In this document: positions 1-58,198 of the stretch, in pieces
How positions within the stretch are numbered: the first letter of the stretch is position 1
Layout of the letters: every line of letters begins with the position of its first letter
Virus record (IMG/VR): IMGVR_UViG_3300010373_000052
Coordinates: 1-58,198 of that record
DNA: 58,198 nucleotides
Reading direction: 5' to 3' (one strand)
From: a virus
Lineage: Duplodnaviria; Caudoviricetes
Translations under genes and position numbers: made by a program
Notes under the pieces: model-generated
What the model was told of the DNA's origin: nothing
What the model saw: only the letters and a program-made list of their open reading frames with translations
The model's database searches: none

Positions 1-573
1 CCACGCCGCATCTCTCACCGCATCTCTCACCGCAGCCCCCGCCGCATCCCCCGCCGCAGCCCCCGCCGCAGCCCCCGCCGCAGCCCTCACCGCATCCCAC
101 GCCGCATCTCTCACCGCATCCCACGCCGCAGCCCCCTGCTTGCGAGCTTCTTCCAGTGTGGGCATCGCAGATTTGGCCGTCTGCCTTGACACGACTGGCG
201 GCAACGACCGCACCGCTTGGGCGACCTCGGTGCAACCGGCCAACTCCAGCCAGGCTGGCGTCTGAACTCGGATGAACCAATCCGCCGCCATCCACGCGCG
301 CTTGCTCTCCTGCGCCTTCGTTCCCTTCGTGCCGATCAACTTGGGCAGGTAGGGCTTAAGCCGTTGCCTGCCTTCATCGTCCAGCGCGTCGTTCCACGAC
401 CGCATGAACGCCGAGATGACCGGACTGGCACATTTGGGACGGTCACTCCACGGCTCACCGGCCAGGTAGCTGACGACTTCCATCGCGCACGCCCCTTCCT
501 CCAGGTTGGCGTGCCCTCCGCTCTTTAGCAGAATGTCGTCCAGGATAGACAGGCGGTCCTCGATCAATGTCAT
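1..573 (-). CDS. Phage protein with C-terminal A-A-W-D/A-A-G-A repeats (truncated by window start)
   Basis: Own translation (absent from ORF track): ATG 573 after GAAGGGG RBS; MTLIEDRLSILDDILLKSGGHANLEEGACAMEVVSYLAGEPWSDRPKCASPVISAFMRSWND...AAWDAVRDAAWDAVRAAAGAAAG; frame open to base 1. Confidence 0.8.
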   Translation of the reverse strand, partial: MTLIEDRLSILDDILLKSGGHANLEEGACAMEVVSYLAGEPWSDRPKCASPVISAFMRSWNDALDDEGRQRLKPYLPKLIGTKGTKAQESKRAWMAADWFIRVQTPAWLELAGCTEVAQAVRSLPPVVSRQTAKSAMPTLEEARKQGAAAWDAVRDAAWDAVRAAAGAAAGAAAGDAAGAAVRDAVRDAAW

Positions 574-591
574 TTCGTTCCCCTTCGTCAT

Positions 592-852
592 CTAAAGCCC
601 CGTCTCCTCTCTGATGGCCTTCAGCTTCGATCCTGCGGCTCTGATGAGCTCCACTGGCACCTCGGCAGCTTCTTCGACTTCGCGGGGCACAGCGGCGCTC
701 AGACGGGCCAATAGTTCGACGTTCTCCTCGGCCAGCGTCTGGTTGGCGCGCCTGGCGACTTTCAGCTTCCGCTGGAGCTTCAGCAGTTGTTCGAGGCGGA
801 TCCGGTCGAAGGCTGCGTAGGTGAACTGGGTGGCGAGGGACTCGACGGTCAC
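592..852 (-). CDS. Hypothetical coiled-coil protein
   Basis: ORF whose GTG overlaps the stop of the upstream gene (GTGA coupling). Confidence 0.6.
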   Translation of the reverse strand: MTVESLATQFTYAAFDRIRLEQLLKLQRKLKVARRANQTLAEENVELLARLSAAVPREVEEAAEVPVELIRAAGSKLKAIREETGL

Positions 853-1319
853 GCGTCCCACCTCTTGGTTTGACGGTCGTACAAGACGATGCTTCCGGCC
901 GTCGCCACGTTCAGGCAGTACCGGCTGGTGAAAGAGACCAAGTGCTCGCAGTGATCCTGCGCCTGGCGAGACAGCGAGCCGTCCTCGGGACCCAACAGGT
1001 AAAGCGCCCGCTCTGGGTGATAGAAGGACTCCAACGGTTTGGCGTCGTCCGTCAACTCCACTCCGACGAGCGGCACGTCATATGGTCGGTGGGTTGCGAA
1101 GTCAAGCCAGTCGGCGTAGCTGAAGCAGGGAATATTGCGCCACGACTTGCACACATCGGCAGCCTCCCGCTGGAAGCGCTGGCCCACGGTGAACACATAC
1201 GCCGCCCCGAAGCACACCGCTGAGCGCCAGAGGGTTCCAAGGTTGGCGGGTGTCTTGCCCCGCTCGATGCCGATAGCGCACCAGCCACGACTCTCTCGCG
1301 CAACGGACTTGACGGTCAT
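849..1319 (-). CDS. SpoU/TrmH-family (SPOUT) RNA methyltransferase
   Basis: Motifs PANLGTLWRSA, LYLLGPEDGSL, CLNVATAGSIVLYDR; ATGA-coupled start at 1319. Confidence 0.88.
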   Translation of the reverse strand: MTVKSVARESRGWCAIGIERGKTPANLGTLWRSAVCFGAAYVFTVGQRFQREAADVCKSWRNIPCFSYADWLDFATHRPYDVPLVGVELTDDAKPLESFYHPERALYLLGPEDGSLSRQAQDHCEHLVSFTSRYCLNVATAGSIVLYDRQTKRWDA

Positions 1320-1495
1320 AGGAAGTGGCTCCAGCACGCTTGCCCCTCCCCGCCTTCGCAGATCGGGCAACCCTCGTTGTGACGCCAGTGGATGTGGCTC
1401 CCCAGCGCCTGCCACGTCTTGAAGGGCTGGGCGCAGTAAGGGCAGCGTGGCGTCGTCCGCTCATCGCTGTTCGACCGCGGCAGGGTTTCAGTCAT
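1316..1495 (-). CDS. 59-aa C2H2 zinc-finger protein
   Basis: Own translation: MTETLPRSNSDERTTPRCPYCAQPFKTWQALGSHIHWRHNEGCPICEGGEGQACWSHFL; ATGA-coupled at both ends. Confidence 0.75.
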   Translation of the reverse strand: MTETLPRSNSDERTTPRCPYCAQPFKTWQALGSHIHWRHNEGCPICEGGEGQACWSHFL

Positions 1496-1836
1496 CGCAA
1501 CTCCTTCTCAATCGTCCCGTCCAGCCAATCCTCGGGTGCTTCCTCGTCGTTGACTGCCGGGGAAAGTGACGCTGGGGCATCTGAGTCCCCCACCTCCCGT
1601 GAGAAGTGCAGCAAGACGTCACCTTCCCCGGCGAAGTGTGGTCGCTCGTCACCTTCCCCGGCAGACCTTGTGATGAGTTCGACTGGCACCTCAGGCGTTG
1701 CGACAAACTCGCAAGCGTGCGTGAGGTTCCCGCTGGGGAGCACGTGCCACCAGTAGTCCGGCTCTACGGCGCTTTGGGCTATGGGCTGGTGGCAATGGCG
1801 GCAGAGCTGGTCGGGGACGAGTCGGCCTTGGGTCAC
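1492..1836 (-). CDS. Hypothetical protein (CxxC N-terminus, acidic tail)
   Basis: Translationally coupled ORF in early operon. Confidence 0.55.
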   Translation of the reverse strand: MTQGRLVPDQLCRHCHQPIAQSAVEPDYWWHVLPSGNLTHACEFVATPEVPVELITRSAGEGDERPHFAGEGDVLLHFSREVGDSDAPASLSPAVNDEEAPEDWLDGTIEKELR

Positions 1837-2159
1837 GTCGGCTCCCTCATCAGCATGTCCTCGAGCGTTGACAAAGCCGAGCCGTCGCGGACTTCCTTGG
1901 CGGTGAACACCAGGACTGTCCAGCCGTGCGTGGCGGCCAGCGTCATCTTCTCGGCGTCACGCGCCACGCCCCATCCGCGATTGTGTGCCCCATGGGTCCA
2001 CGTGCCCCCGTGGATTTCGACGGCCAGCATCCGGTCGGGGTAGGCGAAGTCGAACCTGTACTTGCGCGGCTTGGCGAAAACCAGCTCGCGCTCAGGGGTT
2101 GGCAGACCGGCCCAGTCGATTTGGCGGGCGAAGTCGGCTTCGAGGTCGGACTTGCTCAC
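1833..2159 (-). CDS. DUF559/Vsr-like PD-(D/E)XK endonuclease (possible resolvase)
   Basis: YRFDFAYP..LAVEIHGG..H...RDAEK..GWTVLVF pattern. Confidence 0.8.
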   Translation of the reverse strand: MSKSDLEADFARQIDWAGLPTPERELVFAKPRKYRFDFAYPDRMLAVEIHGGTWTHGAHNRGWGVARDAEKMTLAATHGWTVLVFTAKEVRDGSALSTLEDMLMREPT

Positions 2160-2512
2160 TGGCGACGCTCCCTATCTCGCTGCAAATCCTCAGCGCGCAT
2201 CTTCGCTGCACGACCAGCCCCCTCTTCGATCAGTCGCCTCGCGGTGTCCTTGAAATCGTCCGGCATCCCAACCTTTCCGGCCACCTGGGGAGACCGAGAG
2301 CCCAGCCGGGTCATGGACTCCTGCGAGTGCATCTTGTGGTTCGGGTTACAAGCAATGCATGGAACCCAGTCGTGGATGCCCTGCTGATCACCTGGCGTCT
2401 GGTCGATGTACCCCGGCAAGTCAGAGCCCGCGCAGCGGGCGCACGTCGACCGCGGACGAACCGAGCGGTTCCGCTCGTCCTCCCAGAAGATGTCACGTTC
2501 AGCGGGAGGCAA
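2156..2512 (-). CDS. Hypothetical Zn-binding protein
   Basis: CARC...CIAC pairs; overlaps end of replication gene. Confidence 0.5.
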   Translation of the reverse strand: MPPAERDIFWEDERNRSVRPRSTCARCAGSDLPGYIDQTPGDQQGIHDWVPCIACNPNHKMHSQESMTRLGSRSPQVAGKVGMPDDFKDTARRLIEEGAGRAAKMRAEDLQRDRERRQ

Positions 2513-3179
2513 AGCGTCCTCCTGGGAGTCGGTTACGCATCCAGTTCTTCCAGGCGGCGTCGAAGTCCCGGTAGGCCTTGCCGCTGGCAGCGCTGTAATC
2601 CCGGAAGGCCTGCAGTTCGATCATGGGGTTGACGTGGTTGCGGCCGGGCTGCTCTTTCCACCACCTGATGGATTCCTCGCTAGGTCTCCAATCGGCGGGC
2701 ACAACGCTCCCCCGCTTGCGGGGGGCTACGGGGGGTTTATCTGTATCTGTTTCTGCTTCTGTCTCTGGGGGCGTTACATCCTCGACAGTCGCGACCGTTA
2801 CATCACCGTTACTTCCGAGCTTCTTAGCCCTGTGACGTGCGACTCTCTCGGACGCGTCGTCAGATTCGTACTGACGAGCGCACCAGTTGGGAAGAAACCA
2901 CGAGCCCAAATCCGTGTCGCGTTCCATCATCCCGAGGTCACACATGCGGTTGATTCCCTTACTCACGTCGGCCGACTTCATCCCGGCGTAGTCCGCCAAG
3001 TCGGTGTCCGTGAACGGCACCCTCTCCGAGACGAGCAGCCAGCCGGGGCGACAGGACTCCCTGGACGCCGACAGGATGGCCACCCACAGCCACCGTTCGC
3101 TTGGCGTGAGACGCCGCATCTTGGGGTCTCGCATGGCCTCGACGTAGAACCGAAACCAAGGCCGCTTTGGTGGCGCCAC
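2499..3179 (-). CDS. Phage replication initiator / replisome-organizer-like protein
   Basis: WFRFY..DPKMRRL..RWLWVAIL N-terminus, NW..RQ, SERVARHRAKK, ETEAET linker, DFDAAWKNWMRN C-terminus. Confidence 0.75.
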   Translation of the reverse strand: MAPPKRPWFRFYVEAMRDPKMRRLTPSERWLWVAILSASRESCRPGWLLVSERVPFTDTDLADYAGMKSADVSKGINRMCDLGMMERDTDLGSWFLPNWCARQYESDDASERVARHRAKKLGSNGDVTVATVEDVTPPETEAETDTDKPPVAPRKRGSVVPADWRPSEESIRWWKEQPGRNHVNPMIELQAFRDYSAASGKAYRDFDAAWKNWMRNRLPGGRFASR

Positions 3180-3428
3180 TCACGCAGCTCCCTTCTTCTG
3201 TCTGTTCCTTGCGGTGAGGAGCTTCCGGCGCGCCCCGTGGCCCAGGCCACCCCAGATGCCATCCAGGTTGAGGTCCGCCATGGCGTACTCCAAGCAGTCG
3301 TTACGCACGGTGCAGCGCGCGCAGACGGTCTTGGCGGCAACCCTCGCATTGGCGTCCCAGCGGGCGGGGACGAAGAGGTTGGGGTCGAGGCCCTTGCATT
3401 CGGCGTAGTGGAACCAGTGGGAGGTCAC
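3180..3428 (-). CDS. whiB: WhiB-family Fe-S transcription regulator
   Basis: AEC..DPNLF...AKTVCARCTVRNDCLEYA...GIWGG; four Cys plus GIWGG; GTG start 3428. Confidence 0.92.
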   Translation of the reverse strand: MTSHWFHYAECKGLDPNLFVPARWDANARVAAKTVCARCTVRNDCLEYAMADLNLDGIWGGLGHGARRKLLTARNRQKKGAA

Positions 3429-3790
3429 GTGGCCACCAAGTCTCGGCCCCTGCGCGCGTACTCGTTCCACGCCTCCCGACACGGCTCGCACAGCTCCTGG
3501 CCGCTCCTTCGATGCCGCATGGCCCCGGCCGGTGTGCCGCATCTGGCGGTCACCTGCGGGACGACGGGCTTCATGAACACGTGAACCTGGTAGTCCACGC
3601 GGCAGACGGGGCAGCGGAAGATGGCCGAGCACTCATCCGCGATGACCTTGCCCTCGGTGAGCGGCTCCATTTGGCCGTGCTCGGGGCACGTGGCGCGGAG
3701 GTAGTAGCCCGTTGGCGGGATAATGCCGGGGTCGCGTATGTACTCAACGTCGCGCTCCCAACCGGGGAGCCGGAACTGTCTGTCGCTCAT
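3425..3790 (-). CDS. Hypothetical Cys-rich phage protein
   Basis: CGTPAGAMRH..LCEPCREAW motif; coupled to whiB. Confidence 0.65.
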   Translation of the reverse strand: MSDRQFRLPGWERDVEYIRDPGIIPPTGYYLRATCPEHGQMEPLTEGKVIADECSAIFRCPVCRVDYQVHVFMKPVVPQVTARCGTPAGAMRHRRSGQELCEPCREAWNEYARRGRDLVAT

Positions 3791-4073
3791 GCGTTCTCCC
3801 GTCAGGTCCAGAGGAGGGATGTTCTTAACGACTGGCTATCGCGGGTGTTTCCGGAATCGTCGGAGCCACGCCCCAAATCCCCACACGGGCTGGCTGTGGG
3901 CCACGTGGTCCCGATGTCGGTCGATGGCCACGCAGCGCCCACGGAGGCCGTGTACGGGGCACACGTCGTCGTTCATCGCGGGTGCTTCCAGCCGCGGTGG
4001 CCAGCGACGGACAGCAGGAGGCCGTAGAGGGCCACGCCGAAGCAGAAGATGGCGAGGATGGTCGTCAGAGTCA

Positions 4074-4721
4074 TCAGAACGGCACCTCGATCGGCAGGCG
4101 GTTGGGTCGCTTCGCTCTCGCGCCGCATGCACAGCGCACCCGAACGACGTCTGGTTCGACTCCATCGACCCGCCACTCGTGGCCGTGCGGCGGCTTGGGC
4201 AGGATGACGGCGTAGTGGTACTCCCAACCCTCATGCGTCTGCTGCCCCGGCACTTGCCGCAGCACCCCGGCCTCGACGAGGGCGTCGACAAAACCCTGGG
4301 GATCGTCGAGAATGTGGACCGGCCGCATCGAGCCCCGGTTCGTCGACGCCCTGCGCGCCAGCCTGGCCGCACTGGACGAGGAGGCGACGTCGTGAACAAC
4401 AAGGATCGGCTCGACCCGTTTGCCAACTGGCTGAAGGATCCGGCGAAAGCGATGTGGCCCTACTTCGCGGTCTCCCCGTGCGTCGTAGTCCTGCACGAAG
4501 GCGCGGGCGTCGGTGATGGACTCCAGGACGATGTCCACGGCTATTCCAGCGAGGAAGTACCGGGCGTTGGCGTCGAGGCGAGCGTGAGCGTGACCCAGTT
4601 CCCGTAGCTTGAGTGCGTTCTCGCCTCCGAATGCTTTGACGACCCTTCTGACCAGTGCCTCTCGGGCTTCGTCGTCGCAGATGCAGAGCGTGTTCCCGCA
4701 ATCGGGGCAGTAGCCGGTCAC
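4074..4721 (-). CDS. Hypothetical protein
   Basis: GTGA-coupled ORF starting (M)TGYCPDCGNTLCIC. Confidence 0.55.
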   Translation of the reverse strand: MTGYCPDCGNTLCICDDEAREALVRRVVKAFGGENALKLRELGHAHARLDANARYFLAGIAVDIVLESITDARAFVQDYDARGDREVGPHRFRRILQPVGKRVEPILVVHDVASSSSAARLARRASTNRGSMRPVHILDDPQGFVDALVEAGVLRQVPGQQTHEGWEYHYAVILPKPPHGHEWRVDGVEPDVVRVRCACGARAKRPNRLPIEVPF

Positions 4722-4996
4722 GGCGTCACCGCCACAAACCACACGACAACACCACCGACCAGGGGGATGACGACGCTGACCAGCACCTGTAAGAACGGGG
4801 CCATCCCACTGGACCACGTGGCCCAGTAGAGGAACGAGGCGAACACCGCCACGACGACGAGCGCGGCGGACACCTGTCCGTCCTCACCCTTCCACCGCGT
4901 GGTGGTCGTGGTCCCCTTCTTGCGCCACGCCAGCCAGACGATGAGGGCCAGCGGGAAGCCGAGGACGGCCTTGACGATGTTGCCGAGGCTGGTCAC
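4718..4996 (-). CDS. Small membrane protein (about 3 TM segments)
   Basis: Three hydrophobic stretches; GGAGG RBS before GTG 4996. Confidence 0.6.
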   Translation of the reverse strand: MTSLGNIVKAVLGFPLALIVWLAWRKKGTTTTTRWKGEDGQVSAALVVVAVFASFLYWATWSSGMAPFLQVLVSVVIPLVGGVVVWFVAVTP

Positions 4997-5156
4997 GCGA
5001 CACCTCCCTTGGCGTTGGCGAAGTACCAGTGCCCACGTGCCGCGAGCCTGGCGTTCTCCTCCATCCGCAGCTCGAGCTTCCACGTGTGCTGTCGGCACTC
5101 AGCCACCCACAGGTCGAACTCCGCGTCGTAGTGGACGGGGATGCAACTGGTGGTCA

Positions 5157-5969
5157 TCAAAACGGCTCCTCACCGGTAGGTTGCGACGACGCGGACTCGG
5201 TGACTGCGTCCGGCAGCTTCCAGCCGCCCTCGATGGCTTCGGTAAGCCACGTGCCGGATTTCCAGTCGAGTTCCTCAGCGTTGACGCCAAACAGGTGGAG
5301 TGCGGCGAGGTTGGCGTCCACGTCCCTCCCGCGGGAGATGGCCCACAGCCGCCGCACCTTGCCCTCCGAGAGCTTCTCTAGCGACTCGTCGTAGCGGGGC
5401 TGTGGCTTTCCCTTGCTGGGTTCCTTCAGCTCCCCCGTCTCGGGATCGTGCGCCGGTTGGGGGGCACGTCGCACGGTTCCCTGGGCTCGGCGGTTCGTCG
5501 TGGAGCCGTTGCCGTTGGCTGGCAGTACGTTCGTCGCCTTGTCCTCGGAGTGCCCGGATTCCAACCCGTCCTTGGCCCACAGATCCAGCGCCACACCGAA
5601 GCGCATGGCAGCGTTGCGGAGCGCGTCTCCGATCCGCTCCTTCATCGAAGGCCCGTCGCCTACGCCGAGGCGCGTTACCCCGCAGACCGTCAGCCGAATC
5701 CACAGGTTGCCCTCGCGGTCGAGGGCGGGCAGGCCCGATGCGTCAAGGGACAGGGGCTCCCACGTCCACTCCGGGTCGACGCTCAACAGCCGGTCGGTCA
5801 CGGCAGCGTGGCCGACGAAGTCCAAGTGCGCGGCGGGTAGGCCGTGGTAGCCACTGCAGACGTCGCACTTGCCCTTGGGCGAGTCCTTTTTGTACGGCTT
5901 GGGCAAGATCCCGACGGTGCCGGGCGGGAACGGCTCCCGCAGCTTTTCGAGTCGTTGATCCTCGGCCAT
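5157..5969 (-). CDS. Sak/Rad52-like single-strand annealing protein
   Basis: LREPFP..., LDFVGHAAVTDRL..VDPEWTW, IGDALRNAAMRFGVALDLW; acidic EEPF tail; adjacent to exonuclease. Confidence 0.82.
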   Translation of the reverse strand: MAEDQRLEKLREPFPPGTVGILPKPYKKDSPKGKCDVCSGYHGLPAAHLDFVGHAAVTDRLLSVDPEWTWEPLSLDASGLPALDREGNLWIRLTVCGVTRLGVGDGPSMKERIGDALRNAAMRFGVALDLWAKDGLESGHSEDKATNVLPANGNGSTTNRRAQGTVRRAPQPAHDPETGELKEPSKGKPQPRYDESLEKLSEGKVRRLWAISRGRDVDANLAALHLFGVNAEELDWKSGTWLTEAIEGGWKLPDAVTESASSQPTGEEPF

Positions 5970-7834
5970 CACGCACCTCCCACAGACACCACGTCGGGCA
6001 CCTCGGGCAGACCCTTGCGCCACGTGACCAGATCGACCATCTTCAAGAAGACGTCGTGGTTGGCCTTGTCCAGCGGCAACTCGTAGAACGTGTAGCCCTC
6101 GTCGCCTCGCAGGTGGATGACACCCAGGCGGTCGGGTGGGGACCACGGCCCGGTGCCCACCTCTTGCACCTTCACCTTGCCGTCCTCCTCCCACGCCTCG
6201 TATTCGACGGTCTCGGTGGCGAAGGCGAGGGCGGTGAGCTGGGGCAGCCACGAATCGACGTAGATGCCTTTGCCGTCGTCCTGCTGGTTGGTGCTGTTGT
6301 GGGTCGGCACCATCTGTTCGCCACACAGATAGGTGTGGTCGGGGCTGTCAACGGCGATGCATTGGGTGGGCACCGACACGGTTGGCTCTACCGAGACGAT
6401 GAGGCGGCGACGGCCGTGCGCGGTGCCCTCAACCCGAACGGCGTCCCGCTTGTGCGCCACGTGGCGGAATGGGTTGTCTCGGTGGGGGGTGAATGCCACC
6501 CGATAGACGGTCACCTCCAGTCCGAACCCATGCTTGGTGAACGTGGACTGAGACGCATGCCAACCAAGCGAGACGACCAGTTCGTATACGTCCGCCGCAA
6601 GCTGCTTGTCGACAACGTCAAAGACGGCCTGGCGTCGTTTCTTGTTCCAGGTTCCGTCGGTATCCATGAGCCCCTGCAGCAACGCAAGGCGCTGGGATTG
6701 GCTTCCGCGCAAGTACGACCTCGGGACATGCTTATCAATGCTTGTGTCTCCGGTGGCTCCCATCTGACCGCAAGCTCGTAGATAAGGACGGAAGCCCAAC
6801 ACGTTCCACGACTCACCAGGATTCTCTGAGAGCGTGAAACCAGCATCACGGAACGCCTGCGCAACCGGAGCCTTGAGTCCGGGCAGGCTCACCCGCGTGT
6901 CACAACGGGTTCCATCGCCCAGCCATGCGCCGAGGAGGTACGGGTCTAACGGCAGGTCGGCGTCGGGCAAATCAAGCGGGGCTGGATTGACAACGCCGTA
7001 ACGACGTCGGGCACCGCGGCCCACCCTGGCGTTAATGTCGTCAGCAAGCTCGATTGTGGTCTTGACGCTGCGCGTCCCAGTAGCCATATGCGTGACCAGC
7101 CAGCGGTGGTCGTAATCACAAACCACCGATGACCCATCGTCAAACGTGACTCGGTAACAGTCCTTCTCATGGATGGCCGACTTCCCTACGACGCGAACAG
7201 GAGCGCCATCGTGACCGAAGACGCTGTCGCCGACAGCGATCGCGCCCATCGTGGTCCAACCCGCTGGGGTTGGAATCGGGGTGTCGAGAGATAGACCCTT
7301 CCAGTCGAGCAACCAGTCGTCCCCGACGATGCGGGCTCGCAGGTCGCCCGTGCCGATGTACTTGCCGGGGTAGCGCACCACCGTCTCGGTGGAGATGACC
7401 TCGGGCATGTGGTCGGCCCACCATGCCTCGATGCCGAGCACGTAGCCCAGGGCCGTCTCGGTCAGCTCGTCGGCGTTGCGGTCCTTCCACGTGCGGGCGT
7501 TGTGGTCGTGGGCGATGGTCCACTCGATGAGCGCCTGGATGTCGATGTCCTCACCTGCCGCGAACGCTTCGGGCACCTTGTGGCACAGCGTCCCCATGGC
7601 CGCCCGGCCGTTCCAGATCCCGGCGTGGTGCTTGCGGAGCTTGTCGATGGCGTCCGCAACGTCCATGTGCAGCCACTCGTCGTGGTGGAGCACGGCGTAC
7701 ATGGCCGTCTCGCGTGCCGCGCCCCACGACAGGCCGGGCTTGGACAGGATGTCGATGATCGTCGTGACGCTCGGCTCCGTGCCCCGAATCTTCGAGTACG
7801 GCCGAGCCGGGACCAGCGTCCTCTCTCTCAGCAT
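5969..7834 (-). CDS. PD-(D/E)XK (RecE/Cas4-like) exonuclease interrupted by an intein
   Basis: PSVTTI, GTLCH, YIGTGDL, LLDWK|intein|STN..QL..; ATG 7834 with RBS. Confidence 0.85.
   Translation of the reverse strand: MLRERTLVPARPYSKIRGTEPSVTTIIDILSKPGLSWGAARETAMYAVLHHDEWLHMDVADAIDKLRKHHAGIWNGRAAMGTLCHKVPEAFAAGEDIDIQALIEWTIAHDHNARTWKDRNADELTETALGYVLGIEAWWADHMPEVISTETVVRYPGKYIGTGDLRARIVGDDWLLDWKGLSLDTPIPTPAGWTTMGAIAVGDSVFGHDGAPVRVVGKSAIHEKDCYRVTFDDGSSVVCDYDHRWLVTHMATGTRSVKTTIELADDINARVGRGARRRYGVVNPAPLDLPDADLPLDPYLLGAWLGDGTRCDTRVSLPGLKAPVAQAFRDAGFTLSENPGESWNVLGFRPYLRACGQMGATGDTSIDKHVPRSYLRGSQSQRLALLQGLMDTDGTWNKKRRQAVFDVVDKQLAADVYELVVSLGWHASQSTFTKHGFGLEVTVYRVAFTPHRDNPFRHVAHKRDAVRVEGTAHGRRRLIVSVEPTVSVPTQCIAVDSPDHTYLCGEQMVPTHNSTNQQDDGKGIYVDSWLPQLTALAFATETVEYEAWEEDGKVKVQEVGTGPWSPPDRLGVIHLRGDEGYTFYELPLDKANHDVFLKMVDLVTWRKGLPEVPDVVSVGGA
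6296..7297 (-). mobile_element. 334-aa intein with LAGLIDADG homing endonuclease, class 3-type
   Basis: Begins GLSLDTPIPTP, block B CDYDHRW, LAGLIDADG motifs YLLGAWLGDG and LLQGLMDTDG, block F TQCIAV, ends VPTHN followed by Ser. Confidence 0.92.
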
Positions 7835-8032
7835 TCCCCTATCTCCCTCTCTGGTGTTGCTTCGGTCGGCAGGTCGGCCAACGTGGCACACGTGCGCACG
7901 CCGTGCGTGTGGACGTGGCCGAACCAAACCCGCTTAATCTCCTCGCCGCAGTTGGCGCAGAGCGAAACCGCCCCAGTCCCGCCTGCACGTGGCGAGGGGG
8001 AGACAGCCGTTGTGGACGGGACTGGGGCAGAA

Positions 8033-8389
8033 CTAGTCATTGTGCAGCGCGCCGTTCTCAATCTCGCTCCACGTGCGGGGCCGCACGATGAGTCGCATGG
8101 CTTCGGCGTCGGCCGGGTTGTCGTGGATGTAGCTGTGGTGCCACCAGCAGAGATGCAAGAGGTTGCTCAGGTCGTTCGTCCCCCCAGCGCTGCGGAGCGT
8201 GATGTGGTGGACGTGATGCGCCCAGTGGTCGCACGTGGGGTACTCGCACCGGCCCTCGCTGCGCTGGTGGATGAGCGGGCGCATGGCGTCGAGCTCGGCG
8301 TTGAACTCCGCGCCCCGGTTGCCCACGGCGTGTAGCGGGGTCTTCCGCTTCAGTGGGGTGTACCGCTTGAGGATGCCGCCGCGCTTCAC
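8033..8389 (-). CDS. HNH endonuclease
   Basis: RCEYPTC..HVHHITLRSAGGTNDLSNLLHLCWWHH. Confidence 0.85.
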   Translation of the reverse strand: MKRGGILKRYTPLKRKTPLHAVGNRGAEFNAELDAMRPLIHQRSEGRCEYPTCDHWAHHVHHITLRSAGGTNDLSNLLHLCWWHHSYIHDNPADAEAMRLIVRPRTWSEIENGALHND

Positions 8390-8697
8390 GACGTGACCCC
8401 CCACGCGTCGGCCAACGTGTCGTGCTGGGCGTAGGCGCTCTCGATCGAATCGGTTTCGGCGAACCAGCCGCACTCGAAGCACGTCGCGCGGTACTTGTCG
8501 TCCGGCGCGGGGTCAATCGTCAGTTCGTGGTCACTCACTGAGCCTCCCCTTGGCTGCCATTTCGCGGAGGTGGTCGTAGATCTGGTAACGGCGCTCGCCG
8601 CGGTGCCAGTGGCGGAACTTCCATCCGCAACTGCACTCCGCCAACCGCTCGTCTTTTTGCGGGTCCCCGTCCTGAATGCGGTGGTACTCGACGGCGC

Positions 8698-9066
8698 TCA
8701 CGGCAGGTCCCCACTCGCGATGGCGGCGAACATGCGGTCAGGCAGTGGGTCGTCCCACCACACGTCGACGAACTCGACGCCGCTACCGGGATCAGAAACC
8801 CCGGTGTCTCGACCGGCGTGGTAACGGTTGACCCGCACCTCCTCGTCGCCGACGATGAAGCGGACGCGGACGGAGCGAATGAGCTGGGCCGCTTGGTCCA
8901 GCCTGTACTCGTGAGCTGCTCGGCGGTCGTCCCACTCGAACCGGTCGTGTAGTGCGTGGTCGGGGTCGGTAGCTTCCTCTACCAAGTCGACCGGGCGCAG
9001 TTCGCCCCGACGCTTGTAGAGCTCCTCCAGCACCGCCTCTACAACGGACGTGGCGTCAGTCGTCAT
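8698..9066 (-). CDS. Phage protein coupled to the Cas7-like gene (putative accessory of the repeat system)
   Basis: ATGA overlap with 9063..9539; LHDRFEWDDRRAAHEYRLDQAAQLIRSVRV motif. Confidence 0.75.
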   Translation of the reverse strand: MTTDATSVVEAVLEELYKRRGELRPVDLVEEATDPDHALHDRFEWDDRRAAHEYRLDQAAQLIRSVRVRFIVGDEEVRVNRYHAGRDTGVSDPGSGVEFVDVWWDDPLPDRMFAAIASGDLP

Positions 9067-9539
9067 CCCGCCACCTCGACAATCTCCAACTCGTCGTTCA
9101 CTTGGAAGGTGCCGAACGTTCCACCCTTCTCCGGGCGCCACTCGCCGACGCCATCGCCCGTGCCTCCGGCATCGACCAACGCCAACACTGAGGACTTGTC
9201 GTAGAAACGGGCACCGCCCACTACGGCCGACTTGAACGCCGCCGCAGGGAATCCCACACTGCCGTCGGCCATGCGGTAGATGGACTCTTGAAAGTCGCCT
9301 TCTGGATCGCGGATCGTCTTCTGCTTCTTCCGACCCTGCTGGGCGTCCAGCATGATCTGTTTCGCCTTGGCGCTCCAAGCGTGAACGATTAACGGCGCCG
9401 TGCCAATCACTGGGACCAGCACGGTCCGTCGCTCGATGCGTTGGATCGAGATCGCAGCCGATCCAGTTTCAGCCGGTGTCGCGACCTTGGTCCCCTTCGG
9501 AACCTTCCCGTTCGTCTTGACCTCAGTTGCCGTAGTCAC
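9063..9539 (-). CDS. Cas7/RAMP-like RNA-binding protein (158 aa, possibly internally deleted)
   Basis: GAGGGAGGAG RBS, GTG 9539; VPVIGTAPLIVH (RAMP beta1), GFPAAAFKSA (RAMP IP-x-S-x-KG-like), Gly-rich loop GDGVGEWRPEKGGTFGTFQV. Confidence 0.75.
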   Translation of the reverse strand: MTTATEVKTNGKVPKGTKVATPAETGSAAISIQRIERRTVLVPVIGTAPLIVHAWSAKAKQIMLDAQQGRKKQKTIRDPEGDFQESIYRMADGSVGFPAAAFKSAVVGGARFYDKSSVLALVDAGGTGDGVGEWRPEKGGTFGTFQVNDELEIVEVAG

Positions 9540-9572
9540 CTCGAAAACTCCTCCCTCTTGGTTGTTGGCTGT

Positions 9573-9839
9573 AGGCCATGCCCGGCCCTGCCCAGCGGAG
9601 CCCTGACAGGCCCAGCCACGCATAGGCCATGCCAGCCGCGCCCTGCCATGCCCTGCCCAGCGAGGCCTAGCCGTGCCATGCCTGCCGTGCCGTGCCACGC
9701 CATGCCCAGAGCCGCCGGGCCATGCCACGCCGGCCTAGCCACGCCTGGCCGAGCCCCGCCTTGCCGAGCCGAGCCGGGCCAAGCCTGGCAAGCCATGCCG
9801 CGCCGAGTCGCGCCCTGCCGGGCCCTGCCACGCCCCGAC
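9573..9839 (-). ncRNA. GGC-NN pentamer array (about 50 pentamers in five units): candidate guide-RNA array
   Basis: Minus strand reads GGCGT GGCAG GGCCC GGCAG GGCGC ...; constant GGC, variable NN, register broken by 4-nt units every 9-11 pentamers; fills the intergenic gap upstream of the RAMP-like gene. Confidence 0.85.
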
Positions 9840-9851
9840 TGGTAGAAAACT

Positions 9852-10194
9852 TCACGACTCAACCGCCTCGAACCGGTCGCACAGACAATCCAGGCACGCC
9901 TCCCAGGCCCACGTCTCCACGTGCGCCTCGCTCGAATGTCCGCAGACACATGAGCCACCAGCCGACGGGGACTGCACGTCCAGCCGACGCACCGTGGGTT
10001 CACTCACCACGACTGGCGTCCTTCCATGAGCAGCGCGCTCAGTGCCGCGCGGCGCAGGTTGTCCTTCGTCGTCTCGTCCACGTCGGGGAAGGCTGCGAGG
10101 TGGCGGTCGTAGTGCTGCTCGTGCCACGGCAACGAGTACGGCAGCGGGTAGCCCTCGGTGGGCAGGCACGGCATCCCGCAGGGGCACGTGTAGC

Positions 10195-10198
<4 letters not shown>
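9852..10198 (-). CDS. Two small Cys/His-rich hypothetical proteins (about 9852-10007 and 10004-10198)
   Basis: GTGA-coupled short ORFs with CVCGH..H..CLDCLC and CPCG..H motifs. Confidence 0.5.
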
Positions 10199-10847
<649 letters not shown>

Positions 10848-10851
<4 letters not shown>

Positions 10852-11027
10852 AGCCAGCCCCTGACACTCCAGCGCCGAATGGTCTCGGCTGAGATGTCCT
10901 CGCCGTAGGTGGCCGTGAGGTGACGGGCCACGTCGTGCCATGACCGGCCGTGGTCCCGCCACCAGCCGACATCGTTGGCCAGGTCCCCACGGGTGAGCGA
11001 GTGCCACAGGGCGAAGGTGGTTTTCAT
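10848..11027 (-). CDS. 59-aa putative HTH protein
   Basis: Own translation: ...GRSWHDVARHLTATYGEDISAETIRRW; coupled at both ends. Confidence 0.6.
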
Positions 11028-11212
11028 GAGGGCTCTCCGTGGATGTGCTTTTCGAGTCGGATGACAGACACGCGCCAGCGGCGACCGAGTCGGAAGGCGC
11101 CCGGCAGTTCGCCACGCGCCGCGAGCTCGTACGCCGTCTTGCTCGCGATTCCCAGCCGACGTGCGGCCTGGGGAATGGTTATGAGGTCGGGGGGGAGCTG
11201 GGCGAGGGTCAC
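11024..11212 (-). CDS. xis: Excisionase-like HTH_17 protein
   Basis: LITIPQAARRLGIASKTAYELAARGELPGAFRLGRRWRV; directly after cro. Confidence 0.8.
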   Translation of the reverse strand: MTLAQLPPDLITIPQAARRLGIASKTAYELAARGELPGAFRLGRRWRVSVIRLEKHIHGEPS

Positions 11213-11466
11213 GACGACGCTGCTTGCTCGTCCGGCATGTCCGGGGTGATGTCGGGAAACCCCGCTAGGTCGGCCACCGTCATCTGGAATGCCCCCGCGA
11301 GGAGAACGAGGTGTTCGTAACTGGGGGTCTGAAGGCCCTTCTCCCACCGCGAAACGGTGGACTGAGGCTTGCCGATTTGTGCGGCTAAACGTTCCTGCGT
11401 GCCGTATATCTGGCGCCGCCTCTTCTGGATCCGTTTGGCCAGGGCAGTCTTGATGTCTTCGACCAC
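11209..11466 (-). CDS. cro: Cro-like XRE HTH regulator
   Basis: TQERLAAQIGKPQSTVSRWEKGLQTPS; divergent from cI. Confidence 0.85.
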   Translation of the reverse strand: MVEDIKTALAKRIQKRRRQIYGTQERLAAQIGKPQSTVSRWEKGLQTPSYEHLVLLAGAFQMTVADLAGFPDITPDMPDEQAASS

Positions 11467-11591
11467 GACATAAGCATATGCGTATGCGTCATAGATTGCA
11501 AGCCCCATCCACCAGGGGCTTTGGTGAAATCACCAAGGGGTAGTTACGTCTATACGGCAAACGCATATGCGCATCGCGTAGGATCCGGGGT
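11467..11591. promoter_or_regulatory. Lysis-lysogeny switch: divergent promoters and operators
   Basis: Leftward TTGCAA(11501-11496)-17 bp-TATGCT ending 6 nt before the cro GTG; rightward TAGGAT (11579-84) 7 nt before the cI GTG; GCATATGC palindromes at 11474 and 11563; TTGGTGA-AA-TCACCAA at 11521-11536. Confidence 0.8.
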
Positions 11592-11954
11592 GTGGGATTT
11601 GGAGCAGCAATCAGGGGAAGTAGGAAGGCCGCCGGATTAACTCAGACCGAGCTGAAGGATCGCCTTCGAGAGCGGGACCCCAAGACGACCATCGACCAGT
11701 CGGTGATTTCGCGTTGGGAGAACGAATCCCCAGGGCGGGCACCCGATCTAGACGACCTTGCGGCACTCGAGGACGCTCTGGATCTGCCGAGAGGCGGCCT
11801 GCTGGTGCGCTCTGGGTTTGTGGCTGAGGTTGTATCCGTCGAGCTCGCAGTCATGACCGACCAGCGGCTAGACGATCAGGGGCGCCAACTTCTCATTAAC
11901 GCCTATCGGGGCCTTGTTCAGCCGAAGCCGGGTCGCCGACGGGGAGCCCGATGA
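11592..11954 (+). CDS. cI: CI-like XRE immunity repressor
   Basis: GLTQTEL...IDQSVISRWENE..PDLDDLAALEDALDL; position between cro and integrase. Confidence 0.85.
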   Translation: MGFGAAIRGSRKAAGLTQTELKDRLRERDPKTTIDQSVISRWENESPGRAPDLDDLAALEDALDLPRGGLLVRSGFVAEVVSVELAVMTDQRLDDQGRQLLINAYRGLVQPKPGRRRGAR

Positions 11955-12213
11955 CGAGTTGCGAGCCGAGGCATGCGAGCAGGCGCTTCACCCATGTCAG
12001 TTCCCACCGGAGCTGGTCTATCTCTGCCCCAAGGTCCCGATCCGCCCAACACCCGTCGACCATGTCGGCCCTCCTGCCCACGAACACCCGTTCGCCAGAA
12101 GATATTCTAAGGCTGGGGTGTTGATCCGCCACCGCAGGCATACGCTCCGTCGCCGTTAACGTCAAGGTCGGCAATCCGAATAAAACCGCCCCGCCACTTG
12201 GAGGTCAGCCACC

Positions 12214-12900
12214 ATGAAGAAGGAAATGCTGCGACGGGCGATTGTGCCCGCGACCCTGGGCATCGCGGGGCTCGTGGCCGCTGGCTGTGGAGGTGGCGCG
12301 CCAGCCGCGGCGCCGCCCACGACGGCCGTGAGTGCCACGACGGCCGTGAGTGCCACGACGCCAGCCCCGGTGGCAACCAGTAGCCCCCCCACCACGTCCG
12401 CCCCTCCCACCACCGCCCCAGCCGGTCCTAAGACCAAGTTCGGCGACGGCACCTGGGTCGTCAACAAAGATATCGCTCCCGGCACCTATCGAACGGCCGG
12501 AGGACCGAACTGCTATTGGGAACGCGACAGCGACCTGACCGGGTCGAGCAACGCCCTGATCGCCAACGACAACGTCGTGGGACAAGCCGAAGTCACCATT
12601 CTCCCGGCCGATGCCGGCTTCAAGAGCCAGGATTGCGGCACGTGGTCACCGCTACCGTCATCGGGTCCCCAGGTGACGACGTTCGGCGACGGGGTCTATG
12701 CCGTGGGCATCGACATCGCTCGCGGCACGTACAGCGCTCCGGGGGGTGCTAACTGCTACTGGGAGCAGGACTCGGACTTCCTCTTCGACGGCAACGGCAT
12801 CATCTCCAACGACAACCCATCGGGTCCCGTGACGGTGCAGATCGCGAGCGGCACCGTGGCGTTCAAGGCGCAGGGCTGCGGGAAGTGGACGGCGAGCTGA
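12214..12900 (+). CDS. Lipoprotein with two repeated beta domains (candidate superinfection exclusion)
   Basis: Lipobox VAAG-C, Pro/Thr linker, two FGDG.(W/Y).V..DIA.GTY...GG.NCYWE repeats. Confidence 0.8.
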   Translation: MKKEMLRRAIVPATLGIAGLVAAGCGGGAPAAAPPTTAVSATTAVSATTPAPVATSSPPTTSAPPTTAPAGPKTKFGDGTWVVNKDIAPGTYRTAGGPNCYWERDSDLTGSSNALIANDNVVGQAEVTILPADAGFKSQDCGTWSPLPSSGPQVTTFGDGVYAVGIDIARGTYSAPGGANCYWEQDSDFLFDGNGIISNDNPSGPVTVQIASGTVAFKAQGCGKWTAS

Positions 12901-12918
12901 GGCGGTCGCACTAGATTC

Positions 12919-13135
12919 TGTCCTACCATCGGGCCTAGTAACAGACGGGTTTCCCTTCGTCTGCGCGCCCCTACGTTCTACGTTAGTGCAGCGTGCGACG
13001 CTTAAAGGTACTTGGCTGCCTCTCACTCCACGCCGGGGCAATATTTATGAGTCCCCTGCTCTGACCACTGAGCTACGGCCCCTGACTGGGATATCTGTCA
13101 TGGGTTGCTCGGCAGGGCCTAGCAATGTCCTACCA
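12919..13135. other. attP: attP with arm-type sites and a core in a tRNA(CAT) fragment
   Basis: Direct repeats TGTCCTACCA (12919, 13126) and GGGCCTAG (12931, ~13115) flank the tRNA fragment; immediately upstream of int. Confidence 0.75.
13045..13082 (-). pseudogene. 5' half of a tRNA with CAT anticodon (Ile2/Met-like)
   Basis: GGGGCCG TA GCTC AGTGGTCA GAGC A GGGGA CTCATAA, after which tRNA structure stops; no T-arm downstream. Confidence 0.85.
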
Positions 13136-13154
13136 AGTAGGTTACCATTGTGCC

Positions 13155-14279
13155 ATGACCGGGACCAAGAGGGAGCGAAGTCCGGGCCACTGGCAGCTCC
13201 GGGTCTACGTGGGAAAGGACAGCCGGGGGCGGCCGATCCAGGTGTCCCGCTCCTTCTCTGGTGGCGTGCGGGCGGCGGGCAAGGCATTGGCGAACCTGGT
13301 GGCCGAGGTGGACGCCCAGAAGCTCCACCCCTCGACGGTGACCGTGGGACAGCTCCTCGACCGATGGCTGGAGCACTCGGAGCCACGACGCTCGGTCACC
13401 ACGATGATCGGCTACCGGCGCAAGATCGAACACGCTCTCCGGCCAGCGTTCGGCTCGATACGTCTCGGACGGCTCCGAGCCGACGTTATCGACGCCCGCT
13501 ACCGGGAGTGGCTGGATAGCGGGCTCTCCCCCACCACCGTGCGTCAGTACCACGCCATCCTGTCTGCCGCCCTGAACCAGGCCGTCAAGTGGGGCTGGAT
13601 AGCTGAGAACGTCGCCGTGCGGACGAGCCCGCCCAGCGCTCGCCGGGTCCAGTTGGCCGTACCGACTCCGAAGGAGATCCAAGCCATCATCGCCAGGGCT
13701 GAGAGGCGAGACGAAACCCTCGCCACCGCGGTCGCCCTGGCCGCCCTGACTGGAGCGCGACGTGGAGAAATCTGCGCCCTTCGGTGGACCGACGTAACCC
13801 TTGGCGTCCTCACTATCTCCCGGTCAATATCGGTCGTCGGAAAGAAGGTCCACGAAGGCGGCACCAAGACCCACCAGGCGCGGGTCATCGCCTTGGATGA
13901 GACGGGCCAGGAAGTTCTCAGCCGACGCCGGCTTGAAGCACTCGACTTGGCGGGACACGTGGGCACCGACCTCGCCGCCGACGCGTTCGTCCTATCGCCA
14001 CGTGGCGATGGTCGCGCTCCGATGCTCCCTGACACCCTCAGTCACCGGTTCGCGGCATTGATGAAAGACATGGGACTGCCGTACCATTTCCATGACCTCC
14101 GCCACTTCGCCGCCACGCAGATGGTCGCCGCGGGGACGGACCTGCGTACCGTGGCTGGACGGCTGGGCCACGCCGACCCGTCGATGACGCTCCGGGTCTA
14201 CGCCCACGCCCTGCCCGAACGGGACCGCGAGGCCGCCGAGTTGTTGGGGCGGGTGCTGATGCCTCCACCCCAGGGTTGA
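13155..14279 (+). CDS. int: Tyrosine integrase
   Basis: TGARRGEICAL, TKT, HFHDLRH, RLGHA, LRVYAH catalytic set; N-terminal arm-binding domain. Confidence 0.95.
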   Translation: MTGTKRERSPGHWQLRVYVGKDSRGRPIQVSRSFSGGVRAAGKALANLVAEVDAQKLHPSTVTVGQLLDRWLEHSEPRRSVTTMIGYRRKIEHALRPAFGSIRLGRLRADVIDARYREWLDSGLSPTTVRQYHAILSAALNQAVKWGWIAENVAVRTSPPSARRVQLAVPTPKEIQAIIARAERRDETLATAVALAALTGARRGEICALRWTDVTLGVLTISRSISVVGKKVHEGGTKTHQARVIALDETGQEVLSRRRLEALDLAGHVGTDLAADAFVLSPRGDGRAPMLPDTLSHRFAALMKDMGLPYHFHDLRHFAATQMVAAGTDLRTVAGRLGHADPSMTLRVYAHALPERDREAAELLGRVLMPPPQG

Positions 14280-14304
14280 CAGTTTACACCCCAGGGTGTA
14301 CAGT
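14276..14304 (+). promoter_or_regulatory. Near-consensus sigma70-type promoter with operator in spacer
   Basis: TTGACA-17 bp-TACAGT; perfect inverted repeat TACACCC-CA-GGGTGTA at 14285-14300. Confidence 0.8.
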
Positions 14305-14347
14305 TGTTAGTAGAGGTTGATGGGCAACCTCAGAGGAGGACGAGACG

Positions 14348-14482
14348 ATGCAAAGCATGAGCGACGAGCTGAGTGTCCGGCTGAACCTCTACCGCCACGG
14401 CATGGAGGTTTTGCGTGAGTACCCAGCTCACGTTCGCTACCGCGCAGGCATGGCCTTCTGGCGCTACTTGTCGGCCCGCTGA
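14348..14482 (+). CDS. 44-aa hypothetical protein
   Basis: GGAGG RBS; MQSMSDELSVRLNLYRHGMEVL... Confidence 0.55.
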   Translation: MQSMSDELSVRLNLYRHGMEVLREYPAHVRYRAGMAFWRYLSAR

Positions 14483-14519
14483 CCCATAACCAGCGCCTAG
14501 GGCAGCAGAAGGAGGAGAG

Positions 14520-14693
14520 ATGGAGGTTTTCCACATCAACGGCGATCTACACAACAACGAGCTAGCGAATCTCCTGCTCGTGGACGATCCCGAGGATTTC
14601 GACGGTAGCTGTGAGGCTGCCCAGTGCCGCAGGATGGCCGACTCGGTCTACCTCGGTCGAGCGTTCTGCATCGACCATCTCCCGATCCTCTAG
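14520..14693 (+). CDS. 57-aa protein with HNH-like fragment and Zn ligands
   Basis: AGGAGG RBS; MEVFHINGDLHNNELANL...CEAAQC...FCIDH. Confidence 0.6.
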   Translation: MEVFHINGDLHNNELANLLLVDDPEDFDGSCEAAQCRRMADSVYLGRAFCIDHLPIL

Positions 14694-14710
14694 CGCCGGT
14701 AGGTTGAGCC

Positions 14711-14944
14711 TTGCCACGTGACAACACAGACCTGCGAATCGCCCGGCTCGTCCGCGACTACCGCCGATACAACCAGCAGATAGAGGAGATGCGGAGCAGG
14801 ATGCGCCAGTACGCCCAGGAGAAGGCCGAGTGCGTGGCCACGCTCCGAGAGATGATGCCCGCCGCTGAGGTGGCGGCACGTCTCGACGTGACCCCGTCAG
14901 CCGTATATCAGATGCTTCAGGAGGCCAGTGATGCCACGTCGTAA
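14711..14944 (+). CDS. Small HTH regulator
   Basis: AAEVAARLDVTPSAVYQML; TAGGTT -10 just upstream. Confidence 0.7.
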   Translation: MPRDNTDLRIARLVRDYRRYNQQIEEMRSRMRQYAQEKAECVATLREMMPAAEVAARLDVTPSAVYQMLQEASDATS

Positions 14945-15104
14945 ATCCCTACGGAGCCAGCTCTACCGCGCCGCCCGAGACCTGGGCAACGTCCAGGCAG
15001 CCGAGAAGGGACCCACGAGCTACGGCAAGCGGGTCGTGCGGCGCAAGGCGTACCGCTCGACGAACCGAGTGCTAGGCAAGGTGTTGCGGGGGTTCGGGCT
15101 TTAG
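14931..15104 (+). CDS. 57-aa basic protein
   Basis: MPRRKSLRSQLYRAARDLGNVQAAEKGPTSYGKRVVRRKAY...; followed by a hairpin. Confidence 0.6.
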   Translation: MPRRKSLRSQLYRAARDLGNVQAAEKGPTSYGKRVVRRKAYRSTNRVLGKVLRGFGL

Positions 15105-15107
15105 ACG

Positions 15108-15148
15108 CGACAATGCCCCCCAGTCGTCGTGACTGAGGGGCAATCGCG
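15108..15148. terminator. Hairpin between convergent operons
   Basis: TGCCCCCCAGTC-gtcgt-GACTGAGGGGCA imperfect stem. Confidence 0.6.
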
Positions 15149-15164
15149 AAGTCCGGGTAAATGC

Positions 15165-15473
15165 TTAGAACGGGCAACTGATCTGCAAGGGCATCGACCA
15201 GGTGGTATCGGTTCCGGCCGTGAAGGTCACGACCAAGCGGTAGACGTGGTCCGCGGTGAGCTGGCTGCCCACGACCACCTGCGTGACGATGTTGCCCGAT
15301 ACGGTCGGGGCGTTCGCCAGCGTAATCGTCGTGCTCGTCGTCAGGTCGGTCAGCACCGTGGTCGGTGAGGACACGGTCTGGCCCGAGAGGAGCAGCGCCG
15401 TGGCGTCGAAGCCCAGCGGTAGCTCTTCCGATGACTGCATGACGAACGACGGAGGCGATACCAGGATGGTCAT
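15165..15473 (-). CDS. Small tail/fibre adaptor-like protein
   Basis: Beta-rich; last gene of late operon, coupled to the fibre gene. Confidence 0.55.
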   Translation of the reverse strand: MTILVSPPSFVMQSSEELPLGFDATALLLSGQTVSSPTTVLTDLTTSTTITLANAPTVSGNIVTQVVVGSQLTADHVYRLVVTFTAGTDTTWSMPLQISCPF

Positions 15474-17461
15474 TGGCTGACGGCCTCCATGATGAGCGAG
15501 CGGGTCGGGGCCGCGAAGGTGGTCGCACGAGCCTCGGCCACGAAGACGAGCGAACGGGTCGGTGCCGCGAAGATGACGGTGGGCGTCGTGGTCCCAGCGA
15601 CGACACCCGCAGCGGAGCCGGTGAGGGTCGCCGTGAACGAAGCGGTCGCGGGGACGCTGACCACGCCAACGGCACTCGCCGTGAGCGAGAAGGTCTCCGC
15701 GGCCGTGCCGACGCCCCCGGTCGTCCCGCTGGCCGTTGCCGTAAGGGTGACGACCTGTGACGCTTCGGCCGCGAGAGTTCCCGTGGCTGTCGAGGCGAGG
15801 GTGATGGAGTCCGATGCCGCGCCCGCGACCTTGACCGCTCCGACAGCGGCAGAGGTGAGGCTGATGGAATCCGACGCTGCCCCGGCAAGAGTCCCTGCGG
15901 CTGTCGCGGTGAGCGAGATGGATTGCGCCGCGGTTGCGGGAACGGTGACGACACCCACCGCCGTGGCAGTGAGCGAGAAGCCTTCGGACGCCGTCGACGG
16001 AACACCGACCGCACCCGTGGCCGCGCTGGTCAGCGAGGCCGAGAACGAACCCGACCCCCCGGTGCCACCAGTCCCCACGGCGGTCGCCGTGAGCGAGAAG
16101 GTCTCCGCGGCCGTGCCGTGGACCGTGACCGCCCCAGCGGCGGTAGAGGTCAGGCTGATGGACTGTGAGGCGCTAGCCGGAACGTGAACGGTTCCCGCGG
16201 CCGTCGCGGTCAGGCTGATGGACTGCGAGCCTGTCCCGGCCAGGGTTCCCGCGGCTGTCGCGGTGAGCGTGATGGCCTGCGAGGCAGTGGCTGGAACGTG
16301 AACGGTTCCCGCGGCTGTCCCGGTGAGGCTGTCTGAGCTCGACGCGGTTCCGGCCAGAGTCCCCGCGGCCGTTGCCGTGAGGCTGATGGTCTGACTGGCT
16401 GTAGCGGGGACGCCGACCTTACCCGTCGCGGACGCCGTGAGGGTATCCGTGCTGGCCGCGGTGGCCGGAACCGAGACCGTACCGACGGCTATCCCAGTGA
16501 GGGAGAACGACTCCGAACCGGTGGCTGCAAGGGTTCCCGCCGCCGACGAGGAAAGGGTGATGGTCTGGCTGGCTGTGCCAGCGACCCCCACCGCTCCAAC
16601 GGCTGCCGAGGTGAGGGTGATCGAGTCCGACGCGGTGCCCGCGACCGTGACCGTACCGGTGGCCGTGGCAGTGAGCGAGAAGGAATCGCTAGCGGTCCCG
16701 GCGAGAGTTCCGGCGGCTGTCGACGTGAGGGTGATCGACTGCGAGGCCGTGCCGGGCGTACCCGTAGACGCGGCCAGCACCTCGTAGGCGATCCACGCCC
16801 ACTGGGCCGACGAACTGCCGCCCTTGAGGTTGAGCGTCGCGGCCGTGCCGCCGGTGGTTGGCGTGAACGCGGACGTCGACGTGCCCAGCCACACCTCGCC
16901 GGCGAGGCTGTTGGTCGAATCGGCGTCCAAGATGTAGCAGGAGGTCCCGGCCGTCGGGGTGCCGGTGTTGGCGCCGTCGCTGCCGCTCATGACCAGCGCC
17001 GAACCGCTGGCGTTGGGGGTGAGGGCGTGCGAGACGGTCTGGCCGCCGTAGTTCCCCGAGGCGGTCGCGCCGATCGGGTTGGAGGTGTCCGCGTTCGACC
17101 AGACGTCGACCGAGACGTCGACCACCTGCACGTAGCCCGCGCCCGCGTGGTAGGTCACGGTGGCCGTCATGTTGGTCTGGGACGAAGCGGTGTAGGCCCA
17201 CCACGCCGTCACCGCCGACTCGTAGGTGGTGTTGGCCACCTGCAGAAACTTCGTCCACGTCAGGTGCGTGCCGAGCGAGTCGGTGATAGTGGCCGGGGTC
17301 GCGTTCCACCCGTTCGGGCCGTAGTCGTCCTGGGCGTAGCCAGTGACGATGATGACCGAGCCAGCCCCTGGCGAGAACGTCTTGGAAGTCTCCGAGACTG
17401 TATTGGTCCCGGTCCAACTCCCATTGTTTATCGCCGGCGCGGTCGCCCGCGAGAGGCTCAC
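15470..17461 (-). CDS. Tail fibre/whisker protein with ~19-21 aa Thr/Ala/Ser repeats
   Basis: Many copies of GTASQSISLTATAAGT(L/V)A after a beta-sandwich-like N-domain. Confidence 0.75.
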   Translation of the reverse strand: MSLSRATAPAINNGSWTGTNTVSETSKTFSPGAGSVIIVTGYAQDDYGPNGWNATPATITDSLGTHLTWTKFLQVANTTYESAVTAWWAYTASSQTNMTATVTYHAGAGYVQVVDVSVDVWSNADTSNPIGATASGNYGGQTVSHALTPNASGSALVMSGSDGANTGTPTAGTSCYILDADSTNSLAGEVWLGTSTSAFTPTTGGTAATLNLKGGSSSAQWAWIAYEVLAASTGTPGTASQSITLTSTAAGTLAGTASDSFSLTATATGTVTVAGTASDSITLTSAAVGAVGVAGTASQTITLSSSAAGTLAATGSESFSLTGIAVGTVSVPATAASTDTLTASATGKVGVPATASQTISLTATAAGTLAGTASSSDSLTGTAAGTVHVPATASQAITLTATAAGTLAGTGSQSISLTATAAGTVHVPASASQSISLTSTAAGAVTVHGTAAETFSLTATAVGTGGTGGSGSFSASLTSAATGAVGVPSTASEGFSLTATAVGVVTVPATAAQSISLTATAAGTLAGAASDSISLTSAAVGAVKVAGAASDSITLASTATGTLAAEASQVVTLTATASGTTGGVGTAAETFSLTASAVGVVSVPATASFTATLTGSAAGVVAGTTTPTVIFAAPTRSLVFVAEARATTFAAPTRSLIMEAVSQ

Positions 17462-17607
17462 GTGCCGACCCGCTTAGTCTGTTGACAGCTCCTGGTGCAG
17501 CTCGATGATCTGCTCGATGAGACTGTCATCATCGTCCCGGTCATCGCTCTCAGGCATCTGCCAGCTTCCAACGGCAACGGCGGTCATGCCTATCTGAACG
17601 CCGCCCA

Positions 17608-18111
17608 TTAGCCGGCCTGGGTGAGCGTGATAGCGGACGTGAACGTGACGTTGGCGCCGTTGGGAATCGACCCGGACAGACCAGAGGTCGCGCCGCCCGT
17701 CAGGTACGTGCCAGCGTGCGACGTGGCCCCGGTGTCAGTCCACAGACTGAAGTACGGGATGCCACTGGCCTGGGTGGCCAGCAGTGGGAACGTCTGCGTG
17801 TCGTTCGACGACACAACGCCGCTGCTCACTGAACCCCACGTCACCGCCATACGGGTGCCGGTGTACCCGCCAGAGGAATAACCGATCATGCCGGAACCCA
17901 CGATCTCGTTCGCTCCGGTGGTGCCCGGTGACGCTGTGTGGATGCCCATGTACAAGCCGGTCGTGGTGATCTGCCCGAGCATGTTCGACGCGTAGGTGGC
18001 GGACAGGTAGGTCAGCGCCATCGACGCACCAAGGAGCCGAGCGATTTCGGCCAACTCCTCGAGTTCTGGATCGCGGAAGTGGTATGGCTCGGGAATGATG
18101 AGGTTGGACAT
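17608..18111 (-). CDS. Virion fibre/structural protein (start 18111 or 18021)
   Basis: LYMGIHTASPGTTGANEI...Y.R.AVTW motif typical of small phage fibre proteins. Confidence 0.7.
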   Translation of the reverse strand: MSNLIIPEPYHFRDPELEELAEIARLLGASMALTYLSATYASNMLGQITTTGLYMGIHTASPGTTGANEIVGSGMIGYSSGGYTGTRMAVTWGSVSSGVVSSNDTQTFPLLATQASGIPYFSLWTDTGATSHAGTYLTGGATSGLSGSIPNGANVTFTSAITLTQAG

Positions 18112-18125
18112 TGGAAGGGTTCTCC

Positions 18126-18935
18126 TTAAAGCGGGGTCGGGCAGACGACCCGTCGACCGTTCTGCGTAAGGTTGAGGTTGCGGAGCATCACGTTGACGCC
18201 GGGCACAAGTTGCTTGGTCGGACAAGGGGTCCGGTACTCGACGTCGAAGACGGCCTTGTGGGCGTTGACATAGGGCTGCAGGTTGACGCACTCGTGGTAC
18301 TGGTAGCACTGCTCGTTGATGACGAAGTCGAAGTGGCTGACGAGCGCCGACGACTGGTCGTTGAAGTTCTTTTGCGCCACGCTCATGCCGAGCGAATGCA
18401 CTTCGGCAGCCACCCACTCGTCGTAGGCGATTTGATGCGCATTCGTGATGCGGAACCCGGTGGTGTTTTCCGAACCGTCCATGTTGTCCGGTTCCACGGC
18501 GTCAAATCCCTTGGCCGCGCACATCTTGAACCGGGCGGTCATGAGCCGCTGCAGGGTGGCGTAGTACGGACCCGCCGGACTCGTGTTCAACCACTTCTCA
18601 CCCGGCCAGCCGTTGTTCCTTCCTTTGAGCTGACGAGGGAACAGAGAAGCGTCGGGGCGCCAGTTCTCCCACGTGCCGACGTCGATGTAGCAGACGGCGT
18701 GGAGGCCCTGCGCGTGCCAGGCGGCGATCTGGGCGGCGGTGTTGTCGAACCCGTCGACGTCAACCCATGAGATCCCCGCCGGGAGCGTTGTCGGAGGAGA
18801 TGCGAGGACCCATTGCCAGGTTGAGTTCGTCGCTGGTGCCCATGTGTTGGCACCAGCGGCCCGTGCCGTGATCGGCGCCACCCAGACAGCGATAGCAGCG
18901 ATCACGGTGGCCAGCGTCAGGATTGACCGTCTCAT
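18126..18935 (-). CDS. GH114 endo-alpha-1,4-polygalactosaminidase-like, with signal peptide
   Basis: WQWVL, DVDGFD, VCYIDVGTWENWRPD, GWPGEKWL, KGFDAVEPDNMD, QKN, NEQC. Confidence 0.88.
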   Translation of the reverse strand: MRRSILTLATVIAAIAVWVAPITARAAGANTWAPATNSTWQWVLASPPTTLPAGISWVDVDGFDNTAAQIAAWHAQGLHAVCYIDVGTWENWRPDASLFPRQLKGRNNGWPGEKWLNTSPAGPYYATLQRLMTARFKMCAAKGFDAVEPDNMDGSENTTGFRITNAHQIAYDEWVAAEVHSLGMSVAQKNFNDQSSALVSHFDFVINEQCYQYHECVNLQPYVNAHKAVFDVEYRTPCPTKQLVPGVNVMLRNLNLTQNGRRVVCPTPL

Positions 18936-19017
18936 CGGTGCCGCCGGTCCCATGCCTTGATGACCACACCGACGGCGGCCATAGGCAGCAGGATTGCGAG
19001 GGCAATGCATCGGCGGA

Positions 19018-20691
19018 TCACGACAACGCGAACGTCAGGCCGGTCACCGGGAACGTCTCGTTGACGCCGCCCGTGTAGCAGACCTCAACGCCGTACTCGA
19101 GCTGCGTGGGCACGTCGCTCGCCTTGGCGAAACCGTGCGCGACCTCCCACTGGAAGGCGGCCAGCAGGTCCACCGAGCCCGACGACACCTGCGTGTCACG
19201 GAAGAACATCAGCTCGGAACCGTTGGCGTAGAAGTGGTACGGCACGCCGCCCAACGTGAGGGCATATCCGCCGGGTCCGTTGGCTTGGGTCACCCAGTAG
19301 GACTGGCCACCAGCCCACTGGTTCCAGATCATCGTCTCGTTGGCCCAGTTGTTCGTCCACAGGTCGTAGCCGGCGTCCCAGCCGTCCTTGCCGTTCGACT
19401 TGAAAGCCTCGGAGAAGGTCGAGGTGATGGAGTTGAATCCCGAGATGGGCTTGGTCGAGGCGGTGTTCCGCCCGCCGACGTCGTACTCGGTGTCCGGGTA
19501 GGTCTCGACCTGTCCACCGTCGTTGGGCTGGTTGCTGACCGCGTACCAACTCGACGCGCTGCACACATGGATGGACTGCGGCCCCGCTCCCCCGTTCCAC
19601 GCGTCCTGGTTGACCCACCAGGTCCCCGTCGAGTCGTTGTTCCACGTGTCGTGGGCGGCAGAACTGGACCAGACCGGATTGGTGCAGTTGCCCCCACTGG
19701 CTGGCTGAGTGGTCGTGGTAGTGGGCGCGACCGTGGTTGTGGTGGTCGAAGGAGCCGTTGTCGTGGTGGTGGTCCCCCCGTATTGCAGCACCACGCCCTG
19801 AATGTTGCTCTCTCCGCCGTCCGTCTCCCACGTGGCGGTCACGGGCGCCGAGGACTGGGCCACCTGCCAGGCTGCGGAGGTCCCGTTGAAGAATGACCAG
19901 TACCCGTGGTTGTAGTAGGTCCACGGGGCTGCAGGGCCGGTCTCGTAGGCATCCGCGGTGTCGGCCGCGACGAGCGCGACGTTCCCAGCCGCTCCGGGCG
20001 AAACGGTCCAACTCTGGTTGGCCAGGTAGCCCGGATTGGTGACCGTGCCACCACCGTTAACGAAGCCGGTCGCGGGCTGGTTGAACTCCACGGCGAAGGC
20101 GTCCCAGGCGTTGGTCGGGGTGTTGACCGTGAGCGTGTCAGCCGCACCCGTCGTGGAGGTGCAGACCCAAATCTCGTAGTCGGCGCCGTCGTTGTACGAG
20201 TTGACGAAGTGGAACGTGCCCATCCCCGAGGCGACGCTGGTGACGGTGTCGGTCTGCGTGCCGGGAGCGGTCAGCGTTTGGATGACGAGCACGACGGTGT
20301 GCCCGATTCCGGTGTTCTTCGCGAGCACCTGGTGGTACGTCCCGCTGCCGAGACTGGTGGTGTTCCCGGTGAAGGTGCCGGTGTCGTCAGCCTGCACGAA
20401 GGCCACCGTTGACCCTGACGGTTGCGTAGTCGTCGTGGTCGGAGGTGCCGTCGTGGTGGTTGTCGGCGCAGTTGTCGTCGTGGTCGTAGCGTTCGCCGCG
20501 CAGTTGACCGTCTCCGAGTTGGCAGCGACGTTTGTGTTCGTGAGCGCGTTCGGACAGGTGATGTTCACCCCGTTGCCGGGCTGCAGCGCCACCGTGGCCG
20601 ACGGGTTGGACGCCGCGAACACAGAGGTGATTGAGCCGACTACGACCAGTGACGCGACGAAGGCAACGACAGTCAATAGCCGTCTTTTCAC
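19018..20691 (-). CDS. Secreted multidomain protein with C-terminal GH12-like domain
   Basis: Signal peptide, Thr-rich linkers; NQDAW, VETYP, DAGYDLW, ETMIW, GSVDL, YGVEV. Confidence 0.75.
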   Translation of the reverse strand: MKRRLLTVVAFVASLVVVGSITSVFAASNPSATVALQPGNGVNITCPNALTNTNVAANSETVNCAANATTTTTTAPTTTTTAPPTTTTTQPSGSTVAFVQADDTGTFTGNTTSLGSGTYHQVLAKNTGIGHTVVLVIQTLTAPGTQTDTVTSVASGMGTFHFVNSYNDGADYEIWVCTSTTGAADTLTVNTPTNAWDAFAVEFNQPATGFVNGGGTVTNPGYLANQSWTVSPGAAGNVALVAADTADAYETGPAAPWTYYNHGYWSFFNGTSAAWQVAQSSAPVTATWETDGGESNIQGVVLQYGGTTTTTTAPSTTTTTVAPTTTTTQPASGGNCTNPVWSSSAAHDTWNNDSTGTWWVNQDAWNGGAGPQSIHVCSASSWYAVSNQPNDGGQVETYPDTEYDVGGRNTASTKPISGFNSITSTFSEAFKSNGKDGWDAGYDLWTNNWANETMIWNQWAGGQSYWVTQANGPGGYALTLGGVPYHFYANGSELMFFRDTQVSSGSVDLLAAFQWEVAHGFAKASDVPTQLEYGVEVCYTGGVNETFPVTGLTFALS

Positions 20692-20792
20692 GAAATCTCC
20701 TCTGTGTCGGTATCGCTTGATGCACGTCCCGATGACCCACATCGCGAAAAAAACGGGTGCTAGTGGGAAGACCCACCACGACGGGCGAACCC

Positions 20793-21224
20793 TCACGTGA
20801 TGAGCCCTCTCACGAAATGCTCGGCCTCGTAGTCCGATACCGATGCGTTGTGGACTCCACCTGGCCCACGGTGATGGAACCGGCAACGAAACTCGAGGTT
20901 CTGTCCCGTCTCCGCCCACTTACCAAGGGTTGACTTCGAGATGCCGGGGTAGCGGGGCTCGAGGAGAGCCATGTCGACCTCGTTGAGCATCGCCCATTCG
21001 ACGTGACTATGGTGCAGCTCCAGCGGGTGTTCTTTGTCGCATTCGGAGTCGTCACCACCACGCTCGACGGCGAATGCACAGCGCGCGGTGGCGATGTGCG
21101 CCTTCCGGTAATGCTCGAAGTCCACGTACGCGGGGTCGCCATCTCGCGGACCATGCTCTGGGTACACCACCGTATAGCGATGGGTGACCGCCTGCTCGTG
21201 CGCTGGCACGTCGTTACTCGGCAT
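20793..21224 (-). CDS. HNH-like hypothetical protein
   Basis: C..C..LELHH...NL..RCRFHH..GVH. Confidence 0.55.
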   Translation of the reverse strand: MPSNDVPAHEQAVTHRYTVVYPEHGPRDGDPAYVDFEHYRKAHIATARCAFAVERGGDDSECDKEHPLELHHSHVEWAMLNEVDMALLEPRYPGISKSTLGKWAETGQNLEFRCRFHHRGPGGVHNASVSDYEAEHFVRGLIT

Positions 21225-21405
21225 GGTCCTCCATCGGCCACCGAAGATGGACGGCCAGGGCGGTGACGAGGCTCGGTCCGAGCCATCGGTGACGGGCCGA
21301 GAGCTGCGAGAGCGTCGGTGAGCGGCGGGTCACGATGGCTACGGACTCATACGCGCACAGGATGGCCGTCCCCATGCGCAGCGCCGGGTAGATCCGGCGC
21401 ACGGG

Positions 21406-21678
21406 TCAGCTCTTGGCGACGGGGACCTTCCCGCCGGCCACGGGGAGCACGCCGAAGTGCTCGAGGAGGTTCTGGGCGCTGGTCACTGTCAGGACGAACC
21501 CAGCGACAATGGCAGCCACCTTGGACGCCTGCGTGCCGGTCAGTCCCAGTCCACCGATCAGCGTCGGCTCGGCCGCGCCGAAGGCGATAACCGTCTGGAT
21601 GATCGTCCGCAACACCCGTGCGATGGGGCTGACGGTGACGACGGTCGTAGTCGTCGTGATGTGAACGCGTTGGCTCAT
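21406..21678 (-). CDS. Holin-like protein
   Basis: RVLRTIIQT followed by two TM segments. Confidence 0.7.
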   Translation of the reverse strand: MSQRVHITTTTTVVTVSPIARVLRTIIQTVIAFGAAEPTLIGGLGLTGTQASKVAAIVAGFVLTVTSAQNLLEHFGVLPVAGGKVPVAKS

Positions 21679-21996
21679 GGTTCTCCTAGTTCTCGGAACT
21701 CTTCGAGGTGGTCGTCACACAGACCGATGTCGTTGACGGGGGGTCGCTTGCACTGGTAGTAGCCGACCTTCGCCCAGCATTTGTTGACGTTAAGGTACAG
21801 GCCAGGACTGATGGCGGGGATGGCGGCGGGAAGGTTCACGCGAACTCGACCCCCACGGGGTTGCCATCCTCATCCATGTCGACCATCACACAGCTGTCCT
21901 CATCGAATGAGATGGTTCGAGCGACGGGGTGATCCGACAAATAGACGTAACGTGAACCAAACTCGCGATCGATCGTCAGCCTCGGGAACTCGGCCA

Positions 21997-22710
21997 CTAC
22001 GCGGCCAGCTTGTTGAGGTCGGCTTCCAACGCCGCGAGGGAAACCCCGCGGGCGTCCCCGTTGCGGGCCACCAGTTCTCCGGTGATAACGCTCCACGCCT
22101 CGCTCGACATCATGTGCCACGCCGAGTAGGAGATGGGCTGCACGCCGCCCCAAGTCACGGCGTAGAGGAACGAGTCGTCGTAGCCGCATAGGGGGATACA
22201 GTGCCCGCCGAGCACCTGGCTTTGCAGGTCCGAGGCAATCCACGGCTTGTGCTGGGCGAAAGCCGCCTGCATCGCCTCGGTGACCATGATGCCCGTGTAG
22301 ACGAACCCGTAGAGCATGATGGCCGTCTGCAACGTCGGCACGTCGTGGACGGCCACCGGGGCGTAGGCCTTGACCGAGTGGCCGAAATAGCCGTGCGTCC
22401 GCACGTAGGCCAGGTACTGGCTGAGCACGACGCCCGTGTCCTGGTTGTTCGTGTACCGGAAGTAGTAGGCGATGGCTTGCTGGTCGGTCGCCTCGGGCTC
22501 CTGCTCATGCGTCATGGCCGCGTCGCACATGAACCCGTGCTCGAGCCCGGCCACGCCGCAGTCCCCGAACTGGTCGTTGCCGAGCATGCCCCAACTCGTC
22601 ACCGCTGGAACGGCAACCCTCGGTGCGGGCTTCGGCAGGTCTCCGGCGACGTAATAGTTGAGGTCGCGGAGACCCCCCGGAAAGACTGCGGGCAGACGGC
22701 CTAGCTTCAC
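21997..22710 (-). CDS. Papain-like cysteine peptidase
   Basis: GNDQFGDCGVAG, GGHCIPLCGYD, VTWG. Confidence 0.8.
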   Translation of the reverse strand: MKLGRLPAVFPGGLRDLNYYVAGDLPKPAPRVAVPAVTSWGMLGNDQFGDCGVAGLEHGFMCDAAMTHEQEPEATDQQAIAYYFRYTNNQDTGVVLSQYLAYVRTHGYFGHSVKAYAPVAVHDVPTLQTAIMLYGFVYTGIMVTEAMQAAFAQHKPWIASDLQSQVLGGHCIPLCGYDDSFLYAVTWGGVQPISYSAWHMMSSEAWSVITGELVARNGDARGVSLAALEADLNKLAA

Positions 22711-23009
22711 GCCGACACCGCCGTGCAGGTGGTCTCAATGGCTGGGGTCTGGACCGTGTATCTCGACGTGGTCGACAGGTAGCGCGTGCCGCCAGTGGTC
22801 CATGTGGTCTGCAGCTGTGGCCACCATTGGTACGGGTAGATGTAGTACCGATACGGATGGATGTCGTAGCACCCGCATGATGGACGCTGGGTCGCCGCTG
22901 ATTTTAGAAGACGGATGCAGTCCGACGTGGTCGGGTTCTCGCCGTGGTCCTCCCATGGAAGGTCGCACTCTGAGCAGATGGTCTTGACCACGACAGGCTT
23001 AGGCTTCAT
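22707..23009 (-). CDS. Hypothetical protein
   Basis: GGAGG RBS; coupled to peptidase gene. Confidence 0.5.
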   Translation of the reverse strand: MKPKPVVVKTICSECDLPWEDHGENPTTSDCIRLLKSAATQRPSCGCYDIHPYRYYIYPYQWWPQLQTTWTTGGTRYLSTTSRYTVQTPAIETTCTAVSA

Positions 23010-23144
23010 CCGACCTCCAGTTAGAAATAGTTAGACAAAGGACTGAGAGGAAGGGCCACCCGTCACCTGGTTCGGTCGGAGTGGCAGAACGTCGACAGAA
23101 ACCAGGCCGAAAATCCCGACGCCCTACGGACCTTCCTCTGAGAA

Positions 23145-23393
23145 CTAGCGAAGCTCGCGGATGGAGACGATGTTCACCCGCGGGACGAACAGGTACGATG
23201 CGATGTCGTTCGTGATGCCGTTGCGCGACATGACCAGCGTGACGCCTTGTCGATTCTGCGCGGCCAGGAGTCCCACGCTTGTGATGGGGACCGGCGTGGC
23301 GATGTGCGAAGGGTCGAACGGCTGCCAGCCGTCGTCACCGCCGTGGGCATCGCTCCATTCGACGCAGACCGGAGCCCAGAGCTTCAGCTTCAC
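23145..23393 (-). CDS. Conserved small phage protein
   Basis: VEWSDA...SVGLL...VPRVNIVSI pattern. Confidence 0.6.
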   Translation of the reverse strand: MKLKLWAPVCVEWSDAHGGDDGWQPFDPSHIATPVPITSVGLLAAQNRQGVTLVMSRNGITNDIASYLFVPRVNIVSIRELR

Positions 23394-23562
23394 GAACGTC
23401 CTTGACTGCAAATCTTCGCAACGTCGCGGAACACCTGCAGACACACGCTGTGGGCTTGCGAGTAGGTGTACTGCTTCCAGTTTCTATTCAGAGCTTCAGA
23501 AACAATGGTCTCGATGATGGCCACCCTGCTCTGGTCCGGCAGATCGTCGGTCATTTTGCTCC

Positions 23563-23934
23563 TCACGCGCGCCGCCACCGCTGCACGCGGTCGAGGCACT
23601 GGGCATAGCCGGAGATGTCCACGGCACTGTCGTGGTCGCTCGGCGTTTCGACCAGACGGGATTGCTTGACGCCGATAAGGCAGAGGGCGACCAGCTCGGG
23701 CGGCACGTCGGGTTCGCCCGAATCCCGCCACTTGTCGAGGATGGCTCCCCAGATGCGCCCGGCGCGGGAGAAGTCCTCCTCCGGTGGGCCGTAGACCGGA
23801 CCCCGCTCGTCGTCAACGAGGGCGAGGGCCTCGGCTTTCAGGGGAGTAAGGCTTGGGCATGTTGCTTGTCGAGTAGAACCGAGCCGTTGACGGTCAGTCG
23901 CCAGCGTGGTCGCCGCACTCCCATTGCCGAGCAA
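23563..23934 (-). CDS. DUF6378-like protein (start uncertain)
   Basis: R..VYGPPEEDFSR..IW, VALCL..VK.SR, DSAVDISGY. Confidence 0.75.
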   Translation of the reverse strand: MLGNGSAATTLATDRQRLGSTRQATCPSLTPLKAEALALVDDERGPVYGPPEEDFSRAGRIWGAILDKWRDSGEPDVPPELVALCLIGVKQSRLVETPSDHDSAVDISGYAQCLDRVQRWRRA

Positions 23935-24010
23935 TCCACTTCCTCCAGGGTCCAGTGGTCATGACGGGACAGCAGAGCTTCGAGAATGTGGGCGAGGGTG
24001 TCGGCGTCGG

Positions 24011-24865
24011 TCACGCGGCCCACCCGGCGTTGTAGCGCTTGGCCATGAACTTGGCGACCGGAACGCCCTCATAACGACGGCACAGATAGTCGAGGCTCAC
24101 TTCGAGAAGGCAGTAATCACCGCCAGCCACCTCATGGAGCACCAGAATCCCTCTCCATTCGCCTCGGCCCTGCGGGCCGCGATAATCCTCGTCGTGTAGG
24201 TAGCAACTGCCCGCCACGATTCCGCGTCGCCTTCCCGCGACGCTCTCCACCATGCCGACCTTGAGGCCCTGTTGGTGTCCCTGCACGAATGAGCACCCGA
24301 TCGTCTTGATCCGGGTCTCGATTTGACCGCTTACCGGCCTGCCGTTAGAGCTGTTCTGGAAATAGTGCGAATAGGCGACGCCGTCGATGACCTCGACCTC
24401 AAGGAAGTCATGGACCGTCCACCCGTGGTCCCCGTAGTTCAGGTCATCAACAGAGATGGTCCCGTCGAGCTTGGCGTCGAGGCTGACCGCCACGTTGATC
24501 CGGTTCTCATGGTTTCCGAGCAGGATTCGCTTGCCGCGTGGTTGCCACTGGCGCTCTTTGTTCTTGCGACGCTGCTTGTTCAGCCGGGTCAGGGGCAGAT
24601 TGAGTAGATCGAAACCAACGTTGGCGGCCTCGACATCTCGGCTGTACCTGCGTCCCTCCATCTCCCGCTTGCCACGGTCGTAGCTGGACAGGGACTCCAT
24701 GTGAGCGTGGTCGCCTAGGTGTATCCACTCGACGGAGTCTCGGTCCTTGAACTGGTCAACGAAGTACTGACCAATCCAGCCAAGGTGGTCGGTCGGAGTC
24801 CCAGGGGCAACCTGAGTGTCCGGCACAATCACATGGACAGGCAGCGACGGTTCCGACACCCGCAC
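24011..24865 (-). CDS. Calcineurin-like metallophosphoesterase
   Basis: PDTQ, HLGD, LGNHE, SHY, QGHQQ motifs. Confidence 0.85.
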   Translation of the reverse strand: MRVSEPSLPVHVIVPDTQVAPGTPTDHLGWIGQYFVDQFKDRDSVEWIHLGDHAHMESLSSYDRGKREMEGRRYSRDVEAANVGFDLLNLPLTRLNKQRRKNKERQWQPRGKRILLGNHENRINVAVSLDAKLDGTISVDDLNYGDHGWTVHDFLEVEVIDGVAYSHYFQNSSNGRPVSGQIETRIKTIGCSFVQGHQQGLKVGMVESVAGRRRGIVAGSCYLHDEDYRGPQGRGEWRGILVLHEVAGGDYCLLEVSLDYLCRRYEGVPVAKFMAKRYNAGWAA

Positions 24866-24888
24866 CTCCAGCTAGGCCAATAGGACGC

Positions 24889-25854
24889 TCAGTGGTGGGT
24901 TATGGCGGAGCCAATCCACACACCGAGAAATGTGCCGAAGAAGTTGGCCGCTGAGACCGCGCCGATGATGGTCAGCGACTTCTTCGTCCTCCACCCGTTG
25001 GTGATGATTTCCTCAAGGGCGAGGGCGGCACAGATGATGCCGGCGATCCAGCCGAGCACGTCGAACAGACCGGCAATGGGGGCGTTGAATCGGGCCTCGA
25101 AGATGACCATGCAGGTGCCCAGGATGTCCTGCACACACATGGCGGCGAAGGCGAGAAGGGCGATCTCGCGCAGGCTCCGCGACGTTGCAGGGTGTGTCAC
25201 TTGGTCAACTCGTCCGACCCGCCCAGTCGCTGCTGCGCCCCTTGGGCGTGAAGTGCTGCCTGCGATGCGCTGACCGCGTCGTAATCGGTGTCCCAGTTGG
25301 CGTAAATCGACAACACGAAGACGTAGAACACGCCAATCTTCAGCCATTCGGTTGGCCACAAGAACAGCATCACCGTTCCGGCTATGGCGTTGGCCATCCA
25401 GAACAGCATCATGGCGAGATGAAACTTGAACTGGAACAGGTGGTTGTACTCGAAGTCGTGAACGAACCGCTTGATCCAGTGGTGACGAGGACCCGCCATG
25501 TCAGTGCAGAAAGTTGATTACGAGGCCGGCGACGATGGCGGCACTCGCAAGGATGCCGGCGGCCCAGGCCAGGGTGGCTCTTTTGCGAGAGCGGTTGCTC
25601 TCGATGGCCACCTCCCTTGCCACCCCGGACTCGAGCGGGACGATGCGTGCCTCAACCCCGTCGATGCGTTGGTGGAGTTGGGTGACGTCGTCCTTCGTCG
25701 CCATCGAATCCAGGCGGCGGTCGATGGACTCGAGCCGGTCGTCCTGCTTGTCGAACCTACCCATGATGTCGGATTTCAGCTCCCCGTAGACTTCCTTCAC
25801 CGACCACGTATCGCCCGACGCGACGACGACGGCCGGGACCTGCTGCTCTGTCAC
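24889..25854 (-). CDS. Three small membrane proteins of the lysis cassette (about 24889-25200, 25197-25499, 25501-25854)
   Basis: Closely packed ORFs with 1-3 TM segments downstream of the endolysin. Confidence 0.6.
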
Positions 25855-26720
25855 GGGGTAACACTCCAGACAATCAGTCCCCACGTGCCGTCAGCCGGTC
25901 CGGTGACCGTGATAGCCCCGTTCGGGGAGTTGGGGCCGGGCGACGTGGCCATGGCCCAGGACACCGGCACGTGGTCGTAGCGTCCGACCACATCGGGGTT
26001 CTCCGTGAGGGCCGCCACGCTGACGATGTTCGCCGCGTTCACGGGAGAGGCGAACCAGCCGTGGCCCCCGGAGATGACAACTTCCACGGTCTGAGATTGC
26101 ACGTGGTCTCCTGGGTAGACGTTCGGGGGGGTCGGCGGGTCAGACGGCCACAGACCGTTCAGGTTCCACGCGCCGACGGGTGGGTTGATGACGTCGTCGA
26201 TGTCGCAGGTGGTTCCAGCAACCGTGGTCTGCTGCAGCCTCTGGCGCATGGCCACCCACGGAAGCTGCACGCCGTTGGTCCACGCGTTGGACTGCCAGCC
26301 GACGTCCACGATGCCCTGCACCGCGTTGAGGGTCTCGGTGCCGCCGTAGGCGCCGCCGAGGTAGCCGTCCTGGCGCACGGCGGTCGACGTCGCCCGGAAG
26401 TAACCCACGACGTTCGCCATCTCGTCGCTGGCGGGCTGGAAGTCGGCGGTGAAGTAGATGACCGAACCCTTGGGCTGGCCTAGCGCGCGAGCCCTGGTAA
26501 GGGCGGCCTGGGCGTCGATAACGCCCTGTCCCGCCCCGTTGGCGGCGGCGCGTGCCCCAACCTCCCAGATGGAGAACAGCCCGGCGTTGGCCTCGGTGAC
26601 CTGTTGGACGTAGGCGGGCGAGGTGGCGTTCGCTCCGCCCAGGTACTGGCCGACGAGGGAGTACCCGGCCTGGACGCAGGAGGAAGGGTCCGGGTGACCG
26701 GCGGCGTCGACTCCTAGCAC
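25851..26720 (-). CDS. Endolysin, DUF1906 (GH25-like) glycoside hydrolase
   Basis: GVD, VGQYL, SIWE, G..DA..A...ARALGQP.G..IYFTAD, GAYG, WQ..AW, CDID. Confidence 0.85.
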   Translation of the reverse strand: MLGVDAAGHPDPSSCVQAGYSLVGQYLGGANATSPAYVQQVTEANAGLFSIWEVGARAAANGAGQGVIDAQAALTRARALGQPKGSVIYFTADFQPASDEMANVVGYFRATSTAVRQDGYLGGAYGGTETLNAVQGIVDVGWQSNAWTNGVQLPWVAMRQRLQQTTVAGTTCDIDDVINPPVGAWNLNGLWPSDPPTPPNVYPGDHVQSQTVEVVISGGHGWFASPVNAANIVSVAALTENPDVVGRYDHVPVSWAMATSPGPNSPNGAITVTGPADGTWGLIVWSVTP

Positions 26721-26772
26721 GGTGGACTCCCGACTCCTAGTAAACTATCCGAATACGGGAAGGACCCCAGCC

Positions 26773-27075
26773 ATGAAACGAGCAGTCGTCCTGGTGGTAA
26801 TCGGCCTAGCGCTGGTCGCGTTGGTGACCGTCGGCCTGGTGGTGACCACGGCGCGGAGCAGCGCCCCGAAGGCGCCGTACCCCGGCAAGTCCGCGGTCCA
26901 CTTCACCCCGCCCAGTCCCTCGACTCCGACGCAGTCCGAGTCGTGTGTCGTGACGGTCACGTCGGGTGGTCGGACGGCGACGTTCTCACCCGGCCCCGCA
27001 ACGAACGGATCGTGCGCGGCCTACGCCAGCCAGTACCCGAGCGTCACGGTTGGGACGTTCACCGCACCCGGCTAG
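26773..27075 (+). CDS. Small membrane-anchored protein, antisense to late operon
   Basis: AGGA RBS, N-terminal TM, Cys pair; stop overlaps neighbour's stop in CTAG. Confidence 0.65.
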   Translation: MKRAVVLVVIGLALVALVTVGLVVTTARSSAPKAPYPGKSAVHFTPPSPSTPTQSESCVVTVTSGGRTATFSPGPATNGSCAAYASQYPSVTVGTFTAPG

Positions 27076-27497
27076 AACCCCACTGCGATCCAGTTAATGT
27101 TCACGGTTCCACTGACGTATCCCGAGTAGGTGCTCGACGAGCCCTGGTGGAAGACCTGTACCTCGAACGAGGTGGTCGCCAGACTCGACAGCAAGACGCA
27201 CACCTCGATGCCGGGCTGCGTTCCCGAGTTGTTGTCGCCACCGCAGGCAACGACGGTGAGGACGCCGTTGGGGAAGACGGATGGAAACGAGATCGTCGCG
27301 ATACCACTGACGTTGGTGGTCGTGACGTTGAACCCGGCTTGTATCAAGAAGCTGGGCGCCGACACAGCGGGCGTTGTCCCGATCAATGCGGCGGTGGCCC
27401 CGTAGATCCCGGACTGGGTGTTCAGCGGGACGAGGGTGTTCCAGTCCGCTGCGGGGAGGACGTCCCCGGATGAGTGCGTGGGAATGGTCGAGGCCAA
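27072..27497 (-). CDS. Tail fibre/receptor-binding protein (gp53-like C-terminus)
   Basis: GDVLPAADWN, IQAG, ISFPSVFPN, INWIAVG. Confidence 0.75.
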   Translation of the reverse strand: MASTIPTHSSGDVLPAADWNTLVPLNTQSGIYGATAALIGTTPAVSAPSFLIQAGFNVTTTNVSGIATISFPSVFPNGVLTVVACGGDNNSGTQPGIEVCVLLSSLATTSFEVQVFHQGSSSTYSGYVSGTVNINWIAVGF

Positions 27498-27505
27498 GGG
27501 TCTCC

Positions 27506-29536
27506 CTATCCAAACAGAACGGCGGGGCCGTTCAGGGTGTCCGAACCGCTCTTGCCGAAAATGAAGGCGTTCTTCGCGATCTCTTGTGGAGACAACTTCC
27601 AGGTCGTCCGCCACACGCCGGTCGCGCTGTCGAACGAGTGGGCGATGTGCTCGATGACCGAATCTTGGGCGAACTGGGTCTCGCCCGGCCCTTGGCGCTG
27701 AATGGTCACGCGGTCGAGTAGGTTCCGGCCGAGCATCTGCGGGAGGTTCGCCCCACTGTTGGCCGTACTCGCCAACGTGATGGAATCAACGCGTAGCAAG
27801 GGCGACCCGTACAGGCACAGGAGCAGCTCGGCCGTGTTGAGCGCCTGCGCGTCGGTTTGGCACATCAGACTGGTGCGCTGGAGCGTCGACCACCCGTACG
27901 CCGTGGTTGACGTGGAGCTCGTCGCCTCTTGCAGGATGCCGTTCGTGCGCTGGGCGGTGACGTCGGACCAGAGGTCGAGGTCGTCTTGTGGGATGTTCAG
28001 CGCCTGTATTTGGAAGTGCAGCGACGTGCCGGTGTTGTCGCCGAACGTGCCCTGACTGGTCGTGGACGTGGCGTTGGTGTAGCAGTAGAACCGGTTGGAG
28101 AACGAGAACGTGCCGTCCGACTTCTGGTAGAACAGACCGACCTCGGTGTCGTTGGCGTACATGATGAAGTCGAGCGCCGTGGTGAGGGTCGTGGACTGGG
28201 CCTCGGGTTGGCACGGTTGGCTGCCCGCCTGGAGGCCGGTGTAGGTCCACGACGGCCACCCGGCAACGTCGAGCGCCTCGGTGATCTTGTCGGACGTGAG
28301 ATTGCTGTTCCGTAGCAACCGACCGACCGTGAAGTTGTTGGTTATCGCCGTGCTCGAAAGCACCGATTGGTAGATGGCGATCTCATCGATGACGCCATCG
28401 AATGTCGCCGCGGAGCCCGCAGGAAAACTCGGCCCGTTGTAAACGATTCCCCCGATCGTGAGAGGTGCGTTGTGGGTCTCACCCCAATACTCGCCAGCCC
28501 ACGCGCCCTGTGCGACCGAATCGAGGTAGAGGGTCCAGGTGGATGTGGAGCCCGCAGGAGGACCAGCGGTTACAACCACATGGTGCCATTGACCGTCGTT
28601 GACGTATCCGCCGGTGACCTGGGCAAGGAATGGGGTGGCTGACGTCCAGGGCGGTGGTTGTGCGATGCCGTCAGCCAAGGCGAGCCGTCCATTGACGTCC
28701 ACGATGAGACAGACGGCCGAGGGATCGAAGGAACCGCCGCCAGTGGCATACCAGGTGAAAATCTGCTGGGTGTGCGCGGTCGTCATGATCCACGCCTCGA
28801 ACGTCCACGCCGAGGTGTCCGGGTTGGGCGGCGAGATGGACGTCAGCCACCCGGTCCCCGTCGTCCCGTTGCCAAAGTTCCACGCCGAGCTGGGGTCGTA
28901 GACCATGGCCCCCGCGACGTCGTACTGCACGGTTCCCGAAAGCGCAGCTGGCCCCGTGGCTTCGGTTGCGCTAGCGGCGTGGTTGCCGCTGGTCTCGTTG
29001 AGTCGGTAATACGCGACGGGGTTGAGGGCGAGGACGGTGTTGGGGTACAGCGTGGAGTTGACCAGGTACTTGAGGCCGAGCAGTTTGAGCGCATCGGTGG
29101 CCTGAAGCGTGCAGTCCTGGTTGAGCACGTCGGTCGGCGTGACGGTCCAGTTGTCGACGAACCCGTAGAACACGTTGTACGTCGTGCCGCTCCACGTGGC
29201 CTGGATGCGAACGGGTTTGCGGGGAACGAGACCCTGCCCAGGCGTCGAGGAGTAGTAGGGGCTCGAGGTGTTCCACGGGCTGAACTGTCCGCCCCGGTTG
29301 TCGAGGGTGATCTGCGCCGTGGAGGCTTCCACCCGGTCGAGCTGGTGCTGGCGTCCCATGGTGGTCCGAAACGCACGCACGAACGCGGTGATGTCCGTCC
29401 AGACGATCGTCTCGTCCGCCCAGTTGTTGGTGAACCCCACCTGGACGGAAAGGGTCGGCAGGCTCGGAAGGACGGACGCCCCGCCGTCGTACAGTGCCGC
29501 GCTGTCATAGGGGACCGACGAGTCATAGATGACCAT
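27506..29536 (-). CDS. Minor tail (hub-like) protein with LamG/ConA domain
   Basis: ITLDNRGGQFSP, PVAYYRLNE, WTFEAW, DGQWHHVV, FDGVIDEIAIY. Confidence 0.85.
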   Translation of the reverse strand: MVIYDSSVPYDSAALYDGGASVLPSLPTLSVQVGFTNNWADETIVWTDITAFVRAFRTTMGRQHQLDRVEASTAQITLDNRGGQFSPWNTSSPYYSSTPGQGLVPRKPVRIQATWSGTTYNVFYGFVDNWTVTPTDVLNQDCTLQATDALKLLGLKYLVNSTLYPNTVLALNPVAYYRLNETSGNHAASATEATGPAALSGTVQYDVAGAMVYDPSSAWNFGNGTTGTGWLTSISPPNPDTSAWTFEAWIMTTAHTQQIFTWYATGGGSFDPSAVCLIVDVNGRLALADGIAQPPPWTSATPFLAQVTGGYVNDGQWHHVVVTAGPPAGSTSTWTLYLDSVAQGAWAGEYWGETHNAPLTIGGIVYNGPSFPAGSAATFDGVIDEIAIYQSVLSSTAITNNFTVGRLLRNSNLTSDKITEALDVAGWPSWTYTGLQAGSQPCQPEAQSTTLTTALDFIMYANDTEVGLFYQKSDGTFSFSNRFYCYTNATSTTSQGTFGDNTGTSLHFQIQALNIPQDDLDLWSDVTAQRTNGILQEATSSTSTTAYGWSTLQRTSLMCQTDAQALNTAELLLCLYGSPLLRVDSITLASTANSGANLPQMLGRNLLDRVTIQRQGPGETQFAQDSVIEHIAHSFDSATGVWRTTWKLSPQEIAKNAFIFGKSGSDTLNGPAVLFG

Positions 29537-29538
29537 GC

Positions 29539-31158
29539 TCAACGCTGATAAACCTGCACTTCCGCGACGTTCATGACCATGTCGACGTTGGTACTCGGCG
29601 ACGCGCTAAAGGTGCCCGACGCGATCGACCCGTTCATGATGAGGAAGTACGGCCCGTTCCCGCTACCGAGGCTGGCCGTGCCACGCAACACGTTGTCGAG
29701 GTAGATGTTGACCGTGTTCGTCGAGCCGATGATCTCCATCCCGTAGATGTGGTAACCGGCAGAGAGGTCCGAGCTGGCCAGGTAGTTCTCGATGTCGACC
29801 TGCGGCGACTGAAGGTGGCTGCAGAGGTAGTTCGGGCTCTGGCCCGCTATCCCGGTCTCTTGCAGGTCGATCTCTCGGGAGCCGTTGCCCTGCCCGAGAA
29901 ACCAGAGCGCATTCCAGGTCCCGTTGTTCGAGCCGTTGTAGCCCATCATCTGTGCATTGATCTGCACGTAGCAGTCGGTGTGCGGGCTGACGGGGAAGCT
30001 CACATGGTTGTAGGTGTTGATCGCGCCCGAGGACCACGAGAAGGACTGCGTGCCGTACACGTCGTTGACCGTGTAGTGGCCCTGGTAGTGGCCCTGAATG
30101 GACAGGCCCGAACCGGAGGAGTCGAACGTCTGCGGCGTGTAGGTGCCGAACAGCGACGAATCCGCGCCGTGGGTCGTTTGGAACACGTTGCCGGGGAAGT
30201 CGTAATCCAGGTTGCCGGTGTTGCTGGATCCGGTTTCGGAACTGCCCCAGTTCGGAGACGAGCCCGACGCGGCCCACGGCGTGTAACCCCCACCGGAGCC
30301 CGACGCGTTGTTGTCGGTGATCCCGAAGTTCCACGACGAGCCCGCCGCGCCCGGCACGATGGTGAACTGGTCCTCGAACGTCTTGTTGCCACTGGTCCAC
30401 GTCGAACCCGAGTAGGACGGCGCGCTCATGGTCCCGCTACCGCCGCCCCCGCCTCCTCCACCGCTCCCGCCACCCGATGCCGACTTGAACGCGACCGCTT
30501 GGGAGTACCAGGCACCCGACGGGGCGGTGTACGTCTCAGCGGTGTAGGAGTTCGCCGAGCCGAGGGCGATCCACGATTGGAAGTTCCCCGGTCCCTGGCC
30601 GATGGGGTTGTAGCTGTCGGTGAAGCCGTGGTCGTTGACCGCGCTGACCGCGCCGCCCTGGATCCACGTCTGGGTCGTCACCGCTTCACCTGCGGAGGCC
30701 AGGGTCATCGACGGGATCGTGGGAGTCGTGCTGGTGGCCGTGGACGTGTTCTGCGTGTCGACGCCCGAGCTGCCCTCGACGTCGAACACGTAGACCTGAG
30801 CGAAGGCATAGCCGGCCGAGGGCGTGCAGGTCAGGGTGCCGTTCGACGGCGTGGTCGTGACCTCTCCGGTCCACGTCTGCATGAGGGCGCCCGACGGCGC
30901 CGAGTCGACGGTCTTGGTCCACGCGCCAGTGCCCGTGGCCGGAACGCCCAACCCTGACAGGGACACCGTGCCGGTAAACGAGGTGATGAACACCGGGACA
31001 GAGATCCAGTCGCCGATGGACGGGACCGTCGTGAGGGTGACGATGATGGCACCGGATGTCGAGTTCTGTGCCTGCGCTGGCGTCTGGCGAAACGACGCGG
31101 GTACGAGGACGCCGCCGCCACTCTGATAGAGCAGCATTTCCGCCGCGCGTGGGGTCAT
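29539..31158 (-). CDS. Virion protein with C-terminal GH16 domain
   Basis: WNALWFLG...EIDLQE catalytic ExDxxE; YHIYGME; M.VAEVQVYQ. Confidence 0.8.
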   Translation of the reverse strand: MTPRAAEMLLYQSGGGVLVPASFRQTPAQAQNSTSGAIIVTLTTVPSIGDWISVPVFITSFTGTVSLSGLGVPATGTGAWTKTVDSAPSGALMQTWTGEVTTTPSNGTLTCTPSAGYAFAQVYVFDVEGSSGVDTQNTSTATSTTPTIPSMTLASAGEAVTTQTWIQGGAVSAVNDHGFTDSYNPIGQGPGNFQSWIALGSANSYTAETYTAPSGAWYSQAVAFKSASGGGSGGGGGGGGSGTMSAPSYSGSTWTSGNKTFEDQFTIVPGAAGSSWNFGITDNNASGSGGGYTPWAASGSSPNWGSSETGSSNTGNLDYDFPGNVFQTTHGADSSLFGTYTPQTFDSSGSGLSIQGHYQGHYTVNDVYGTQSFSWSSGAINTYNHVSFPVSPHTDCYVQINAQMMGYNGSNNGTWNALWFLGQGNGSREIDLQETGIAGQSPNYLCSHLQSPQVDIENYLASSDLSAGYHIYGMEIIGSTNTVNIYLDNVLRGTASLGSGNGPYFLIMNGSIASGTFSASPSTNVDMVMNVAEVQVYQR

Positions 31159-31670
31159 CGGTAGCCGAGCCCTGCCAGGTTCCCGAACCAGGTGGCGCCG
31201 TCAGCGCAGAGAAACGTCGTCAGGTCCCGGTAACCAGCCGTGGCCGACAGAGTCGGAGCGGCGCCGCTGGCCCACTTCACCGTGCTCGGCCACGCCACGG
31301 TGCGAGAGCCCGTGCCGTCTTGGATCAGTTCGAGAACGAATGACGTGCCAGCCAGCGGGGCGGGAAAGGTGAGGGTGCAGTTGCCGGTGAGCGTGACGCG
31401 GTTGATGGTGGCCGTCGTGACGGCTGGAATGGTCACCGCAGTACCCGACGACGACACGGTGTTCACGTTCTCCTGAAGGAGCGCGGCCCGTGAGATCTTG
31501 TAGTCGAGCGACGTGGAGACCGACGAACTGTTCACCCCCACCTTGGCTTCCAAGGCGGCGATGGCGTCGTTGGCGTTAGTGTGCTGGCCAGCGTGGCTGA
31601 CCGAGTTGGTCGCTTCGGTCCCCGTCGGATCGGTGAACGTGTCGAGCGAAGTCGGAAAGTTCGTAGACAC
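31155..31670 (-). CDS. Tail-fibre anchor-like protein, paralogous to N-terminus of 31680..34004
   Basis: Both begin (M)STNFPTSLDTFTDP and share QD.TGSRT..WP.TVKW..G.APTLS. Confidence 0.8.
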   Translation of the reverse strand: MSTNFPTSLDTFTDPTGTEATNSVSHAGQHTNANDAIAALEAKVGVNSSSVSTSLDYKISRAALLQENVNTVSSSGTAVTIPAVTTATINRVTLTGNCTLTFPAPLAGTSFVLELIQDGTGSRTVAWPSTVKWASGAAPTLSATAGYRDLTTFLCADGATWFGNLAGLGYR

Positions 31671-31679
31671 TGAGTCCCT

Positions 31680-34004
31680 TTATGACGCCGAGAAGATGGC
31701 GCCGACGGCGTTGTAGGCGGCGCCGGTTACCTGGCTGATCGACGGTGTGTACCCGGTCGAGAGCGCCAGGGCGAGGTTGTAGCAGTACTCGCCGAAATCC
31801 CCACCACCCGATGCGAAGTTGGCGAACGTGAACCCGGCCGTCCCCCCCGTGGGCGTGCTACCCCCGAAGCCCGCGACACCGAAGTAGCAGTAACCGGTCG
31901 AACTGCTCGACCCCGAGCTGAGGTTCGGCCAGGTGATCGTGGCCGAACTGGCACTGTTCGTGGTGCTGTCGGTGGACAACGCCCACGTCACCGATTTGCT
32001 CGGCGTGACCTCGAACACCGCGACGTTGCCGTCGTGCGACGAGCCGCCCGTCGCCCAGGTGAGGGTTGCCGAGACCGAGCCCGTGCTGGTGGAGACGCCG
32101 TACCACAGGGAGGCGACGAATCCCTGGCCGTTGTTCTCGAAGGTGACCTGGTGCCACGTCGTCACACCCCCGCCGCTGACGGCGCTGATGTGCTGGTCGA
32201 GGTTCTCTTCGCCCGCGATGACGATGAGGTCACCGATCTGTTGAACGGTGTAGGACACCGAGGTCGGGGCGGGGTTCGTACCACTGACCACCGGAAACCC
32301 TGTGGCCATCGTGAACGTCGGCGCACTCCCGCCGCCGCCGCCGCTCCCGCCATCGACCGGCGTGTAGTTGACGCCGTTGTAGGACGAGTAGTTGATGGCG
32401 GTCGGGGCTGCCTGCTGGTACACCAAGAAGGTGTTGTCTTGCGACTTGGCCTGAATCGTCGGCGCTGCGGCGTCCCATTCGGCCTGGGTCCACTGTCCCT
32501 GACCGGCGTCGCTGTTGTCGGTGAGCCAGACGAATGGGGACAGGTAGACGTTCGTGTAACCGAACAGCGTCTGGAATGCCGCTTGCCCGGCCACCTCATC
32601 GCTCAGGGCGTCCGCCCACGGCGTCAGCGAGCCGTTGCCGTGGCTCCCGTATGGGCCGTAGGACGTCACGTTGATCGCGTCGTAGAACAGGGCATTGCCG
32701 CACACGACGGCGGCCGTGGTGTTCGACGCCAGCCCGGCGACGAAATACTGGAACACGAACCCGGACGCCGCGCCGTAGGTGCCGCTTTCGTTCGCGTCGT
32801 ACCAAGTCGCCCAGGTGTCGTAATACCCGCCCGCGATTTGGGCACCCGTCAACAGTGAGCAGTAGATCAGGCACTCACAGTCCGAACCGAAGCCGGAGAC
32901 GATGTTGGTCATCATCGACGCGCCGTCGGACTTGGCCTGCGTGTTCGTCTGGGCTTGGGTGTGGGTGTTGCCGCTGTAGTTCCACGACCAGTCGATGGCC
33001 CCGTCGCCCTCGGTGTCGAAGGCCAACCCGTCGAAGCCCATCCACGCGGCGCCGGCCGCGATGTCGTGGCAGGTCGTTTCCCAGTCGGTCCAGCTCGAGG
33101 CGAACCAGTCCCCGGTACAGGGCGCGACCCGGTCGTTGTTGTTCTCGAGGTAGAACCCGAGGTAGACCTTCATCGGGTTGGGCGTGGCGTGGTGGGCGAA
33201 ATACGACTGGGCGGAGGTACTGCCGGATTGCCCCAACGCCTTCTGCTGGTTCCATTGCGTACCGGCTCCGGGCGAAGCTCCGTAGGCGTAGCCACCGCCC
33301 CATTCGCTCGTGCCGCTCGCGGCCGGACCCCACGGCAGACCGGCCGGTTGGCCACTTCCGCCCATGACCGCGATAACCCCGTCGAAACCCCACGACGAGA
33401 GGGTGTTCCAGTTCGCTTGCGTCATCGACGCGACCGCGTCGGCGCCTGACCACAAAATCGCCTTGGTGCTCGTGCCCCCGCTGCTTCCGCCGGACGTGCT
33501 CGGAGGCACGTGGTTCCCGAGCCAGGTGGACCCGTCTGTGCAAAGAAACGAGACCACGTCGGCGTGCCCCGGCGTGGTGGAAAGGGTCGGCGCGGTGCCG
33601 TTCGACCACTTCACGGTCGCGGGCCACGTCGCGGTGCGCGAGCCGGTGGAGTCCTGGGTCAACTGGATGGCGAAGCCCTTGCCCGCGGCGGCCGTGGGAA
33701 AGGTGAACGTGCAGTTACCGGTCAGGGTGACGCTGTTGAGCGTGGCGGTCGTCACGTCGGGAAGCGTGCAGGCCGTCCCCGACGACGCCACCGTGTTCAC
33801 GTTCTCGCGCAGCAGCGCCGCTTTGGTCGTCTTGTAGTCGAGGGTGGTGGTGACCGTCGACCCGTTGATACCGACCTTCGTCTCCAACGCCAATATCGCG
33901 TCGTTGATGTTGTCGTGTCCACCGGCATGGGACGGCGTGGAGGTGCCCGTGGTCCCACTCGGGTCGGTGAACGTGTCGAGCGATGTCGGGAAGTTGGTCG
34001 ACAA
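31680..34004 (-). CDS. Tail fibre/spike with central putative glycoside-hydrolase barrel
   Basis: Shared anchor domain; GFDGVI and GFDGLAFDTEG; Gly/Ser linkers; beta-rich C-domain. Confidence 0.7.
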   Translation of the reverse strand: MSTNFPTSLDTFTDPSGTTGTSTPSHAGGHDNINDAILALETKVGINGSTVTTTLDYKTTKAALLRENVNTVASSGTACTLPDVTTATLNSVTLTGNCTFTFPTAAAGKGFAIQLTQDSTGSRTATWPATVKWSNGTAPTLSTTPGHADVVSFLCTDGSTWLGNHVPPSTSGGSSGGTSTKAILWSGADAVASMTQANWNTLSSWGFDGVIAVMGGSGQPAGLPWGPAASGTSEWGGGYAYGASPGAGTQWNQQKALGQSGSTSAQSYFAHHATPNPMKVYLGFYLENNNDRVAPCTGDWFASSWTDWETTCHDIAAGAAWMGFDGLAFDTEGDGAIDWSWNYSGNTHTQAQTNTQAKSDGASMMTNIVSGFGSDCECLIYCSLLTGAQIAGGYYDTWATWYDANESGTYGAASGFVFQYFVAGLASNTTAAVVCGNALFYDAINVTSYGPYGSHGNGSLTPWADALSDEVAGQAAFQTLFGYTNVYLSPFVWLTDNSDAGQGQWTQAEWDAAAPTIQAKSQDNTFLVYQQAAPTAINYSSYNGVNYTPVDGGSGGGGGSAPTFTMATGFPVVSGTNPAPTSVSYTVQQIGDLIVIAGEENLDQHISAVSGGGVTTWHQVTFENNGQGFVASLWYGVSTSTGSVSATLTWATGGSSHDGNVAVFEVTPSKSVTWALSTDSTTNSASSATITWPNLSSGSSSSTGYCYFGVAGFGGSTPTGGTAGFTFANFASGGGDFGEYCYNLALALSTGYTPSISQVTGAAYNAVGAIFSAS

Positions 34005-34223
34005 CTACGGCCCAGTCCTTGGAGTAATGGTTCCGGTACTCGCCGTGGAGCGGGCCAGGGCAAGCATCTGGTCACGCAAGCCCGGCATGATGGCGTTGAC
34101 GAGCGCGTTTTGCAGCGTCGTGTTGTCGGCCAGCGCGGTGACCAGGTGCGGGATGAGTTTCTTTGCCAGCGCCGCGCCGTCGATGTCGAAGGTGACGCCG
34201 GACAGGTTCAGTTCGTCGCCCAC
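34005..34223 (-). CDS. Small protein after tape measure
   Basis: ORF fills the gap exactly. Confidence 0.55.
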   Translation of the reverse strand: MGDELNLSGVTFDIDGAALAKKLIPHLVTALADNTTLQNALVNAIMPGLRDQMLALARSTASTGTITPRTGP

Positions 34224-34224
34224 G

Positions 34225-36627
34225 TCAGCCCACGTTCAGCTTGACGGCGCCCGTGGCGCTGAACTTCACCTGCGGGAGCTTGGTGATCTTCACGCCGTTG
34301 TGCAGGTCGTTGGAGACGGTTTTCTGGGCGTTCACCACGCTCTCGAGCTTGGCTTTGAGCTGGCTGGTCTGGTCCTGAACGGTCTGCACTTTGGTTATCT
34401 GGGTGGAGACTTGCTTCAGCTGGTCGATGTGCTGCTGGGCGTCCTTGATGGCCTGCTTGGTCTGGTCCACGGCCGTCTTGGACGCGCCCACGGTCTTCTC
34501 CGAAGCCAGGGTCGATTTCAGTTCCTTCAACTGGGCTTCGGTGGACTTGATGCTGCCGTCCTGAGCCAACTTGCTCTGCTCAACTTTGAGCTGGGACAGC
34601 GTGGCGTTCTGCGATTGCTGCGCGGCACCCAGGGTGTCGAACTTCGACGTGAGGGTGCTGTCCTTGGCCACCTTGGCGGTGAGTGCCTGGATGTAGGTCT
34701 CCTGCTGCTTCCCGCCGCCGCCCCCGGTGAACATGTTGATGAAGTTCTTGAAGAACCCCTGAGACTGCTGGTATTCCTTGCCGGGGCCAATCATCGCTGG
34801 GGGGATCACCGACGCCGAACCGCCGCCGAGGGCGTGGACGACCTTGTCATCGAGGCTTTGGAGCTGGGGCTTGAAGTGGTCCGCGATGGCCACCGCCAGC
34901 AGGGGTGCGGCGATGGTCGCAAACGACGATCCCAGGATCCCAGCCGAACCGGCAACCGCCGTCGCTTCTTCCGCCCCCGCCGTGACGCCACCCGTTGCTT
35001 CGGCTCCGGCGATGTCGGCTCCGGCGGTAACGCCCCCGGCCTTTTCCGCCCCACCGATGGCGGTAGCGGCTTCGCTACCTCCGGCGATCTCCGCTGCCTT
35101 GATCTCCGCAGCCGCGGTCGTACCGTCTACGGTGAGTGCGCCCGCTTCTGCCGTCGTGGCGCCGCCCACCGCGCCAGCGGAACCGGTGGCCACCGTCTTC
35201 ATCTGGGCACTGGTCTCGTCGGCCTGAGTGGCGACGCCCTGGAGGTCTCCCTCCATGGCGGCCGCTTGTCCGGCTACTTCGCCTGCCGCGGTTTGCGACG
35301 CGGTGCCGATGTTCAGGATCTTGGAGGCGAAGGAGTCGAGCGTGTTGAACGCCGACTTGAGCGAGTTGACGAAGTCGCCGATCTTGTTGATGGTGAAGGC
35401 GCCGAGGGCCGCCGCAACAAGGGGGATGGTGACGGCACCCAGGGCGTAGAGGACGTCCTTGTGCTTGCTCAGCCAGACGGTGGCGTGTTCCACGTCGAGC
35501 GAGAGTTTCTCGACGATGGGGATGAGCACGTTGCCGATCTTGATGGCCTCGGCCTCGGCCGTGGCCTTCACTTGGTCGAGCTGAAAACTCAAATCCTTCT
35601 GGACGTCGCTGAATCCCTTGACCGACTTGCCCGAGCCGTGGAGCGAGGCGCCGATCTTCTTCACGTTCTGCTCGTAGGTGGCCATGTTCTGGCCGCCGAG
35701 CATGAGGGCCACGTTGTAGCCGGTTGCCCCACCCATGAGGTTCTTCATGGCGGTAACGGCCTGAACGCTGTTGGCCGGGAAGGTGTTGCCGATGTGCTGC
35801 TCGATGAGTTGCAGGGCGCCCGTCAAGCCCTGGCTCGACATGGTGTCTTTCAACTGCTGGGCGGTGAGGCCGACGTCCTTCATGGACTTCTGCGCGGTCG
35901 TAGAGGGCGCGGCCAAGGAGCGGATGGCGTTGGACAGCTCCATCGAGGCCCGTCGGGCGTTCATACCCGAGACGGTCATCGTCGCCATGGCGCCTTCGAC
36001 CTGGGGCAGCGAGACGCCGACCGCGGAGGCGACGGGGAGCACCATGCCCATGGACGACGCCAGGTCTTGCAGGTGGGTCTTACCTTGCGCCACCGTCGTG
36101 ATGAGGGCCGAGGTGACTTGGTTCGCGTCCTGAGCCGGCATGTGGTAGTCGTGCAAGGCCGACGTCAGCGCGTTGGCCACGTCGGACATCTGTGCGCCAC
36201 CGACGGCAGCACCCTGGGCCGCCGCATTGAGGACTTTGAGACCGGCGGCGCCGTGGTAGCCCGCCGACTCGATCAGGTACATGCCCTGAGCCAGTTGCGC
36301 GGGCGTCTGGCCCACCTTGCCGGCCATGTCGAGGATGCCGGCGGAGACTTGGCCGAGCGCGGCCTTGGATTCCCCGGCGCCGGTGACCAACTGGGTCATG
36401 GACGACTGGAAATCCGCGGCCATCTTGATCGACGTTCCGCCGAGGGCGACCGCGGCACCACCGAGCCCGAGCGCTAGGCCCTTGCCGAAACTGGCGAGCT
36501 TGGACGAGACGGACGAGCCGTGGCTGGCGAGACCGTCCATCTCGGCCTTGGCCGTCATCATCTTGCCTTGAAAGTCTGATATGCTGGCTCTGAGTTCCGC
36601 CACCACGGGGGAGATCATTCCTGCCAT
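34225..36627 (-). CDS. Tape measure protein (TP901-like)
   Basis: AADFQSSM, Ala/Gly-rich helical core; follows tail genes. Confidence 0.9.
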   Translation of the reverse strand: MAGMISPVVAELRASISDFQGKMMTAKAEMDGLASHGSSVSSKLASFGKGLALGLGGAAVALGGTSIKMAADFQSSMTQLVTGAGESKAALGQVSAGILDMAGKVGQTPAQLAQGMYLIESAGYHGAAGLKVLNAAAQGAAVGGAQMSDVANALTSALHDYHMPAQDANQVTSALITTVAQGKTHLQDLASSMGMVLPVASAVGVSLPQVEGAMATMTVSGMNARRASMELSNAIRSLAAPSTTAQKSMKDVGLTAQQLKDTMSSQGLTGALQLIEQHIGNTFPANSVQAVTAMKNLMGGATGYNVALMLGGQNMATYEQNVKKIGASLHGSGKSVKGFSDVQKDLSFQLDQVKATAEAEAIKIGNVLIPIVEKLSLDVEHATVWLSKHKDVLYALGAVTIPLVAAALGAFTINKIGDFVNSLKSAFNTLDSFASKILNIGTASQTAAGEVAGQAAAMEGDLQGVATQADETSAQMKTVATGSAGAVGGATTAEAGALTVDGTTAAAEIKAAEIAGGSEAATAIGGAEKAGGVTAGADIAGAEATGGVTAGAEEATAVAGSAGILGSSFATIAAPLLAVAIADHFKPQLQSLDDKVVHALGGGSASVIPPAMIGPGKEYQQSQGFFKNFINMFTGGGGGKQQETYIQALTAKVAKDSTLTSKFDTLGAAQQSQNATLSQLKVEQSKLAQDGSIKSTEAQLKELKSTLASEKTVGASKTAVDQTKQAIKDAQQHIDQLKQVSTQITKVQTVQDQTSQLKAKLESVVNAQKTVSNDLHNGVKITKLPQVKFSATGAVKLNVG

Positions 36628-37237
36628 GTCAGACTCCAAGCATGAATGTTCGATGGATGGATGCGGCCAGCCGGCGGTTGCTCGGGGTTGGTGTCGCCGG
36701 CATTACATGAGGTGGTGGAAGCACGGCGACCCCCGATTCGTGACCGCTCGCACTGACTACAGCCGCCGCACTATTGAGCAGCGATTTTGGGCAAAGGTTG
36801 ATAGGTGCCATCTCGCCCCATGCTGGACGTGGATGGGATTCCGCACACCCGACGGCTACGGGCGCTTTCGCGTGGATGGAGCGTCTATCAGCGCCCATCG
36901 TTGGTCGTATGAGCACTTCATCGGTCCCATTCCAAGCGGTTTCACCATTGACCACCTCTGCCGAAACCGTGCCTGTGTCAACCCCGATCACTTGGAATCC
37001 GTGACGCAGGGTGAGAACACTCGACGTGGAGACAGGGTCGGCATGTCCGCGGGTAATCGGAACAAGACCCACTGCAAGCGCGGTCACCCTTATGACGAGG
37101 CGAATACCTACTTCTCTGCTGATGGGAGCAGGAAGTGTAGGGCTTGTGGAAGAGAAGCAGCCGCGCGGCGCTGGCGAGCGGTCAACCCTGACGCGCCGGT
37201 TCGTGGTTCCTACGGCAGGCGACCACGTCGGACCTAG
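36626..37237 (+). CDS. HNH homing endonuclease, antisense insertion
   Basis: ARGWCRRHY, RFWAKV, CWTW.G..DGYG, AHRWSY, IDHLCRNRACVNPDHL, KTHCKRGH. Confidence 0.92.
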   Translation: MSDSKHECSMDGCGQPAVARGWCRRHYMRWWKHGDPRFVTARTDYSRRTIEQRFWAKVDRCHLAPCWTWMGFRTPDGYGRFRVDGASISAHRWSYEHFIGPIPSGFTIDHLCRNRACVNPDHLESVTQGENTRRGDRVGMSAGNRNKTHCKRGHPYDEANTYFSADGSRKCRACGREAAARRWRAVNPDAPVRGSYGRRPRRT

Positions 37238-37638
37238 CTTCTCAGCGCCTCTCGCCAGCGAGCCTCGGCCAGTGCGCCGAGCTTGCCCTTGACCTCGTCG
37301 AATCCCGGCGCCAGATAGGGCCGACCCGCTTGGTGGTAGACACGCCCGAGCGAGTCGGCACCCTTGAACCCCAACTCGATGCGACGCCCGTAGATGACTG
37401 TCGGGCCGGTACGCGAAAGCCACGCGCCGGCGCCGATGGGCGTGACCTCGGCCACGCGGATGGACCGGCGCAGCGTGCCCCGCTGGACTGGTGCCCGCGC
37501 CTTGGCCGCCGCTTCGATGAGATGGCCACCGTCGGTGACGATCCGGCGCGCCGTGACCCCGGCGTCGACGATCATCTTGTCGATAGCGTCGCGGAAGGCG
37601 CTCAGACCCTCGAAGACCACGGAGATGCCGTCGGCCAC
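37234..37638 (-). CDS. HK97 gp10-like tail completion protein
   Basis: AKARAPV..GTLRRSI, Y..RIELG, RPYLAPG. Confidence 0.85.
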   Translation of the reverse strand: MADGISVVFEGLSAFRDAIDKMIVDAGVTARRIVTDGGHLIEAAAKARAPVQRGTLRRSIRVAEVTPIGAGAWLSRTGPTVIYGRRIELGFKGADSLGRVYHQAGRPYLAPGFDEVKGKLGALAEARWREALRS

Positions 37639-37639
37639 G

Positions 37640-38145
37640 TCAATCCCCGCCTATCGAAGCGAACTGGCCGAACCACTCGACCATCGGGGCGGGCTCACGC
37701 AAGTAGTCCTCGTGGGAGATGCCCATCTGCTTGCGGTAGTGGTACTCGTTCCACATGTCCGCCACGACGGGGTCGACGCCGTCGTCGTCCATGAGGGTCT
37801 GTCCCGACGCTACGACGCGGAGCTTTCGGAGCTGTCGGTAACCGCTTTTGGGTCGGCCATCGCATCGGGGCTGAAGTCCGGCGACAGTTCCTTCACGAAC
37901 TCGACGGCCGCGGTGGTGAGCACGTTGGCCACCGGCACGGGAAGCGCGTCGATGGTTGCCGCGGTGACGGGCTCGGACCGTGACCACGACGTGATCATGA
38001 GTTGTATGACTTGCACGTCGCTGTCGCCGTCCTCGCCTTCGGCACGGATGGCCCGGAACAGGTCACGTCGTTGCCCGCGCGAGACCTCCCACGCCGTCTT
38101 GACCTCGGCCCACTCGCCGTTGGGCAGCTCTATCCGTCGTGGCAT
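37640..38145 (-). CDS. Tail assembly chaperone G (37810-38145) and G-T product via -1 frameshift
   Basis: Slippery C-CCA-AAA at 37852-37846 in correct phase; -1 frame open to TGA at 37640. Confidence 0.8.
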
Positions 38146-38158
38146 TCAGCCTCCTGCC

Positions 38159-39124
38159 TCAGTACGCAGCGGAGATGGCATTGGTGGTTACTGTGGTGAT
38201 GGGCGAGAATCCCCCGTTCACCGCGTCCGTCGTGTTGGCGACGGCGGTGAAGTTGGCGTCGAGCTGTATGTAGGCCTTCCCGCTCTGCTTGATCTGGGGT
38301 GCCTCGAACTGACAGGCCGACATCTGGAACTTGACCGAATGCGAGCTCACCGGGTCGGTGAACAGGAGCACGACGGCTTGCTGGGCGCGGGTCAGGGAGT
38401 TGGCGAAGAAGGTCTGGCTCGCCTCCACGACGAACGTCATCTTGCCGGTGACCTCGATGGGTCCGGCCCAGTTGCGATAGGGCGACTGGTTCCCGGCGGT
38501 GAAGATGGACGTGGCGTTGCGCTTGATGTCGAGGGTGCCCGATTCGAGCACGGTGACCGCCGTCCCCGCGATCGACGCCGCCAGGTCCCACGCCGGGATC
38601 ATGTGCTCGGTCGTCTCGGCGATGGCCGGCGCGGTGACGGTCGTCTCGGGGTTGCCGATGAAGTTGACGGTCGTCTCGACCGCGGCATCGACGCCGAAGC
38701 TGACGGAGATGTCCGAGCACTGCCCGGCGGCCATCTGGTAGGTGTTGTCGACCGAGTTGTTGACGAGCGTGTACGACGGCGGCTGCGAGCCGGTCGACGC
38801 CGAGTTGAGCAAGCCGATGGTGTGCGTGGACGCCCCACCACCCACCGAGGCCACGGTGTCGGTCGAGCCGAGCACGGAGCGGAGCAGGTTCGGGTAGATG
38901 TCGTCGTAGAGGTAGACCTTGCCGGTCCACTTGTCGAAGCGAACACCTGGCACCTGGTCGTAGACCATGACCGGTGAGCCACGGTCGGCGTCGTCCGACA
39001 GCCACTTCAGGTCCGGGGCGAGCTGGGGTCCGATGACCGGCGTGAACGTGGACACCGACGCGGCGGTGCCGCGGGTCACCTCGACGGCCATGCCGAAATA
39101 GGAGTTCGCTACGAGAAACGGCAT
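38159..39124 (-). CDS. Major tail tube protein
   Basis: FGMAVEVTRGT N-terminus, SYTL, EVTGKMT; position before chaperone. Confidence 0.85.
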   Translation of the reverse strand: MPFLVANSYFGMAVEVTRGTAASVSTFTPVIGPQLAPDLKWLSDDADRGSPVMVYDQVPGVRFDKWTGKVYLYDDIYPNLLRSVLGSTDTVASVGGGASTHTIGLLNSASTGSQPPSYTLVNNSVDNTYQMAAGQCSDISVSFGVDAAVETTVNFIGNPETTVTAPAIAETTEHMIPAWDLAASIAGTAVTVLESGTLDIKRNATSIFTAGNQSPYRNWAGPIEVTGKMTFVVEASQTFFANSLTRAQQAVVLLFTDPVSSHSVKFQMSACQFEAPQIKQSGKAYIQLDANFTAVANTTDAVNGGFSPITTVTTNAISAAY

Positions 39125-39126
39125 GT

Positions 39127-39333
39127 CTACTCTTCCTCTGGGGCGTCAGCGGCCTTCTCGGCGGCGACGGGCTTCGACTTGGGGGCCTCGGGCACGAGCG
39201 CGAGGTGGGGATGGGCGACTTCGTGGTCCACGTCGAGCTCGTCGCCGGGTTGGGGTTCCCACGTCGAGCCGTCAGGGGTCTGGAGGTCGCAGAAGACGAC
39301 GGAAACGTCGCCCGTGAACCGATATCGGGGCAT
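39127..39333 (-). CDS. Small virion-associated protein
   Basis: GGAG RBS; between tail terminator and tube genes. Confidence 0.6.
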   Translation of the reverse strand: MPRYRFTGDVSVVFCDLQTPDGSTWEPQPGDELDVDHEVAHPHLALVPEAPKSKPVAAEKAADAPEEE

Positions 39334-39340
39334 GACGCTC

Positions 39341-39853
39341 CTAGGTGTTGAGGATTTCCAGAACCGTCACCCGCCCGACCGCCTGGAACAGCGTCACGCC
39401 GCCCTTGGAGGTCTTCGGAACCGGGTACTGGAAGTGCAGATCGGGTGCGCCGATGGCCTCGCCCTCACCCCACGAGAAGATGACGGCGGGGTCTCCGGCG
39501 TTGCGGTCGGCCTCGATGTAGGCCGTGAGCGAGTCGATGAACGTGTCGAAGGCCACCTGGCCGCCGAGCGAGGACGCCAGGTCGCTTTTCAAGATGCAGA
39601 GCAGGGCCAGCTCGTAGGGGCGGAGCTTGCGGCCGTTGTGCGGGCCGTCCATGGCGATGCGGCGCTCCAACTGCGACTCGATGAACACGTAGATGACGGC
39701 CCCGATGCCCTGCCCAGCCGGTTGGAGGTAGAACAGGTCCGACTCGTTGGCCACCTGCGGCAGGGCCTGGTAGACGCTGCCCAGGTACGTGATGCTCGAG
39801 TTGACGGGGTCGAGGTAGTTGGCGATGGCCGCCCGGACTTCGGACTTCGGCAT
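39341..39853 (-). CDS. Tail terminator-like protein
   Basis: Size and synteny. Confidence 0.6.
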   Translation of the reverse strand: MPKSEVRAAIANYLDPVNSSITYLGSVYQALPQVANESDLFYLQPAGQGIGAVIYVFIESQLERRIAMDGPHNGRKLRPYELALLCILKSDLASSLGGQVAFDTFIDSLTAYIEADRNAGDPAVIFSWGEGEAIGAPDLHFQYPVPKTSKGGVTLFQAVGRVTVLEILNT

Positions 39854-39856
39854 GGC

Positions 39857-40759
39857 TCAGTACGCGACGAACATCTGGCGCAGCGCGTCGAGCATGGAGA
39901 ACGCCAGCGCCATGTCCTCGTCGCCGCCCTGGGGGATGTGCGCGGCGTGGGACACCTCGCCGATGTCGCTGACGATGAGCGCCCCCGAGCCCCGCTCTTT
40001 GATGAGCGCCGTGGTGAGCAGGATGGCCGCTTGTTTCACGACCTTGGGCAGGTTGGAGACGACGGCGGTCGTCGTGTGGTTGTTGGCCAGCGGTGACACC
40101 AGCGGCACCGACGCGTCGCCGGGGACGTAGGTCGACGCCACCGTGATCGTTTCGTCGTTCGGCACGTCGTAGAGGGTCAGGCTCGAGCCCGGATAGATGC
40201 CCAGCACGCTCGTCGGGCTGATCGCGCTCGCCCCGGAGGCCACGCTGGCACTGAGGGCCGAGTTGACCCACCCGTTGACGTAGGTCCACTGGCACAGGTA
40301 CTGCTGGCGGGGCGCGATACCCGCCAAGGAGTTGAGCCCGAGCCCCACCACGCCACCGGGCGAGACGATGAACTGCGTCGGCTCGATCCAGATGTTGCCC
40401 GCGGGGACGACCGAGGCCGACGTGCCCACCGTCGCCCCGTAGGTGAACGTGCGGACCTCCATGATGGGCCAGAACAGCGGGTGGACGATCAGTTGCCCCG
40501 AGTTGTTGCCCCAGATGCGGGCGTTCTCGGTGTTGAGCGTGGCTGTGAGCGTTCCGTAGGCCCCGAGGCAGTACGTGTCGACCATGGACGAGGCCCGCCC
40601 GATGGTCTCTTGCAGCGCGATGGTCTGTGCCGGGCCGGTGCCGCCGGGCAACAGGTTCGACGTGTCCATCGCCGTGGGGGCGTTGTCGTACTCCACCGTC
40701 GTCAGATAGGCCGACGTCTGGCCGTAGGAGGCGTTGAACGGCGCATAGGCGATCGTCAT
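39857..40759 (-). CDS. Head-tail adaptor
   Basis: AYLT..EY, RAS.MVDTYC, LP..VKQAAILL motifs. Confidence 0.7.
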   Translation of the reverse strand: MTIAYAPFNASYGQTSAYLTTVEYDNAPTAMDTSNLLPGGTGPAQTIALQETIGRASSMVDTYCLGAYGTLTATLNTENARIWGNNSGQLIVHPLFWPIMEVRTFTYGATVGTSASVVPAGNIWIEPTQFIVSPGGVVGLGLNSLAGIAPRQQYLCQWTYVNGWVNSALSASVASGASAISPTSVLGIYPGSSLTLYDVPNDETITVASTYVPGDASVPLVSPLANNHTTTAVVSNLPKVVKQAAILLTTALIKERGSGALIVSDIGEVSHAAHIPQGGDEDMALAFSMLDALRQMFVAY

Positions 40760-41253
40760 GCCACCCTCGCTTTACGAGCCACAGAGAGGACGCCTGGCGC
40801 CTCTGGGTCGGTTCTCACGTCGACGGGTTCCAGCCCGCTCTCCACCAACAGCGCCGTGAAGCCGCCCGTGCTGTACCGCCAGTAGTCGCCGGGGTAGTCG
40901 TGCAGCGGAAAGACGCCGCGCTCGTCGTAGCCGCGGGCCGTCAGGATGAGGTAGCCGTCGGGTTGGAGCCCTCGGGCCATCTCGGCCACCGAGAGCCACG
41001 GCGTGGGGTCGTGCTCGAGCATCTCGGTCGACACGACGACGGCGAAGGACTCGTCACCGAAGGGGAGCGCTCGGGCGAGCGCCACCTGGTCGACGCCCGG
41101 CCCGGCTTGCATGTCCACGCCGAGGTAGGCGCCGCTGAAGTAGTCCCGCACGGTCCCGTTGACGTTGTACGAGCCGACTTCGAGCACGGAGCGCCCGGCC
41201 AAGCCGAGCGAACGCACGTAGCCCTCGACGTACCGGCCGACGCTCTGGTGCAT
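40756..41253 (-). CDS. Class I SAM-dependent methyltransferase
   Basis: VLEVGS, GVD, LPF..SFAVVVSTEMLEHD, H.YP.DYWR. Confidence 0.85.
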   Translation of the reverse strand: MHQSVGRYVEGYVRSLGLAGRSVLEVGSYNVNGTVRDYFSGAYLGVDMQAGPGVDQVALARALPFGDESFAVVVSTEMLEHDPTPWLSVAEMARGLQPDGYLILTARGYDERGVFPLHDYPGDYWRYSTGGFTALLVESGLEPVDVRTDPEAPGVLSVARKARVA

Positions 41254-41413
41254 CAGTTGGTGTAGGCCATGAGGTGGCGCACGACGCGGCAGCCCTCGAC
41301 GTGGGAGATCACCACGAGGTTCGACGCCAGGTCGACCTCGATCTCGGGCGACGTGCAGGTGCAGCCCGCCGCGTCCAGTTGTGCTCGGATGGACAGGTCG
41401 AGGTCGTCATGGT

Positions 41414-42523
41414 TCACGCCGCTACCGCTTCCCTGTTGGGGGCAATCTCCGACAGCACCGACAGCCACTGGTGGACCTGGTTGGCGATGCTCAGTTCTTC
41501 CGCTCTGGCCCGGTTGGCTTTTCCCTCGGCCCGGCGCACTTCGGAGTCGAGCAGGTCGTCCAGGTGCCGTCGCCACTCACGGGGTGTGCGGGCGAGCCGT
41601 CCGACGCCGAGCAGCTCGTACTCGGGGGTGCGCGAGGCGATGAACGGGATACCGCACGCCGAGGCTTCGAGCCCCTTCAGCCACGACTTGGAGTAGTTGA
41701 AGTCGGACTTTTCCAGCGGGACCAGGGCCAGGTTGATGGGGTCCCACAACTCGGGATAATCGGCGATGTGGACCAGCGGGTTCGCCGCCACCGACGTCTT
41801 GTTGAGGTTGAGACCGAGCTGGTCCCACGCCTTGGGGACACCCTTCTCCTCCGAGTCGCCTCCGTGGTAGAAGGGCAAGCCGTTCTGTTCGAGGAACGGG
41901 CCGAGGATGCCGCAGAGTTGGCCCAGGTCGTTCGCCCGCCACTGGATGCCGCCGACCCAGCCGACCATGCCGTTGCGGCCGGGGTCGTGGACCTGCCAGC
42001 GCTCGATGTCGATGGCGTTGCGGCAGATGAACGTCGGCGGTCCGAGCCGTTCGCAGAAGCGGGCCAGCGGAGCCGTCGAGCAGATGATGGCCGAGGATGC
42101 TTCGAGCATCTTGCGGTAGTGCGCCCGGTTGAACGTCGGGTTGGTCGCCGGGTTGGTCGTGTGGTACGCCAGGTTGGTCTTGGGCAGCGCCCAGAAGTGG
42201 TCGTCGATGTCGTTGACGACGATCTGGCCGCAGGCGATGGCCCGCTTCGCCCTGCTCTCGCCGTCCTCGTGCATCCAGCGCTGGAAGATGACCACGTCGC
42301 AGTCGTCGTGCCACACCCGGTCGGTGCCCATGACTTGGAGGTGGCCGTCGCTGGCCGTCCGCACGGCGAAGGACAGCATCGTGTCGTAGCCGTGCTTGGC
42401 CAACTCCATGGCGGGCATGGCCAAGCGATAGAAGTACGTCCCGCCGTAGGTCGCCGCCTTGGTCCGAGTGCCGGGGATCGTCTCGAAGCGCCAGTCCGTG
42501 GAGAACGCGGCGATCTTGGTCAA
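41414..42523 (-). CDS. GT-B glycosyltransferase
   Basis: YR..MP, VIFQR, DIDD, VGWVGG, LVPL....FN..KS.LKGLEASACGIPFIAS. Confidence 0.85.
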   Translation of the reverse strand: MTKIAAFSTDWRFETIPGTRTKAATYGGTYFYRLAMPAMELAKHGYDTMLSFAVRTASDGHLQVMGTDRVWHDDCDVVIFQRWMHEDGESRAKRAIACGQIVVNDIDDHFWALPKTNLAYHTTNPATNPTFNRAHYRKMLEASSAIICSTAPLARFCERLGPPTFICRNAIDIERWQVHDPGRNGMVGWVGGIQWRANDLGQLCGILGPFLEQNGLPFYHGGDSEEKGVPKAWDQLGLNLNKTSVAANPLVHIADYPELWDPINLALVPLEKSDFNYSKSWLKGLEASACGIPFIASRTPEYELLGVGRLARTPREWRRHLDDLLDSEVRRAEGKANRARAEELSIANQVHQWLSVLSEIAPNREAVAA

Positions 42524-42789
42524 CCCTCGACCCTCGTCAGGTCGTCGCGGTCACACCGTGGGCAGTGCTTGATCCACGCCGTCCAGCCGCACTCGCAGAC
42601 GTAGTGCTTGCCGGTGGCCGGGGTGTTGCCCGCCTGCACGTAGCCCGCAGCCCGCAACAGACGAGCGTCACGGACGTCGTCCACATGGATGAAGTCCCGG
42701 CGGTCGTTGTCGTAGCGGGTGACCTTGCCGTTGCGGCGTTCGACGGTGATCCCCTTGGCGCTGGCGTCGGAAGGGAACATGCGCGGCAA
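42520..42789 (-). CDS. Small Zn-ribbon protein
   Basis: CECG....KHCPRC; GGAGG RBS. Confidence 0.6.
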   Translation of the reverse strand: MPRMFPSDASAKGITVERRNGKVTRYDNDRRDFIHVDDVRDARLLRAAGYVQAGNTPATGKHYVCECGWTAWIKHCPRCDRDDLTRVEG

Positions 42790-42814
42790 GACACACCTCC
42801 GGGGATCGAGCGAA

Positions 42815-43018
42815 GATGCCGTCCGCGGGTCATCACCCCCGACGGCTCTCGGCGTGACCGAGCTGGTTAGTGGTCGCGGCTACGACGGCCCACCACATCT
42901 GCTTTCGCAGGCGCTCCCGCCGTCGGAATCGAACCGACGCGCCGTGCCAACACGGGAGGATGCTGCGACGTAACTCGGCGATCTACCCTTGCGTCGTGGG
43001 CAGTGATCTCTCCGAGCT
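42815..43018 (-). ncRNA. Candidate structured RNA with tRNA-like T-arm
   Basis: Consecutive hairpins including GTCGG-TTCGATT-CCGAC (42938-42922) within a CTCCCG/CGGGAG stem, and CTGC-GAAA-GCAG. Confidence 0.55.
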
Positions 43019-43034
43019 GTTGTGCTAGGTGCGT

Positions 43035-44738
43035 CTAGCCGGACTGCTGGACGCCCTGGATGAGCCCGGACCATGCCGGCGCGTAGTGCGCCATGGTGCC
43101 GATCTCAAGGGTGGAGGCGTCGTAGGTGAACTGCTGGACCGGCCACTGAATGGCCACGTAGTCCTGCACCATCGCCATGACCGAGGTCTCGGTCACGTTG
43201 GAGTCAGGAATCGGCAGGGTCACCGACCGCACCATCACGTTGCCCTGAGGCATCCACGGGTGGACGTAGAAGTCCAGCACCTTCCCAGTCACCTGGTTGT
43301 AGATGGATTGGACGACTGCGCCAGCGGTCACGCCGCCTGCGGGCTCTTGGACGTACAACTTGTAGTTGTTCACGTTCGAGCCGGCCAGCAATGCGTTGGA
43401 GAGCTGGTTGCGGTCGTGACCGTTGAACCACGCCTCGTCCGGGTCGGCCTTGACCGAGTCGTACACGGTGGAGAACAGGGTCTGGAACTCGATGCCGGGC
43501 GTCGAGGTGGAGAACGTCGAGTTGAGCCGGTTCACGTACCCACCGCTTGCCGCGATGTTGGTCAGCAACCCGTCGAAGTTCGTGGCCACCGCAGACTGGT
43601 CCGCAGCCGAAGCCGCGGTGCTGGGTCCGCTGGTCGGAGCCGACGTGATGAAGCCAACGTTGTACCCGGTGCGTCCGGCGTAGAAGTATGTCCCGCCCGA
43701 TGCCGAAGCGATGAACAGGTTGTACCCGAGCGCGCCGGCCACGTCGGCCTTGATGTCGATCTGGATGGCGTTCCCGGCGCCCACGGCGACCGAGGCACCG
43801 GCTGAAACCGGACCCTGGTGCATCGTGGTTCCGTTGGTGCCGAGCAGGTCACCCGCGTCAGCCGCGACGGCCACCCACCACGTTGCCGCGGTGAGGGTCG
43901 AAGAGCCCGCCGGGGCGACAGACGCTGCCACCGAGGCCGCGCTGGTGATGCTGGCCGCAGCCAGTGCGCCGGCGTAGCCGTTGCCCGTGGTGCCACGACC
44001 GTAGAGGTCGAAGCGCTCGTCCATCAGCATGGTCGAGTAGAGCAGGGCGGTGTTCGACAAGGACCGGATGTCCTCGAAGCCCTGACCCTGGTACTCGGCC
44101 TGCCACGACACGGAGTCCGACAGACCCCACGAGACGTAGCTGATGACCACGTCGTAACCGTCGTAGCTGATGTACGGCGGCCGGACGTAGGCCAGTCCAC
44201 CGGGACCGGTGTTGGTAGTGGATTCGGTGATACCGGGCTGCAGGGTGGTTGCCCCGCCAGTTCCGGTGCCGGTGAATCCGCTGATGACCTTGAACCGACG
44301 CGACGCACCCTGGGCGCGCACACGCGGGATGCTGTTACGCAGCGGCGTGGGACGCGGGGTGAGCAGCTTCGCCGGGGCTTCGAGGTCGAAGGGGACCAGA
44401 CCGGTCGAAACCGGGTTCGAAAGCGTCCACTCCTTGCTCAGCAGCTCGGCCTTGGAGCCGGTCAACTGGGCGTTGAGCGCCGCCATGACGGACGGGTCGA
44501 GGGACTTGGCCATCTCCAGCTCTTCGAGGGCCTTGCGGACCTCGGCGCGCTTGTCGGCACGCTTGGCGATGCGAGCACCCGAGGATTCGTGCTGGCCGTC
44601 GAAGTACGTCTCGCCGGTCAGACCCGAGACAGTCGAGTCGGTGGCGGCCTTGACCAGAGCGTCTTTGCGCTCGGCCATTTCCGCCGGGGAAGCCGCATCA
44701 GCGAACAGATCGCTGGCGCGGGGAAGTGCAGCAGCCAT
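43035..44738 (-). CDS. Major capsid protein
   Basis: Follows scaffold; FDLEAPAKLL.P..TPLRNSIPR, FDGLL, VHPWMPQG. Confidence 0.85.
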   Translation of the reverse strand: MAAALPRASDLFADAASPAEMAERKDALVKAATDSTVSGLTGETYFDGQHESSGARIAKRADKRAEVRKALEELEMAKSLDPSVMAALNAQLTGSKAELLSKEWTLSNPVSTGLVPFDLEAPAKLLTPRPTPLRNSIPRVRAQGASRRFKVISGFTGTGTGGATTLQPGITESTTNTGPGGLAYVRPPYISYDGYDVVISYVSWGLSDSVSWQAEYQGQGFEDIRSLSNTALLYSTMLMDERFDLYGRGTTGNGYAGALAAASITSAASVAASVAPAGSSTLTAATWWVAVAADAGDLLGTNGTTMHQGPVSAGASVAVGAGNAIQIDIKADVAGALGYNLFIASASGGTYFYAGRTGYNVGFITSAPTSGPSTAASAADQSAVATNFDGLLTNIAASGGYVNRLNSTFSTSTPGIEFQTLFSTVYDSVKADPDEAWFNGHDRNQLSNALLAGSNVNNYKLYVQEPAGGVTAGAVVQSIYNQVTGKVLDFYVHPWMPQGNVMVRSVTLPIPDSNVTETSVMAMVQDYVAIQWPVQQFTYDASTLEIGTMAHYAPAWSGLIQGVQQSG

Positions 44739-44759
44739 GTGGCTCTACCTTTCGGGGAG

Positions 44760-46385
44760 TTAAGCGGTCTCGGCGAGACGCGCCCGGACGGCCTTGGCCT
44801 TGTCCAGGTAGCCTCTGCGGAGGTCGCTGTCAGTTGTTTCCTTCGCACGCTGCTCGAACTCCGCAATCTGGAGGTCCAGCACGTCGCGCTCGGTGGCCTT
44901 GTTCAGGTCCGCCGTGGTGCGGGTCTTGACCGGCCCGCCCGGTGCCGCCATCTTCTCGACGGTCGCCAGCCGGTCCTTCAGGCTGTCCAGGTTCGCCATG
45001 AACCCGTCAACGGCCTCTTTGACCACGGCAACCGCCGCCAACGTGGCAGCTTCTTTCTCTTCGGCCTTCGCCGCCTTCGTGGCGGCTTTCGCCTCCGCCT
45101 CGGCGGCCTCTTCGGCCTCGATCTCTTCGGGCGTCATCTCCGCCCGCTTGGCCGCGCGCTCGGCGTCCTCGGCCTCGCGCTGGGCAGCCGCTTCGGCTTC
45201 CTTGGCGACCTTGGCCTCGGCCTTCTCGGCTCGCTTGGCTTCCTTCGCGGCTCGACGAGCTTCATCGCGCTCGTCGAGGAGCTGAATGAGCTCGTCTTTG
45301 GTCATGTCGAGAATGTCTCCTGACTTGGAAGCGTCGTCGTCCGACGCCGCTTGTTCTCCGGCCAGCAACGTCTTGAGCGCTGCGATGGTCGCTTCGATCT
45401 GGCTGACGGACTTGGCCGACAGTCGCTTGCCGGCTTTCTCAGCCGACTCCTTGTGGGCCTCGGCGTTCTCGAAGAAGGCGAGGCGGGCCATGATGCCGAG
45501 GGCGTGGGTCACGGCGTCGAGGGCGCAGTTGGCGTCCCAGGCGTCGAACACGTCGTTGCCCTCGCCCGCCGCCACTTCGATGCTCTCGCGCTCACCGAAG
45601 TTGGAGATGAGCTGTGCGGCCTGCATGAGGTACTGGGCGGCGTCGGTGGCGCACTGGGCGTCCTCGGCCTCCCACGCCGGCGAGCCGGGCACCGGCGTCG
45701 TGGTGGGCGACGAGAACAGCGGGTTGACGCCCGAGACGATGCTGCCGTCCTTGGTCACCTCGATCTCGATGGACTTCTTCGAGTCGTCGGACACTTCGAT
45801 GTCGAACTTCTTGGCCGCGGCGAGGATCTTGGGCATGGCCTTCTTGCCGAACGGCGATTGGCTGGCTCGGGCCAGGGCGTTGCGGACGTGGGCCGCATCG
45901 TTGATGAGGAAATGGCGCTTGGAGCGAGGCGTGGTCTTGCCGCCCGCATCCTTCTTGCCACCCGGCTCGATGTAGGCGAAGTCGCTGTCGGGAAGGTCGT
46001 TCTGGTCGGCCGCGGAGACCGTCGCCTTGCCGAGTTCGCTGGTGTACGTCTTGACGTCGCTGAACACGATGCACGACGCGCACTCGCACGATTTCTCGGC
46101 GTTGTCGGAGTCGGCGGCGACCTTGCCGGTGCCCTTGCAGTCCGGGCACTTGCGGTTCCCCGCCATGATGGTGCCCTTGCCCTTACAGGTCTTGCAGTCG
46201 GCCTTCTCGGCGTCGGCCTTCTCGGTCAGCTCGAGCACGTCGTCCTCTGTCAATGCCGGGCCGGTCGGTTCGCCGGATTCGTCGAGGGCTTTCAGCATGA
46301 GCACCGGAAAGCCGTTGGCCCCGGATTTCACGCCGTCGACTCGGTCTGGATCGAACTCCTCCAGCTCGGTGATGGCTACTTCCAC
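44760..46385 (-). CDS. Capsid scaffold-like protein
   Basis: DnaJ-like CxxCxGxG pair, DLPDSDFA..H..D.AHVRNALAR domain, EAK-rich coiled-coil C-terminus. Confidence 0.7.
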   Translation of the reverse strand: MEVAITELEEFDPDRVDGVKSGANGFPVLMLKALDESGEPTGPALTEDDVLELTEKADAEKADCKTCKGKGTIMAGNRKCPDCKGTGKVAADSDNAEKSCECASCIVFSDVKTYTSELGKATVSAADQNDLPDSDFAYIEPGGKKDAGGKTTPRSKRHFLINDAAHVRNALARASQSPFGKKAMPKILAAAKKFDIEVSDDSKKSIEIEVTKDGSIVSGVNPLFSSPTTTPVPGSPAWEAEDAQCATDAAQYLMQAAQLISNFGERESIEVAAGEGNDVFDAWDANCALDAVTHALGIMARLAFFENAEAHKESAEKAGKRLSAKSVSQIEATIAALKTLLAGEQAASDDDASKSGDILDMTKDELIQLLDERDEARRAAKEAKRAEKAEAKVAKEAEAAAQREAEDAERAAKRAEMTPEEIEAEEAAEAEAKAATKAAKAEEKEAATLAAVAVVKEAVDGFMANLDSLKDRLATVEKMAAPGGPVKTRTTADLNKATERDVLDLQIAEFEQRAKETTDSDLRRGYLDKAKAVRARLAETA

Positions 46386-46386
46386 G

Positions 46387-46887
46387 TCAACTCCTCAGAT
46401 TGGCGACGGCCTCAGCGGTGGGCACGCGTCGCTTTGCACGTCCTTGCGGCGAGACGCCGCCGATCCGACCGGATTTCACCAGCGGCCACGTCTCCTCGTT
46501 CCATTGGATACCGAGGAGCCAATCGCCCGCTTTCACGACTTGCTCTGAACCGTCAGCCGCTTCGATGTGCCAGTCCGGGCCGCGCCAGATGTAGCTCTCC
46601 ACCACGTCGCCCGCGCCATCCGTACCCCCGCGATGCCAGAGCCCAATCTTGGGCGACTTGCGCAGGTAGTTCCACGCCGCGGTTTCAACGGCGGCGGCGG
46701 ATGCGAAGTCCCGGTGCCCGTCGGCGGCGACAGACACGTCGGGCTTGTTGGCTGGATAAGCGACCGTCAGCGTGTATCTCTGCTCGTCGGCCGATTTCAC
46801 GACGATGCCGGACAGTCCTTCGGCCGTCGATGGCTCAACGACGTCGGGCTCGACGCTGACGCGCACGGTAAAGCTAGCTTCGGGCAT
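46387..46887 (-). CDS. XkdF-like putative prohead serine protease
   Basis: QRYTLTVAY, DGHRDF, GLWH, VVESY, GDWLLG, W..VKSG.IGG.S..G. Confidence 0.75.
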   Translation of the reverse strand: MPEASFTVRVSVEPDVVEPSTAEGLSGIVVKSADEQRYTLTVAYPANKPDVSVAADGHRDFASAAAVETAAWNYLRKSPKIGLWHRGGTDGAGDVVESYIWRGPDWHIEAADGSEQVVKAGDWLLGIQWNEETWPLVKSGRIGGVSPQGRAKRRVPTAEAVANLRS

Positions 46888-46890
46888 TCG

Positions 46891-47268
46891 TCAGTCCTCT
46901 CGGCTGGCCCACGGCACCAGCACCAGCGGTACGCCCGCGGCGACCGCCGACTTGGCGTTCTGCCGACTGTTGTCGACGAACACATGGACGTGGTTGTCGG
47001 TCAGCCACTGGGCCTTGCGGTCGTGCAGGTCGTCCACCTCGCCTGCGGGGTGCGCGGCGAGCACGACCAGGTCGTCGTAGCACTGGCCGCAGCCGAGCTG
47101 GTTCAGGTAGTTGGCCTTGTTCACGAAGTCCTGCGGGGTGACCTCGGTGTCCGACACCCCGGTCACGACGGTGACGGTGTGGCCTGCCGCCTGCAGCGAG
47201 GACATGAGCGATTGGAACTGACGAGGGGCGGCGTCGATGGAGCCGTCCAGGTCGAGCGCGACTCTCAT
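46891..47268 (-). CDS. HAD-superfamily-like protein
   Basis: ALDLDGSI, VVTG, K, VFVDN motifs. Confidence 0.7.
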   Translation of the reverse strand: MRVALDLDGSIDAAPRQFQSLMSSLQAAGHTVTVVTGVSDTEVTPQDFVNKANYLNQLGCGQCYDDLVVLAAHPAGEVDDLHDRKAQWLTDNHVHVFVDNSRQNAKSAVAAGVPLVLVPWASRED

Positions 47269-50171
47269 TACGAACTCACATTCACGACCGGCAACGCGGC
47301 ACAGCGGCAGTTGGGATGCAGCGGCGGCTTCTCGTCGTCGCCGCCGACGTCGTAGTCCTGGCCGTCATGGGGCAGGCACAGCGGGCAGGCGTCGGGCTCG
47401 GCGATCCATTGCCACTGGGCCACGCCGTTCTCGGCGTAGGTGTTCATGGTGGACTCGGTCATGGCCCGCGCCGTCTCGGTGTTGGCGATCATGAGCGAGC
47501 GAGCCGGATCGGCGACCACGTCGGACATGTCACGGGCGATGGTTTCCACCGAATCGCCGCTCGACAGTCCCGACACGAGGGCCGTCGTCAGCCGGCCCAT
47601 GGCTGCGTCGGTGATCCCCTTGATGGTCACGTCGGCTGTGTCCAGCAACCCATCGAGCCCGAGACGCTCCACCAGCGATGCGGCGTTGGCGTCTCCGGGT
47701 TGCCAGTTCGCCCAGTCGATACCCGCCACCACGTCGACGACACCGGCCACGACCGTGGCCCCCGCACCGATGCTTTGTGCCGCGGCGTGGGTGCCCGCCA
47801 GTCCCGCTTCGCCGTAGAGGCGGGCGAGGACTCGGCGAAGTTCCGCGGGGTCCATGGTCACGGCCTGGTTCACCGCGTCGGCGGCGGCCTTTTGGTCCTC
47901 CGGGCTCATCGCCTTGTTGAGCCGGGCCTTGGCCGTGGTGATGGCCGCGTGGATGCCGTTGGCCGTGAGCGCGTCGGCGATCAGCGGGGCGTAGTGCTCG
48001 ACCAGCTTGTCGTGGAGCTTGTGGCCTGGGTGGTCCTCGTAGGCGGCCTTGGCGGCCTCAGGCTCGAACAGGTCGCACACGTGCCGGCGGTCCACCGTGC
48101 CGTCCACCTTGGCGCACAGACTCGGGGCGTCGCCTTGGTCGAGCCGGAAACGGCAGACGTGGCACGTCTCGTCGGCCCGGTCAAACGGTCGATAGTTCGC
48201 CTGCTGCTTGGTCAGCTTGGCCCCGCCCGACGGCAGGGCGTCGGCTTTTAAAAGGGCGACCTCGTAGGGGTCGTGGTGGTGGAAGACGAACTCCCGGTCG
48301 TGGTCCTTGGCCAGGAATCGGGCGTACGCGGCCTTCTCCGCCGCCTTGGCGTCGGCCTTTACTTTCCCTGACGACGGCGCTTTCCCGTTGGCGGGTTTGG
48401 CCGGCGGTTGAGAATCGCCAGCGTCATCGCCACCGCTCCCAGCGTCAGGATTGCTATCACCTGAGCCGTCATCGTTCTCCTCGGCCGGTTGTCCCGGCAC
48501 CTGGCCGTTCTCGGCCATCTGCACGGCCATCTGGTGACCCGCGGCCTGGGCCTCCAACTCGCCCTGCTGGGCTTCGAGTTGTCCCGCGAGGAACTGGACG
48601 CCCTGGGCGGTGGTGATGGCGAGCTGGTCCGCTTCGGGCTCGTCGGCCAGAGGCAATCCGGCCTTGGCTCGCCACTCGTTGCGCTTCAGCAGTCCGGCGC
48701 CGACCTTGGCCACGTCGGCTTGGGTCTGCTGCAGGTGGTCCTCGTCGTCGCCTGCGCCATTCACGGTGGCCGTGATCTCGGGTCCGATGCCCAGGAATCG
48801 ACGGGCCAGGTCGTTGAGCACGTCGATGACCCAGTTGAGCATGGCCTTGGTGCTGTACTCCTGCACCTGGTCGGTCTGGCCTTCGGTCTGGCCCTTGCCC
48901 GAGGCCAGCGCGTGCTTGGGCTGGACGCCGAGCGCTTGGGCGGCCACGCCGAACCGGGAGGCGATCTGGCCGATCAGCCAGTCGTCGTAGTCACTCTTGT
49001 AGTGCTCGTCGATCTGGGGGACGATCGTCGGCTTGAAGCCGGGCCGCAGCATGAACATGGACTGGCGGCGCTCGATCTGGCCCGTCAGCCGGTCGTTCAT
49101 GACCCGCTCGTAGTAGGCGAGCTGCTCAGGCGTCCACGACTCGGTCTCGGCCGTCTCCATGAACACCCTCGGCACCACGCCGTTGGTGTACTCGGCCCGC
49201 ATCCACGACTGGCGGCCGAGGTAGGTGGTGGCCAGCGCCATGACTTCTTCGACCTGGGGGTAGCCGTAGATCGACGTGTTGCGCGGGCGGCGGATGTAGT
49301 ACCCGAGCTGGTCCAGGCTGAACTCGTCGTCGGCCTCGCCCGGCGTCTGTTGGAACTCGCCGCGGGGAAAGCCGTAGAGGATCTGTGCGTACGCCGGGGA
49401 TGGCGGCTGGGGCACGCGGCCCCGGTTGTCGAGGTAGATCTTGACCGTCGAGGCGTCGACCAGTTCGAGGTTGCGGATGCTGCCGTCGAGGTTGTAGCTC
49501 GGGTAGATGGCCACGCCGTCGTAAACGAGGTGGTCCCACATGAACGCCTGCAGCCAGTCGGAAAACGTCTGGCCCATGTCGCGGTCGGGGCTCTCGAAGA
49601 ACTGCTGCACCCGGTTGAGCTCGTCGCCGTGCTGCTCGCGGGCGATGGCCGTGGCGCGGGCCGAGTTGGTCTCGCCCGTGTCCGCCATGATCTGTTGCAG
49701 TAGGGTCGGACTGAAGCCCCACGACCAGTCGTAGCCGCACAACTCGTCTTGCTTCAACTGGATGCAGCGGTTGACCACGTCGCACTCTTCGGCCAGCCAC
49801 CGCAGCATGGTCCACGGCACCTGGCGGTCGACCAGCTGCAGGTTCCACGCCACGAGGTACTCGGACCGGCGCGGGGCGGTGCGACCGTTTCGACCCGTGG
49901 GGTCGAGCGAGTCGGGCACCATCGGATAACCCGGACCGAACAGGCTGTTGAACGTCGAGTCGACGCGGGGCAGCGGGGTCTGCATCGTCCCGCCGCCGGT
50001 CTGGCTGAAGGGCGACGACGGGGTCGGCACCGGGTAGGTGGCGCCGCCGGGGGTGTAGTTCACGCCGCCCCGCCCGTTGGCCGCGGCCTGGGCAATCGCT
50101 GGGGTCAGGGCCTTCGCCAGCTCGTCGTAGTCGATGGCGGGCGCGCGTCGGCGCAGAAATCGTGGCGCCAT
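47268..50171 (-). CDS. Portal protein fused to MuF-like minor head domain
   Basis: Portal motifs YG.PQ.E, YTNG.VP, NEWRAKAGLP; C-terminal IANTETARA...WI...DACPLC...PPLHPNCRC. Confidence 0.88.
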   Translation of the reverse strand: MAPRFLRRRAPAIDYDELAKALTPAIAQAAANGRGGVNYTPGGATYPVPTPSSPFSQTGGGTMQTPLPRVDSTFNSLFGPGYPMVPDSLDPTGRNGRTAPRRSEYLVAWNLQLVDRQVPWTMLRWLAEECDVVNRCIQLKQDELCGYDWSWGFSPTLLQQIMADTGETNSARATAIAREQHGDELNRVQQFFESPDRDMGQTFSDWLQAFMWDHLVYDGVAIYPSYNLDGSIRNLELVDASTVKIYLDNRGRVPQPPSPAYAQILYGFPRGEFQQTPGEADDEFSLDQLGYYIRRPRNTSIYGYPQVEEVMALATTYLGRQSWMRAEYTNGVVPRVFMETAETESWTPEQLAYYERVMNDRLTGQIERRQSMFMLRPGFKPTIVPQIDEHYKSDYDDWLIGQIASRFGVAAQALGVQPKHALASGKGQTEGQTDQVQEYSTKAMLNWVIDVLNDLARRFLGIGPEITATVNGAGDDEDHLQQTQADVAKVGAGLLKRNEWRAKAGLPLADEPEADQLAITTAQGVQFLAGQLEAQQGELEAQAAGHQMAVQMAENGQVPGQPAEENDDGSGDSNPDAGSGGDDAGDSQPPAKPANGKAPSSGKVKADAKAAEKAAYARFLAKDHDREFVFHHHDPYEVALLKADALPSGGAKLTKQQANYRPFDRADETCHVCRFRLDQGDAPSLCAKVDGTVDRRHVCDLFEPEAAKAAYEDHPGHKLHDKLVEHYAPLIADALTANGIHAAITTAKARLNKAMSPEDQKAAADAVNQAVTMDPAELRRVLARLYGEAGLAGTHAAAQSIGAGATVVAGVVDVVAGIDWANWQPGDANAASLVERLGLDGLLDTADVTIKGITDAAMGRLTTALVSGLSSGDSVETIARDMSDVVADPARSLMIANTETARAMTESTMNTYAENGVAQWQWIAEPDACPLCLPHDGQDYDVGGDDEKPPLHPNCRCAALPVVNVSS

Positions 50172-50340
50172 GCTGGCCTTTCGGGGGGTAGAATGCGGTG
50201 TTGACCTGCGGGCCGAGGTACGCCGATCACGACTGGGCGACCACGTATGAGATGACCCGCGTCTGTCGCCGCTGCGGTCTGGTCGACCTCGGCGGGACGC
50301 GCTGGGTGCGGCTCATCGCCAGGTGGCTACGGAGCTTGCG

Positions 50341-50517
50341 CTAGCCCTCGATCACGATGTTGCGACGCCGGGCCTTGGCCACGTGCATCTTCTTCGCGTG
50401 AACCTTCTTCACCTTGGCCGCGGCGTGGGCCTTGACCACCGGGTGGTGGACGGCGATCTTCTTCACCTTGTGCGCCTTGGCCCGCACGGTGTGGTGGGTG
50501 GTGTGGGTCTTTCGCAT
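50341..50517 (-). CDS. 58-aa Lys/His-rich basic protein
   Basis: Own translation: MRKTHTTHHTVRAKAHKVKKIAVHHPVVKAHAAAKVKKVHAKKMHVAKARRRNIVIEG; GC-rich third codon positions. Confidence 0.75.
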   Translation of the reverse strand: MRKTHTTHHTVRAKAHKVKKIAVHHPVVKAHAAAKVKKVHAKKMHVAKARRRNIVIEG

Positions 50518-50519
50518 GG

Positions 50520-50720
50520 TCAGTCCGGCCGGTAGAAGACGAGCTGGCGACGAAGCTCGGCGCGCTCGTCTTGGGTGAGGTCTTCCGACGACGGTCCCGT
50601 GCCGAGGTAGCTAGCCACGATCGGGCAGAACGGGCACAGGCTGGTGTCGTGGCGCACGTCGCAGTGGAAGCACTCAGCCATGCCGTTGGGCAAGAGGGTC
50701 AACTCGGCCACCTTGCACAT
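50520..50720 (-). CDS. Small Cys-rich protein
   Basis: CFHC..H...CPFC. Confidence 0.5.
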   Translation of the reverse strand: MCKVAELTLLPNGMAECFHCDVRHDTSLCPFCPIVASYLGTGPSSEDLTQDERAELRRQLVFYRPD

Positions 50721-50743
50721 CGGACAGATGGTGCCGGCGGTGT

Positions 50744-51517
50744 TCAGCGGACCTCATCGATGAAACCGAACTTGAGGCACTGGTCGCTGTCGAGCCACCA
50801 GTCGGTGCGCTTGACCTTGCGCTCGATGGCCACGGCCGACATCTTGGAGCGCTCGGCGAAGATCTTGTACACGCGCTTCTGCACCATCTTGAGCAGCCCG
50901 GCTTCGTCTTCGATCTCGGACAGCTTGCCCACGGCCTGCGACGAGACTTCGTGGATGAGCACGACCGACTCTTTGGCCATGACCCGCTTGTCGCCCGCTT
51001 GCAGCAGGATCCCGCCCATCGAGGCGGCCATGCCGACGCACACGGTGGTGAAGTGGTAGCCCTCGGCTCGCATGACCTGGATGTGATCCCACAAGGCGAG
51101 GCCGTGGAACACCGAGCCACCGGGCGAGAAGATCGACAGCTCGATCGGCGGTGGCGTACCGTCTTCGTCACGCGGGTCGGTCCGGCGCCAGTAGTTGAGC
51201 TGGTCGATGCACTTCTGCACCGCACCGCTGTCCACGCCGCCGTGGAAGTTGTACGTGTGGAAGTGATGCGGGTCGGCCAGTTCGCGCTTGCGCTTCTCGT
51301 CCTCCCGGTCGGCGTCGTTGCGAACCTTGACCAGGTTCGCCTCCTGCGTCTGCGCCTCGACCTCGGCCAGCCTCGCCTCAGCCTTGAGCTTCTCCGCTTC
51401 CGCTGCGGCGTGGATCCGAGCGGCTTCCCCTTCAGCCCTCGCCTTCTCGGCTTCGGCTTCCCATTTGGCAATCTCCGCGGCGTGGGGCTCGCGTTCGGGT
51501 GCGGCGGTTTCGGTCAC
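50744..51517 (-). CDS. clpP: ClpP-family protease with N-terminal coiled coil
   Basis: IFSPGGSV..G, GMAASMG, LIHE, DWWL...C...GFID. Confidence 0.9.
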   Translation of the reverse strand: MTETAAPEREPHAAEIAKWEAEAEKARAEGEAARIHAAAEAEKLKAEARLAEVEAQTQEANLVKVRNDADREDEKRKRELADPHHFHTYNFHGGVDSGAVQKCIDQLNYWRRTDPRDEDGTPPPIELSIFSPGGSVFHGLALWDHIQVMRAEGYHFTTVCVGMAASMGGILLQAGDKRVMAKESVVLIHEVSSQAVGKLSEIEDEAGLLKMVQKRVYKIFAERSKMSAVAIERKVKRTDWWLDSDQCLKFGFIDEVR

Positions 51518-51570
51518 GCGTTGGCTCCTTTGCTTCGTTGCGAGGTGAGGCAAACACCTGTTCGTGTAGA

Positions 51571-52263
51571 ATGGTCCACATGGACAGGAAGACGTGTTCC
51601 CGATGCGGCCAGACCAAGCCGTTATCCGCTTTCAAGAGAGCGAACCGACGCCGGTGCGCCGAATGCGACCGCCAGTACATGGCGGAGTACCACATCAAGA
51701 ACTACCCCCGCACCCTTACTCATTGTGCCGAGTGCGGGGGTGAGCGGCGTAATGGTGATGGCAAAGGCAAACGCTGTCCCGCCTGTCGCCAGAAAGACGA
51801 GGAGACTCAAACTCGCTGGTGTGGCCGATGCTCTCAGCGCAAGCCTTGGTCGGACTTCCACTCCCCCACCGAGACGAAGGGGGTTCGCACGATCTGCAGG
51901 AGGTGTGGCGATGACCAGCAACGGAGACGTCGACTTGCGTTGAGCGGCATTCCCAGCTCTGCCGAGTTGGTGTGCGCTAGATGTGGCCGAGCCGAAAGTC
52001 AGGTAGATCCTCAGCGGGGTCATGTGAAACGCTTGGCGATCGACCACGATCACGGATGTTGCCAGCGTGGCTGCGTCCGATGTACTCGCGGCCTTCTCTG
52101 TATGGAGTGCAACATTCGCATCGGCTACATCGAAAAGATCGAACCCACAGCGAGGCTGGCCATGCTCCTTGGCGACCTGCGATACATCAGCGCAGGCGTG
52201 TCGGCGGCAAACTCCTCAACAGATCCAGGGCCGCCCGAGTCTGGTCTGGCATCAGCGTCGTAG
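51571..52263 (+). CDS. Endonuclease VII-family nuclease, antisense insertion
   Basis: Repeated CxxC; CARCG...LAIDHDH.C...RGLLC.ECN..IG. Confidence 0.85.
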   Translation: MVHMDRKTCSRCGQTKPLSAFKRANRRRCAECDRQYMAEYHIKNYPRTLTHCAECGGERRNGDGKGKRCPACRQKDEETQTRWCGRCSQRKPWSDFHSPTETKGVRTICRRCGDDQQRRRRLALSGIPSSAELVCARCGRAESQVDPQRGHVKRLAIDHDHGCCQRGCVRCTRGLLCMECNIRIGYIEKIEPTARLAMLLGDLRYISAGVSAANSSTDPGPPESGLASAS

Positions 52264-53667
52264 GTGGCGATGCCCAGGGGGACCATTCGGACGCCTTGCC
52301 GTCATCAGTGCCACCCAAACCACGTCCGCACTTCGAGCACCGTTGGGCATCGGCGGCGTTGGGCATTCCGCATTGAGGACACGGGGATGGAGGCTTTCGA
52401 GCCAGTCTCGGGCCGCCGCTGCGCCGGGTGAGACCAGGCCTAGTTCAGTGATGCCGTGGACCAAGGCGTCGACGCGGTCCGGGGAGTCCGGATCTTCGGG
52501 GGTCCACGTGGTCATCTGCTCTTCGAGCTTGGCGAAGACCCCAGCTGGTCCGACGTGGTGGACCCGCTGTTGCTCGTAGAGAGCGGCGACGGGCTCGGCT
52601 CGGAGCTTCTTGCCCTGCTTGGCTTTCACGGCCTTGTACGACAATCCCGGCGCTACTGAGCGCATCACGCTCTCGACGAGGTCGAAGCCCTGGTTGACCT
52701 CGGCTACGACCCGGTCGGCGCCGAACTCCTCGTAAGCCTGGACGGCTCGACGAGCCCAACCGTCAGGGGAGAGCTTGCAGGTTCGGTCAGCGAGGACGTA
52801 GCCGTGTCCGTCTCGGCCTCGGGCCACGACCACGATTCCGGTCTCGTCAGAATCCTCATGAGCCGTGACCGCGGGGTCAACAGCGACCACGACTCGGCTG
52901 AATCCAACGTCGGGCTCCTCGACTCGGAATCCTTCGGCCTCGAACATCGAGTACCACCACAGGGCGCCCTCGACGTCCTCCAAGACCTCGGCTTCGAGTT
53001 CCTGGCGGCCGAGCCTCGTGCCCTCGTAGCGGGCGAGGATCTGGTCGCGCATCGTCGGGGCGAGGTTGGCCAGGTTGTCGTAGGTCGAGCCGCGGGTCAG
53101 GTGCGTCGTCTCGGCGCTGATCAACTGGCGGATGAGCTTCGTCGGGCGCGGGGTGGTGGTGACCACGACCTGGGGGCGTTCCCCGAGTCGCATGGTCAGC
53201 ATGAGCTGGTCCCACGTCTCGGGGTATTCCCACGACGCCACCTCGTCGCACCAGGCTCGGTGGTGCTGGGGACCACGCAGGCGGTCGGGATGCTGTGCGC
53301 TGAACCCTTTGATGTGGCAGCCGTTCACCAGGTCGAGCTCGAGGGCGGCCAGCGAGCGGTTCCACGTCTTGACCACGTCGTGGGGCAGGACGGCGAGCAG
53401 ACCCGATTCGCCTTCGACCATCGTGTCGCGCACGTCGATGTTGGTCCGGCCGACGAGGGCCACGCGGGAGTTCGGATGGGTCCGGCAGTACTCCGAGATG
53501 TCCTCGGCGCCGGTTCTCGACTTGCCGAAGCCTCGGCCGGCGAGCAGGAGCCAGACGAGCCAGTCGCCGTCAGGGGTGAGCTGGTTCGGCCTCGCTTGCA
53601 GCTTCCACCGGAGCCTGGCCTTGCTCCACGGGTCCCATTCCTGCCAGGAGTCGCTCGATTTCGGCAT
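52252..53667 (-). CDS. terL: Terminase large subunit
   Basis: Walker A AGRGFGKS, LRGPQ, WCDE, TTTP, VAVDP, SDETG, PDRVDA. Confidence 0.95.
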   Translation of the reverse strand: MPKSSDSWQEWDPWSKARLRWKLQARPNQLTPDGDWLVWLLLAGRGFGKSRTGAEDISEYCRTHPNSRVALVGRTNIDVRDTMVEGESGLLAVLPHDVVKTWNRSLAALELDLVNGCHIKGFSAQHPDRLRGPQHHRAWCDEVASWEYPETWDQLMLTMRLGERPQVVVTTTPRPTKLIRQLISAETTHLTRGSTYDNLANLAPTMRDQILARYEGTRLGRQELEAEVLEDVEGALWWYSMFEAEGFRVEEPDVGFSRVVVAVDPAVTAHEDSDETGIVVVARGRDGHGYVLADRTCKLSPDGWARRAVQAYEEFGADRVVAEVNQGFDLVESVMRSVAPGLSYKAVKAKQGKKLRAEPVAALYEQQRVHHVGPAGVFAKLEEQMTTWTPEDPDSPDRVDALVHGITELGLVSPGAAAARDWLESLHPRVLNAECPTPPMPNGARSADVVWVALMTARRPNGPPGHRHLRR

Positions 53668-54118
53668 CTAGCTCGCTCTTGTGCTCCACGGTGTGGCGCT
53701 GCTCCACCCGGACGGGCGTGTCGATGCCGGTCAGACGGGCACGGCGTTCCTTGATGCGCAGAATGGATTGGATGGCGTGCAGGACCGGGGCGTCGTCGAT
53801 CAGCGGTTCGCCGTCGATGACGATGAGCCGGCCGTGGTCGACCTTGACGTGGCGGGTGCGGAGCACGGCCATTGCGGCTCGCTCGAGTTCGTCCAGGGAT
53901 TCGAGCTCGACCCGGCGCAACTCTTCGACGGCTTCGTAGGGCGTGGACTCAATCGCTCGCTTGACCCGCTCGTAGGCGGTCGAGACCGAGCACCCCTGGT
54001 GGTCGGCTATCTGCTGGTAGCCCCAGCGCTTGGCTCGCAGCTCTGCTGCTTCGGTATCGAGCCTGGCCTGGTCGATGTCTCGCTCGATGCGGCCAGTGTG
54101 GTTGTTTCGGGCTGTCAT
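53570..54118 (-). CDS. terS: Terminase small subunit
   Basis: HTH (YQQIA....SVSTAY), ERRARLTGIDTP; overlaps terL. Confidence 0.8.
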   Translation of the reverse strand: MTARNNHTGRIERDIDQARLDTEAAELRAKRWGYQQIADHQGCSVSTAYERVKRAIESTPYEAVEELRRVELESLDELERAAMAVLRTRHVKVDHGRLIVIDGEPLIDDAPVLHAIQSILRIKERRARLTGIDTPVRVEQRHTVEHKSELDAEIERLLAGMGPVEQGQAPVEAASEAEPAHP

Positions 54119-54599
54119 GGTGTTTCGGGCCTGTGGACGGTTACCGGTCGGTGGGGAAAGTTGCCTTTTCCCTGGTCACGTCGTCGAGCTGTCATCAGCG
54201 CTGCGCCACCATGGACGCATTTCACCCGTAGCGCCGCACTCATCGCACTGGATCTCGTCGGGAACGCCGAGGATGTCGCCGTGGGACGTGACAACCCAGT
54301 CGGTGTGAGGGCATTCCACTCTGCCAATCACCCCGCCCGCGTCGCCGCGGCCAATCTCCGCTGGTGCTTGAAGTCGCAGAACGTGCAGCGGAGTCCGGCG
54401 TCGTTGGGTGGGATCTGGTTGCAGTCGCAGCACATCAGGTGGATGCGGCGGCCGTGGGCGTCGGTGCGGGGGGCTTGCGGGTGGTGGTTCATGAAGCCGT
54501 CGATGGATGACGGGTTGTCCCACAAGCAGTTGTCGGGGAGCCAGCCGTCGTTCGGGTGTTCGAGAAGGACCACGTGGACACCACCCTTGACGAATCCGC

Positions 54600-54660
54600 C
54601 CCTTTAATGTCAGTTTGGCATATGAAAGTTACAACGGTGTAGTTCAACGCCGTGACCAGG
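54600..54660 (-). promoter_or_regulatory. AT-rich intergenic region, probable late promoter
   Basis: AT-rich gap before late genes; imperfect palindrome TACA-ACGG-TGTA at 54630-54641. Confidence 0.35.
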
Positions 54661-55000
54661 GAGTTCGGTGATGGTGTCTGTGGTGTTAAGCCGTCGATTG
54701 GCTAGGTGTCCAACTGGTCCAGACATCCTTCGTATTCGCGTCGGAGCCAGCGCACAGCCTCAATGGCGTATTGCTCTACCGACGGGCTCGTAAGCACGTG
54801 GTAGCTGTCGCCCTCTTGATCCTCGCCAGCCTCAAACGCACAGACCCAGAGGGCACGCTTGGCGGCATCGAGTTCTGCCCGCAATCGGTCCATCTCGTGA
54901 TTGAGCGAGTTAAAGCACGCGGTTGGCACGTGCTCATGCTCTGGGTCTTCCGGCGAATACCGGTGATACGGCATCCCACAGGCAGAGCAGGGCTGACGTT

Positions 55001-55552
55001 TCACTCCGCAACCTCCAGTTGTTCGGCCTTCTGTGCCCTCCGATGCACCTCGAACGCAGCCCGGTCGTGCTTGGTGACCCGGAACTTGCGCCATGCCTCG
55101 TAGCACGCGCCGCAATAACCCGACTTCGGCCTCGGCAGCGCCAGTTCTCCACAGGCTGTGCAATCCGGCACCGCCTGGACCCGCTCGAACGTCGGTGCCA
55201 CTTTGAGCACGTGGTTGGCGATGTTCAGGCTGTTCTCGACTCCCTTGGCGATGGCCAGGAGGTTGGCGAAGAGGCGCTCTACCTCATTGTGGACTGGGTC
55301 ACGTGTGGTGCCGAAGTCGACCTTGACCACGACCTTGTTGCCCGTGGGATCTCCGGTGCCACGTGAGCCACCTTCGCCGCGTGAGCTGGTGCGGTGACCG
55401 TCGATGGTTGCCGGTTCGTCGTCGCGGGCACAGACGTCGGGGAACAGGTGGGATAGCTTTTCGAGGTCGCTGATGCTCCGTTGGAGCCGCGTGAACACTT
55501 CGCGTTCGTGCCTTGCCTTCAACGGGCCTCCTTGGTCACGTCGTCCAGCCAA
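55001..55552 (-). CDS. Hypothetical protein (possible late activator)
   Basis: GDPTG motif plus C-terminal CxxC..CxxCY; near end of early operon. Confidence 0.55.
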   Translation of the reverse strand: MAGRRDQGGPLKARHEREVFTRLQRSISDLEKLSHLFPDVCARDDEPATIDGHRTSSRGEGGSRGTGDPTGNKVVVKVDFGTTRDPVHNEVERLFANLLAIAKGVENSLNIANHVLKVAPTFERVQAVPDCTACGELALPRPKSGYCGACYEAWRKFRVTKHDRAAFEVHRRAQKAEQLEVAE

Positions 55553-57040
55553 TCAAATGACATACGTCGCCACCGGCTCATGCGGCACATGGTCGTTCCA
55601 CTTCACCCACAGGTCGCCCCGCGCAAAGGTGTGCCACAGATCCTTGTAGCCGATCGCTGCTACCGCCGGGAAGTGAACCCATTCCGAGTGCCAGCCGCAT
55701 GAGCACCTTGCGCGGCGATGGCGTGCCAGCGGCCCTTTCGACTCCATCTCGAACTGATGCGGCACTGTCGTCACGTCTCGTCTCCTGGCGAGCCCGGCAG
55801 GGCCAATGACCGATGCCACGCTTCGTGCATCGCCGTTTGCGCCGTCAGGGCACCGCACTCGTCGCACTGGTAGACGACCGCTGCCTGGCTGGCTACGCCT
55901 ATCAGTTTCCCGTTGCCGTCATGATGCTCCACGCGCTCGGGCGTGAGCATCCCCAGGCGGTCGAAGGCGATGCGATGCCTCCCATTGCCGCTCTTGACCT
56001 GAGCCTGCTCACCGGGCCAATCGAACGCTGCTCCTGGCCTGTCTGGCGCAAACTCCATTACTGCCCGTCTCCTGGCGAGCTTTGCTCCGCCCGTGCCTCC
56101 TGAGCAGCCATAGCTTCCAGTTGCAGCGGCAAGAAGGCTCGTACTGTCTCGGAGACTTCGGCGTCTTGTTCTCGATAGCCCTGAGCCATGAGCGCCCGCC
56201 GTCCCTCGTCCATGCAGGCTGGACAGCCGGTGAGGCTGATGTCCGACCGGTGTCGATGCGCGTTCACGATTCATCCTTGGCTGGCGAGCTTTGCTCCGCC
56301 GCAGGACGCCCGCACAGATGCCAGCATGCAGCGGTGAAAGGCACGAAGACGCTGGTGTCGCCATCAGGATCGTGCGGGTCCCAGCCGTAGCCAGTACCGC
56401 GTCCCCAATCCTCCGTGGCTTCTGAGCAGGCCAGAACGGTGCCACATTGCCCGCAAACAGTGTGCGTGTAGCTGGCAGTTCCTGTTGCGATTTTCACGGC
56501 GTCTCCTCAGGGCCGTCGTCGGATGCCGCCAGGATGCGCCACGTCAAAATGGTGCGTGGGACAGCAGGGTCGTGCCATTCCGAGAGGACACCCTTGGGGC
56601 TGATCACCCAAGCATCCGGGATCACGACTTTGCCCCCAGACGCTCGCACACAATGGCCCACCATCTCGATTGCGTGCTGACCTTCCAGTTCTGCGGCGGC
56701 GAGCTGCTCCCGTAGGCGCTCGTTCTCTTCGATCCACGCCAGTTCGGCTTCAGTGTTGCGTGCGCCGAGCGCTAGCCGTAGGCGCTCGTTGTCGAGGGTG
56801 AGGGCGGCGATGCGGTCGTGAGCCAGCTTGTTCGCAGCCAGAATGTCGTCCCTACCCATGGCGCTTCTCCCCCGCTGACGCAATCGCTTTCCTAGCTAGT
56901 CGGGCGAAGATGCCGTGTCGCTTGCAGTCGGTATTCCGAACCAGCGCCGCCACGCAGGTGCACGGTTGGCTTTCATCGTCCTCCCACCAGTTACCCATGG
57001 CGCTTCTCCCGATGGGCGGCCAGGTCAGACCGCCAACCAC
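55553..57040 (-). CDS. Cluster of about six short coupled hypothetical genes
   Basis: Start/stop-coupled small ORFs, several with CxxC. Confidence 0.45.
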
Positions 57041-57139
57041 ACTCGGTGCAGTGGTATTCCTGGCGGCACCGACGAGGGCCGTCGTAATGAACCATGTGCA
57101 TCACAAGGCTTCCGATGGCCCCGCACGCGTCGCAAACAG

Positions 57140-57508
57140 TCATCGACCCTCCTTCTCCCGATGGGCTCGCAGAGCATCCCCCGCCAGCTTCATCACTGCT
57201 TCCAGCAGCTTCGCTCGGCAGTCATTCCACCCGCGCTTGTACTCCGCTGATTCGGCTACCTCGTCGGGAGCCTCGCTCGGCCGCTCCCCCAACTCCCAGG
57301 TTGCGTAGAACCGGGCTTTACCCATCTCAATGAGAGACTCTCGGCAGCGGTCCATCAGTTCACTAAACGTGTCGGCAGCGGCCGTCCAGCCGGGAAGGTC
57401 CGGCGAATCGGCCCACCACGTCTCCGCCTCCTGATGGAAGTGAAGCGCCACGTCGAACGAACCGGCGTTGATTGCCGTGGGGGCCGCTCGGGCTACGTCC
57501 TCAGTCAC
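57140..57508 (-). CDS. DUF1902/HicB-like fold protein
   Basis: HQEAETWWADSPDLPGWTAAADTFSELM. Confidence 0.7.
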   Translation of the reverse strand: MTEDVARAAPTAINAGSFDVALHFHQEAETWWADSPDLPGWTAAADTFSELMDRCRESLIEMGKARFYATWELGERPSEAPDEVAESAEYKRGWNDCRAKLLEAVMKLAGDALRAHREKEGR

Positions 57509-58080
57509 GATGGGTCCTCCGCATGGGCGACGAGTCGGTGGTAATAGAGGCCGATGCCGAGACGATTGGGCTGGTAGTCCTGTCCTTCGGCGTCACAGTC
57601 GGCGCACGTCCAGCGACCCGTCGTCCGGTCGAGATGACCCCCGATTTCACCACCCAGCGCTTCGGCAAACTCGTTGAAAGTCTCACTCACTCGGCGGCAC
57701 CTCCTCGGGAGCCAGGACGACGGTTTTGGCGTCAGGTGAAAGCCACGCGAAGTCATCGGGCACGAAGGGTCGCGCCTCGCCTTCCTTTGCCATCAACTGG
57801 AACCGCTCGCGCAGTTCTGGGTCTGCAAAGACGGCCGCTGCCATTTCCGCAGAAGCCCGCTGGGTTGGCGTTTGCTCACGCATCAGGAGCCACCTTTACA
57901 GCTTCCGCGGGCCAAGGGGTCGGTTCGAAGCCGCCTGTCCGCATGGGGCGATTGACCCAGACGATCGGGAATGAGTGACCCTTCTGTTCAATCCCACTAA
58001 GGGCTTCGGTCAGGTGCTCAACGCCGTCCGCATCGGTGATGACCACCTTGCTTCCCGCCTGAATCGTGGTGTTACTCACT
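57505..58080 (-). CDS. Three short hypothetical genes (about 57505-57690, 57683-57883, 57876-58080)
   Basis: Overlapping start/stop codons. Confidence 0.45.
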
Positions 58081-58198
58081 CGGGCACTCCCATCGCAGCG
58101 AGCCACGAAGCGTGGCGTGGACAGAGTCGGACGGTGTCGCCGAGCCACTCGAACTCCTTGTAATCAGTCCGGCGGCACTGCTTGATGGCGTTTCCGGC

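Follow-up and report, generated by a model that had tools for sequence, protein, structure and literature searches.

A VIPR locus of a temperate soil siphovirus with a regular staggered guide array and an internally deleted vipr gene

Organization of the locus

The window, that is the whole 58,198-nt stretch of DNA analysed here (IMG/VR record IMGVR_UViG_3300010373_000052), is a virus record from a soil metagenome that is estimated to be ~88% complete. The locus forms part of a temperate siphovirus's early operon, adjoining the immunity switch and the integrase, and so has the phage or prophage location that is a feature of VIPR (Viral Interference Programmable Repeat) systems. PHROG annotation of 25 larger ORFs recognized an integrase, HTH regulators, an excisionase-like gene, tape measure, portal and terminase. 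There are no cas genes among these 25 ORFs and the only repeat detected is a 5-nt array, in agreement with an earlier reading of the sequence alone (the sequence-only reading), in which no cas1/2/3/5/6 or CRISPR repeat was visible; within this annotation and repeat scan, the locus shows none of the features that would assign it to CRISPR-Cas. The elements of the locus, all on the minus strand, are:

9573..9836, minus: staggered VIPR guide-RNA (vrRNA) array of five guide-sized units, defined by the +5 periodicity of GGY
9786..9834, minus: unit 1, 9 pentamers (9834-9790) with NN = GT AG CC AG GC TC GC AT TT, ending in GCCA
9732..9785, minus: unit 2, 10 pentamers (9785-9736), ending in GGCC
9683..9731, minus: unit 3, 9 pentamers (9731-9687), ending in GGCA, the commonest junction in the family
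9634..9682, minus: unit 4, 9 pentamers (9682-9638), ending in GGCT, the usual junction of the closest relative, L086
9573..9633, minus: unit 5, 2 pentamers (u5a, 9633-9624), an extra base (9623) and 10 pentamers (u5b, 9622-9573)
9540..9572, minus: CA-rich spacer and vipr ribosome-binding site GGGAGGAG, from the sequence
9063..9539, minus: vipr homologue encoding P0001, 158 aa, from GTG at 9539 to the stop at 9063 (phrog_4652, E 2.5e-20)
9189..9194, minus: deletion junction within vipr, codons Ser116-Ser117, between FYDKS and SVLALVDAGG, from alignment and profile
8698..9066, minus: vap-like partner gene encoding P0002, 122 aa, translationally coupled to vipr (phrog_15946, E 3.7e-19)
8531..8701, minus: small coupled ORF, 56 aa, with no family found, from the sequence

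The guide array

Between the upstream ORF, whose stop codon is at 9852-9854, and the vipr RBS at ~9550, the minus strand has 49 in-phase GGC-NN pentamers that extend from 9834 to 9573, close to the ~50 pentamers first proposed. There are 47 GGY in 267 nt, and 35 pairs with a +5 spacing, whereas 2000 dinucleotide-preserving shuffles average 3.5 such pairs and never exceed 10. A scan of both strands of the 58-kb window revealed no second such tract. The four 4-nt register breaks reported in the sequence-only reading (GCCA, GGCC, GGCA and GGCT) are all present as listed and its five units are readily apparent, here with 9-12 pentamers each, but the fifth also contains a +1 shift, at 9623, that had not been mentioned. 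GGY starts 44 of the 49 pentamers within the detected tracts, the degenerate pentamers being GACTC, CTCTG, CGCTG (twice), GTCAG and TGCGT. The median GGY fraction over 141 related loci is 0.875, and the regularity of the window array equals that of arrays located beside intact vipr genes. In the family tally of 471 junction 4-mers, GGCA occurs 377 times, GGCT 27, GGCC 3 and GCCA 2 times, so that three of the four window junctions (GGCT, GGCC and GCCA) are minor family types.

The CA-rich spacer is positioned directly 3′ of the array and resembles the ACAACCAA-rich spacer of L086. The array has no recognizable structured tail at its 3′ end, the best Rfam match having an E-value of 0.98, and guide ends, a defining feature of VIPR, are provided here by the four 4-nt junctions with no tail. 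No sigma-70-type promoter was found at the locus and terminator-like sites occur at the shuffle level; the array would presumably be transcribed together with the early operon. No RNA run is listed among the sequencing runs that contain the locus.

The Vipr family, its fold and its linkage with arrays

As the sequence-only reading had noted, the gene that follows the array has RAMP/Cas7-type motifs, namely GTAPLIVH, FPAAAFKS and the Gly-rich GGTGDGVGEWRP. A profile constructed from 12 family members, including P0001, matches PDB 36pp_D, annotated as 'SUSP1 Vipr protein', with an E-value of 8.3e-8, the alignment being limited to the C-terminal 65 residues of the 36pp_D chain. At E <= 1e-3, there are 1286 relatives among 1450 candidates and 1931 representatives at 50% identity; a scan of viral contigs identified at least 571 relatives among at least 597 candidate stretches, and a scan of genome_contigs with narrow patterns identified 1 relative among 87 stretches. 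None of the relatives found is closer than ~65-70% identity. Family members have in common the GVG(D/E)WRP motif of the G-loop and, within a YR motif, the Arg of the thumb.

The fold was modelled for P0003, a full-length relative of 223 aa (AF2; pLDDT 88.2, pTM 0.80). The best Foldseek matches are chains of ~200-235 aa from type III-A Csm complexes, Cas7-11 and type VII complexes, with E-values from 1e-6, a probability of 1.00 and TM ~0.5, and there are 110 matches at E <= 0.001. As modelled, P0003 folds like the Cas7 backbone subunits of CRISPR-Csm complexes. The Cas7/RAMP fold suggested for the gene in the sequence-only reading is thus supported by P0003, but P0001 itself lacks the thumb.

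The family is consistently linked to arrays, as the sequence-only reading would have it. Of 80 viral loci with a related gene, 77 have GGY-NN tracts on the same strand and 6 have opposite-strand tracts; in the three loci without same-strand tracts, the contig ends 4-485 nt beyond vipr. Shorter metagenome and genome loci have same-strand tracts in 61 of 81 cases. The 5-nt phase is conserved in the relatives, whose arrays are positioned either before or after vipr, with 1 to 47 tracts per locus, and which have 305 junctions with a 1-nt overlap, 285 of which are GGCAG.

The internal deletion in vipr

Alignment to the family revealed that P0001 has an in-frame internal deletion of ~69 residues. 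Relative to the family profile of 208 positions, it matches in two pieces (E 1e-45 and 5e-19), covering positions 4-95 and 167-206, with 96-166 missing. The predicted thumb hairpin is lost, together with one helix and two additional β-strands; on the P0003 model, the lost elements are H115-121, E132-137, E142-150, E153-162 and E165-173. Also lost are the family-invariant residues R144, D146, R157, R159 and W165. By profile alignment, R159 corresponds to R138 of SUSP1 Vipr, and the available part of the structural preprint reports that substitution of R138 by alanine abolished silencing (bioRxiv 10.64898/2026.04.26.720927). The reading frame is open, and some RNA binding could remain, as P0001 retains helix-1, the histidine of PLIVH and the GEWRP sequence of the G-loop. 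With its G-loop and without its thumb, the window copy falls short of a minimal RAMP fold. A single-sequence AF2 prediction for P0001 was uninformative (pLDDT 30.5), and there is no second vipr in this record.

The deletion is so far a singular case. Among the 80 viral-contig matches listed, none is shorter than 516 nt, and no comparable short form is present among 160 related loci. Eleven short Vipr-like proteins were inspected, namely P0001 and ten fetched from the best 150 of the 1931 representatives, and of these only P0001 is internally deleted. Two other proteins, P0143 and P0197, are fusions of the N-terminal half of Vipr to the C-terminal end of Vap, which argues that deletions in vipr and vap genes recur.

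The partner gene

The stop codon of vipr overlaps the start of the partner gene (ATGA at 9066-9063), confirming the proposed coupling to a third gene. Of 83 related loci, 74 encode a homologue of this partner (phrog_15946). P0002 matches positions ~3-87 (to 90) of the 143 positions in the partner-family profile, and the C-terminal third is missing. The small ORF at 8531-8701 was considered as the missing Vap C-terminus; its matches (E 0.42 and 3.4) are not significant. With the partner family, a PDB profile search returned nothing below an E-value of 1.3, and the Pfam search only a sub-threshold match to MupG_C (E 0.004) in 1 of 25 members. A word-indexed search with P0002 returned only P0002 itself, and its Atlas matches are exclusively unnamed viral clusters. 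The ~69-residue vipr deletion and the truncation of the partner gene were both overlooked in the sequence-only reading.

Search for targets of the guides

The array units were searched against viral_contigs as exact patterns with 1-nt skips. Unit 1 has 34 matches, units 2, 3, 4 and u5b have none, and a control pattern with the unit 1 dinucleotides in reverse order also has none. At all 34 matches, the opposite strand reads [KN][IM]A[DE]ALGLT in frame, and the matches have this peptide motif in common over unrelated genes with GC contents of 0.35-0.72. These 34 matches do not converge on one target, and the exact-pattern scans of viral_contigs identified no natural target for the array. The zero counts mean little because exact matching is stricter than the threshold for natural targets, >=80% NN match, given in the available part of the VIPR survey (bioRxiv 10.64898/2026.04.26.720920). 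Within the record, no self-target is present, the best self-match being 14/18. In 164 VIPR loci (800 kb), near-match counts equal those of NN-order shuffles with the exception of one unit 2 match, and no guide matches the vipr genes or arrays of these related loci beyond chance. The exception, 17/20 in L070, is weak and not wobble-aligned and was taken as chance.

Relationship to known systems

VIPR was described in 2026 as an RNA-guided DNA silencing system, in a survey of 667 systems and seven types, and the legend to its fig. S18 refers to 'staggered vrRNA arrays ... 1 nt overlapping' (bioRxiv 10.64898/2026.04.26.720920, consulted, as were the other preprints cited, in part). The window locus resembles staggered VIPR in that a gene of the minimal, Cas7-like Vipr kind is accompanied by a small, putatively accessory gene and by GGY-NN guides of ~9-12 units, neighbouring guides overlap by 1 nt (the 4-nt junction), and the setting is that of a phage or prophage, beside lysis-lysogeny regulators. 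Unlike the published staggered systems, the window vipr is without ~69 internal residues and the putative accessory gene without its C-terminal third. With the family profile matching 36pp and the GGY/NN layout being that published, the proposal of a non-CRISPR, Cas7-like system, likened to VIPR in the sequence-only reading, holds.

The Type II VIPR of Escherichia phage SUSP1 (PDB 36pp) has a homologous protein, alignable in sequence only over the C-terminal third, and the same GGY/NN code. In the available part of the SUSP1 report, the guides are separate RNAs of ~100 nt, each with a conserved pseudoknotted 3′ tail (bioRxiv 10.64898/2026.04.26.720927), whereas the window guides abut with a register shift and no tail is seen. 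The sequence-only reading had each subunit bind one GGC and present NN for pairing. The SUSP1 structures agree with the holding of the triplet and presentation of NN, each GGY being held by two adjacent protomers (bioRxiv 10.64898/2026.04.26.720927). As the deletion leaves the modelled fold without its thumb and with much of its β-sheet gone, P0001 is probably unable to act in this way.

Orphan vrRNAs, guide arrays kept by VIPR-null phages, have also been reported; SUSP1 relatives have lost the whole of vipr-vap1 through a single deletion of 1,114 bp, and many orphan guides are predicted to be directed against the vipr genes or guides of rivals (bioRxiv 10.64898/2026.10.15.759431). As in the VIPR-null phages, so far as the available part of that preprint describes them, the window has an array that is kept and vipr and vap-like genes that are probably disabled by deletion, with guides that would be usable only through a borrowed Vipr. 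In contrast to those phages, both gene remnants remain as open frames in the window and, unlike their orphan guides, the window array has no match beyond chance to vipr genes or arrays in the 164 VIPR loci searched.

In Class 1 CRISPR-Cas systems, Cas7/Csm3 protomers polymerise on the crRNA at a fixed period. The full-length relative P0003 resembles this backbone in having, by Foldseek comparison, an RRM/RAMP fold with G-loop and thumb. VIPR differs in having a period of 5 nt, with 2 of 5 bases read and a dsDNA target with skipped bases, and no CRISPR repeats, spacers or other cas genes were seen at the locus.

Interpretation of the locus

The locus is a genuine example of a VIPR system. We consider it most likely, with a probability of about 0.72, to be a VIPR locus with an intact array but a dead protein half, the guides being recent leftovers or used in trans. 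In intact systems of the clade, the array would be divided into guides of ~10 pentamers by the 4-nt units, each of which moves the 5-nt register by one. Along a guide, Vipr protomers would then polymerise, hold GGC and present the NN pairs, which would read double-stranded DNA and skip one base at every step. With an intact array and a protein half that is most probably dead, the guides in the window may be recent leftovers or may be loaded on the Vipr of a co-resident or co-infecting phage, as for the SUSP1-like orphans. A donor Vipr in trans is hypothetical, as the record has no second vipr. That the disabled protein and intact array are a state under selection, with the staggered guides loaded on the Vipr of a rival or resident prophage and the open, thumb-less remnant, through its GGY-contacting G-loop, functioning as a filament poison directed at the rival's own guides, and hence as a natural anti-VIPR protein derived from Vipr, seems unlikely.

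P0001 could instead be a naturally minimal, thumb-less Vipr that still polymerises on GGC-NN RNA in a fully working system. The intact frame coupled to the partner gene, the well conserved G-loop and N-terminal half, and an array as regular as those beside intact genes are consistent with this, but the loss of five family-invariant residues and of the equivalent of SUSP1 R138, the absence of four β-strands on the model, the lack of a like form in the 160 loci or among the ten short forms from the best 150 representatives, and the truncation of the partner gene make it quite improbable.

It is also decidedly improbable that the locus is an anti-VIPR weapon, in which a truncated Vipr would bind GGY repeats or Vipr protomers, present no guides and so poison the filaments of rivals, while the array supplies decoy or hijacking guides. 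An in-frame deletion that spares the G-loop residues making contact with G1, G2 and Y3 in SUSP1, together with the maintained quality of the array, would fit such a function, and conflict between phages and satellites through VIPR, with guides borrowed in trans, is documented in the available part of one preprint (bioRxiv 10.64898/2026.10.15.759431). The form has, however, a single occurrence, with no clade of such forms found, its guides have no match beyond chance in the vipr genes and arrays of the 164 loci, and with half of the fold missing a stable protein is doubtful.

There is little likelihood that the deletion is an artefact of assembly or of a mixed population and that the real phage has a full-length vipr. 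The record does originate from a soil metagenome, and in L086 the 7 bases AGTCGGT occur at both borders of the segment that is missing here, a type of repeat on which slippage of assemblers or polymerases can occur. A Logan contig from a second assembler (run X1, 9686 nt, depth 32.6) nevertheless spans the deletion junction with 0 differences over 8300-10100, and no alternative contig or joint is reported, so the deletion is not peculiar to a single assembler. This contig is not independent of the record, as run X1 may be the source sample, and was probably built from the same reads; contigs, moreover, drop rare variants. Run X2 covers only 9310-9508 of the locus.

Finally, although open frames cross the tract (a 221-codon ORF at 9063-9728 and a 155-codon ORF at 9536-10003) and the array RNA folds slightly better than shuffles (z -2.25), coding or structural repeat DNA is an explanation with almost no likelihood, given a period of 5 rather than 3, conservation only at GGY positions across the 141 loci, the variable location and number of tracts among relatives, and a vipr start and RBS downstream of the tract with an N-terminus that matches L086.

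The locus within its clade

As the 2026 preprints already cover VIPR, its staggered, 1-nt-overlapping arrays and orphan arrays, the family is not new, as the sequence-only reading had suspected, and the locus adds an example rather than a principle. What is new here is the combination of a ~69-residue vipr deletion, a truncated partner gene and a regular array that is kept. This combination fits the guide-only lifestyle reported for VIPR-null phages and provides a natural thumb-deletion allele. With P0001 and the two vipr::vap fusions, the vipr genes of this clade appear to have been struck repeatedly by deletions, and in the window the array has persisted. The clade is large, with staggered arrays and phrog_15946 as a conserved partner gene, and it includes cultured Mycobacterium and Gordonia phages with intact relatives, for example Mycobacterium phages Brocalys and Gorge and Gordonia phages UmaThurman and Ecliptus, so that the staggered type is open to study in model hosts. 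These cultured phages infect Mycobacterium smegmatis and Gordonia terrae, and their arrays either lack annotation or have been called as ORFs.

Identification of a VIPR locus

VIPR, an RNA-guided DNA-silencing system defined in 2026, combines a minimal RAMP protein (Vipr) with an accessory vap gene and guide RNAs (vrRNAs) of 9-16 YNNGG repeats, and is reported mainly from phages and prophages, with seven types named; the NN dinucleotides are described as reading double-stranded DNA and skipping one base at each step (10.64898/2026.04.26.720920). The locus studied here almost certainly belongs to this already known kind, as the sequence-only reading had suggested. On the minus strand, a 50-codon ORF stops at 9852-9854, and from there to the next gene's ribosome-binding site the sequence is filled with GGC-NN pentamers.

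Guide array units (in-phase parse) and the genes that follow
Unit 1, 9834-9790, minus strand: 9 pentamers, then GCCA
Unit 2, 9785-9736, minus strand: 10 pentamers, then GGCC
Unit 3, 9731-9687, minus strand: 9 pentamers, then GGCA
Unit 4, 9682-9638, minus strand: 9 pentamers, then GGCT
Unit 5a, 9633-9624, minus strand: 2 pentamers, then one extra base (9623)
Unit 5b, 9622-9573, minus strand: 10 pentamers, then a CA-rich spacer
vipr, 9539-9063, minus strand: 158-aa product
Partner gene, 8698-9066, minus strand: 122-aa product

The minus-strand GGC-NN array noticed from the sequence is borne out, with 49 pentamers parsed, and the four 4-nt register breaks are exact in position and sequence; the +1 shift within the fifth unit had been missed. 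The array (267 nt) has 47 GGY and 35 GGY pairs at +5 spacing, against a mean of 3.5 and a maximum of 10 in 2000 dinucleotide-preserving shuffles, and a scan of both strands found no second region elsewhere in the 58-kb window that reaches the GGY-spacing threshold. GGY opens 44 of the 49 pentamers in the detected tracts. The fraction, 0.90 versus a median of 0.875 across 141 related loci, is on par with arrays beside intact genes. All four junction 4-mers are known from relatives (GGCA 377, GGCT 27, GGCC 3 and GCCA 2 of 471), three of them as minor types, and a 4-nt unit followed by GGC gives exactly the 1-nt overlap between neighbouring guides described for staggered VIPR arrays (10.64898/2026.04.26.720920).

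The 158-aa product matches phrog_4652 (E 2.5e-20). Of 1450 candidates from a word-indexed search, 1286 are relatives at E <= 1e-3, and the family has 1931 representatives at 50% identity. A 12-member family profile matches PDB 36pp_D, the 'SUSP1 Vipr protein' of an Escherichia phage (E 8.3e-8), over profile positions 138-207, GVG(E/D)WRP included. The proposed Cas7/RAMP fold was recovered for a full-length relative of 223 aa, whose AF2 model (49 sequences; pLDDT 88.2, pTM 0.80) has as top Foldseek PDB matches 193-235-residue chains of type III-A Csm complexes, Cas7-11 and type VII complexes (from E 1e-6, probability 1.00, TM ~0.5; 110 matches at E <= 0.001, in a library older than the VIPR structures). 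Judging by chain length and PDB entries, we take these chains to form the Cas7 (Csm3) backbone. The window copy is without the likely thumb segment of this fold.

Linkage of vipr, array and partner gene in relatives

Adjacent GGY arrays, anticipated for homologues by the sequence-only reading, are the rule. At least 571 relatives were confirmed among 597 candidate viral-contig stretches listed, and 77 of 80 loci fetched around relatives have same-strand GGY tracts (>=5 units); the three tract-less loci (L011, L076 and L077) end 4, 485 and 11 nt past vipr, and six of the 80 have a small opposite-strand tract. Sixty loci have arrays solely downstream of vipr and 6 solely upstream, and 11 have them on both flanks. 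In the set of 81 metagenome or genome loci, most of them short, a tract lies on the vipr strand in 61 and on the opposite strand in 2. Of 83 loci, 74 encode a homologue of the partner protein (phrog_15946), mostly right after vipr. Relatives' units have a modal length of 10-11 pentamers, and neighbouring tracts (669 in all) overlap by 1 nt in 305 cases, with GGCAG as last pentamer in 285 of these. The closest relative found, L086 (a 1583-nt contig; Vipr ~60-74% identical), shares the order array-vipr-partner and a similar CA-rich spacer, with junctions mostly GGCT. Among cultured phages, Brocalys has the order array-vipr-partner, and Ecliptus and UmaThurman have vipr-array-partner.

Some arrays are very large: the array of a 114-kb IMG/VR contig (L021) comprises 47 tracts and 326 GGY pentamers and extends over ~2.9 kb downstream of vipr, and L071 and L047 have 33 and 29 tracts. 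In the Gordonia phage UmaThurman (NC_031249.1), the 'hypothetical protein' gp40 (locus 3143-3466) lies wholly on a GGY-NN array (L002:3135-3445) and is therefore probably a guide array misannotated as a gene. Array-like matches (H33-H36) also lie beneath an annotated 'hypothetical protein' in Mycobacterium phage Florinda and under no annotated feature in Quico.

Loss of the likely Vipr thumb and truncation of the partner

What is new here is an in-frame vipr deletion that removes the likely thumb, a truncated partner gene and, beside them, a well-kept staggered array; the clade's size and accessibility to experiment are also added. Relatives have ~200-225 aa, and in alignment the window Vipr is without the segment between FYDKS and SVLALVDAGG. 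Two family profiles split on it, at positions 4-103 and 174-216 of 217 and at 4-95 and 167-206 of 208, and relative to L086 the gap is residues 113-181 (69 residues). On the structural model, the deletion takes out helix 115-121 and strands 132-137, 142-150, 153-162 and 165-173, of which the hairpin 142-162 is likely the thumb. The family-invariant R144, D146, R157, R159 and W165 fall within the lost segment, and R159 pairs with SUSP1 R138 in the profile-36pp_D alignment. In SUSP1, where one protomer is reported per repeat, H17 and D177 hold G1, thumb R138 and W178 flank G2, the neighbouring protomer's pocket takes Y3, and R138A or D177A abolishes silencing (10.64898/2026.04.26.720927). The window Vipr keeps the G-loop (E133-W134-R135) and the PLIVH histidine. 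The partner matches its family profiles only at positions 3-87 (3-90 with the second) of 143 and ends ~40 residues early. Canonical Vipr function has very probably been lost in this phage.

The deletion does not stem from one assembler alone, since a Logan contig (9686 nt, depth 32.6) spans 8300-10100 with zero differences, although its run (X1) is possibly from the record's own source sample. No comparable internal gap occurs among 160 related loci listed, where the shortest of the viral-contig matches listed is 516 nt, and ten short forms from the best 150 representatives are end-truncated or frameshifted, none with an internal deletion of this type. In L086 (377-1045), AGTCGGT stands at both edges of the segment missing here, which hints at slippage between short direct repeats. 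Two related proteins, P0143 and P0197, are chimeras of the N-terminal ~125 Vipr residues and the last ~40 partner residues (partner-profile E-values 5.8e-8 and 2.1e-12), implying deletions that took the 3' half of vipr together with most of the partner gene; deletions in these genes are therefore recurrent in the clade.

Despite the damaged protein genes, the array looks healthy, which points to a recent deletion or to continuing selection on the guides. Guides under selection without their own Vipr have a precedent in the orphan vrRNAs reported from hundreds of Vipr-less phages, which must borrow Vipr in trans; 97 SUSP1 relatives share a 1,114-bp vipr-vap1 deletion (10.64898/2026.10.15.759431). 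We put at roughly 70% the combined reading of a VIPR locus with its protein half dead and its array intact, the guides being recent leftovers or served by Vipr in trans.

Matches to the guides

Each unit was converted to the published 1-nt-skip pattern, and only exact matches in viral contigs were counted. Unit 1 has 34, and units 2, 3, 4 and 5b, like a control with the unit 1 dinucleotides in reverse order, have none. All 34 matches to unit 1 (9786-9834), on contigs with GC from 0.35 to 0.72, lie on the opposite strand, in frame, within ORFs of 63-982 codons, and encode [KN][IM]A[DE]ALGLT; the unit 1 code thus falls on the first two positions of each codon for a common peptide. The ten annotated ORFs include a terminase large subunit, tape-measure proteins, a 144-aa phrog_2308 protein and a phrog_5536 protein. 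The matches agree with wobble-skipping as published, without singling out a natural target. Unrelated phages carry this peptide in terminases, tape-measure proteins and small HTH-like proteins. The window phage has no self-target (best self-match 14/18), and against the vipr genes and arrays of 164 related loci its guides have no more matches than NN-order shuffles, bar one of 17/20 that we regard as chance.

Genome context

The record, a virus estimated to be 88% complete, has its VIPR locus within a leftward early operon (PHROG annotation), near a Cro-like HTH gene, an excisionase-like gene and an integrase. A divergently transcribed gene (11592-11954), which matched no PHROG family, is a candidate repressor. 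Downstream are genes for an HNH endonuclease, a probable exonuclease, a WhiB-like regulator and a replication initiator, and structural genes occupy 34-54 kb. An actinobacterial host is suggested by the WhiB-like gene and by the relatives in phages of Mycobacterium and Gordonia, but one close protein relative is from a MAG labelled Candidatus Dormibacteria.

Immediately upstream of the VIPR operon genes, a 306-aa minus-strand ORF (10195-11115) for which no family was found has, especially at 10240-10330, tandem ANARYAA heptads and a 13-alanine run from (GCC)n. In a 652-aa minus-strand product (5969-7927), residues 50-210 match an exonuclease family. Residues 210-546 match families of terminases, primases and helicase loaders alike, as would be expected from an intein with a homing endonuclease; the protein contains LGAWLGDG, and the insert ends in THNS.

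What the first reader, a model, noticed from the sequence alone, without database searches (positions are those of the whole stretch)
9790..9836. First array unit decodes to an XRE repressor helix K-I-A-E-A-L-G-L-T-P
+ strand dinucleotides AA AT GC GA GC CT GG CT AC CC give (K/N)(I/M)A(D/E)ALGLTP, matching the helix pattern (KIAxALGV/L) typical of XRE/Cro-CI HTH domains. This is a second, independent unit in the same polarity and phase that points to a lysogeny-control gene. Own cI (ALEDALDLPR) matches only 4 of 10 dinucleotides and own cro does not match. Inference: the system silences a rival prophage's repressor or Cro.
Basis: partly seen in the sequence, partly recalled or inferred. Interest (0 to 1): 0.88.

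Follow-up and report, generated by a model that had tools for sequence, protein, structure and literature searches.

The report
VIPR guide RNA array, first guide
This stretch is the first guide of a phage-encoded VIPR array, a recently described CRISPR-like system that reads two of every three bases of a rival's gene; its best database match is a small nuclease-like gene of another phage rather than a repressor, and the locus's own guide-binding protein is broken.

Summary
Window 9575-9836 carries about 52 GCCNN units (GGCNN on the transcribed minus strand), and 9790-9836 gives exactly the ten dinucleotides listed.

The locus fits VIPR:
- It has a staggered array of five guides of about 10 NN each.
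- The adjacent gene's family has a Cas7/Csm3-like fold.
- A profile of that family finds PDB "SUSP1 Vipr protein" at E 6e-8.
- A co-occurring small gene lies next to it.

The XRE reading is only partly supported. The regex gave 16 exact hits (13 distinct genes), all in an open sense frame. Only 3 of 13 are XRE genes, and none of those is clearly in a phage.

The single viral hit lies at the C-terminus of a small HNH-like gene upstream of the terminase, in a 69% GC phage contig. It extends to 22 of 22 bases once the staggered-array rule adds an 11th dinucleotide. A cI-like XRE gene on a 1.4-kb metagenome contig matches 21 of 22.

The window's vipr has an in-frame deletion of about 65 aa. It removes the thumb, including the arginine that is essential in SUSP1 Vipr. 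The system is therefore probably inactive on its own.

Verdict: new member of a known kind.

The parts
9573..9839 (-). Whole VIPR guide (vrRNA) array: about 52 GGC-NN units, arranged as five guide-length register runs plus a 2-unit fragment
   Evidence: 35 of 46 GCC spacings are 5 nt. Register runs are separated by 4-nt junctions, as in the arrays of L003, L002, Gordonia phage Ecliptus and Mycobacterium phage Gorge.
9785..9839 (-). Guide A, the finding. NN on the minus strand: GG GT AG CC AG GC TC GC AT TT AG. Plus-strand reading: L[KN][IM]A[DE]ALGLTP. Two in-register triplets are degenerate (GAC, GCC), and the leading triplet is GTC.
   Evidence: It matches 22 of 22 bases at L125 10765-10796.
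9731..9785 (-). Guide B, 11 NN (TT CC TC TC AA GG TC CA GT TA CG)
   Evidence: 0 exact hits in viral contigs for its first 10 NN.
9682..9731 (-). Guide CD, 10 NN, with one degenerate in-register triplet (CTC)
   Evidence: 0 exact hits for 9 NN.
9633..9682 (-). Guide E, 10 NN, with one degenerate triplet (CGC)
   Evidence: 0 exact hits for 9 NN.
9573..9622 (-). Guide G, 10 NN. The plus-strand reading [RS][IM]RL[HQ][DE]L[RS][HQ]T is a motif I recall as the conserved box of tyrosine integrases.
   Evidence: 17 of 20 in-frame at ...RIRLYDLRHKFAS... in a 396-aa ORF of L007, not checked against Pfam. 11 of 20 on the window's own integrase. 0 exact hits in viral contigs.
9063..9539 (-). vipr gene, 158 aa, with an in-frame internal deletion of about 65 aa (junction near 9180-9191). 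The deletion removes five beta-strands, including the thumb.
   Evidence: phrog_4652. Alignment with 17 and 78 homologs. tblastn of P0004 gives two pieces, residues 4-97 and 163-203. AF2 pLDDT is 52 against 90 for the full-length homolog. The family profile hits SUSP1 Vipr at E 6.2e-8.
8698..9066 (-). Companion gene, 122 aa, candidate vap; its start overlaps the vipr stop
   Evidence: phrog_15946. Homologs lie next to vipr in 23 of the 45 array-seeded loci that carry vipr. Function unknown.

Best explanation
Window 9790-9836 is the specificity-bearing part of the first guide (9839-9785, minus strand) in a five-guide 'staggered' VIPR array. The array sits in the early leftward operon of a temperate soil phage, directly upstream of a vipr gene and a small companion gene.

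Mechanism, as established for other VIPR systems: Vipr protomers bind one GGY-NN repeat each and hide the GGY. The NN bases are left to pair with double-stranded DNA, skipping every third base. A guide therefore reads codon positions 1 and 2 and blocks transcription of a rival element's gene.

Guide A specifies L-[K/N]-[I/M]-A-[D/E]-A-L-G-L-T-P. Its best database target is the 3' end of a small HNH-like gene. That gene lies two genes upstream of a lysin-like gene and the large terminase gene in an unrelated 69% GC phage contig (G001). An XRE repressor target is the main alternative.

The window's own vipr has lost its thumb, so this copy most likely cannot load or read the guides by itself.

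Shown here: the array, its segmentation, the family link to Vipr, the deletion, and the matches. Inferred: transcription and processing of the array, which match is the natural target, and the present activity of the system.

My odds: VIPR guide array 0.9; G001-type gene is the natural target about 0.45; XRE gene about 0.25; locus autonomously active about 0.15. The confidence figure given for this explanation (0.8) is for the core claim: a VIPR guide with a thumb-deleted vipr beside it.
For: Array and neighbours:
- GGC-NN periodicity, and the only such array in the window.
- The same kind of array lies beside homologs of the neighbouring gene in L002 and L003, with different NN, and in Gordonia phage Ecliptus and Mycobacterium phage Gorge.
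- Of 120 loci fetched by the array pattern alone, 45 encode this protein family and 24 the companion gene.

Protein family:
- The full-length homolog P0004 models at pLDDT 90.
- Its best PDB matches are Csm3/Cas7-type RAMP subunits: 6xn3_F at E 1.2e-6, TM about 0.5-0.56, 63 hits at E <= 1e-3.
- A profile of 79 family members finds PDB 36pp_D 'SUSP1 Vipr protein' as top hit, E 6.2e-8.

Architecture:
- Register runs of 9-15 units are joined by 4-nt junctions, here and in four relatives.
- This fits the legend of fig. S18 of 10.64898/2026.04.26.720920, 'staggered arrays ... 1 nt overlapping positions' (legend only, figure not seen).

Target rule:
- Guide A matches L125/G001 at 22 of 22 bases, in frame, with the skipped bases at wobble positions.
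- The match stops exactly at the guide's two ends.
- The 11th NN was predicted from the overlap rule before it was checked.
- Guide G decodes in the same polarity to a motif I recall as a tyrosine-integrase hallmark. A recombinase is the demonstrated target class in 10.64898/2026.10.15.759431.

Self-avoidance: no guide reaches 80% on the window. Own cI and cro score 12 of 20; own integrase scores 11 of 20.

Deletion:
- P0004 residues 98-162 are absent.
- SUSP1 R138, the thumb residue whose alanine substitution abolishes silencing (10.64898/2026.04.26.720927, section 5), aligns to the second R of the family's near-invariant DLRYR, inside the deleted segment.
- The window protein models poorly: pLDDT 52, pTM 0.23.
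- A Logan contig of run X1 spans 8700-10100 with 0 differences.
Against: Strength of the G001 match:
- The single viral hit is not strong statistically. The peptide is common enough that the 10-NN regex also hits 5 places in genome contigs and 10 in metagenome contigs, in unrelated organisms.
- One of those (L129, Komagataeibacter) also matches 22 of 22, in an ambiguous frame.
- By my rough estimate an 11-NN exact hit somewhere in the viral collection has a chance of a few percent. The collection's size in bases was not given, so this is an estimate and not a computation.
- A relative of the G001 gene (L147, 66% aa identity) matches only 17 of 22.
- G001 shares only 3 proteins with the window at 35-44% identity, so a common host is not shown.
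- The other four guides have no exact hit in viral contigs, and none reaches 80% on G001.
- The target protein is only weakly HNH-like: Pfam HNH E 0.003, below the cut-off, and no PHROG.

The array itself:
- No RNA data exist for it.
- No promoter-like site was found.
- Seven in-register triplets depart from GGY: GTC, GAC, GCC, CTC, CGC, GTC, CGC.

Run X1 is probably the sample the window was assembled from, so it is not independent support for the deletion.
Confidence: 0.8

Rival explanations
1. Guide A targets the last helix of the XRE (cI or Cro type) DNA-binding domain of a rival prophage's lysogeny regulator.
For: - The peptide sits inside Pfam HTH_3/HTH_31 matches in three distinct genes, L130, L140 and L141.
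- L140 is a 187-aa cI-like protein (PHROG transcriptional repressor/regulator families). A small, divergently oriented HTH-like ORF lies beside it (by eye, not scanned against Pfam). It matches 21 of 22 guide bases in frame.
Against: - XRE genes are 3 of 13 distinct exact hits.
- None is shown to be phage-borne.
- L130 is a Desulfobacteraceae MAG, and L141 is an 836-aa HTH-AAA protein.
- L140's nearest phage relatives are enterobacterial and Haemophilus cI proteins at 28-34% identity, not phages like the window.
- XRE genes are so abundant that chance matches to their consensus helix are expected in about a terabase of sequence.
- The only hit in the viral collection is not XRE.
Confidence: 0.25
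2. A relic. The locus is a decaying VIPR system with a broken vipr and degenerate repeats, and guide A no longer does anything.
For: - The thumb-removing deletion.
- The poor model of the window protein.
- Seven degenerate in-register triplets.
- No second vipr copy in the window.
Against: - The deletion is in frame and the rest of the gene is intact, 68-73% identical to P0004.
- Arrays beside intact vipr genes show similar degeneracy. L002 has 7 and Ecliptus has 4 GGY spacings of 9 or 10 nt; the window has 5.
- The paper notes 'frequently observed internal degeneracy'.
- Guide A still has a perfect database match, and guide G a clean integrase motif.
Confidence: 0.4
3. Orphan guides. The array is kept because its RNAs are loaded onto Vipr protein supplied by a co-resident or co-infecting relative. 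This would parallel the vipr-null phages with solo vrRNAs described for SUSP1-like phages.
For: - 346 vipr-null Enterobacteriaceae phages keep solo vrRNAs (10.64898/2026.10.15.759431, section 8).
- Here the guides look usable while the protein does not.
Against: - Nothing here shows a partner phage.
- Cross-use of guides between Viprs is untested in this clade.
- The deletion could simply be recent.
Confidence: 0.2
4. Not a guide array at all. It could be a slippage-born pentanucleotide repeat, a G-quadruplex tract, or a DNA or RNA site for some other protein, and the peptide-like reading is coincidence.
For: - There is no expression data.
- Rfam has no family for it.
- GG every 5 nt could form two-tetrad quadruplexes (my inference).
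Against: - The array is linked to a RAMP-fold gene family in 45 of 120 loci found from the array pattern alone.
- That family has a profile match to SUSP1 Vipr.
- GGY is conserved while NN varies between relatives.
- The register-run architecture is shared.
- Two of the five guides decode in frame to recognisable protein motifs.
Confidence: 0.03

Closest known systems
VIPR systems (Viral Interference Programmable Repeat): Vipr protein plus vrRNAs. Sources: bioRxiv 10.64898/2026.04.26.720920 (Results, Discussion, four Methods sections and figure legends read), 10.64898/2026.04.26.720927 (abstract and section 5 read), 10.64898/2026.10.15.759431 (abstract and sections 6 and 8 read).
   Same: - GGY-NN pentanucleotide repeats next to a small RAMP-fold gene and a small accessory gene in a phage.
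- Guides of about 10 repeats.
- A target match that skips every third base, with the skip on the wobble position.
- No self-target.
- Guide motifs pointing at a recombinase and at a rival phage gene.
- The family profile hits SUSP1 Vipr at E 6.2e-8.
   Different: - Guides are joined head to tail with 1-nt overlap. No conserved 3' tail or pseudoknot was seen between them; this is the 'staggered' form mentioned only in a figure legend.
- The vipr here lacks its thumb.
- The host is probably not a proteobacterium.
- The words Mycobacteri, Gordonia and Actino do not occur in the main text of the first paper. Its supplementary tables were closed, so I cannot say whether this clade or its type is already listed.
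vipr-null phages with solo (orphan) vrRNAs (10.64898/2026.10.15.759431, section 8)
   Same: Guides are retained while the protein is lost or disabled.
   Different: In those phages a 1,114-bp deletion removes vipr and vap1 entirely and leaves 1-2 guides. Here an in-frame deletion of about 65 aa inside vipr leaves both genes and five guides in place.
Class 1 CRISPR Cas7/Csm3 backbone subunits on crRNA
   Same: RAMP fold (Foldseek E 1e-6 to 1e-4 to Csm3, Cmr4 and type VII Cas7 chains). One protomer per fixed-length RNA step, with a thumb that flips bases.
   Different: There are no CRISPR repeats, spacers or cas genes beside it. The step is 5 nt, with 2 read bases rather than 6 nt with 5, and the guide is made of repeats rather than a contiguous spacer.
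TRAP (trp RNA-binding attenuation protein) and its GAG/UAG-NN repeats; recalled from memory, not tested here
   Same: A 5-nt RNA periodicity with a constant triplet and a variable 2-nt spacer bound by an oligomeric protein.
   Different: In TRAP the spacer carries no information and the protein fold is unrelated. I considered this before the VIPR papers were found and then dropped it.

Membership tests
VIPR system | Tandem YNNGG (GGY-NN) repeats with a conserved triplet and hypervariable NN, about 9-16 per guide | tested here: met
   47 GGC triplets, with 35 of 46 spacings at 5 nt. Register runs are of 9-11 units. NN differ completely in the homologous arrays of L002 and L003.
VIPR system | Adjacent gene for a Vipr protein: a RAMP fold with RRM core, glycine-rich loop and thumb, related to SUSP1 Vipr | tested here: met
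   Tested at family level. The P0004 model (pLDDT 90) matches Csm3/Cas7 chains. The profile of 79 members hits PDB 36pp_D 'SUSP1 Vipr protein' at E 6.2e-8. The G-loop D177-W178-R179 aligns to the family's invariant E-W-R.
VIPR system | The copy in this window has an intact thumb (SUSP1 R138 equivalent) needed to hold the second G of GGY | tested here: not met
   P0004 residues 98-162, including the near-invariant DLRYR, are missing. The AF2 model of the window protein has pLDDT 52 and pTM 0.23.
VIPR system | Accessory vap gene next to vipr | tested here: inconclusive
   The 122-aa gene 8698-9066 co-occurs with vipr in 23 of 45 array-seeded loci. It has no known domain and could not be compared with vap1-6 because the supplements were closed.
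VIPR system | Guides match natural targets by the 1-nt-skip rule at 80% NN or more, mostly with the skip at the wobble position | tested here: inconclusive
   Guide A: 22 of 22 in frame on viral contig L125, but the chance level is not negligible. Guide G: 17 of 20 in-frame in a 396-aa ORF of L007 that reads ...RIRLYDLRHKFAS... (integrase-like by eye). Guides B, CD and E: no exact hit in viral contigs. Only exact patterns could be scanned on the collections, and other skip lengths were not scanned.
VIPR system | No self-targeting at 80% NN or more | tested here: met
   Best self scores are 14 of 20 (A, B, G), 14 of 18 (CD) and 12 of 18 (E).
VIPR system | Array transcribed and processed into roughly 50-100-nt vrRNAs that co-purify with Vipr | not testable with these tools
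   No RNA run is listed as holding the stretch. Orientation is inferred from the operon and from GGY being on the minus strand.
VIPR system | Conserved 3' tail after the repeats (type II architecture) | tested here: not met
   Guides abut one another through 4-nt junctions with no intervening conserved sequence. This is consistent with the 'staggered' architecture named in the legend of fig. S18.
   3 of 13 distinct exact-hit genes are XRE (L130, L140, L141). The only viral-collection hit is not XRE. L140 has a cI/cro-like layout, but its context is unknown.
HNH endonuclease (class of the best-matching target gene) | Match to the HNH profile above the curated threshold | tested here: inconclusive
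   Pfam HNH E 0.003, 18.0 bits against a cut-off of 21.4; AHH E 0.0044; no PHROG family. An HH...CPSCH...H pattern is seen by eye.

The most novel reading that the evidence does not exclude
The thumb-less vipr is not debris but a weapon or a parasite's tool. One version: this phage keeps five usable guides and borrows intact Vipr from co-resident relatives, an orphan-guide strategy reached by a different route than in SUSP1-like phages. The other version: the truncated protein keeps helix 1 and the G-loop but cannot hold GGY, so it caps and poisons rival Vipr filaments as an anti-VIPR factor. Either way, guide A would act against a late-operon, packaging-region gene of a Streptomyces-like phage. 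That would extend VIPR targets beyond regulators and recombinases.
Probability: 0.15. Interest if true: 0.7.

Novelty: new member of a known kind. Interest (0 to 1): 0.45.

Why it matters
The strange pentanucleotide array is an instance of the VIPR RNA-guided silencing system, which was described only in 2026 preprints. So the finding is real biology and not numerology, but it is no longer categorically new.

Three things are worth passing on.

1. The same protein family and staggered arrays occur in cultured actinophages. tblastn found the protein in 5 Gordonia and 27 Mycobacterium phage records. Arrays were inspected in Ecliptus and Gorge only. In Gorge the array is annotated as a hypothetical protein. 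These phages grow on laboratory strains, so VIPR biology in Actinobacteria is directly testable. The main text of the discovery paper does not mention them.

2. This locus is a natural thumb deletion of vipr with its guides retained. It bears on how orphan guides arise.

3. The best target candidate is a small nuclease-like gene in a packaging region, and the XRE reading rests on a peptide that is simply common. Decoding a guide into a familiar motif is therefore not enough to name its target.

Tried and rejected
Searches that found nothing or could not be run:
- Megablast of 8500-11100 against 'phages': no match.
- Rfam at E <= 1 on five array loci: only a chance miRNA hit.
- Sigma-70 promoter and terminator scan of 8600-11700: 0 promoter-like sites; 3 terminator-like sites against 1.7 expected.
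- tblastn of the G001 HNH-like protein against 'phages': no match.

Ideas considered before the literature search and then dropped: TRAP-like RNA binding, rut sites, primase or origin sites, G-quadruplexes, and coding pentapeptide repeats.

Other guides:
- B, G, E and CD have 0 exact hits in viral contigs.
- On G001 guide B reaches 15 of 20 and the others at most 14.
- In about 1.08 Mb of held loci, guide CD reaches 17 of 20 (L104) and 16 of 20 (L027). I treat these as near background.

Host assignment failed:
- The window's large terminase is 44-51% identical to phages of mixed hosts.
- G001's is 45-46% identical to Streptomyces phages.

Sequencing runs:
- No RNA holder is listed.
- Run X2 holds only 9310-9508.

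Decoding the guides of L002, L003, L004, Ecliptus and Gorge gave no motif that I could recognise.

Supplementary tables and data of the three VIPR preprints were closed. They may already list this clade, its type, or its vap gene.

Full report
**What is there**

The + strand from 9575 to 9836 is a run of GCCNN units. There are 47 GCC triplets, and 35 of their 46 spacings are exactly 5 nt. It is the only such region in the window on either strand.

The given span, 9790-9836, reads AA-AT-GC-GA-GC-CT-GG-CT-AC-CC between the GCC triplets. One triplet is GTC.

The array fills the gap between two minus-strand genes. One is a 51-aa Cys-rich ORF (9852-10007). The other is a 158-aa ORF (9063-9539, phrog_4652). 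They belong to a leftward operon that starts beside a divergent pair of XRE genes:
- a cro-like gene at 11209-11508 on the minus strand;
- a cI-like gene at 11592-11954 on the plus strand.

The window is a 58-kb IMG/VR virus record with 65% GC. It also carries a tyrosine integrase at 13125-14279. On the transcribed strand the units read GGC-NN.

**It is a recurrent phage element tied to one gene family**

Homologs of the 158-aa protein in viral contigs L002 and L003 carry the same kind of array directly upstream, in the sense orientation, with unrelated NN.

In AT-rich contigs the arrays stand out just upstream of ribosome-binding sites.

Of those 120 loci, which were chosen on the array alone:
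- 45 encode a homolog of this protein (tblastn with the full-length relative P0004, E <= 1e-4);
- 24 encode a homolog of the next gene, 8698-9066;
- 23 encode both.

Named relatives include 5 Gordonia phage records and 27 Mycobacterium phage records. In Ecliptus the array lies between gp19 and gp20. In Gorge it overlaps the annotated 'gp53'.

**Literature**

A full-text search found bioRxiv 10.64898/2026.04.26.720920. I read its Results, Discussion, four Methods sections and figure legends.

- VIPR systems consist of a small RAMP protein (Vipr), an accessory gene (vap) and vrRNAs.
- The vrRNAs are made of 9-16 YNNGG repeats.
- The NN pair with double-stranded DNA under a '1-nt skip rule', and the skipped base usually falls on the codon wobble position.
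- Natural targets are rival phages and satellites.

Two companion preprints add to this.
- 10.64898/2026.04.26.720927 (abstract and section 5) gives structures. One protomer binds per repeat. The thumb residue R138 and G-loop residues D177 and W178 hold the GGY guanines. R138A abolishes silencing.
- 10.64898/2026.10.15.759431 (abstract, sections 6 and 8) gives biology. A satellite recombinase is the target, and vipr-null phages keep solo vrRNAs.

**Membership**

- The full-length homolog P0004 (68-73% identical to the window protein over the retained parts) models at pLDDT 90 and pTM 0.85.
- Its best PDB matches are Csm3/Cas7-type subunits: 6xn3_F at E 1.2e-6, TM about 0.5-0.56, and 63 hits at E <= 1e-3.
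- A profile of 79 family members finds PDB 36pp_D, 'SUSP1 Vipr protein', as top hit at E 6.2e-8.
- In that alignment SUSP1 D177-W178-R179 falls on the family's invariant E-W-R, and R138 falls on the second R of the near-invariant DLRYR.

The array is cut into register runs of 9-11 units by 4-nt junctions. L003, L002, Ecliptus and Gorge show the same pattern. It fits the 'staggered arrays ... 1 nt overlapping positions' of the fig. S18 legend. I saw the legend only, not the figure.

This gives five guides (A, B, CD, E, G) and a 2-unit fragment.

**The vipr here is broken**

All 17 aligned homologs, and 78 in the larger alignment, carry about 65 more residues between ...ARFYDKS and SVLAL.... tblastn of P0004 on the window gives two pieces, residues 4-97 and 163-203, in one frame.

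- The lost part holds five beta-strands of the model and the DLRYR motif.
- The window protein itself models poorly: pLDDT 52, pTM 0.23.
- There is no second copy in the window.
- A Logan contig of run X1 (9,686 nt, depth 32.6) spans 8700-10100 without a difference. X1 may be the source sample, so this is not independent support.

| Collection | Exact hits |
|---|---|
| viral contigs | 1 |
| genome contigs | 5 |
| metagenome contigs | 10 |

Two of the metagenome hits are the same records as genome hits, and two carry one identical gene. That leaves 13 distinct genes.

Every hit lies in an open sense frame 0, so the frame is not random. For L129 the opposite strand is equally open and no family matches, so its frame is ambiguous.

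Gene classes:
- XRE: 3 (L130, L140, L141).
- One FlpD-ArsR HTH family: 4. L126 and L136 were confirmed by Pfam; L138 and L142 by their near-identical sequence.
- CAAX protease: 1.
- Radical-SAM enzyme: 1.
- YgbB/IspF: 1.
- A DUF4118-like protein: 1.
- L129 (no family): 1.
- The viral hit: 1.

That same commonness means a match does not by itself identify a target.

**The viral hit**

L125 10768-10796 encodes ...QQGLKIAEALGLTPAPTL*, the C-terminus of a 103-aa protein with a weak HNH signature (Pfam E 0.003, below the cut-off; no PHROG).

In the 42.5-kb, 69% GC contig G001 the gene is followed by:
- a LuxR/GerE-type regulator;
- a transglycosylase/endolysin-like protein;
- a 129-aa ORF;
- the large terminase.

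Applying the overlap rule adds an 11th NN to guide A (plus strand CT). The codon before AAG in L125 is CTC, which gives 22 of 22. The flanking positions on both sides mismatch.

Caveats:
- L129 also gives 22 of 22.
- A 66%-identical relative of the gene gives 17 of 22.
- G001 has no vipr or array in the part held.
- G001 shares only three proteins with the window, at 35-44% identity.
- None of the other guides reaches 80% on it.

L140, a cI-like XRE protein with a small, divergently oriented HTH-like ORF beside it, gives 21 of 22. It sits on a 1.4-kb contig, and its closest phage relatives are enterobacterial cI proteins at about 30% identity.

I therefore rank the G001-type gene first and an XRE gene second. 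Neither is proven.

**Support for the rule from a second guide**

Read in the same polarity, guide G gives [RS][IM]RL[HQ][DE]L[RS][HQ]T, which I recall as the conserved box of tyrosine integrases.
- It matches 17 of 20 in-frame in a 396-aa ORF of L007 that reads ...RIRLYDLRHKFAS..., not checked against Pfam.
- It matches only 11 of 20 on the window's own integrase, which spells Arg as CGC where the guide needs AGN.
- It has no exact hit in viral contigs.

No guide reaches 80% on the window itself.

**Conclusion**

The finding is real and its logic is sound, but it belongs to a system published in 2026. The naming of an XRE repressor as target is not borne out by the one phage hit, and the local Vipr is probably dead.

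Still open:
- the natural target and the host;
- whether the guides are expressed;
- whether they serve a foreign Vipr;
- whether this actinophage-linked clade and its staggered architecture are already catalogued in supplements I could not open.

Noticed in passing
L135 2098-2342 (Mycobacterium phage Gorge NC_051664.1, about 36768-37012): A 47-unit GGC-NN array overlaps the annotated 'gp53 hypothetical protein' and the start of gp54. The annotated 405-aa gp54 covers both the vipr-like and the vap-like reading regions. The annotation probably misreads a guide array and two genes (or a fusion).
   Followed up: partly
window 10195-10851 (-): A 218-aa Imm5-like protein (Pfam PF21805, E 5.7e-14). 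Its C-terminal third is a tract of ANARYAA-type repeats and a run of 13 Ala, encoded by the GGC-rich tandem repeat at 10252-10441.
   Followed up: no
window 5969-7927 (-): A 652-aa ORF with a LAGLIDADG-like domain (Pfam E 1.5e-4). By eye it has an intein-like insert ending ...VPTHNS. It is 44% identical to a G001 protein.
   Followed up: no
L003 2415-2445; L004 2440-2470; L134 2425-2450: A conserved stem-loop (CCCGGTGCTGAGAACACCGGG type) lies just upstream of the vipr ribosome-binding site in three relatives, whether the array is upstream or downstream of vipr. The window has no such hairpin between the array and vipr.
   Followed up: no
window 1-136: A period-12/24 tandem repeat (CGCCGCATCCCC, 11 copies, 83% matches) lies at the very start of the record. 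It is cut by the contig end.
   Followed up: no
window 16137-16393: A tandem repeat of period 60/114 (2-3 copies, 73-78% matches). It is probably inside a structural gene.
   Followed up: no
L005-L124 (IMG/VR contigs): 75 of the 120 array-bearing loci gave no tblastn hit to this Vipr family at E <= 1e-4. Many carry several arrays 600-750 bp apart, each just upstream of a small gene (for example L011, L017, L032, L084, L118). These may be other VIPR types or loci cut short.
   Followed up: no
window 8033-8482 (-): An HNH endonuclease gene (PHROG phrog_740, E 4.5e-13) lies three small ORFs downstream of the vipr and companion-gene pair. No homolog was found in the other array loci, so it is probably not part of the system.
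   Followed up: partly

What the first reader, a model, noticed from the sequence alone, without database searches (positions are those of the whole stretch)
9573..9624. Array unit decodes to the tyrosine-integrase catalytic motif R-I-R-L-H-D-L-R-H-T-Y
On the + strand the variable dinucleotides at 9573, 9578, ... 9623 are AG AT CG CT CA GA CT AG CA AC TA. As codon positions 1-2 they give (R/S)(I/M)R L(H/Q)(D/E)L(R/S)(H/Q)T Y, compatible with the HxLRH box of tyrosine recombinases. The last TA depends on which of two possible registers is used. The RNA would be antisense to a target AGnATnCGnCTnCAnGAnCTnAGnCAnACnTA with every wobble base skipped, so synonymous third-position changes could not give escape. 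The phage's own integrase (CCG TAC CAT TTC CAT GAC CTC CGC CAC TTC GCC, ~14079-14111) matches only 4 of 11 dinucleotides, consistent with targeting a competitor while sparing self.
Basis: partly seen in the sequence, partly recalled or inferred. Interest (0 to 1): 0.95.

Follow-up and report, generated by a model that had tools for sequence, protein, structure and literature searches.

The report
Phage VIPR guide RNA against integrases
The flagged stretch is one guide of a phage VIPR guide-RNA array, a system first described in 2026, and its variable bases spell, with every third base skipped, the catalytic "RIRLHDLRHT" box of tyrosine integrases carried by rival mobile elements.

Summary
Window 9573-9838 holds about 50 pentamer units, NNGCC on the + strand and GGCNN on the transcribed minus strand. 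It lies directly upstream of a gene (9063-9542, minus) whose family matches the solved "SUSP1 Vipr protein" (profile E 1.3e-37). This is a VIPR locus, a kind of system published in three 2026 bioRxiv preprints: a small RAMP protein coats a GGY/NN repeat RNA, and the NN pairs read double-stranded DNA while skipping one base per unit, usually the codon wobble base. The ten in-register units at 9573-9622 give AG.AT.CG.CT.CA.GA.CT.AG.CA.AC. All 120 hits are in frame in integrase box II: 117 RIRLHDLRHT, 6 of them perfect 20/20 matches. It also hit 13 viral contigs. Controls with 0-base gaps, 2-base gaps and a shuffled order each gave 0 hits. In 301 Mycobacteriales genomes there were 19 near-matches against 0 for the backwards control. 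The phage's own integrase matches only 11/20. Caveats: the eleventh dinucleotide, "TA", is not supported. Three of the ten scaffolds are degenerate. This phage's Vipr lacks about 70 residues, including the thumb, so activity here is doubtful. Verdict: a new member of a known kind.

The parts
9573..9838 (-). vrRNA array of about 50 GGY-NN pentamer units (GGCNN on the minus strand). It lies between the stop of a small upstream gene (9852) and the ribosome-binding site of vipr.
   Evidence: Period-5 repeat, 30 pattern hits against 0.08 expected. A higher-order period of about 49 nt was found by TRF.
9573..9622 (-). Guide E, the finding: 10 in-register units, [TGC]GT TG CT [GTC]AG TC [CGC]TG AG CG AT CT in the sense direction. 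Its reverse complement is AG AT CG CT CA GA CT AG CA AC, which reads (R/S)(I/M)RL(H/Q)(D/E)L(R/S)(H/Q)T. Three scaffolds are degenerate.
   Evidence: Parse. Target scans and controls.
9623..9633 (-).
9638..9682 (-). Guide D: AT AC TA CT [CGC]TG AG AT AG GC, followed by the 4-nt junction unit GGC-T (9634-9637). It is a paralogue of guide E and shares CGCTG-GGCAG. No target was found.
9687..9731 (-). Guide C: GT AT CC GG [CTC]TG AT GT AC AC, followed by junction unit GGC-A (9683-9686). No target was found.
9736..9790 (-). Guide B: [TGC]CA TT CC TC TC AA GG TC CA GT TA, followed by junction unit GGC-C (9732-9735). It has the cleanest scaffolds. No exact target was found in the viral or metagenome collections.
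9795..9838 (-). Guide A: GT AG CC AG GC [GAC]TC GC AT. The parse of the next 9 nt is ambiguous. No target was found.
9063..9542 (-). vipr homologue (159 aa, phrog_4652). The N-terminal PLIVH strand and the C-terminal G-loop GVGEWRP...GTFGTF are kept. About 70 residues are deleted internally, including the conserved DLRYR...W block that aligns with the thumb of SUSP1 Vipr (R138).
   Evidence: AlphaFold model with pLDDT 87.
8698..9066 (-). Candidate vipr-accessory gene (vap), 122 aa, phrog_15946. Its start overlaps the vipr stop (ATGA).
   Evidence: Homologues lie next to vipr in 29 other loci, including Florinda gp61.
13125..14279 (+). The phage's own tyrosine integrase. Its box II reads PYHFHDLRHF at 14079-14111 and is not matched by guide E (11 of 20).
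   Evidence: PF00589, E 9.9e-23.
11209..11508 (-). Cro-like HTH_3 regulator at the head of the leftward operon that contains the VIPR locus. The divergent HTH_3 repressor-like gene lies at 11592-11954 (+).

Best explanation
Window 9573-9838 is the guide-RNA (vrRNA) array of a VIPR system, followed on the same (minus) strand by vipr (9063-9542) and a conserved accessory gene (8698-9066). In the published mechanism one Vipr protomer binds each GGY-NN unit. GGY is buried in the protein, and the NN pairs are presented to double-stranded DNA and pair with it while one target base per unit is skipped. Binding silences transcription. The ten units at 9573-9622 form one such guide. Its NN code is complementary to the coding strand of tyrosine-integrase box II and reads codon positions 1-2 of R-I-R-L-H-D-L-R-H-T while skipping every wobble base. 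The locus sits in the leftward early operon, so the most likely role is silencing the integrase of resident or co-infecting integrative elements (prophages, satellites, ICE-like elements). That would stop them excising or integrating. The phage's own integrase (PYHFHDLRHF) is spared. Shown here: the array, the Vipr homology, the conserved gene neighbourhood, the 1-base-gap complementarity to real integrase genes with controls, and the absence of a self-target. Taken from the preprints: the binding mechanism and silencing. Inferred: expression and processing of this guide, and that it acts at all in this phage. Its Vipr lacks the thumb, so it may need a Vipr supplied in trans or may be a relic. 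The confidence given is for identity and target complementarity. I put activity in this phage at about 0.4.
For: (1) Array. (2) Protein: a profile of 63 array-adjacent proteins, with the window's protein first, matches PDB 36pp 'SUSP1 Vipr protein' at E 1.3e-37 over 185 positions. The family is found next to GCCNN arrays in the window, in Florinda, in Quico and in 85 of 120 IMG/VR loci that were fetched by the array pattern alone. (3) Orientation: flanking genes lie on the GGC strand in 98 of 118 upstream and 98 of 120 downstream callable flanks (crude GC3 caller). In-register run lengths peak at 9-12 units, and the preprint reports 9-16. (4) Target: at least 120 genome contigs, 120/120 in frame in box II, with 6 at 20/20, 26 at 19/20 and 88 at 18/20. 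There are also 13 viral contigs, 13/13 in frame. Pfam PF00589 was found in 9 of 9 target ORFs tested. An excisionase-like gene lies beside one of them. (5) Controls: 0-gap 0, 2-gap 0 and shuffled order 0 in viral contigs, against 13. There were 19 matches in 16 of 301 genomes against 0 for the backwards pattern, and 17 of the 19 read xxRLHDL[R/W]H. (6) No self-target: the best match in the window is 14/20, equal to the null (mean 14.0, max 16), and the own box II scores 11/20. (7) Published precedent: the 1-nt skip rule, wobble alignment and either-strand targeting, and a vrRNA aimed at the active-site codons of a satellite recombinase.
Against: The window's Vipr is 159 aa against about 200 in relatives. 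It lacks the block that aligns to SUSP1 residues of about 127-165, including the thumb Arg whose alanine substitution abolished silencing in SUSP1. Three of guide E's 10 scaffolds are not GGY (TGC, GTC, CGC), against 5.9% degenerate units overall. Only 36 of 257 runs of 8-12 units have two or more degenerate units. The preprint reports that perturbing GGY abolished silencing. The exact AG/AG pattern has 0 hits in viral contigs and fits only 6 of 120 genome hits. Most targets use CGN for both arginines, giving 18/20. No target was found for guides A-D. No RNA data exist for this sequence. The host is unknown, so no actual co-resident target element was identified. One perfect match (L240, genome G005) and one of the 19 sample matches (G222) lie in genomes flagged unpublished.
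Confidence: 0.8

Rival explanations
1. Relic locus. The array and its anti-integrase guide are fossils of a once-active VIPR system. With a thumb-less Vipr and decaying scaffolds, nothing is silenced today.
For: There is an internal deletion of about 70 aa that removes the nearly invariant R/D/R/G/D/R/R/W columns and the SUSP1 R138 equivalent. Guide E has 3 degenerate scaffolds. No targets were found for guides A-D. The vap candidate, at 122 aa, is shorter than relatives of about 150 aa.
Against: The vipr frame stays open, and the G-loop and N-terminal strand are conserved at 36-48% identity to full-length relatives. Guide B has 10 of its 11 scaffolds perfect. Guide E still matches real integrases at 18-20 of 20, which unconstrained decay would erode. 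The deletion is seen only in one assembly and its likely source run, so it lacks independent confirmation.
Confidence: 0.4
2. Guides used in trans. The phage keeps the array but relies on, or subverts, a full-length Vipr made by a co-resident phage or prophage. The second preprint describes this for satellite 'solo' vrRNAs and VIPR-null phages.
For: The published precedent covers solo vrRNAs and phages that lost vipr-vap1 yet keep guides (abstract; section titles). Here the array is intact and the Vipr is defective.
Against: No second vipr is present in the window; there was one hit among all window ORFs. No partner element was identified. Here vipr is truncated rather than absent, and vap is retained.
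Confidence: 0.2
3. Coincidence. The dinucleotides happen to spell an integrase-like peptide, and the array has another or no sequence-specific role.
For: The motif was found post hoc among many possible readings. Only 2 of 451 runs in the collected arrays decode to H-x-L-R-H.
Against: Window-only shuffles give HDLRH in 11 of 20000. All ten codons, not just five, match a real consensus: 120/120 and 13/13 in-frame hits against 0 in three controls, and 19 against 0 in 301 genomes. Across all runs, 2 were observed against 0.16 expected, and 3 of 300 shuffles reached 2.
Confidence: 0.02
4. The array is translated. The 62-codon ORF 9667-9855 (minus) has a GTG that overlaps the upstream stop as GTGA, and Florinda gp59 is annotated across the equivalent array. 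It would encode a Gly/Ala/Arg/Trp-rich repeat peptide.
For: The GTGA start-stop overlap. An annotated CDS in Florinda.
Against: GGCNN can give a stop only as TAG in one frame, so open frames are expected by construction. The period is 5 nt, not 3, and the conserved bases fall on three of every five wobble positions. Quico leaves the same stretch unannotated. Perfect arrays sit in clearly intergenic gaps of low-GC phages at 39-55% GC. The ORF has no family match.
Confidence: 0.02

Closest known systems
VIPR system of Escherichia phage SUSP1 (type II). Sources: bioRxiv 10.64898/2026.04.26.720920 and 10.64898/2026.04.26.720927; PDB 36pp.
   Same: A small RAMP protein of the same family (profile E 1.3e-37). 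Conserved G-loop G-x-G-[DE]-W-R-P. Guide RNA built of GGY-NN pentamers on the vipr strand. Runs of about 9-12 units. A target read with one skipped base per unit, aligned to codon wobble. A two-gene vipr plus accessory-gene layout. Location in a phage.
   Different: The host range is actinobacterial, judging from relatives in Mycobacterium phages. Neither 'mycobacteri' nor 'actino' occurs in the main text of the two preprints searched for those terms. The guides are contiguous and separated by 4-nt junction units instead of separate RNAs of about 100 nt with pseudoknot tails. That resembles the 'staggered arrays' the preprint mentions (legend of its fig. S18), but this was not verified. The accessory-gene family is different (phrog_15946). 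This copy of Vipr lacks the thumb.
SUSP1 vrRNA4 against the excision recombinase of F5 satellites (bioRxiv 10.64898/2026.10.15.759431).
   Same: A phage guide aimed at active-site codons of a competitor's recombinase. It reads invariant codon positions and skips wobble, so escape would require damaging the enzyme.
   Different: There the enzyme has a catalytic serine and the footprint is 18 bp (6 units). Here the enzyme is a tyrosine integrase, the site is box II with the catalytic Arg and His, the footprint is 29 bp (10 units), and matching genes occur across many Actinomycetota and beyond. The SUSP1 case was tested by infection; this one is computational only.
VIPR-null phages and satellites carrying solo vrRNAs (same preprint).
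   Same: Guides are kept where the protein gene is missing or defective.
   Different: Here vipr is internally deleted rather than absent, vap is kept, and the one guide with a recognisable target aims at integrases, not at other vipr genes.
Class 1 CRISPR Cas7 backbone on crRNA.
   Same: A RAMP filament on RNA whose thumbs interrupt pairing periodically. This relationship is stated in the preprints.
   Different: In CRISPR there are 5 paired bases plus 1 flipped base on both strands, spacers are acquired between repeats, and the system is cellular. Here 2 bases pair, with 3 guide bases and 1 target base displaced, there is no CRISPR array or cas genes, and the system is viral.

Membership tests
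VIPR system | A Vipr protein (minimal RAMP) is encoded next to the repeat RNA. | tested here: met
   The window gene 9063-9542 is the first sequence of alignment A1, and the A1 profile hits PDB 36pp 'SUSP1 Vipr protein' at E 1.3e-37. It shares 36-48% identity with full-length relatives. The window protein alone gives no PDB sequence hit and no Foldseek hit.
VIPR system | An intact Vipr with RRM core, G-loop and thumb. In SUSP1 the thumb Arg R138 is required for silencing. | tested here: not met
   The G-loop GVGEWRP and the PLIVH strand are present. The segment containing DLRYR...W, which aligns to SUSP1 127-144 including R138, is deleted.
VIPR system | vrRNA made of tandem GGY-NN pentamers, 9-16 per guide, with hypervariable NN. 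| tested here: met
   About 50 units fall into five runs of 8-11 units. The scaffold is GGC in most units and NN is variable. The pattern gives 30 hits against 0.08 in shuffles.
VIPR system | The array is transcribed and processed into vrRNAs of about 100 nt that co-purify with Vipr. | not testable with these tools
   No RNA run holds the sequence. Only strand co-orientation with vipr is shown.
VIPR system | A conserved structured 3' tail after each repeat tract. | tested here: inconclusive
   No Rfam family or ribozyme was found. Guides are separated by 4-nt units, and only guide E is followed by non-repeat sequence, which is also the vipr ribosome-binding site. Tail-like hairpins were seen in other arrays, for example L023.
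VIPR system | Natural targets obey the 1-nt skip rule and align to codon wobble positions. | tested here: met
   For guide E the 1-nt gap gives 13 viral and at least 120 genomic in-frame hits, while 0-nt and 2-nt gaps give 0. A 3-nt gap was not tested. No targets were found for guides A-D.
VIPR system | An accessory gene (vap) lies beside vipr. | tested here: met
   Homologues of 8698-9066 lie next to vipr in 29 other loci. Its function is unknown. Which of vap1-6 it is could not be determined, because the supplements are closed.
Tyrosine recombinase (the predicted target) | The matched site lies in box II (H-x-L-R-H) of a Phage_integrase-domain protein. | tested here: met
   PF00589 was found in 9 of 9 target ORFs tested, with the match inside the domain. 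120/120 hits read [RS][IM]RLH[DE]LRHT. That H-x-L-R-H is the box II motif carrying a catalytic Arg and His is recalled knowledge.

The most novel reading that the evidence does not exclude
One guide aimed at the most conserved catalytic box of tyrosine integrases works as a broad-spectrum 'pan-integrase' silencer. A single 10-unit vrRNA could immobilise many unrelated resident prophages, satellites and integrative elements across Actinomycetota. The phage's own integrase has diverged at exactly the flanking codons (PYHF-HDLRH-F) and so escapes. The thumb-less Vipr would then mark a phage that keeps the guides and borrows or hijacks a competitor's Vipr.
Probability: 0.2. Interest if true: 0.7.

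Novelty: new member of a known kind. Interest (0 to 1): 0.5.

Why it matters
VIPR was described only in 2026, and the experiments were done mainly in E. coli and Pseudomonas systems. This locus and the related arrays collected here extend it. The same pentamer arrays plus vipr occur in Mycobacterium phages Florinda and Quico and in 85 of 120 metagenomic viral loci spanning 39-70% GC. One guide can be decoded directly into a recognisable protein motif. A guide that reads the catalytic box of tyrosine integrases at the amino-acid-determining bases leaves the target little room to escape without damaging the enzyme. It could therefore act on many elements at once. That idea is testable in Mycobacterium smegmatis phages, and it gives a ready natural example for programming VIPR against conserved motifs. 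It also corrects annotation: Florinda gp59 is most likely the vrRNA array, gp60 is Vipr and gp61 is the accessory protein.

Tried and rejected
Ideas held before the protein match, none tested and all dropped once the Vipr homology and the preprints were found:
- two-tetrad G-quadruplexes or R-loop origin
- a TRAP-like ring-protein site (recalled analogy)
- a Rho rut or anti-rut site
- an RNase E sponge
- primase sites
- a partition centromere

Searches and tests that gave nothing:
- Rfam scan of 9000-10500: only a sub-threshold miRNA hit.
- Literature searches for 'pentanucleotide repeat' + mycobacteriophage and for GCCNN/GGCNN strings: nothing relevant.
- Foldseek of the truncated Vipr model against PDB: no match.
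- phmmer of the window protein alone against PDB: no match.
- Pfam: no family for Vipr or vap.
- Exact AG/AG guide E pattern in viral contigs: 0.
- Guide B, two parses: 0 in viral contigs and 0 in two metagenome scans.
- Guides A-D against the 120 integrase loci: no score above shuffled guides.
- The second box-II-like run, in L071 (decodes A-H-V-L-R-H-A-[KN]-A-T): 0 exact hits in viral contigs, so it is not confirmed as a second example.
- Sequencing runs: no RNA holder is listed. Two soil-metagenome DNA runs hold the stretch. One may be the source and is identical. The other covers only 9310-9508 and does not span the vipr deletion.

Limits on what could be checked:
- Supplementary files of the preprints (type tables, target lists) were not seen. 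They may already list this phage group or integrase targets.

Full report
**What is in the sequence.** Between 9573 and 9838 the + strand is a run of about 50 five-base units of the form NNGCC. The eleventh, 'TA', sits across a one-base register slip at 9623. The array is far beyond chance: the six-unit pattern with up to 2 mismatches occurs 30 times, against a mean of 0.08 in 100 shuffles. It lies between two minus-strand genes, so the transcript would read GGCNN. Read on that strand, the array splits into five runs of 8-11 in-register units. The runs are separated by four 4-nt units at about 9794, 9735, 9686 and 9637.

**What it belongs to.**
- A BLAST search of the region against phage genomes matched only through the array itself, in Mycobacterium phages Florinda and Quico (Cheoctovirus). 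Both carry a 49-unit array in the same position, downstream of cro and ant.
- A scan of IMG/VR for eight perfect GCCNN units reached its 120-locus limit. Arrays of 58-719 bp occur in contigs from 39% to about 70% GC. In low-GC phages they sit in plainly intergenic gaps on the coding strand.
- A crude coding-strand caller put the flanking genes on the GGC strand in 98 of 118 upstream and 98 of 120 downstream callable flanks.
- The gene next to the window's array (9063-9542, phrog_4652, no Pfam family) has homologues beside the arrays in Florinda, Quico and 85 of the 120 IMG/VR loci.
- A profile of 63 of these proteins matches the solved 'SUSP1 Vipr protein' (PDB 36pp) at E 1.3e-37.
- The next gene (8698-9066) is also a conserved neighbour, found in 29 other loci.

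**The published system.** Three 2026 bioRxiv preprints describe VIPR.
- From 10.64898/2026.04.26.720920 I read the abstract, the Results, the Discussion, two methods sections and passages found by term search. Vipr is a minimal RAMP protein. vrRNAs are 9-16 GGY-NN pentamers plus a 3' tail. The NN dinucleotides specify a double-stranded DNA target with one skipped base per unit, mostly the wobble base, on either strand and without a PAM. Binding silences transcription of competing phages and satellites. Array architectures vary and include 'staggered' arrays with 1-nt overlaps.
- From 10.64898/2026.04.26.720927 I read the abstract and two Results sections. One protomer binds each repeat. The thumb flips out GGY and the single skipped target base. 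Thumb Arg138 and G-loop Asp177 are needed for silencing.
- From 10.64898/2026.10.15.759431 I read the abstract, one Results section, one methods section and found passages. A SUSP1 guide reads active-site codons of a satellite's recombinase and immobilises the satellite. Solo guides exist in satellites and in phages that have lost vipr.

The window's locus fits this description feature by feature. Run lengths in the collected arrays peak at 9-12 units.

**Testing the specific claim.** The vrRNA is the minus strand. Under the published rule, the + strand dinucleotides with one N between them are therefore one strand of the predicted target.
- The exact pattern found nothing in IMG/VR.
- All 120 sites are in frame: 117 RIRLHDLRHT, 2 SIRLHDLRHT and 1 RMRLHELRHT.
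- Of these, 6 match the guide at 20/20, 26 at 19/20 and 88 at 18/20. One of the six perfect matches lies in a genome flagged unpublished (G005).
- The same pattern hit 13 viral contigs, and 13/13 read [RS]IRLHDLR[HQ]T. Four of these carry one identical sequence in what looks like a truncated gene.
- Nine of nine target ORFs tested carry Pfam Phage_integrase, with the site inside the domain. One has an excisionase-like neighbour.
- Controls in the same viral collection gave 0 for a 2-base gap, 0 for no gap and 0 for a shuffled unit order.
- In 301 genomes drawn from the order of a Rhodococcus genome, the exact pattern with up to 2 mismatches matched 19 times in 16 genomes. The backwards control matched 0 times. 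Seventeen of the 19 read xxRLHDL[R/W]H, and one match is in a genome flagged unpublished (G222).
- Shuffling the window's own 48 units produced HDLRH in 11 of 20000 trials.
- Across all 451 collected runs, H-x-L-R-H appears twice (the window and L071) against 0.16 expected. The L071 pattern had no exact hit, so it remains only a hint.

**Self versus non-self.** The phage's own integrase (13125-14279, PF00589) reads PYHFHDLRHF at box II and matches guide E at 11 of 20 positions. The best match anywhere in the window is 14/20, no better than shuffled guides (mean 14.0, maximum 16). For comparison, the preprint used at least 80% NN match as its threshold and found no self-targets.

- The eleventh unit is not supported. 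After Thr the targets have His in 75 of 119 cases and Tyr in 6, and that unit is out of register.
- The published mechanism is recognition of duplex DNA, not antisense pairing with mRNA.
- The AG/AG form fits a minority of targets. Most have CGN for both arginines, which gives 90% identity. That is close to the average of 89.2% of read bases matched that the second preprint reports for SUSP1 vrRNAs on the satellite recombinases.

**Doubts about activity in this phage.**
- The window's Vipr is 159 aa. Against ten relatives it lacks about 70 residues, including the columns R/D/R/G/D/R/R/W that are at least 90% conserved.
- That block aligns to SUSP1 residues 127-144, which include the thumb Arg138. 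Mutating Arg138 abolished silencing in SUSP1.
- The G-loop (GVGEWRP) and the N-terminal PLIVH strand remain.
- Guide E also has three non-GGY scaffolds, against 5.9% of units overall.
- The deletion is seen in the assembly and in a run that may be its source. The only other run does not reach the deletion junction.
- No RNA data were available.

The complementarity to integrases is therefore solid. Whether this copy still silences anything is open. It may be a relic, or its guides may work with a Vipr supplied in trans.

**Context and likely role.** Divergent HTH_3 regulators at 11209-11508 (minus) and 11592-11954 (plus) mark the lysis-lysogeny switch, and an HTH_17 gene follows on the minus strand. 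The VIPR locus lies further down this leftward operon, as it does in Florinda, downstream of cro and ant. Expression early in lytic growth, aimed at integrases of resident elements, would parallel the SUSP1-satellite case. The host is unknown: the terminase region resembles Mycobacterium, Arthrobacter and Streptomyces phages only at 64-72% identity, and the sequence comes from soil metagenomes.

**Verdict.** The system itself is already described, so this is a new member of a known kind. It is an actinophage VIPR locus with a guide that reads tyrosine-integrase box II. The main texts I searched do not contain the word 'integrase' (first preprint) or 'tyrosine' (second preprint). Their supplements could not be seen.

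Noticed in passing
L001 2970-3212 (Florinda gp59), 2259-2858 (gp60), 1789-2244 (gp61); L002 likewise: In Mycobacterium phage Florinda the annotated 'hypothetical protein' gp59 lies on the 49-unit pentamer array and is most likely not a gene; Quico leaves the same stretch unannotated. gp60 is a full-length Vipr homologue. gp61 is a homologue of the window's accessory gene.
   Followed up: partly
L071, run at 2676 on the minus strand: A 21-unit run in an unrelated viral contig decodes, in the same orientation, to ...V-A-H-V-L-R-H-A-(K/N)-A-T-(R/S). This is another tyrosine-recombinase box-II-like string. The 10-unit exact pattern had 0 hits in viral contigs.
   Followed up: partly
L023 2145-2438; L099 468-955; L010 1986-2351; L044 1622-1694 and 2361-2423: Other arrays show regular punctuation between guides. 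L023 has three tracts of about 14 units, each followed by the same hairpin-forming tail. L099 has 'tacctcag' every 13-16 units. L010 has GTTCA(A/G/C) every 8-10 units. L044 tracts end in GGGGCTTTTTAAGCC. These are probably the conserved vrRNA tails of different VIPR types.
   Followed up: no
L014 1313-2033: A vipr gene is flanked on both sides by perfect 12-unit arrays in a 52% GC contig. In several loci the array follows vipr rather than preceding it.
   Followed up: no
window 5969-7927 (minus): A 652-codon ORF combines exonuclease-like ends (phrog_298) with a central insert that hits intein-bearing terminase and primase families and a LAGLIDADG_3 domain. It looks like an intein-containing recombination exonuclease.
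   Followed up: no
window 10195-10800 (minus), repeats at 10252-10444: An Imm5-like protein (PF21805, E 4.6e-14) has a C-terminal run of AANARYAA / poly-Ala repeats. These repeats account for the GGC-rich tandem repeats that TRF found just upstream of the VIPR locus.
   Followed up: no
window 1-136: A tandem 12/24-nt repeat (CGCCGCATCCCC, 11 copies) lies at the very start of the record. It was not examined.
   Followed up: no
window 9667-9855 (minus): A 62-codon ORF starts with a GTG that overlaps the upstream stop (GTGA) and runs into the array. Open frames are expected by construction in GGCNN repeats, so it is probably not a gene.
   Followed up: partly
L273, L278, L279, L281: Four viral contigs share an identical guide-E-matching site that reads RIRLHDLRQT, preceded by an in-frame stop 10 codons upstream. 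It may be a truncated integrase remnant.
   Followed up: no
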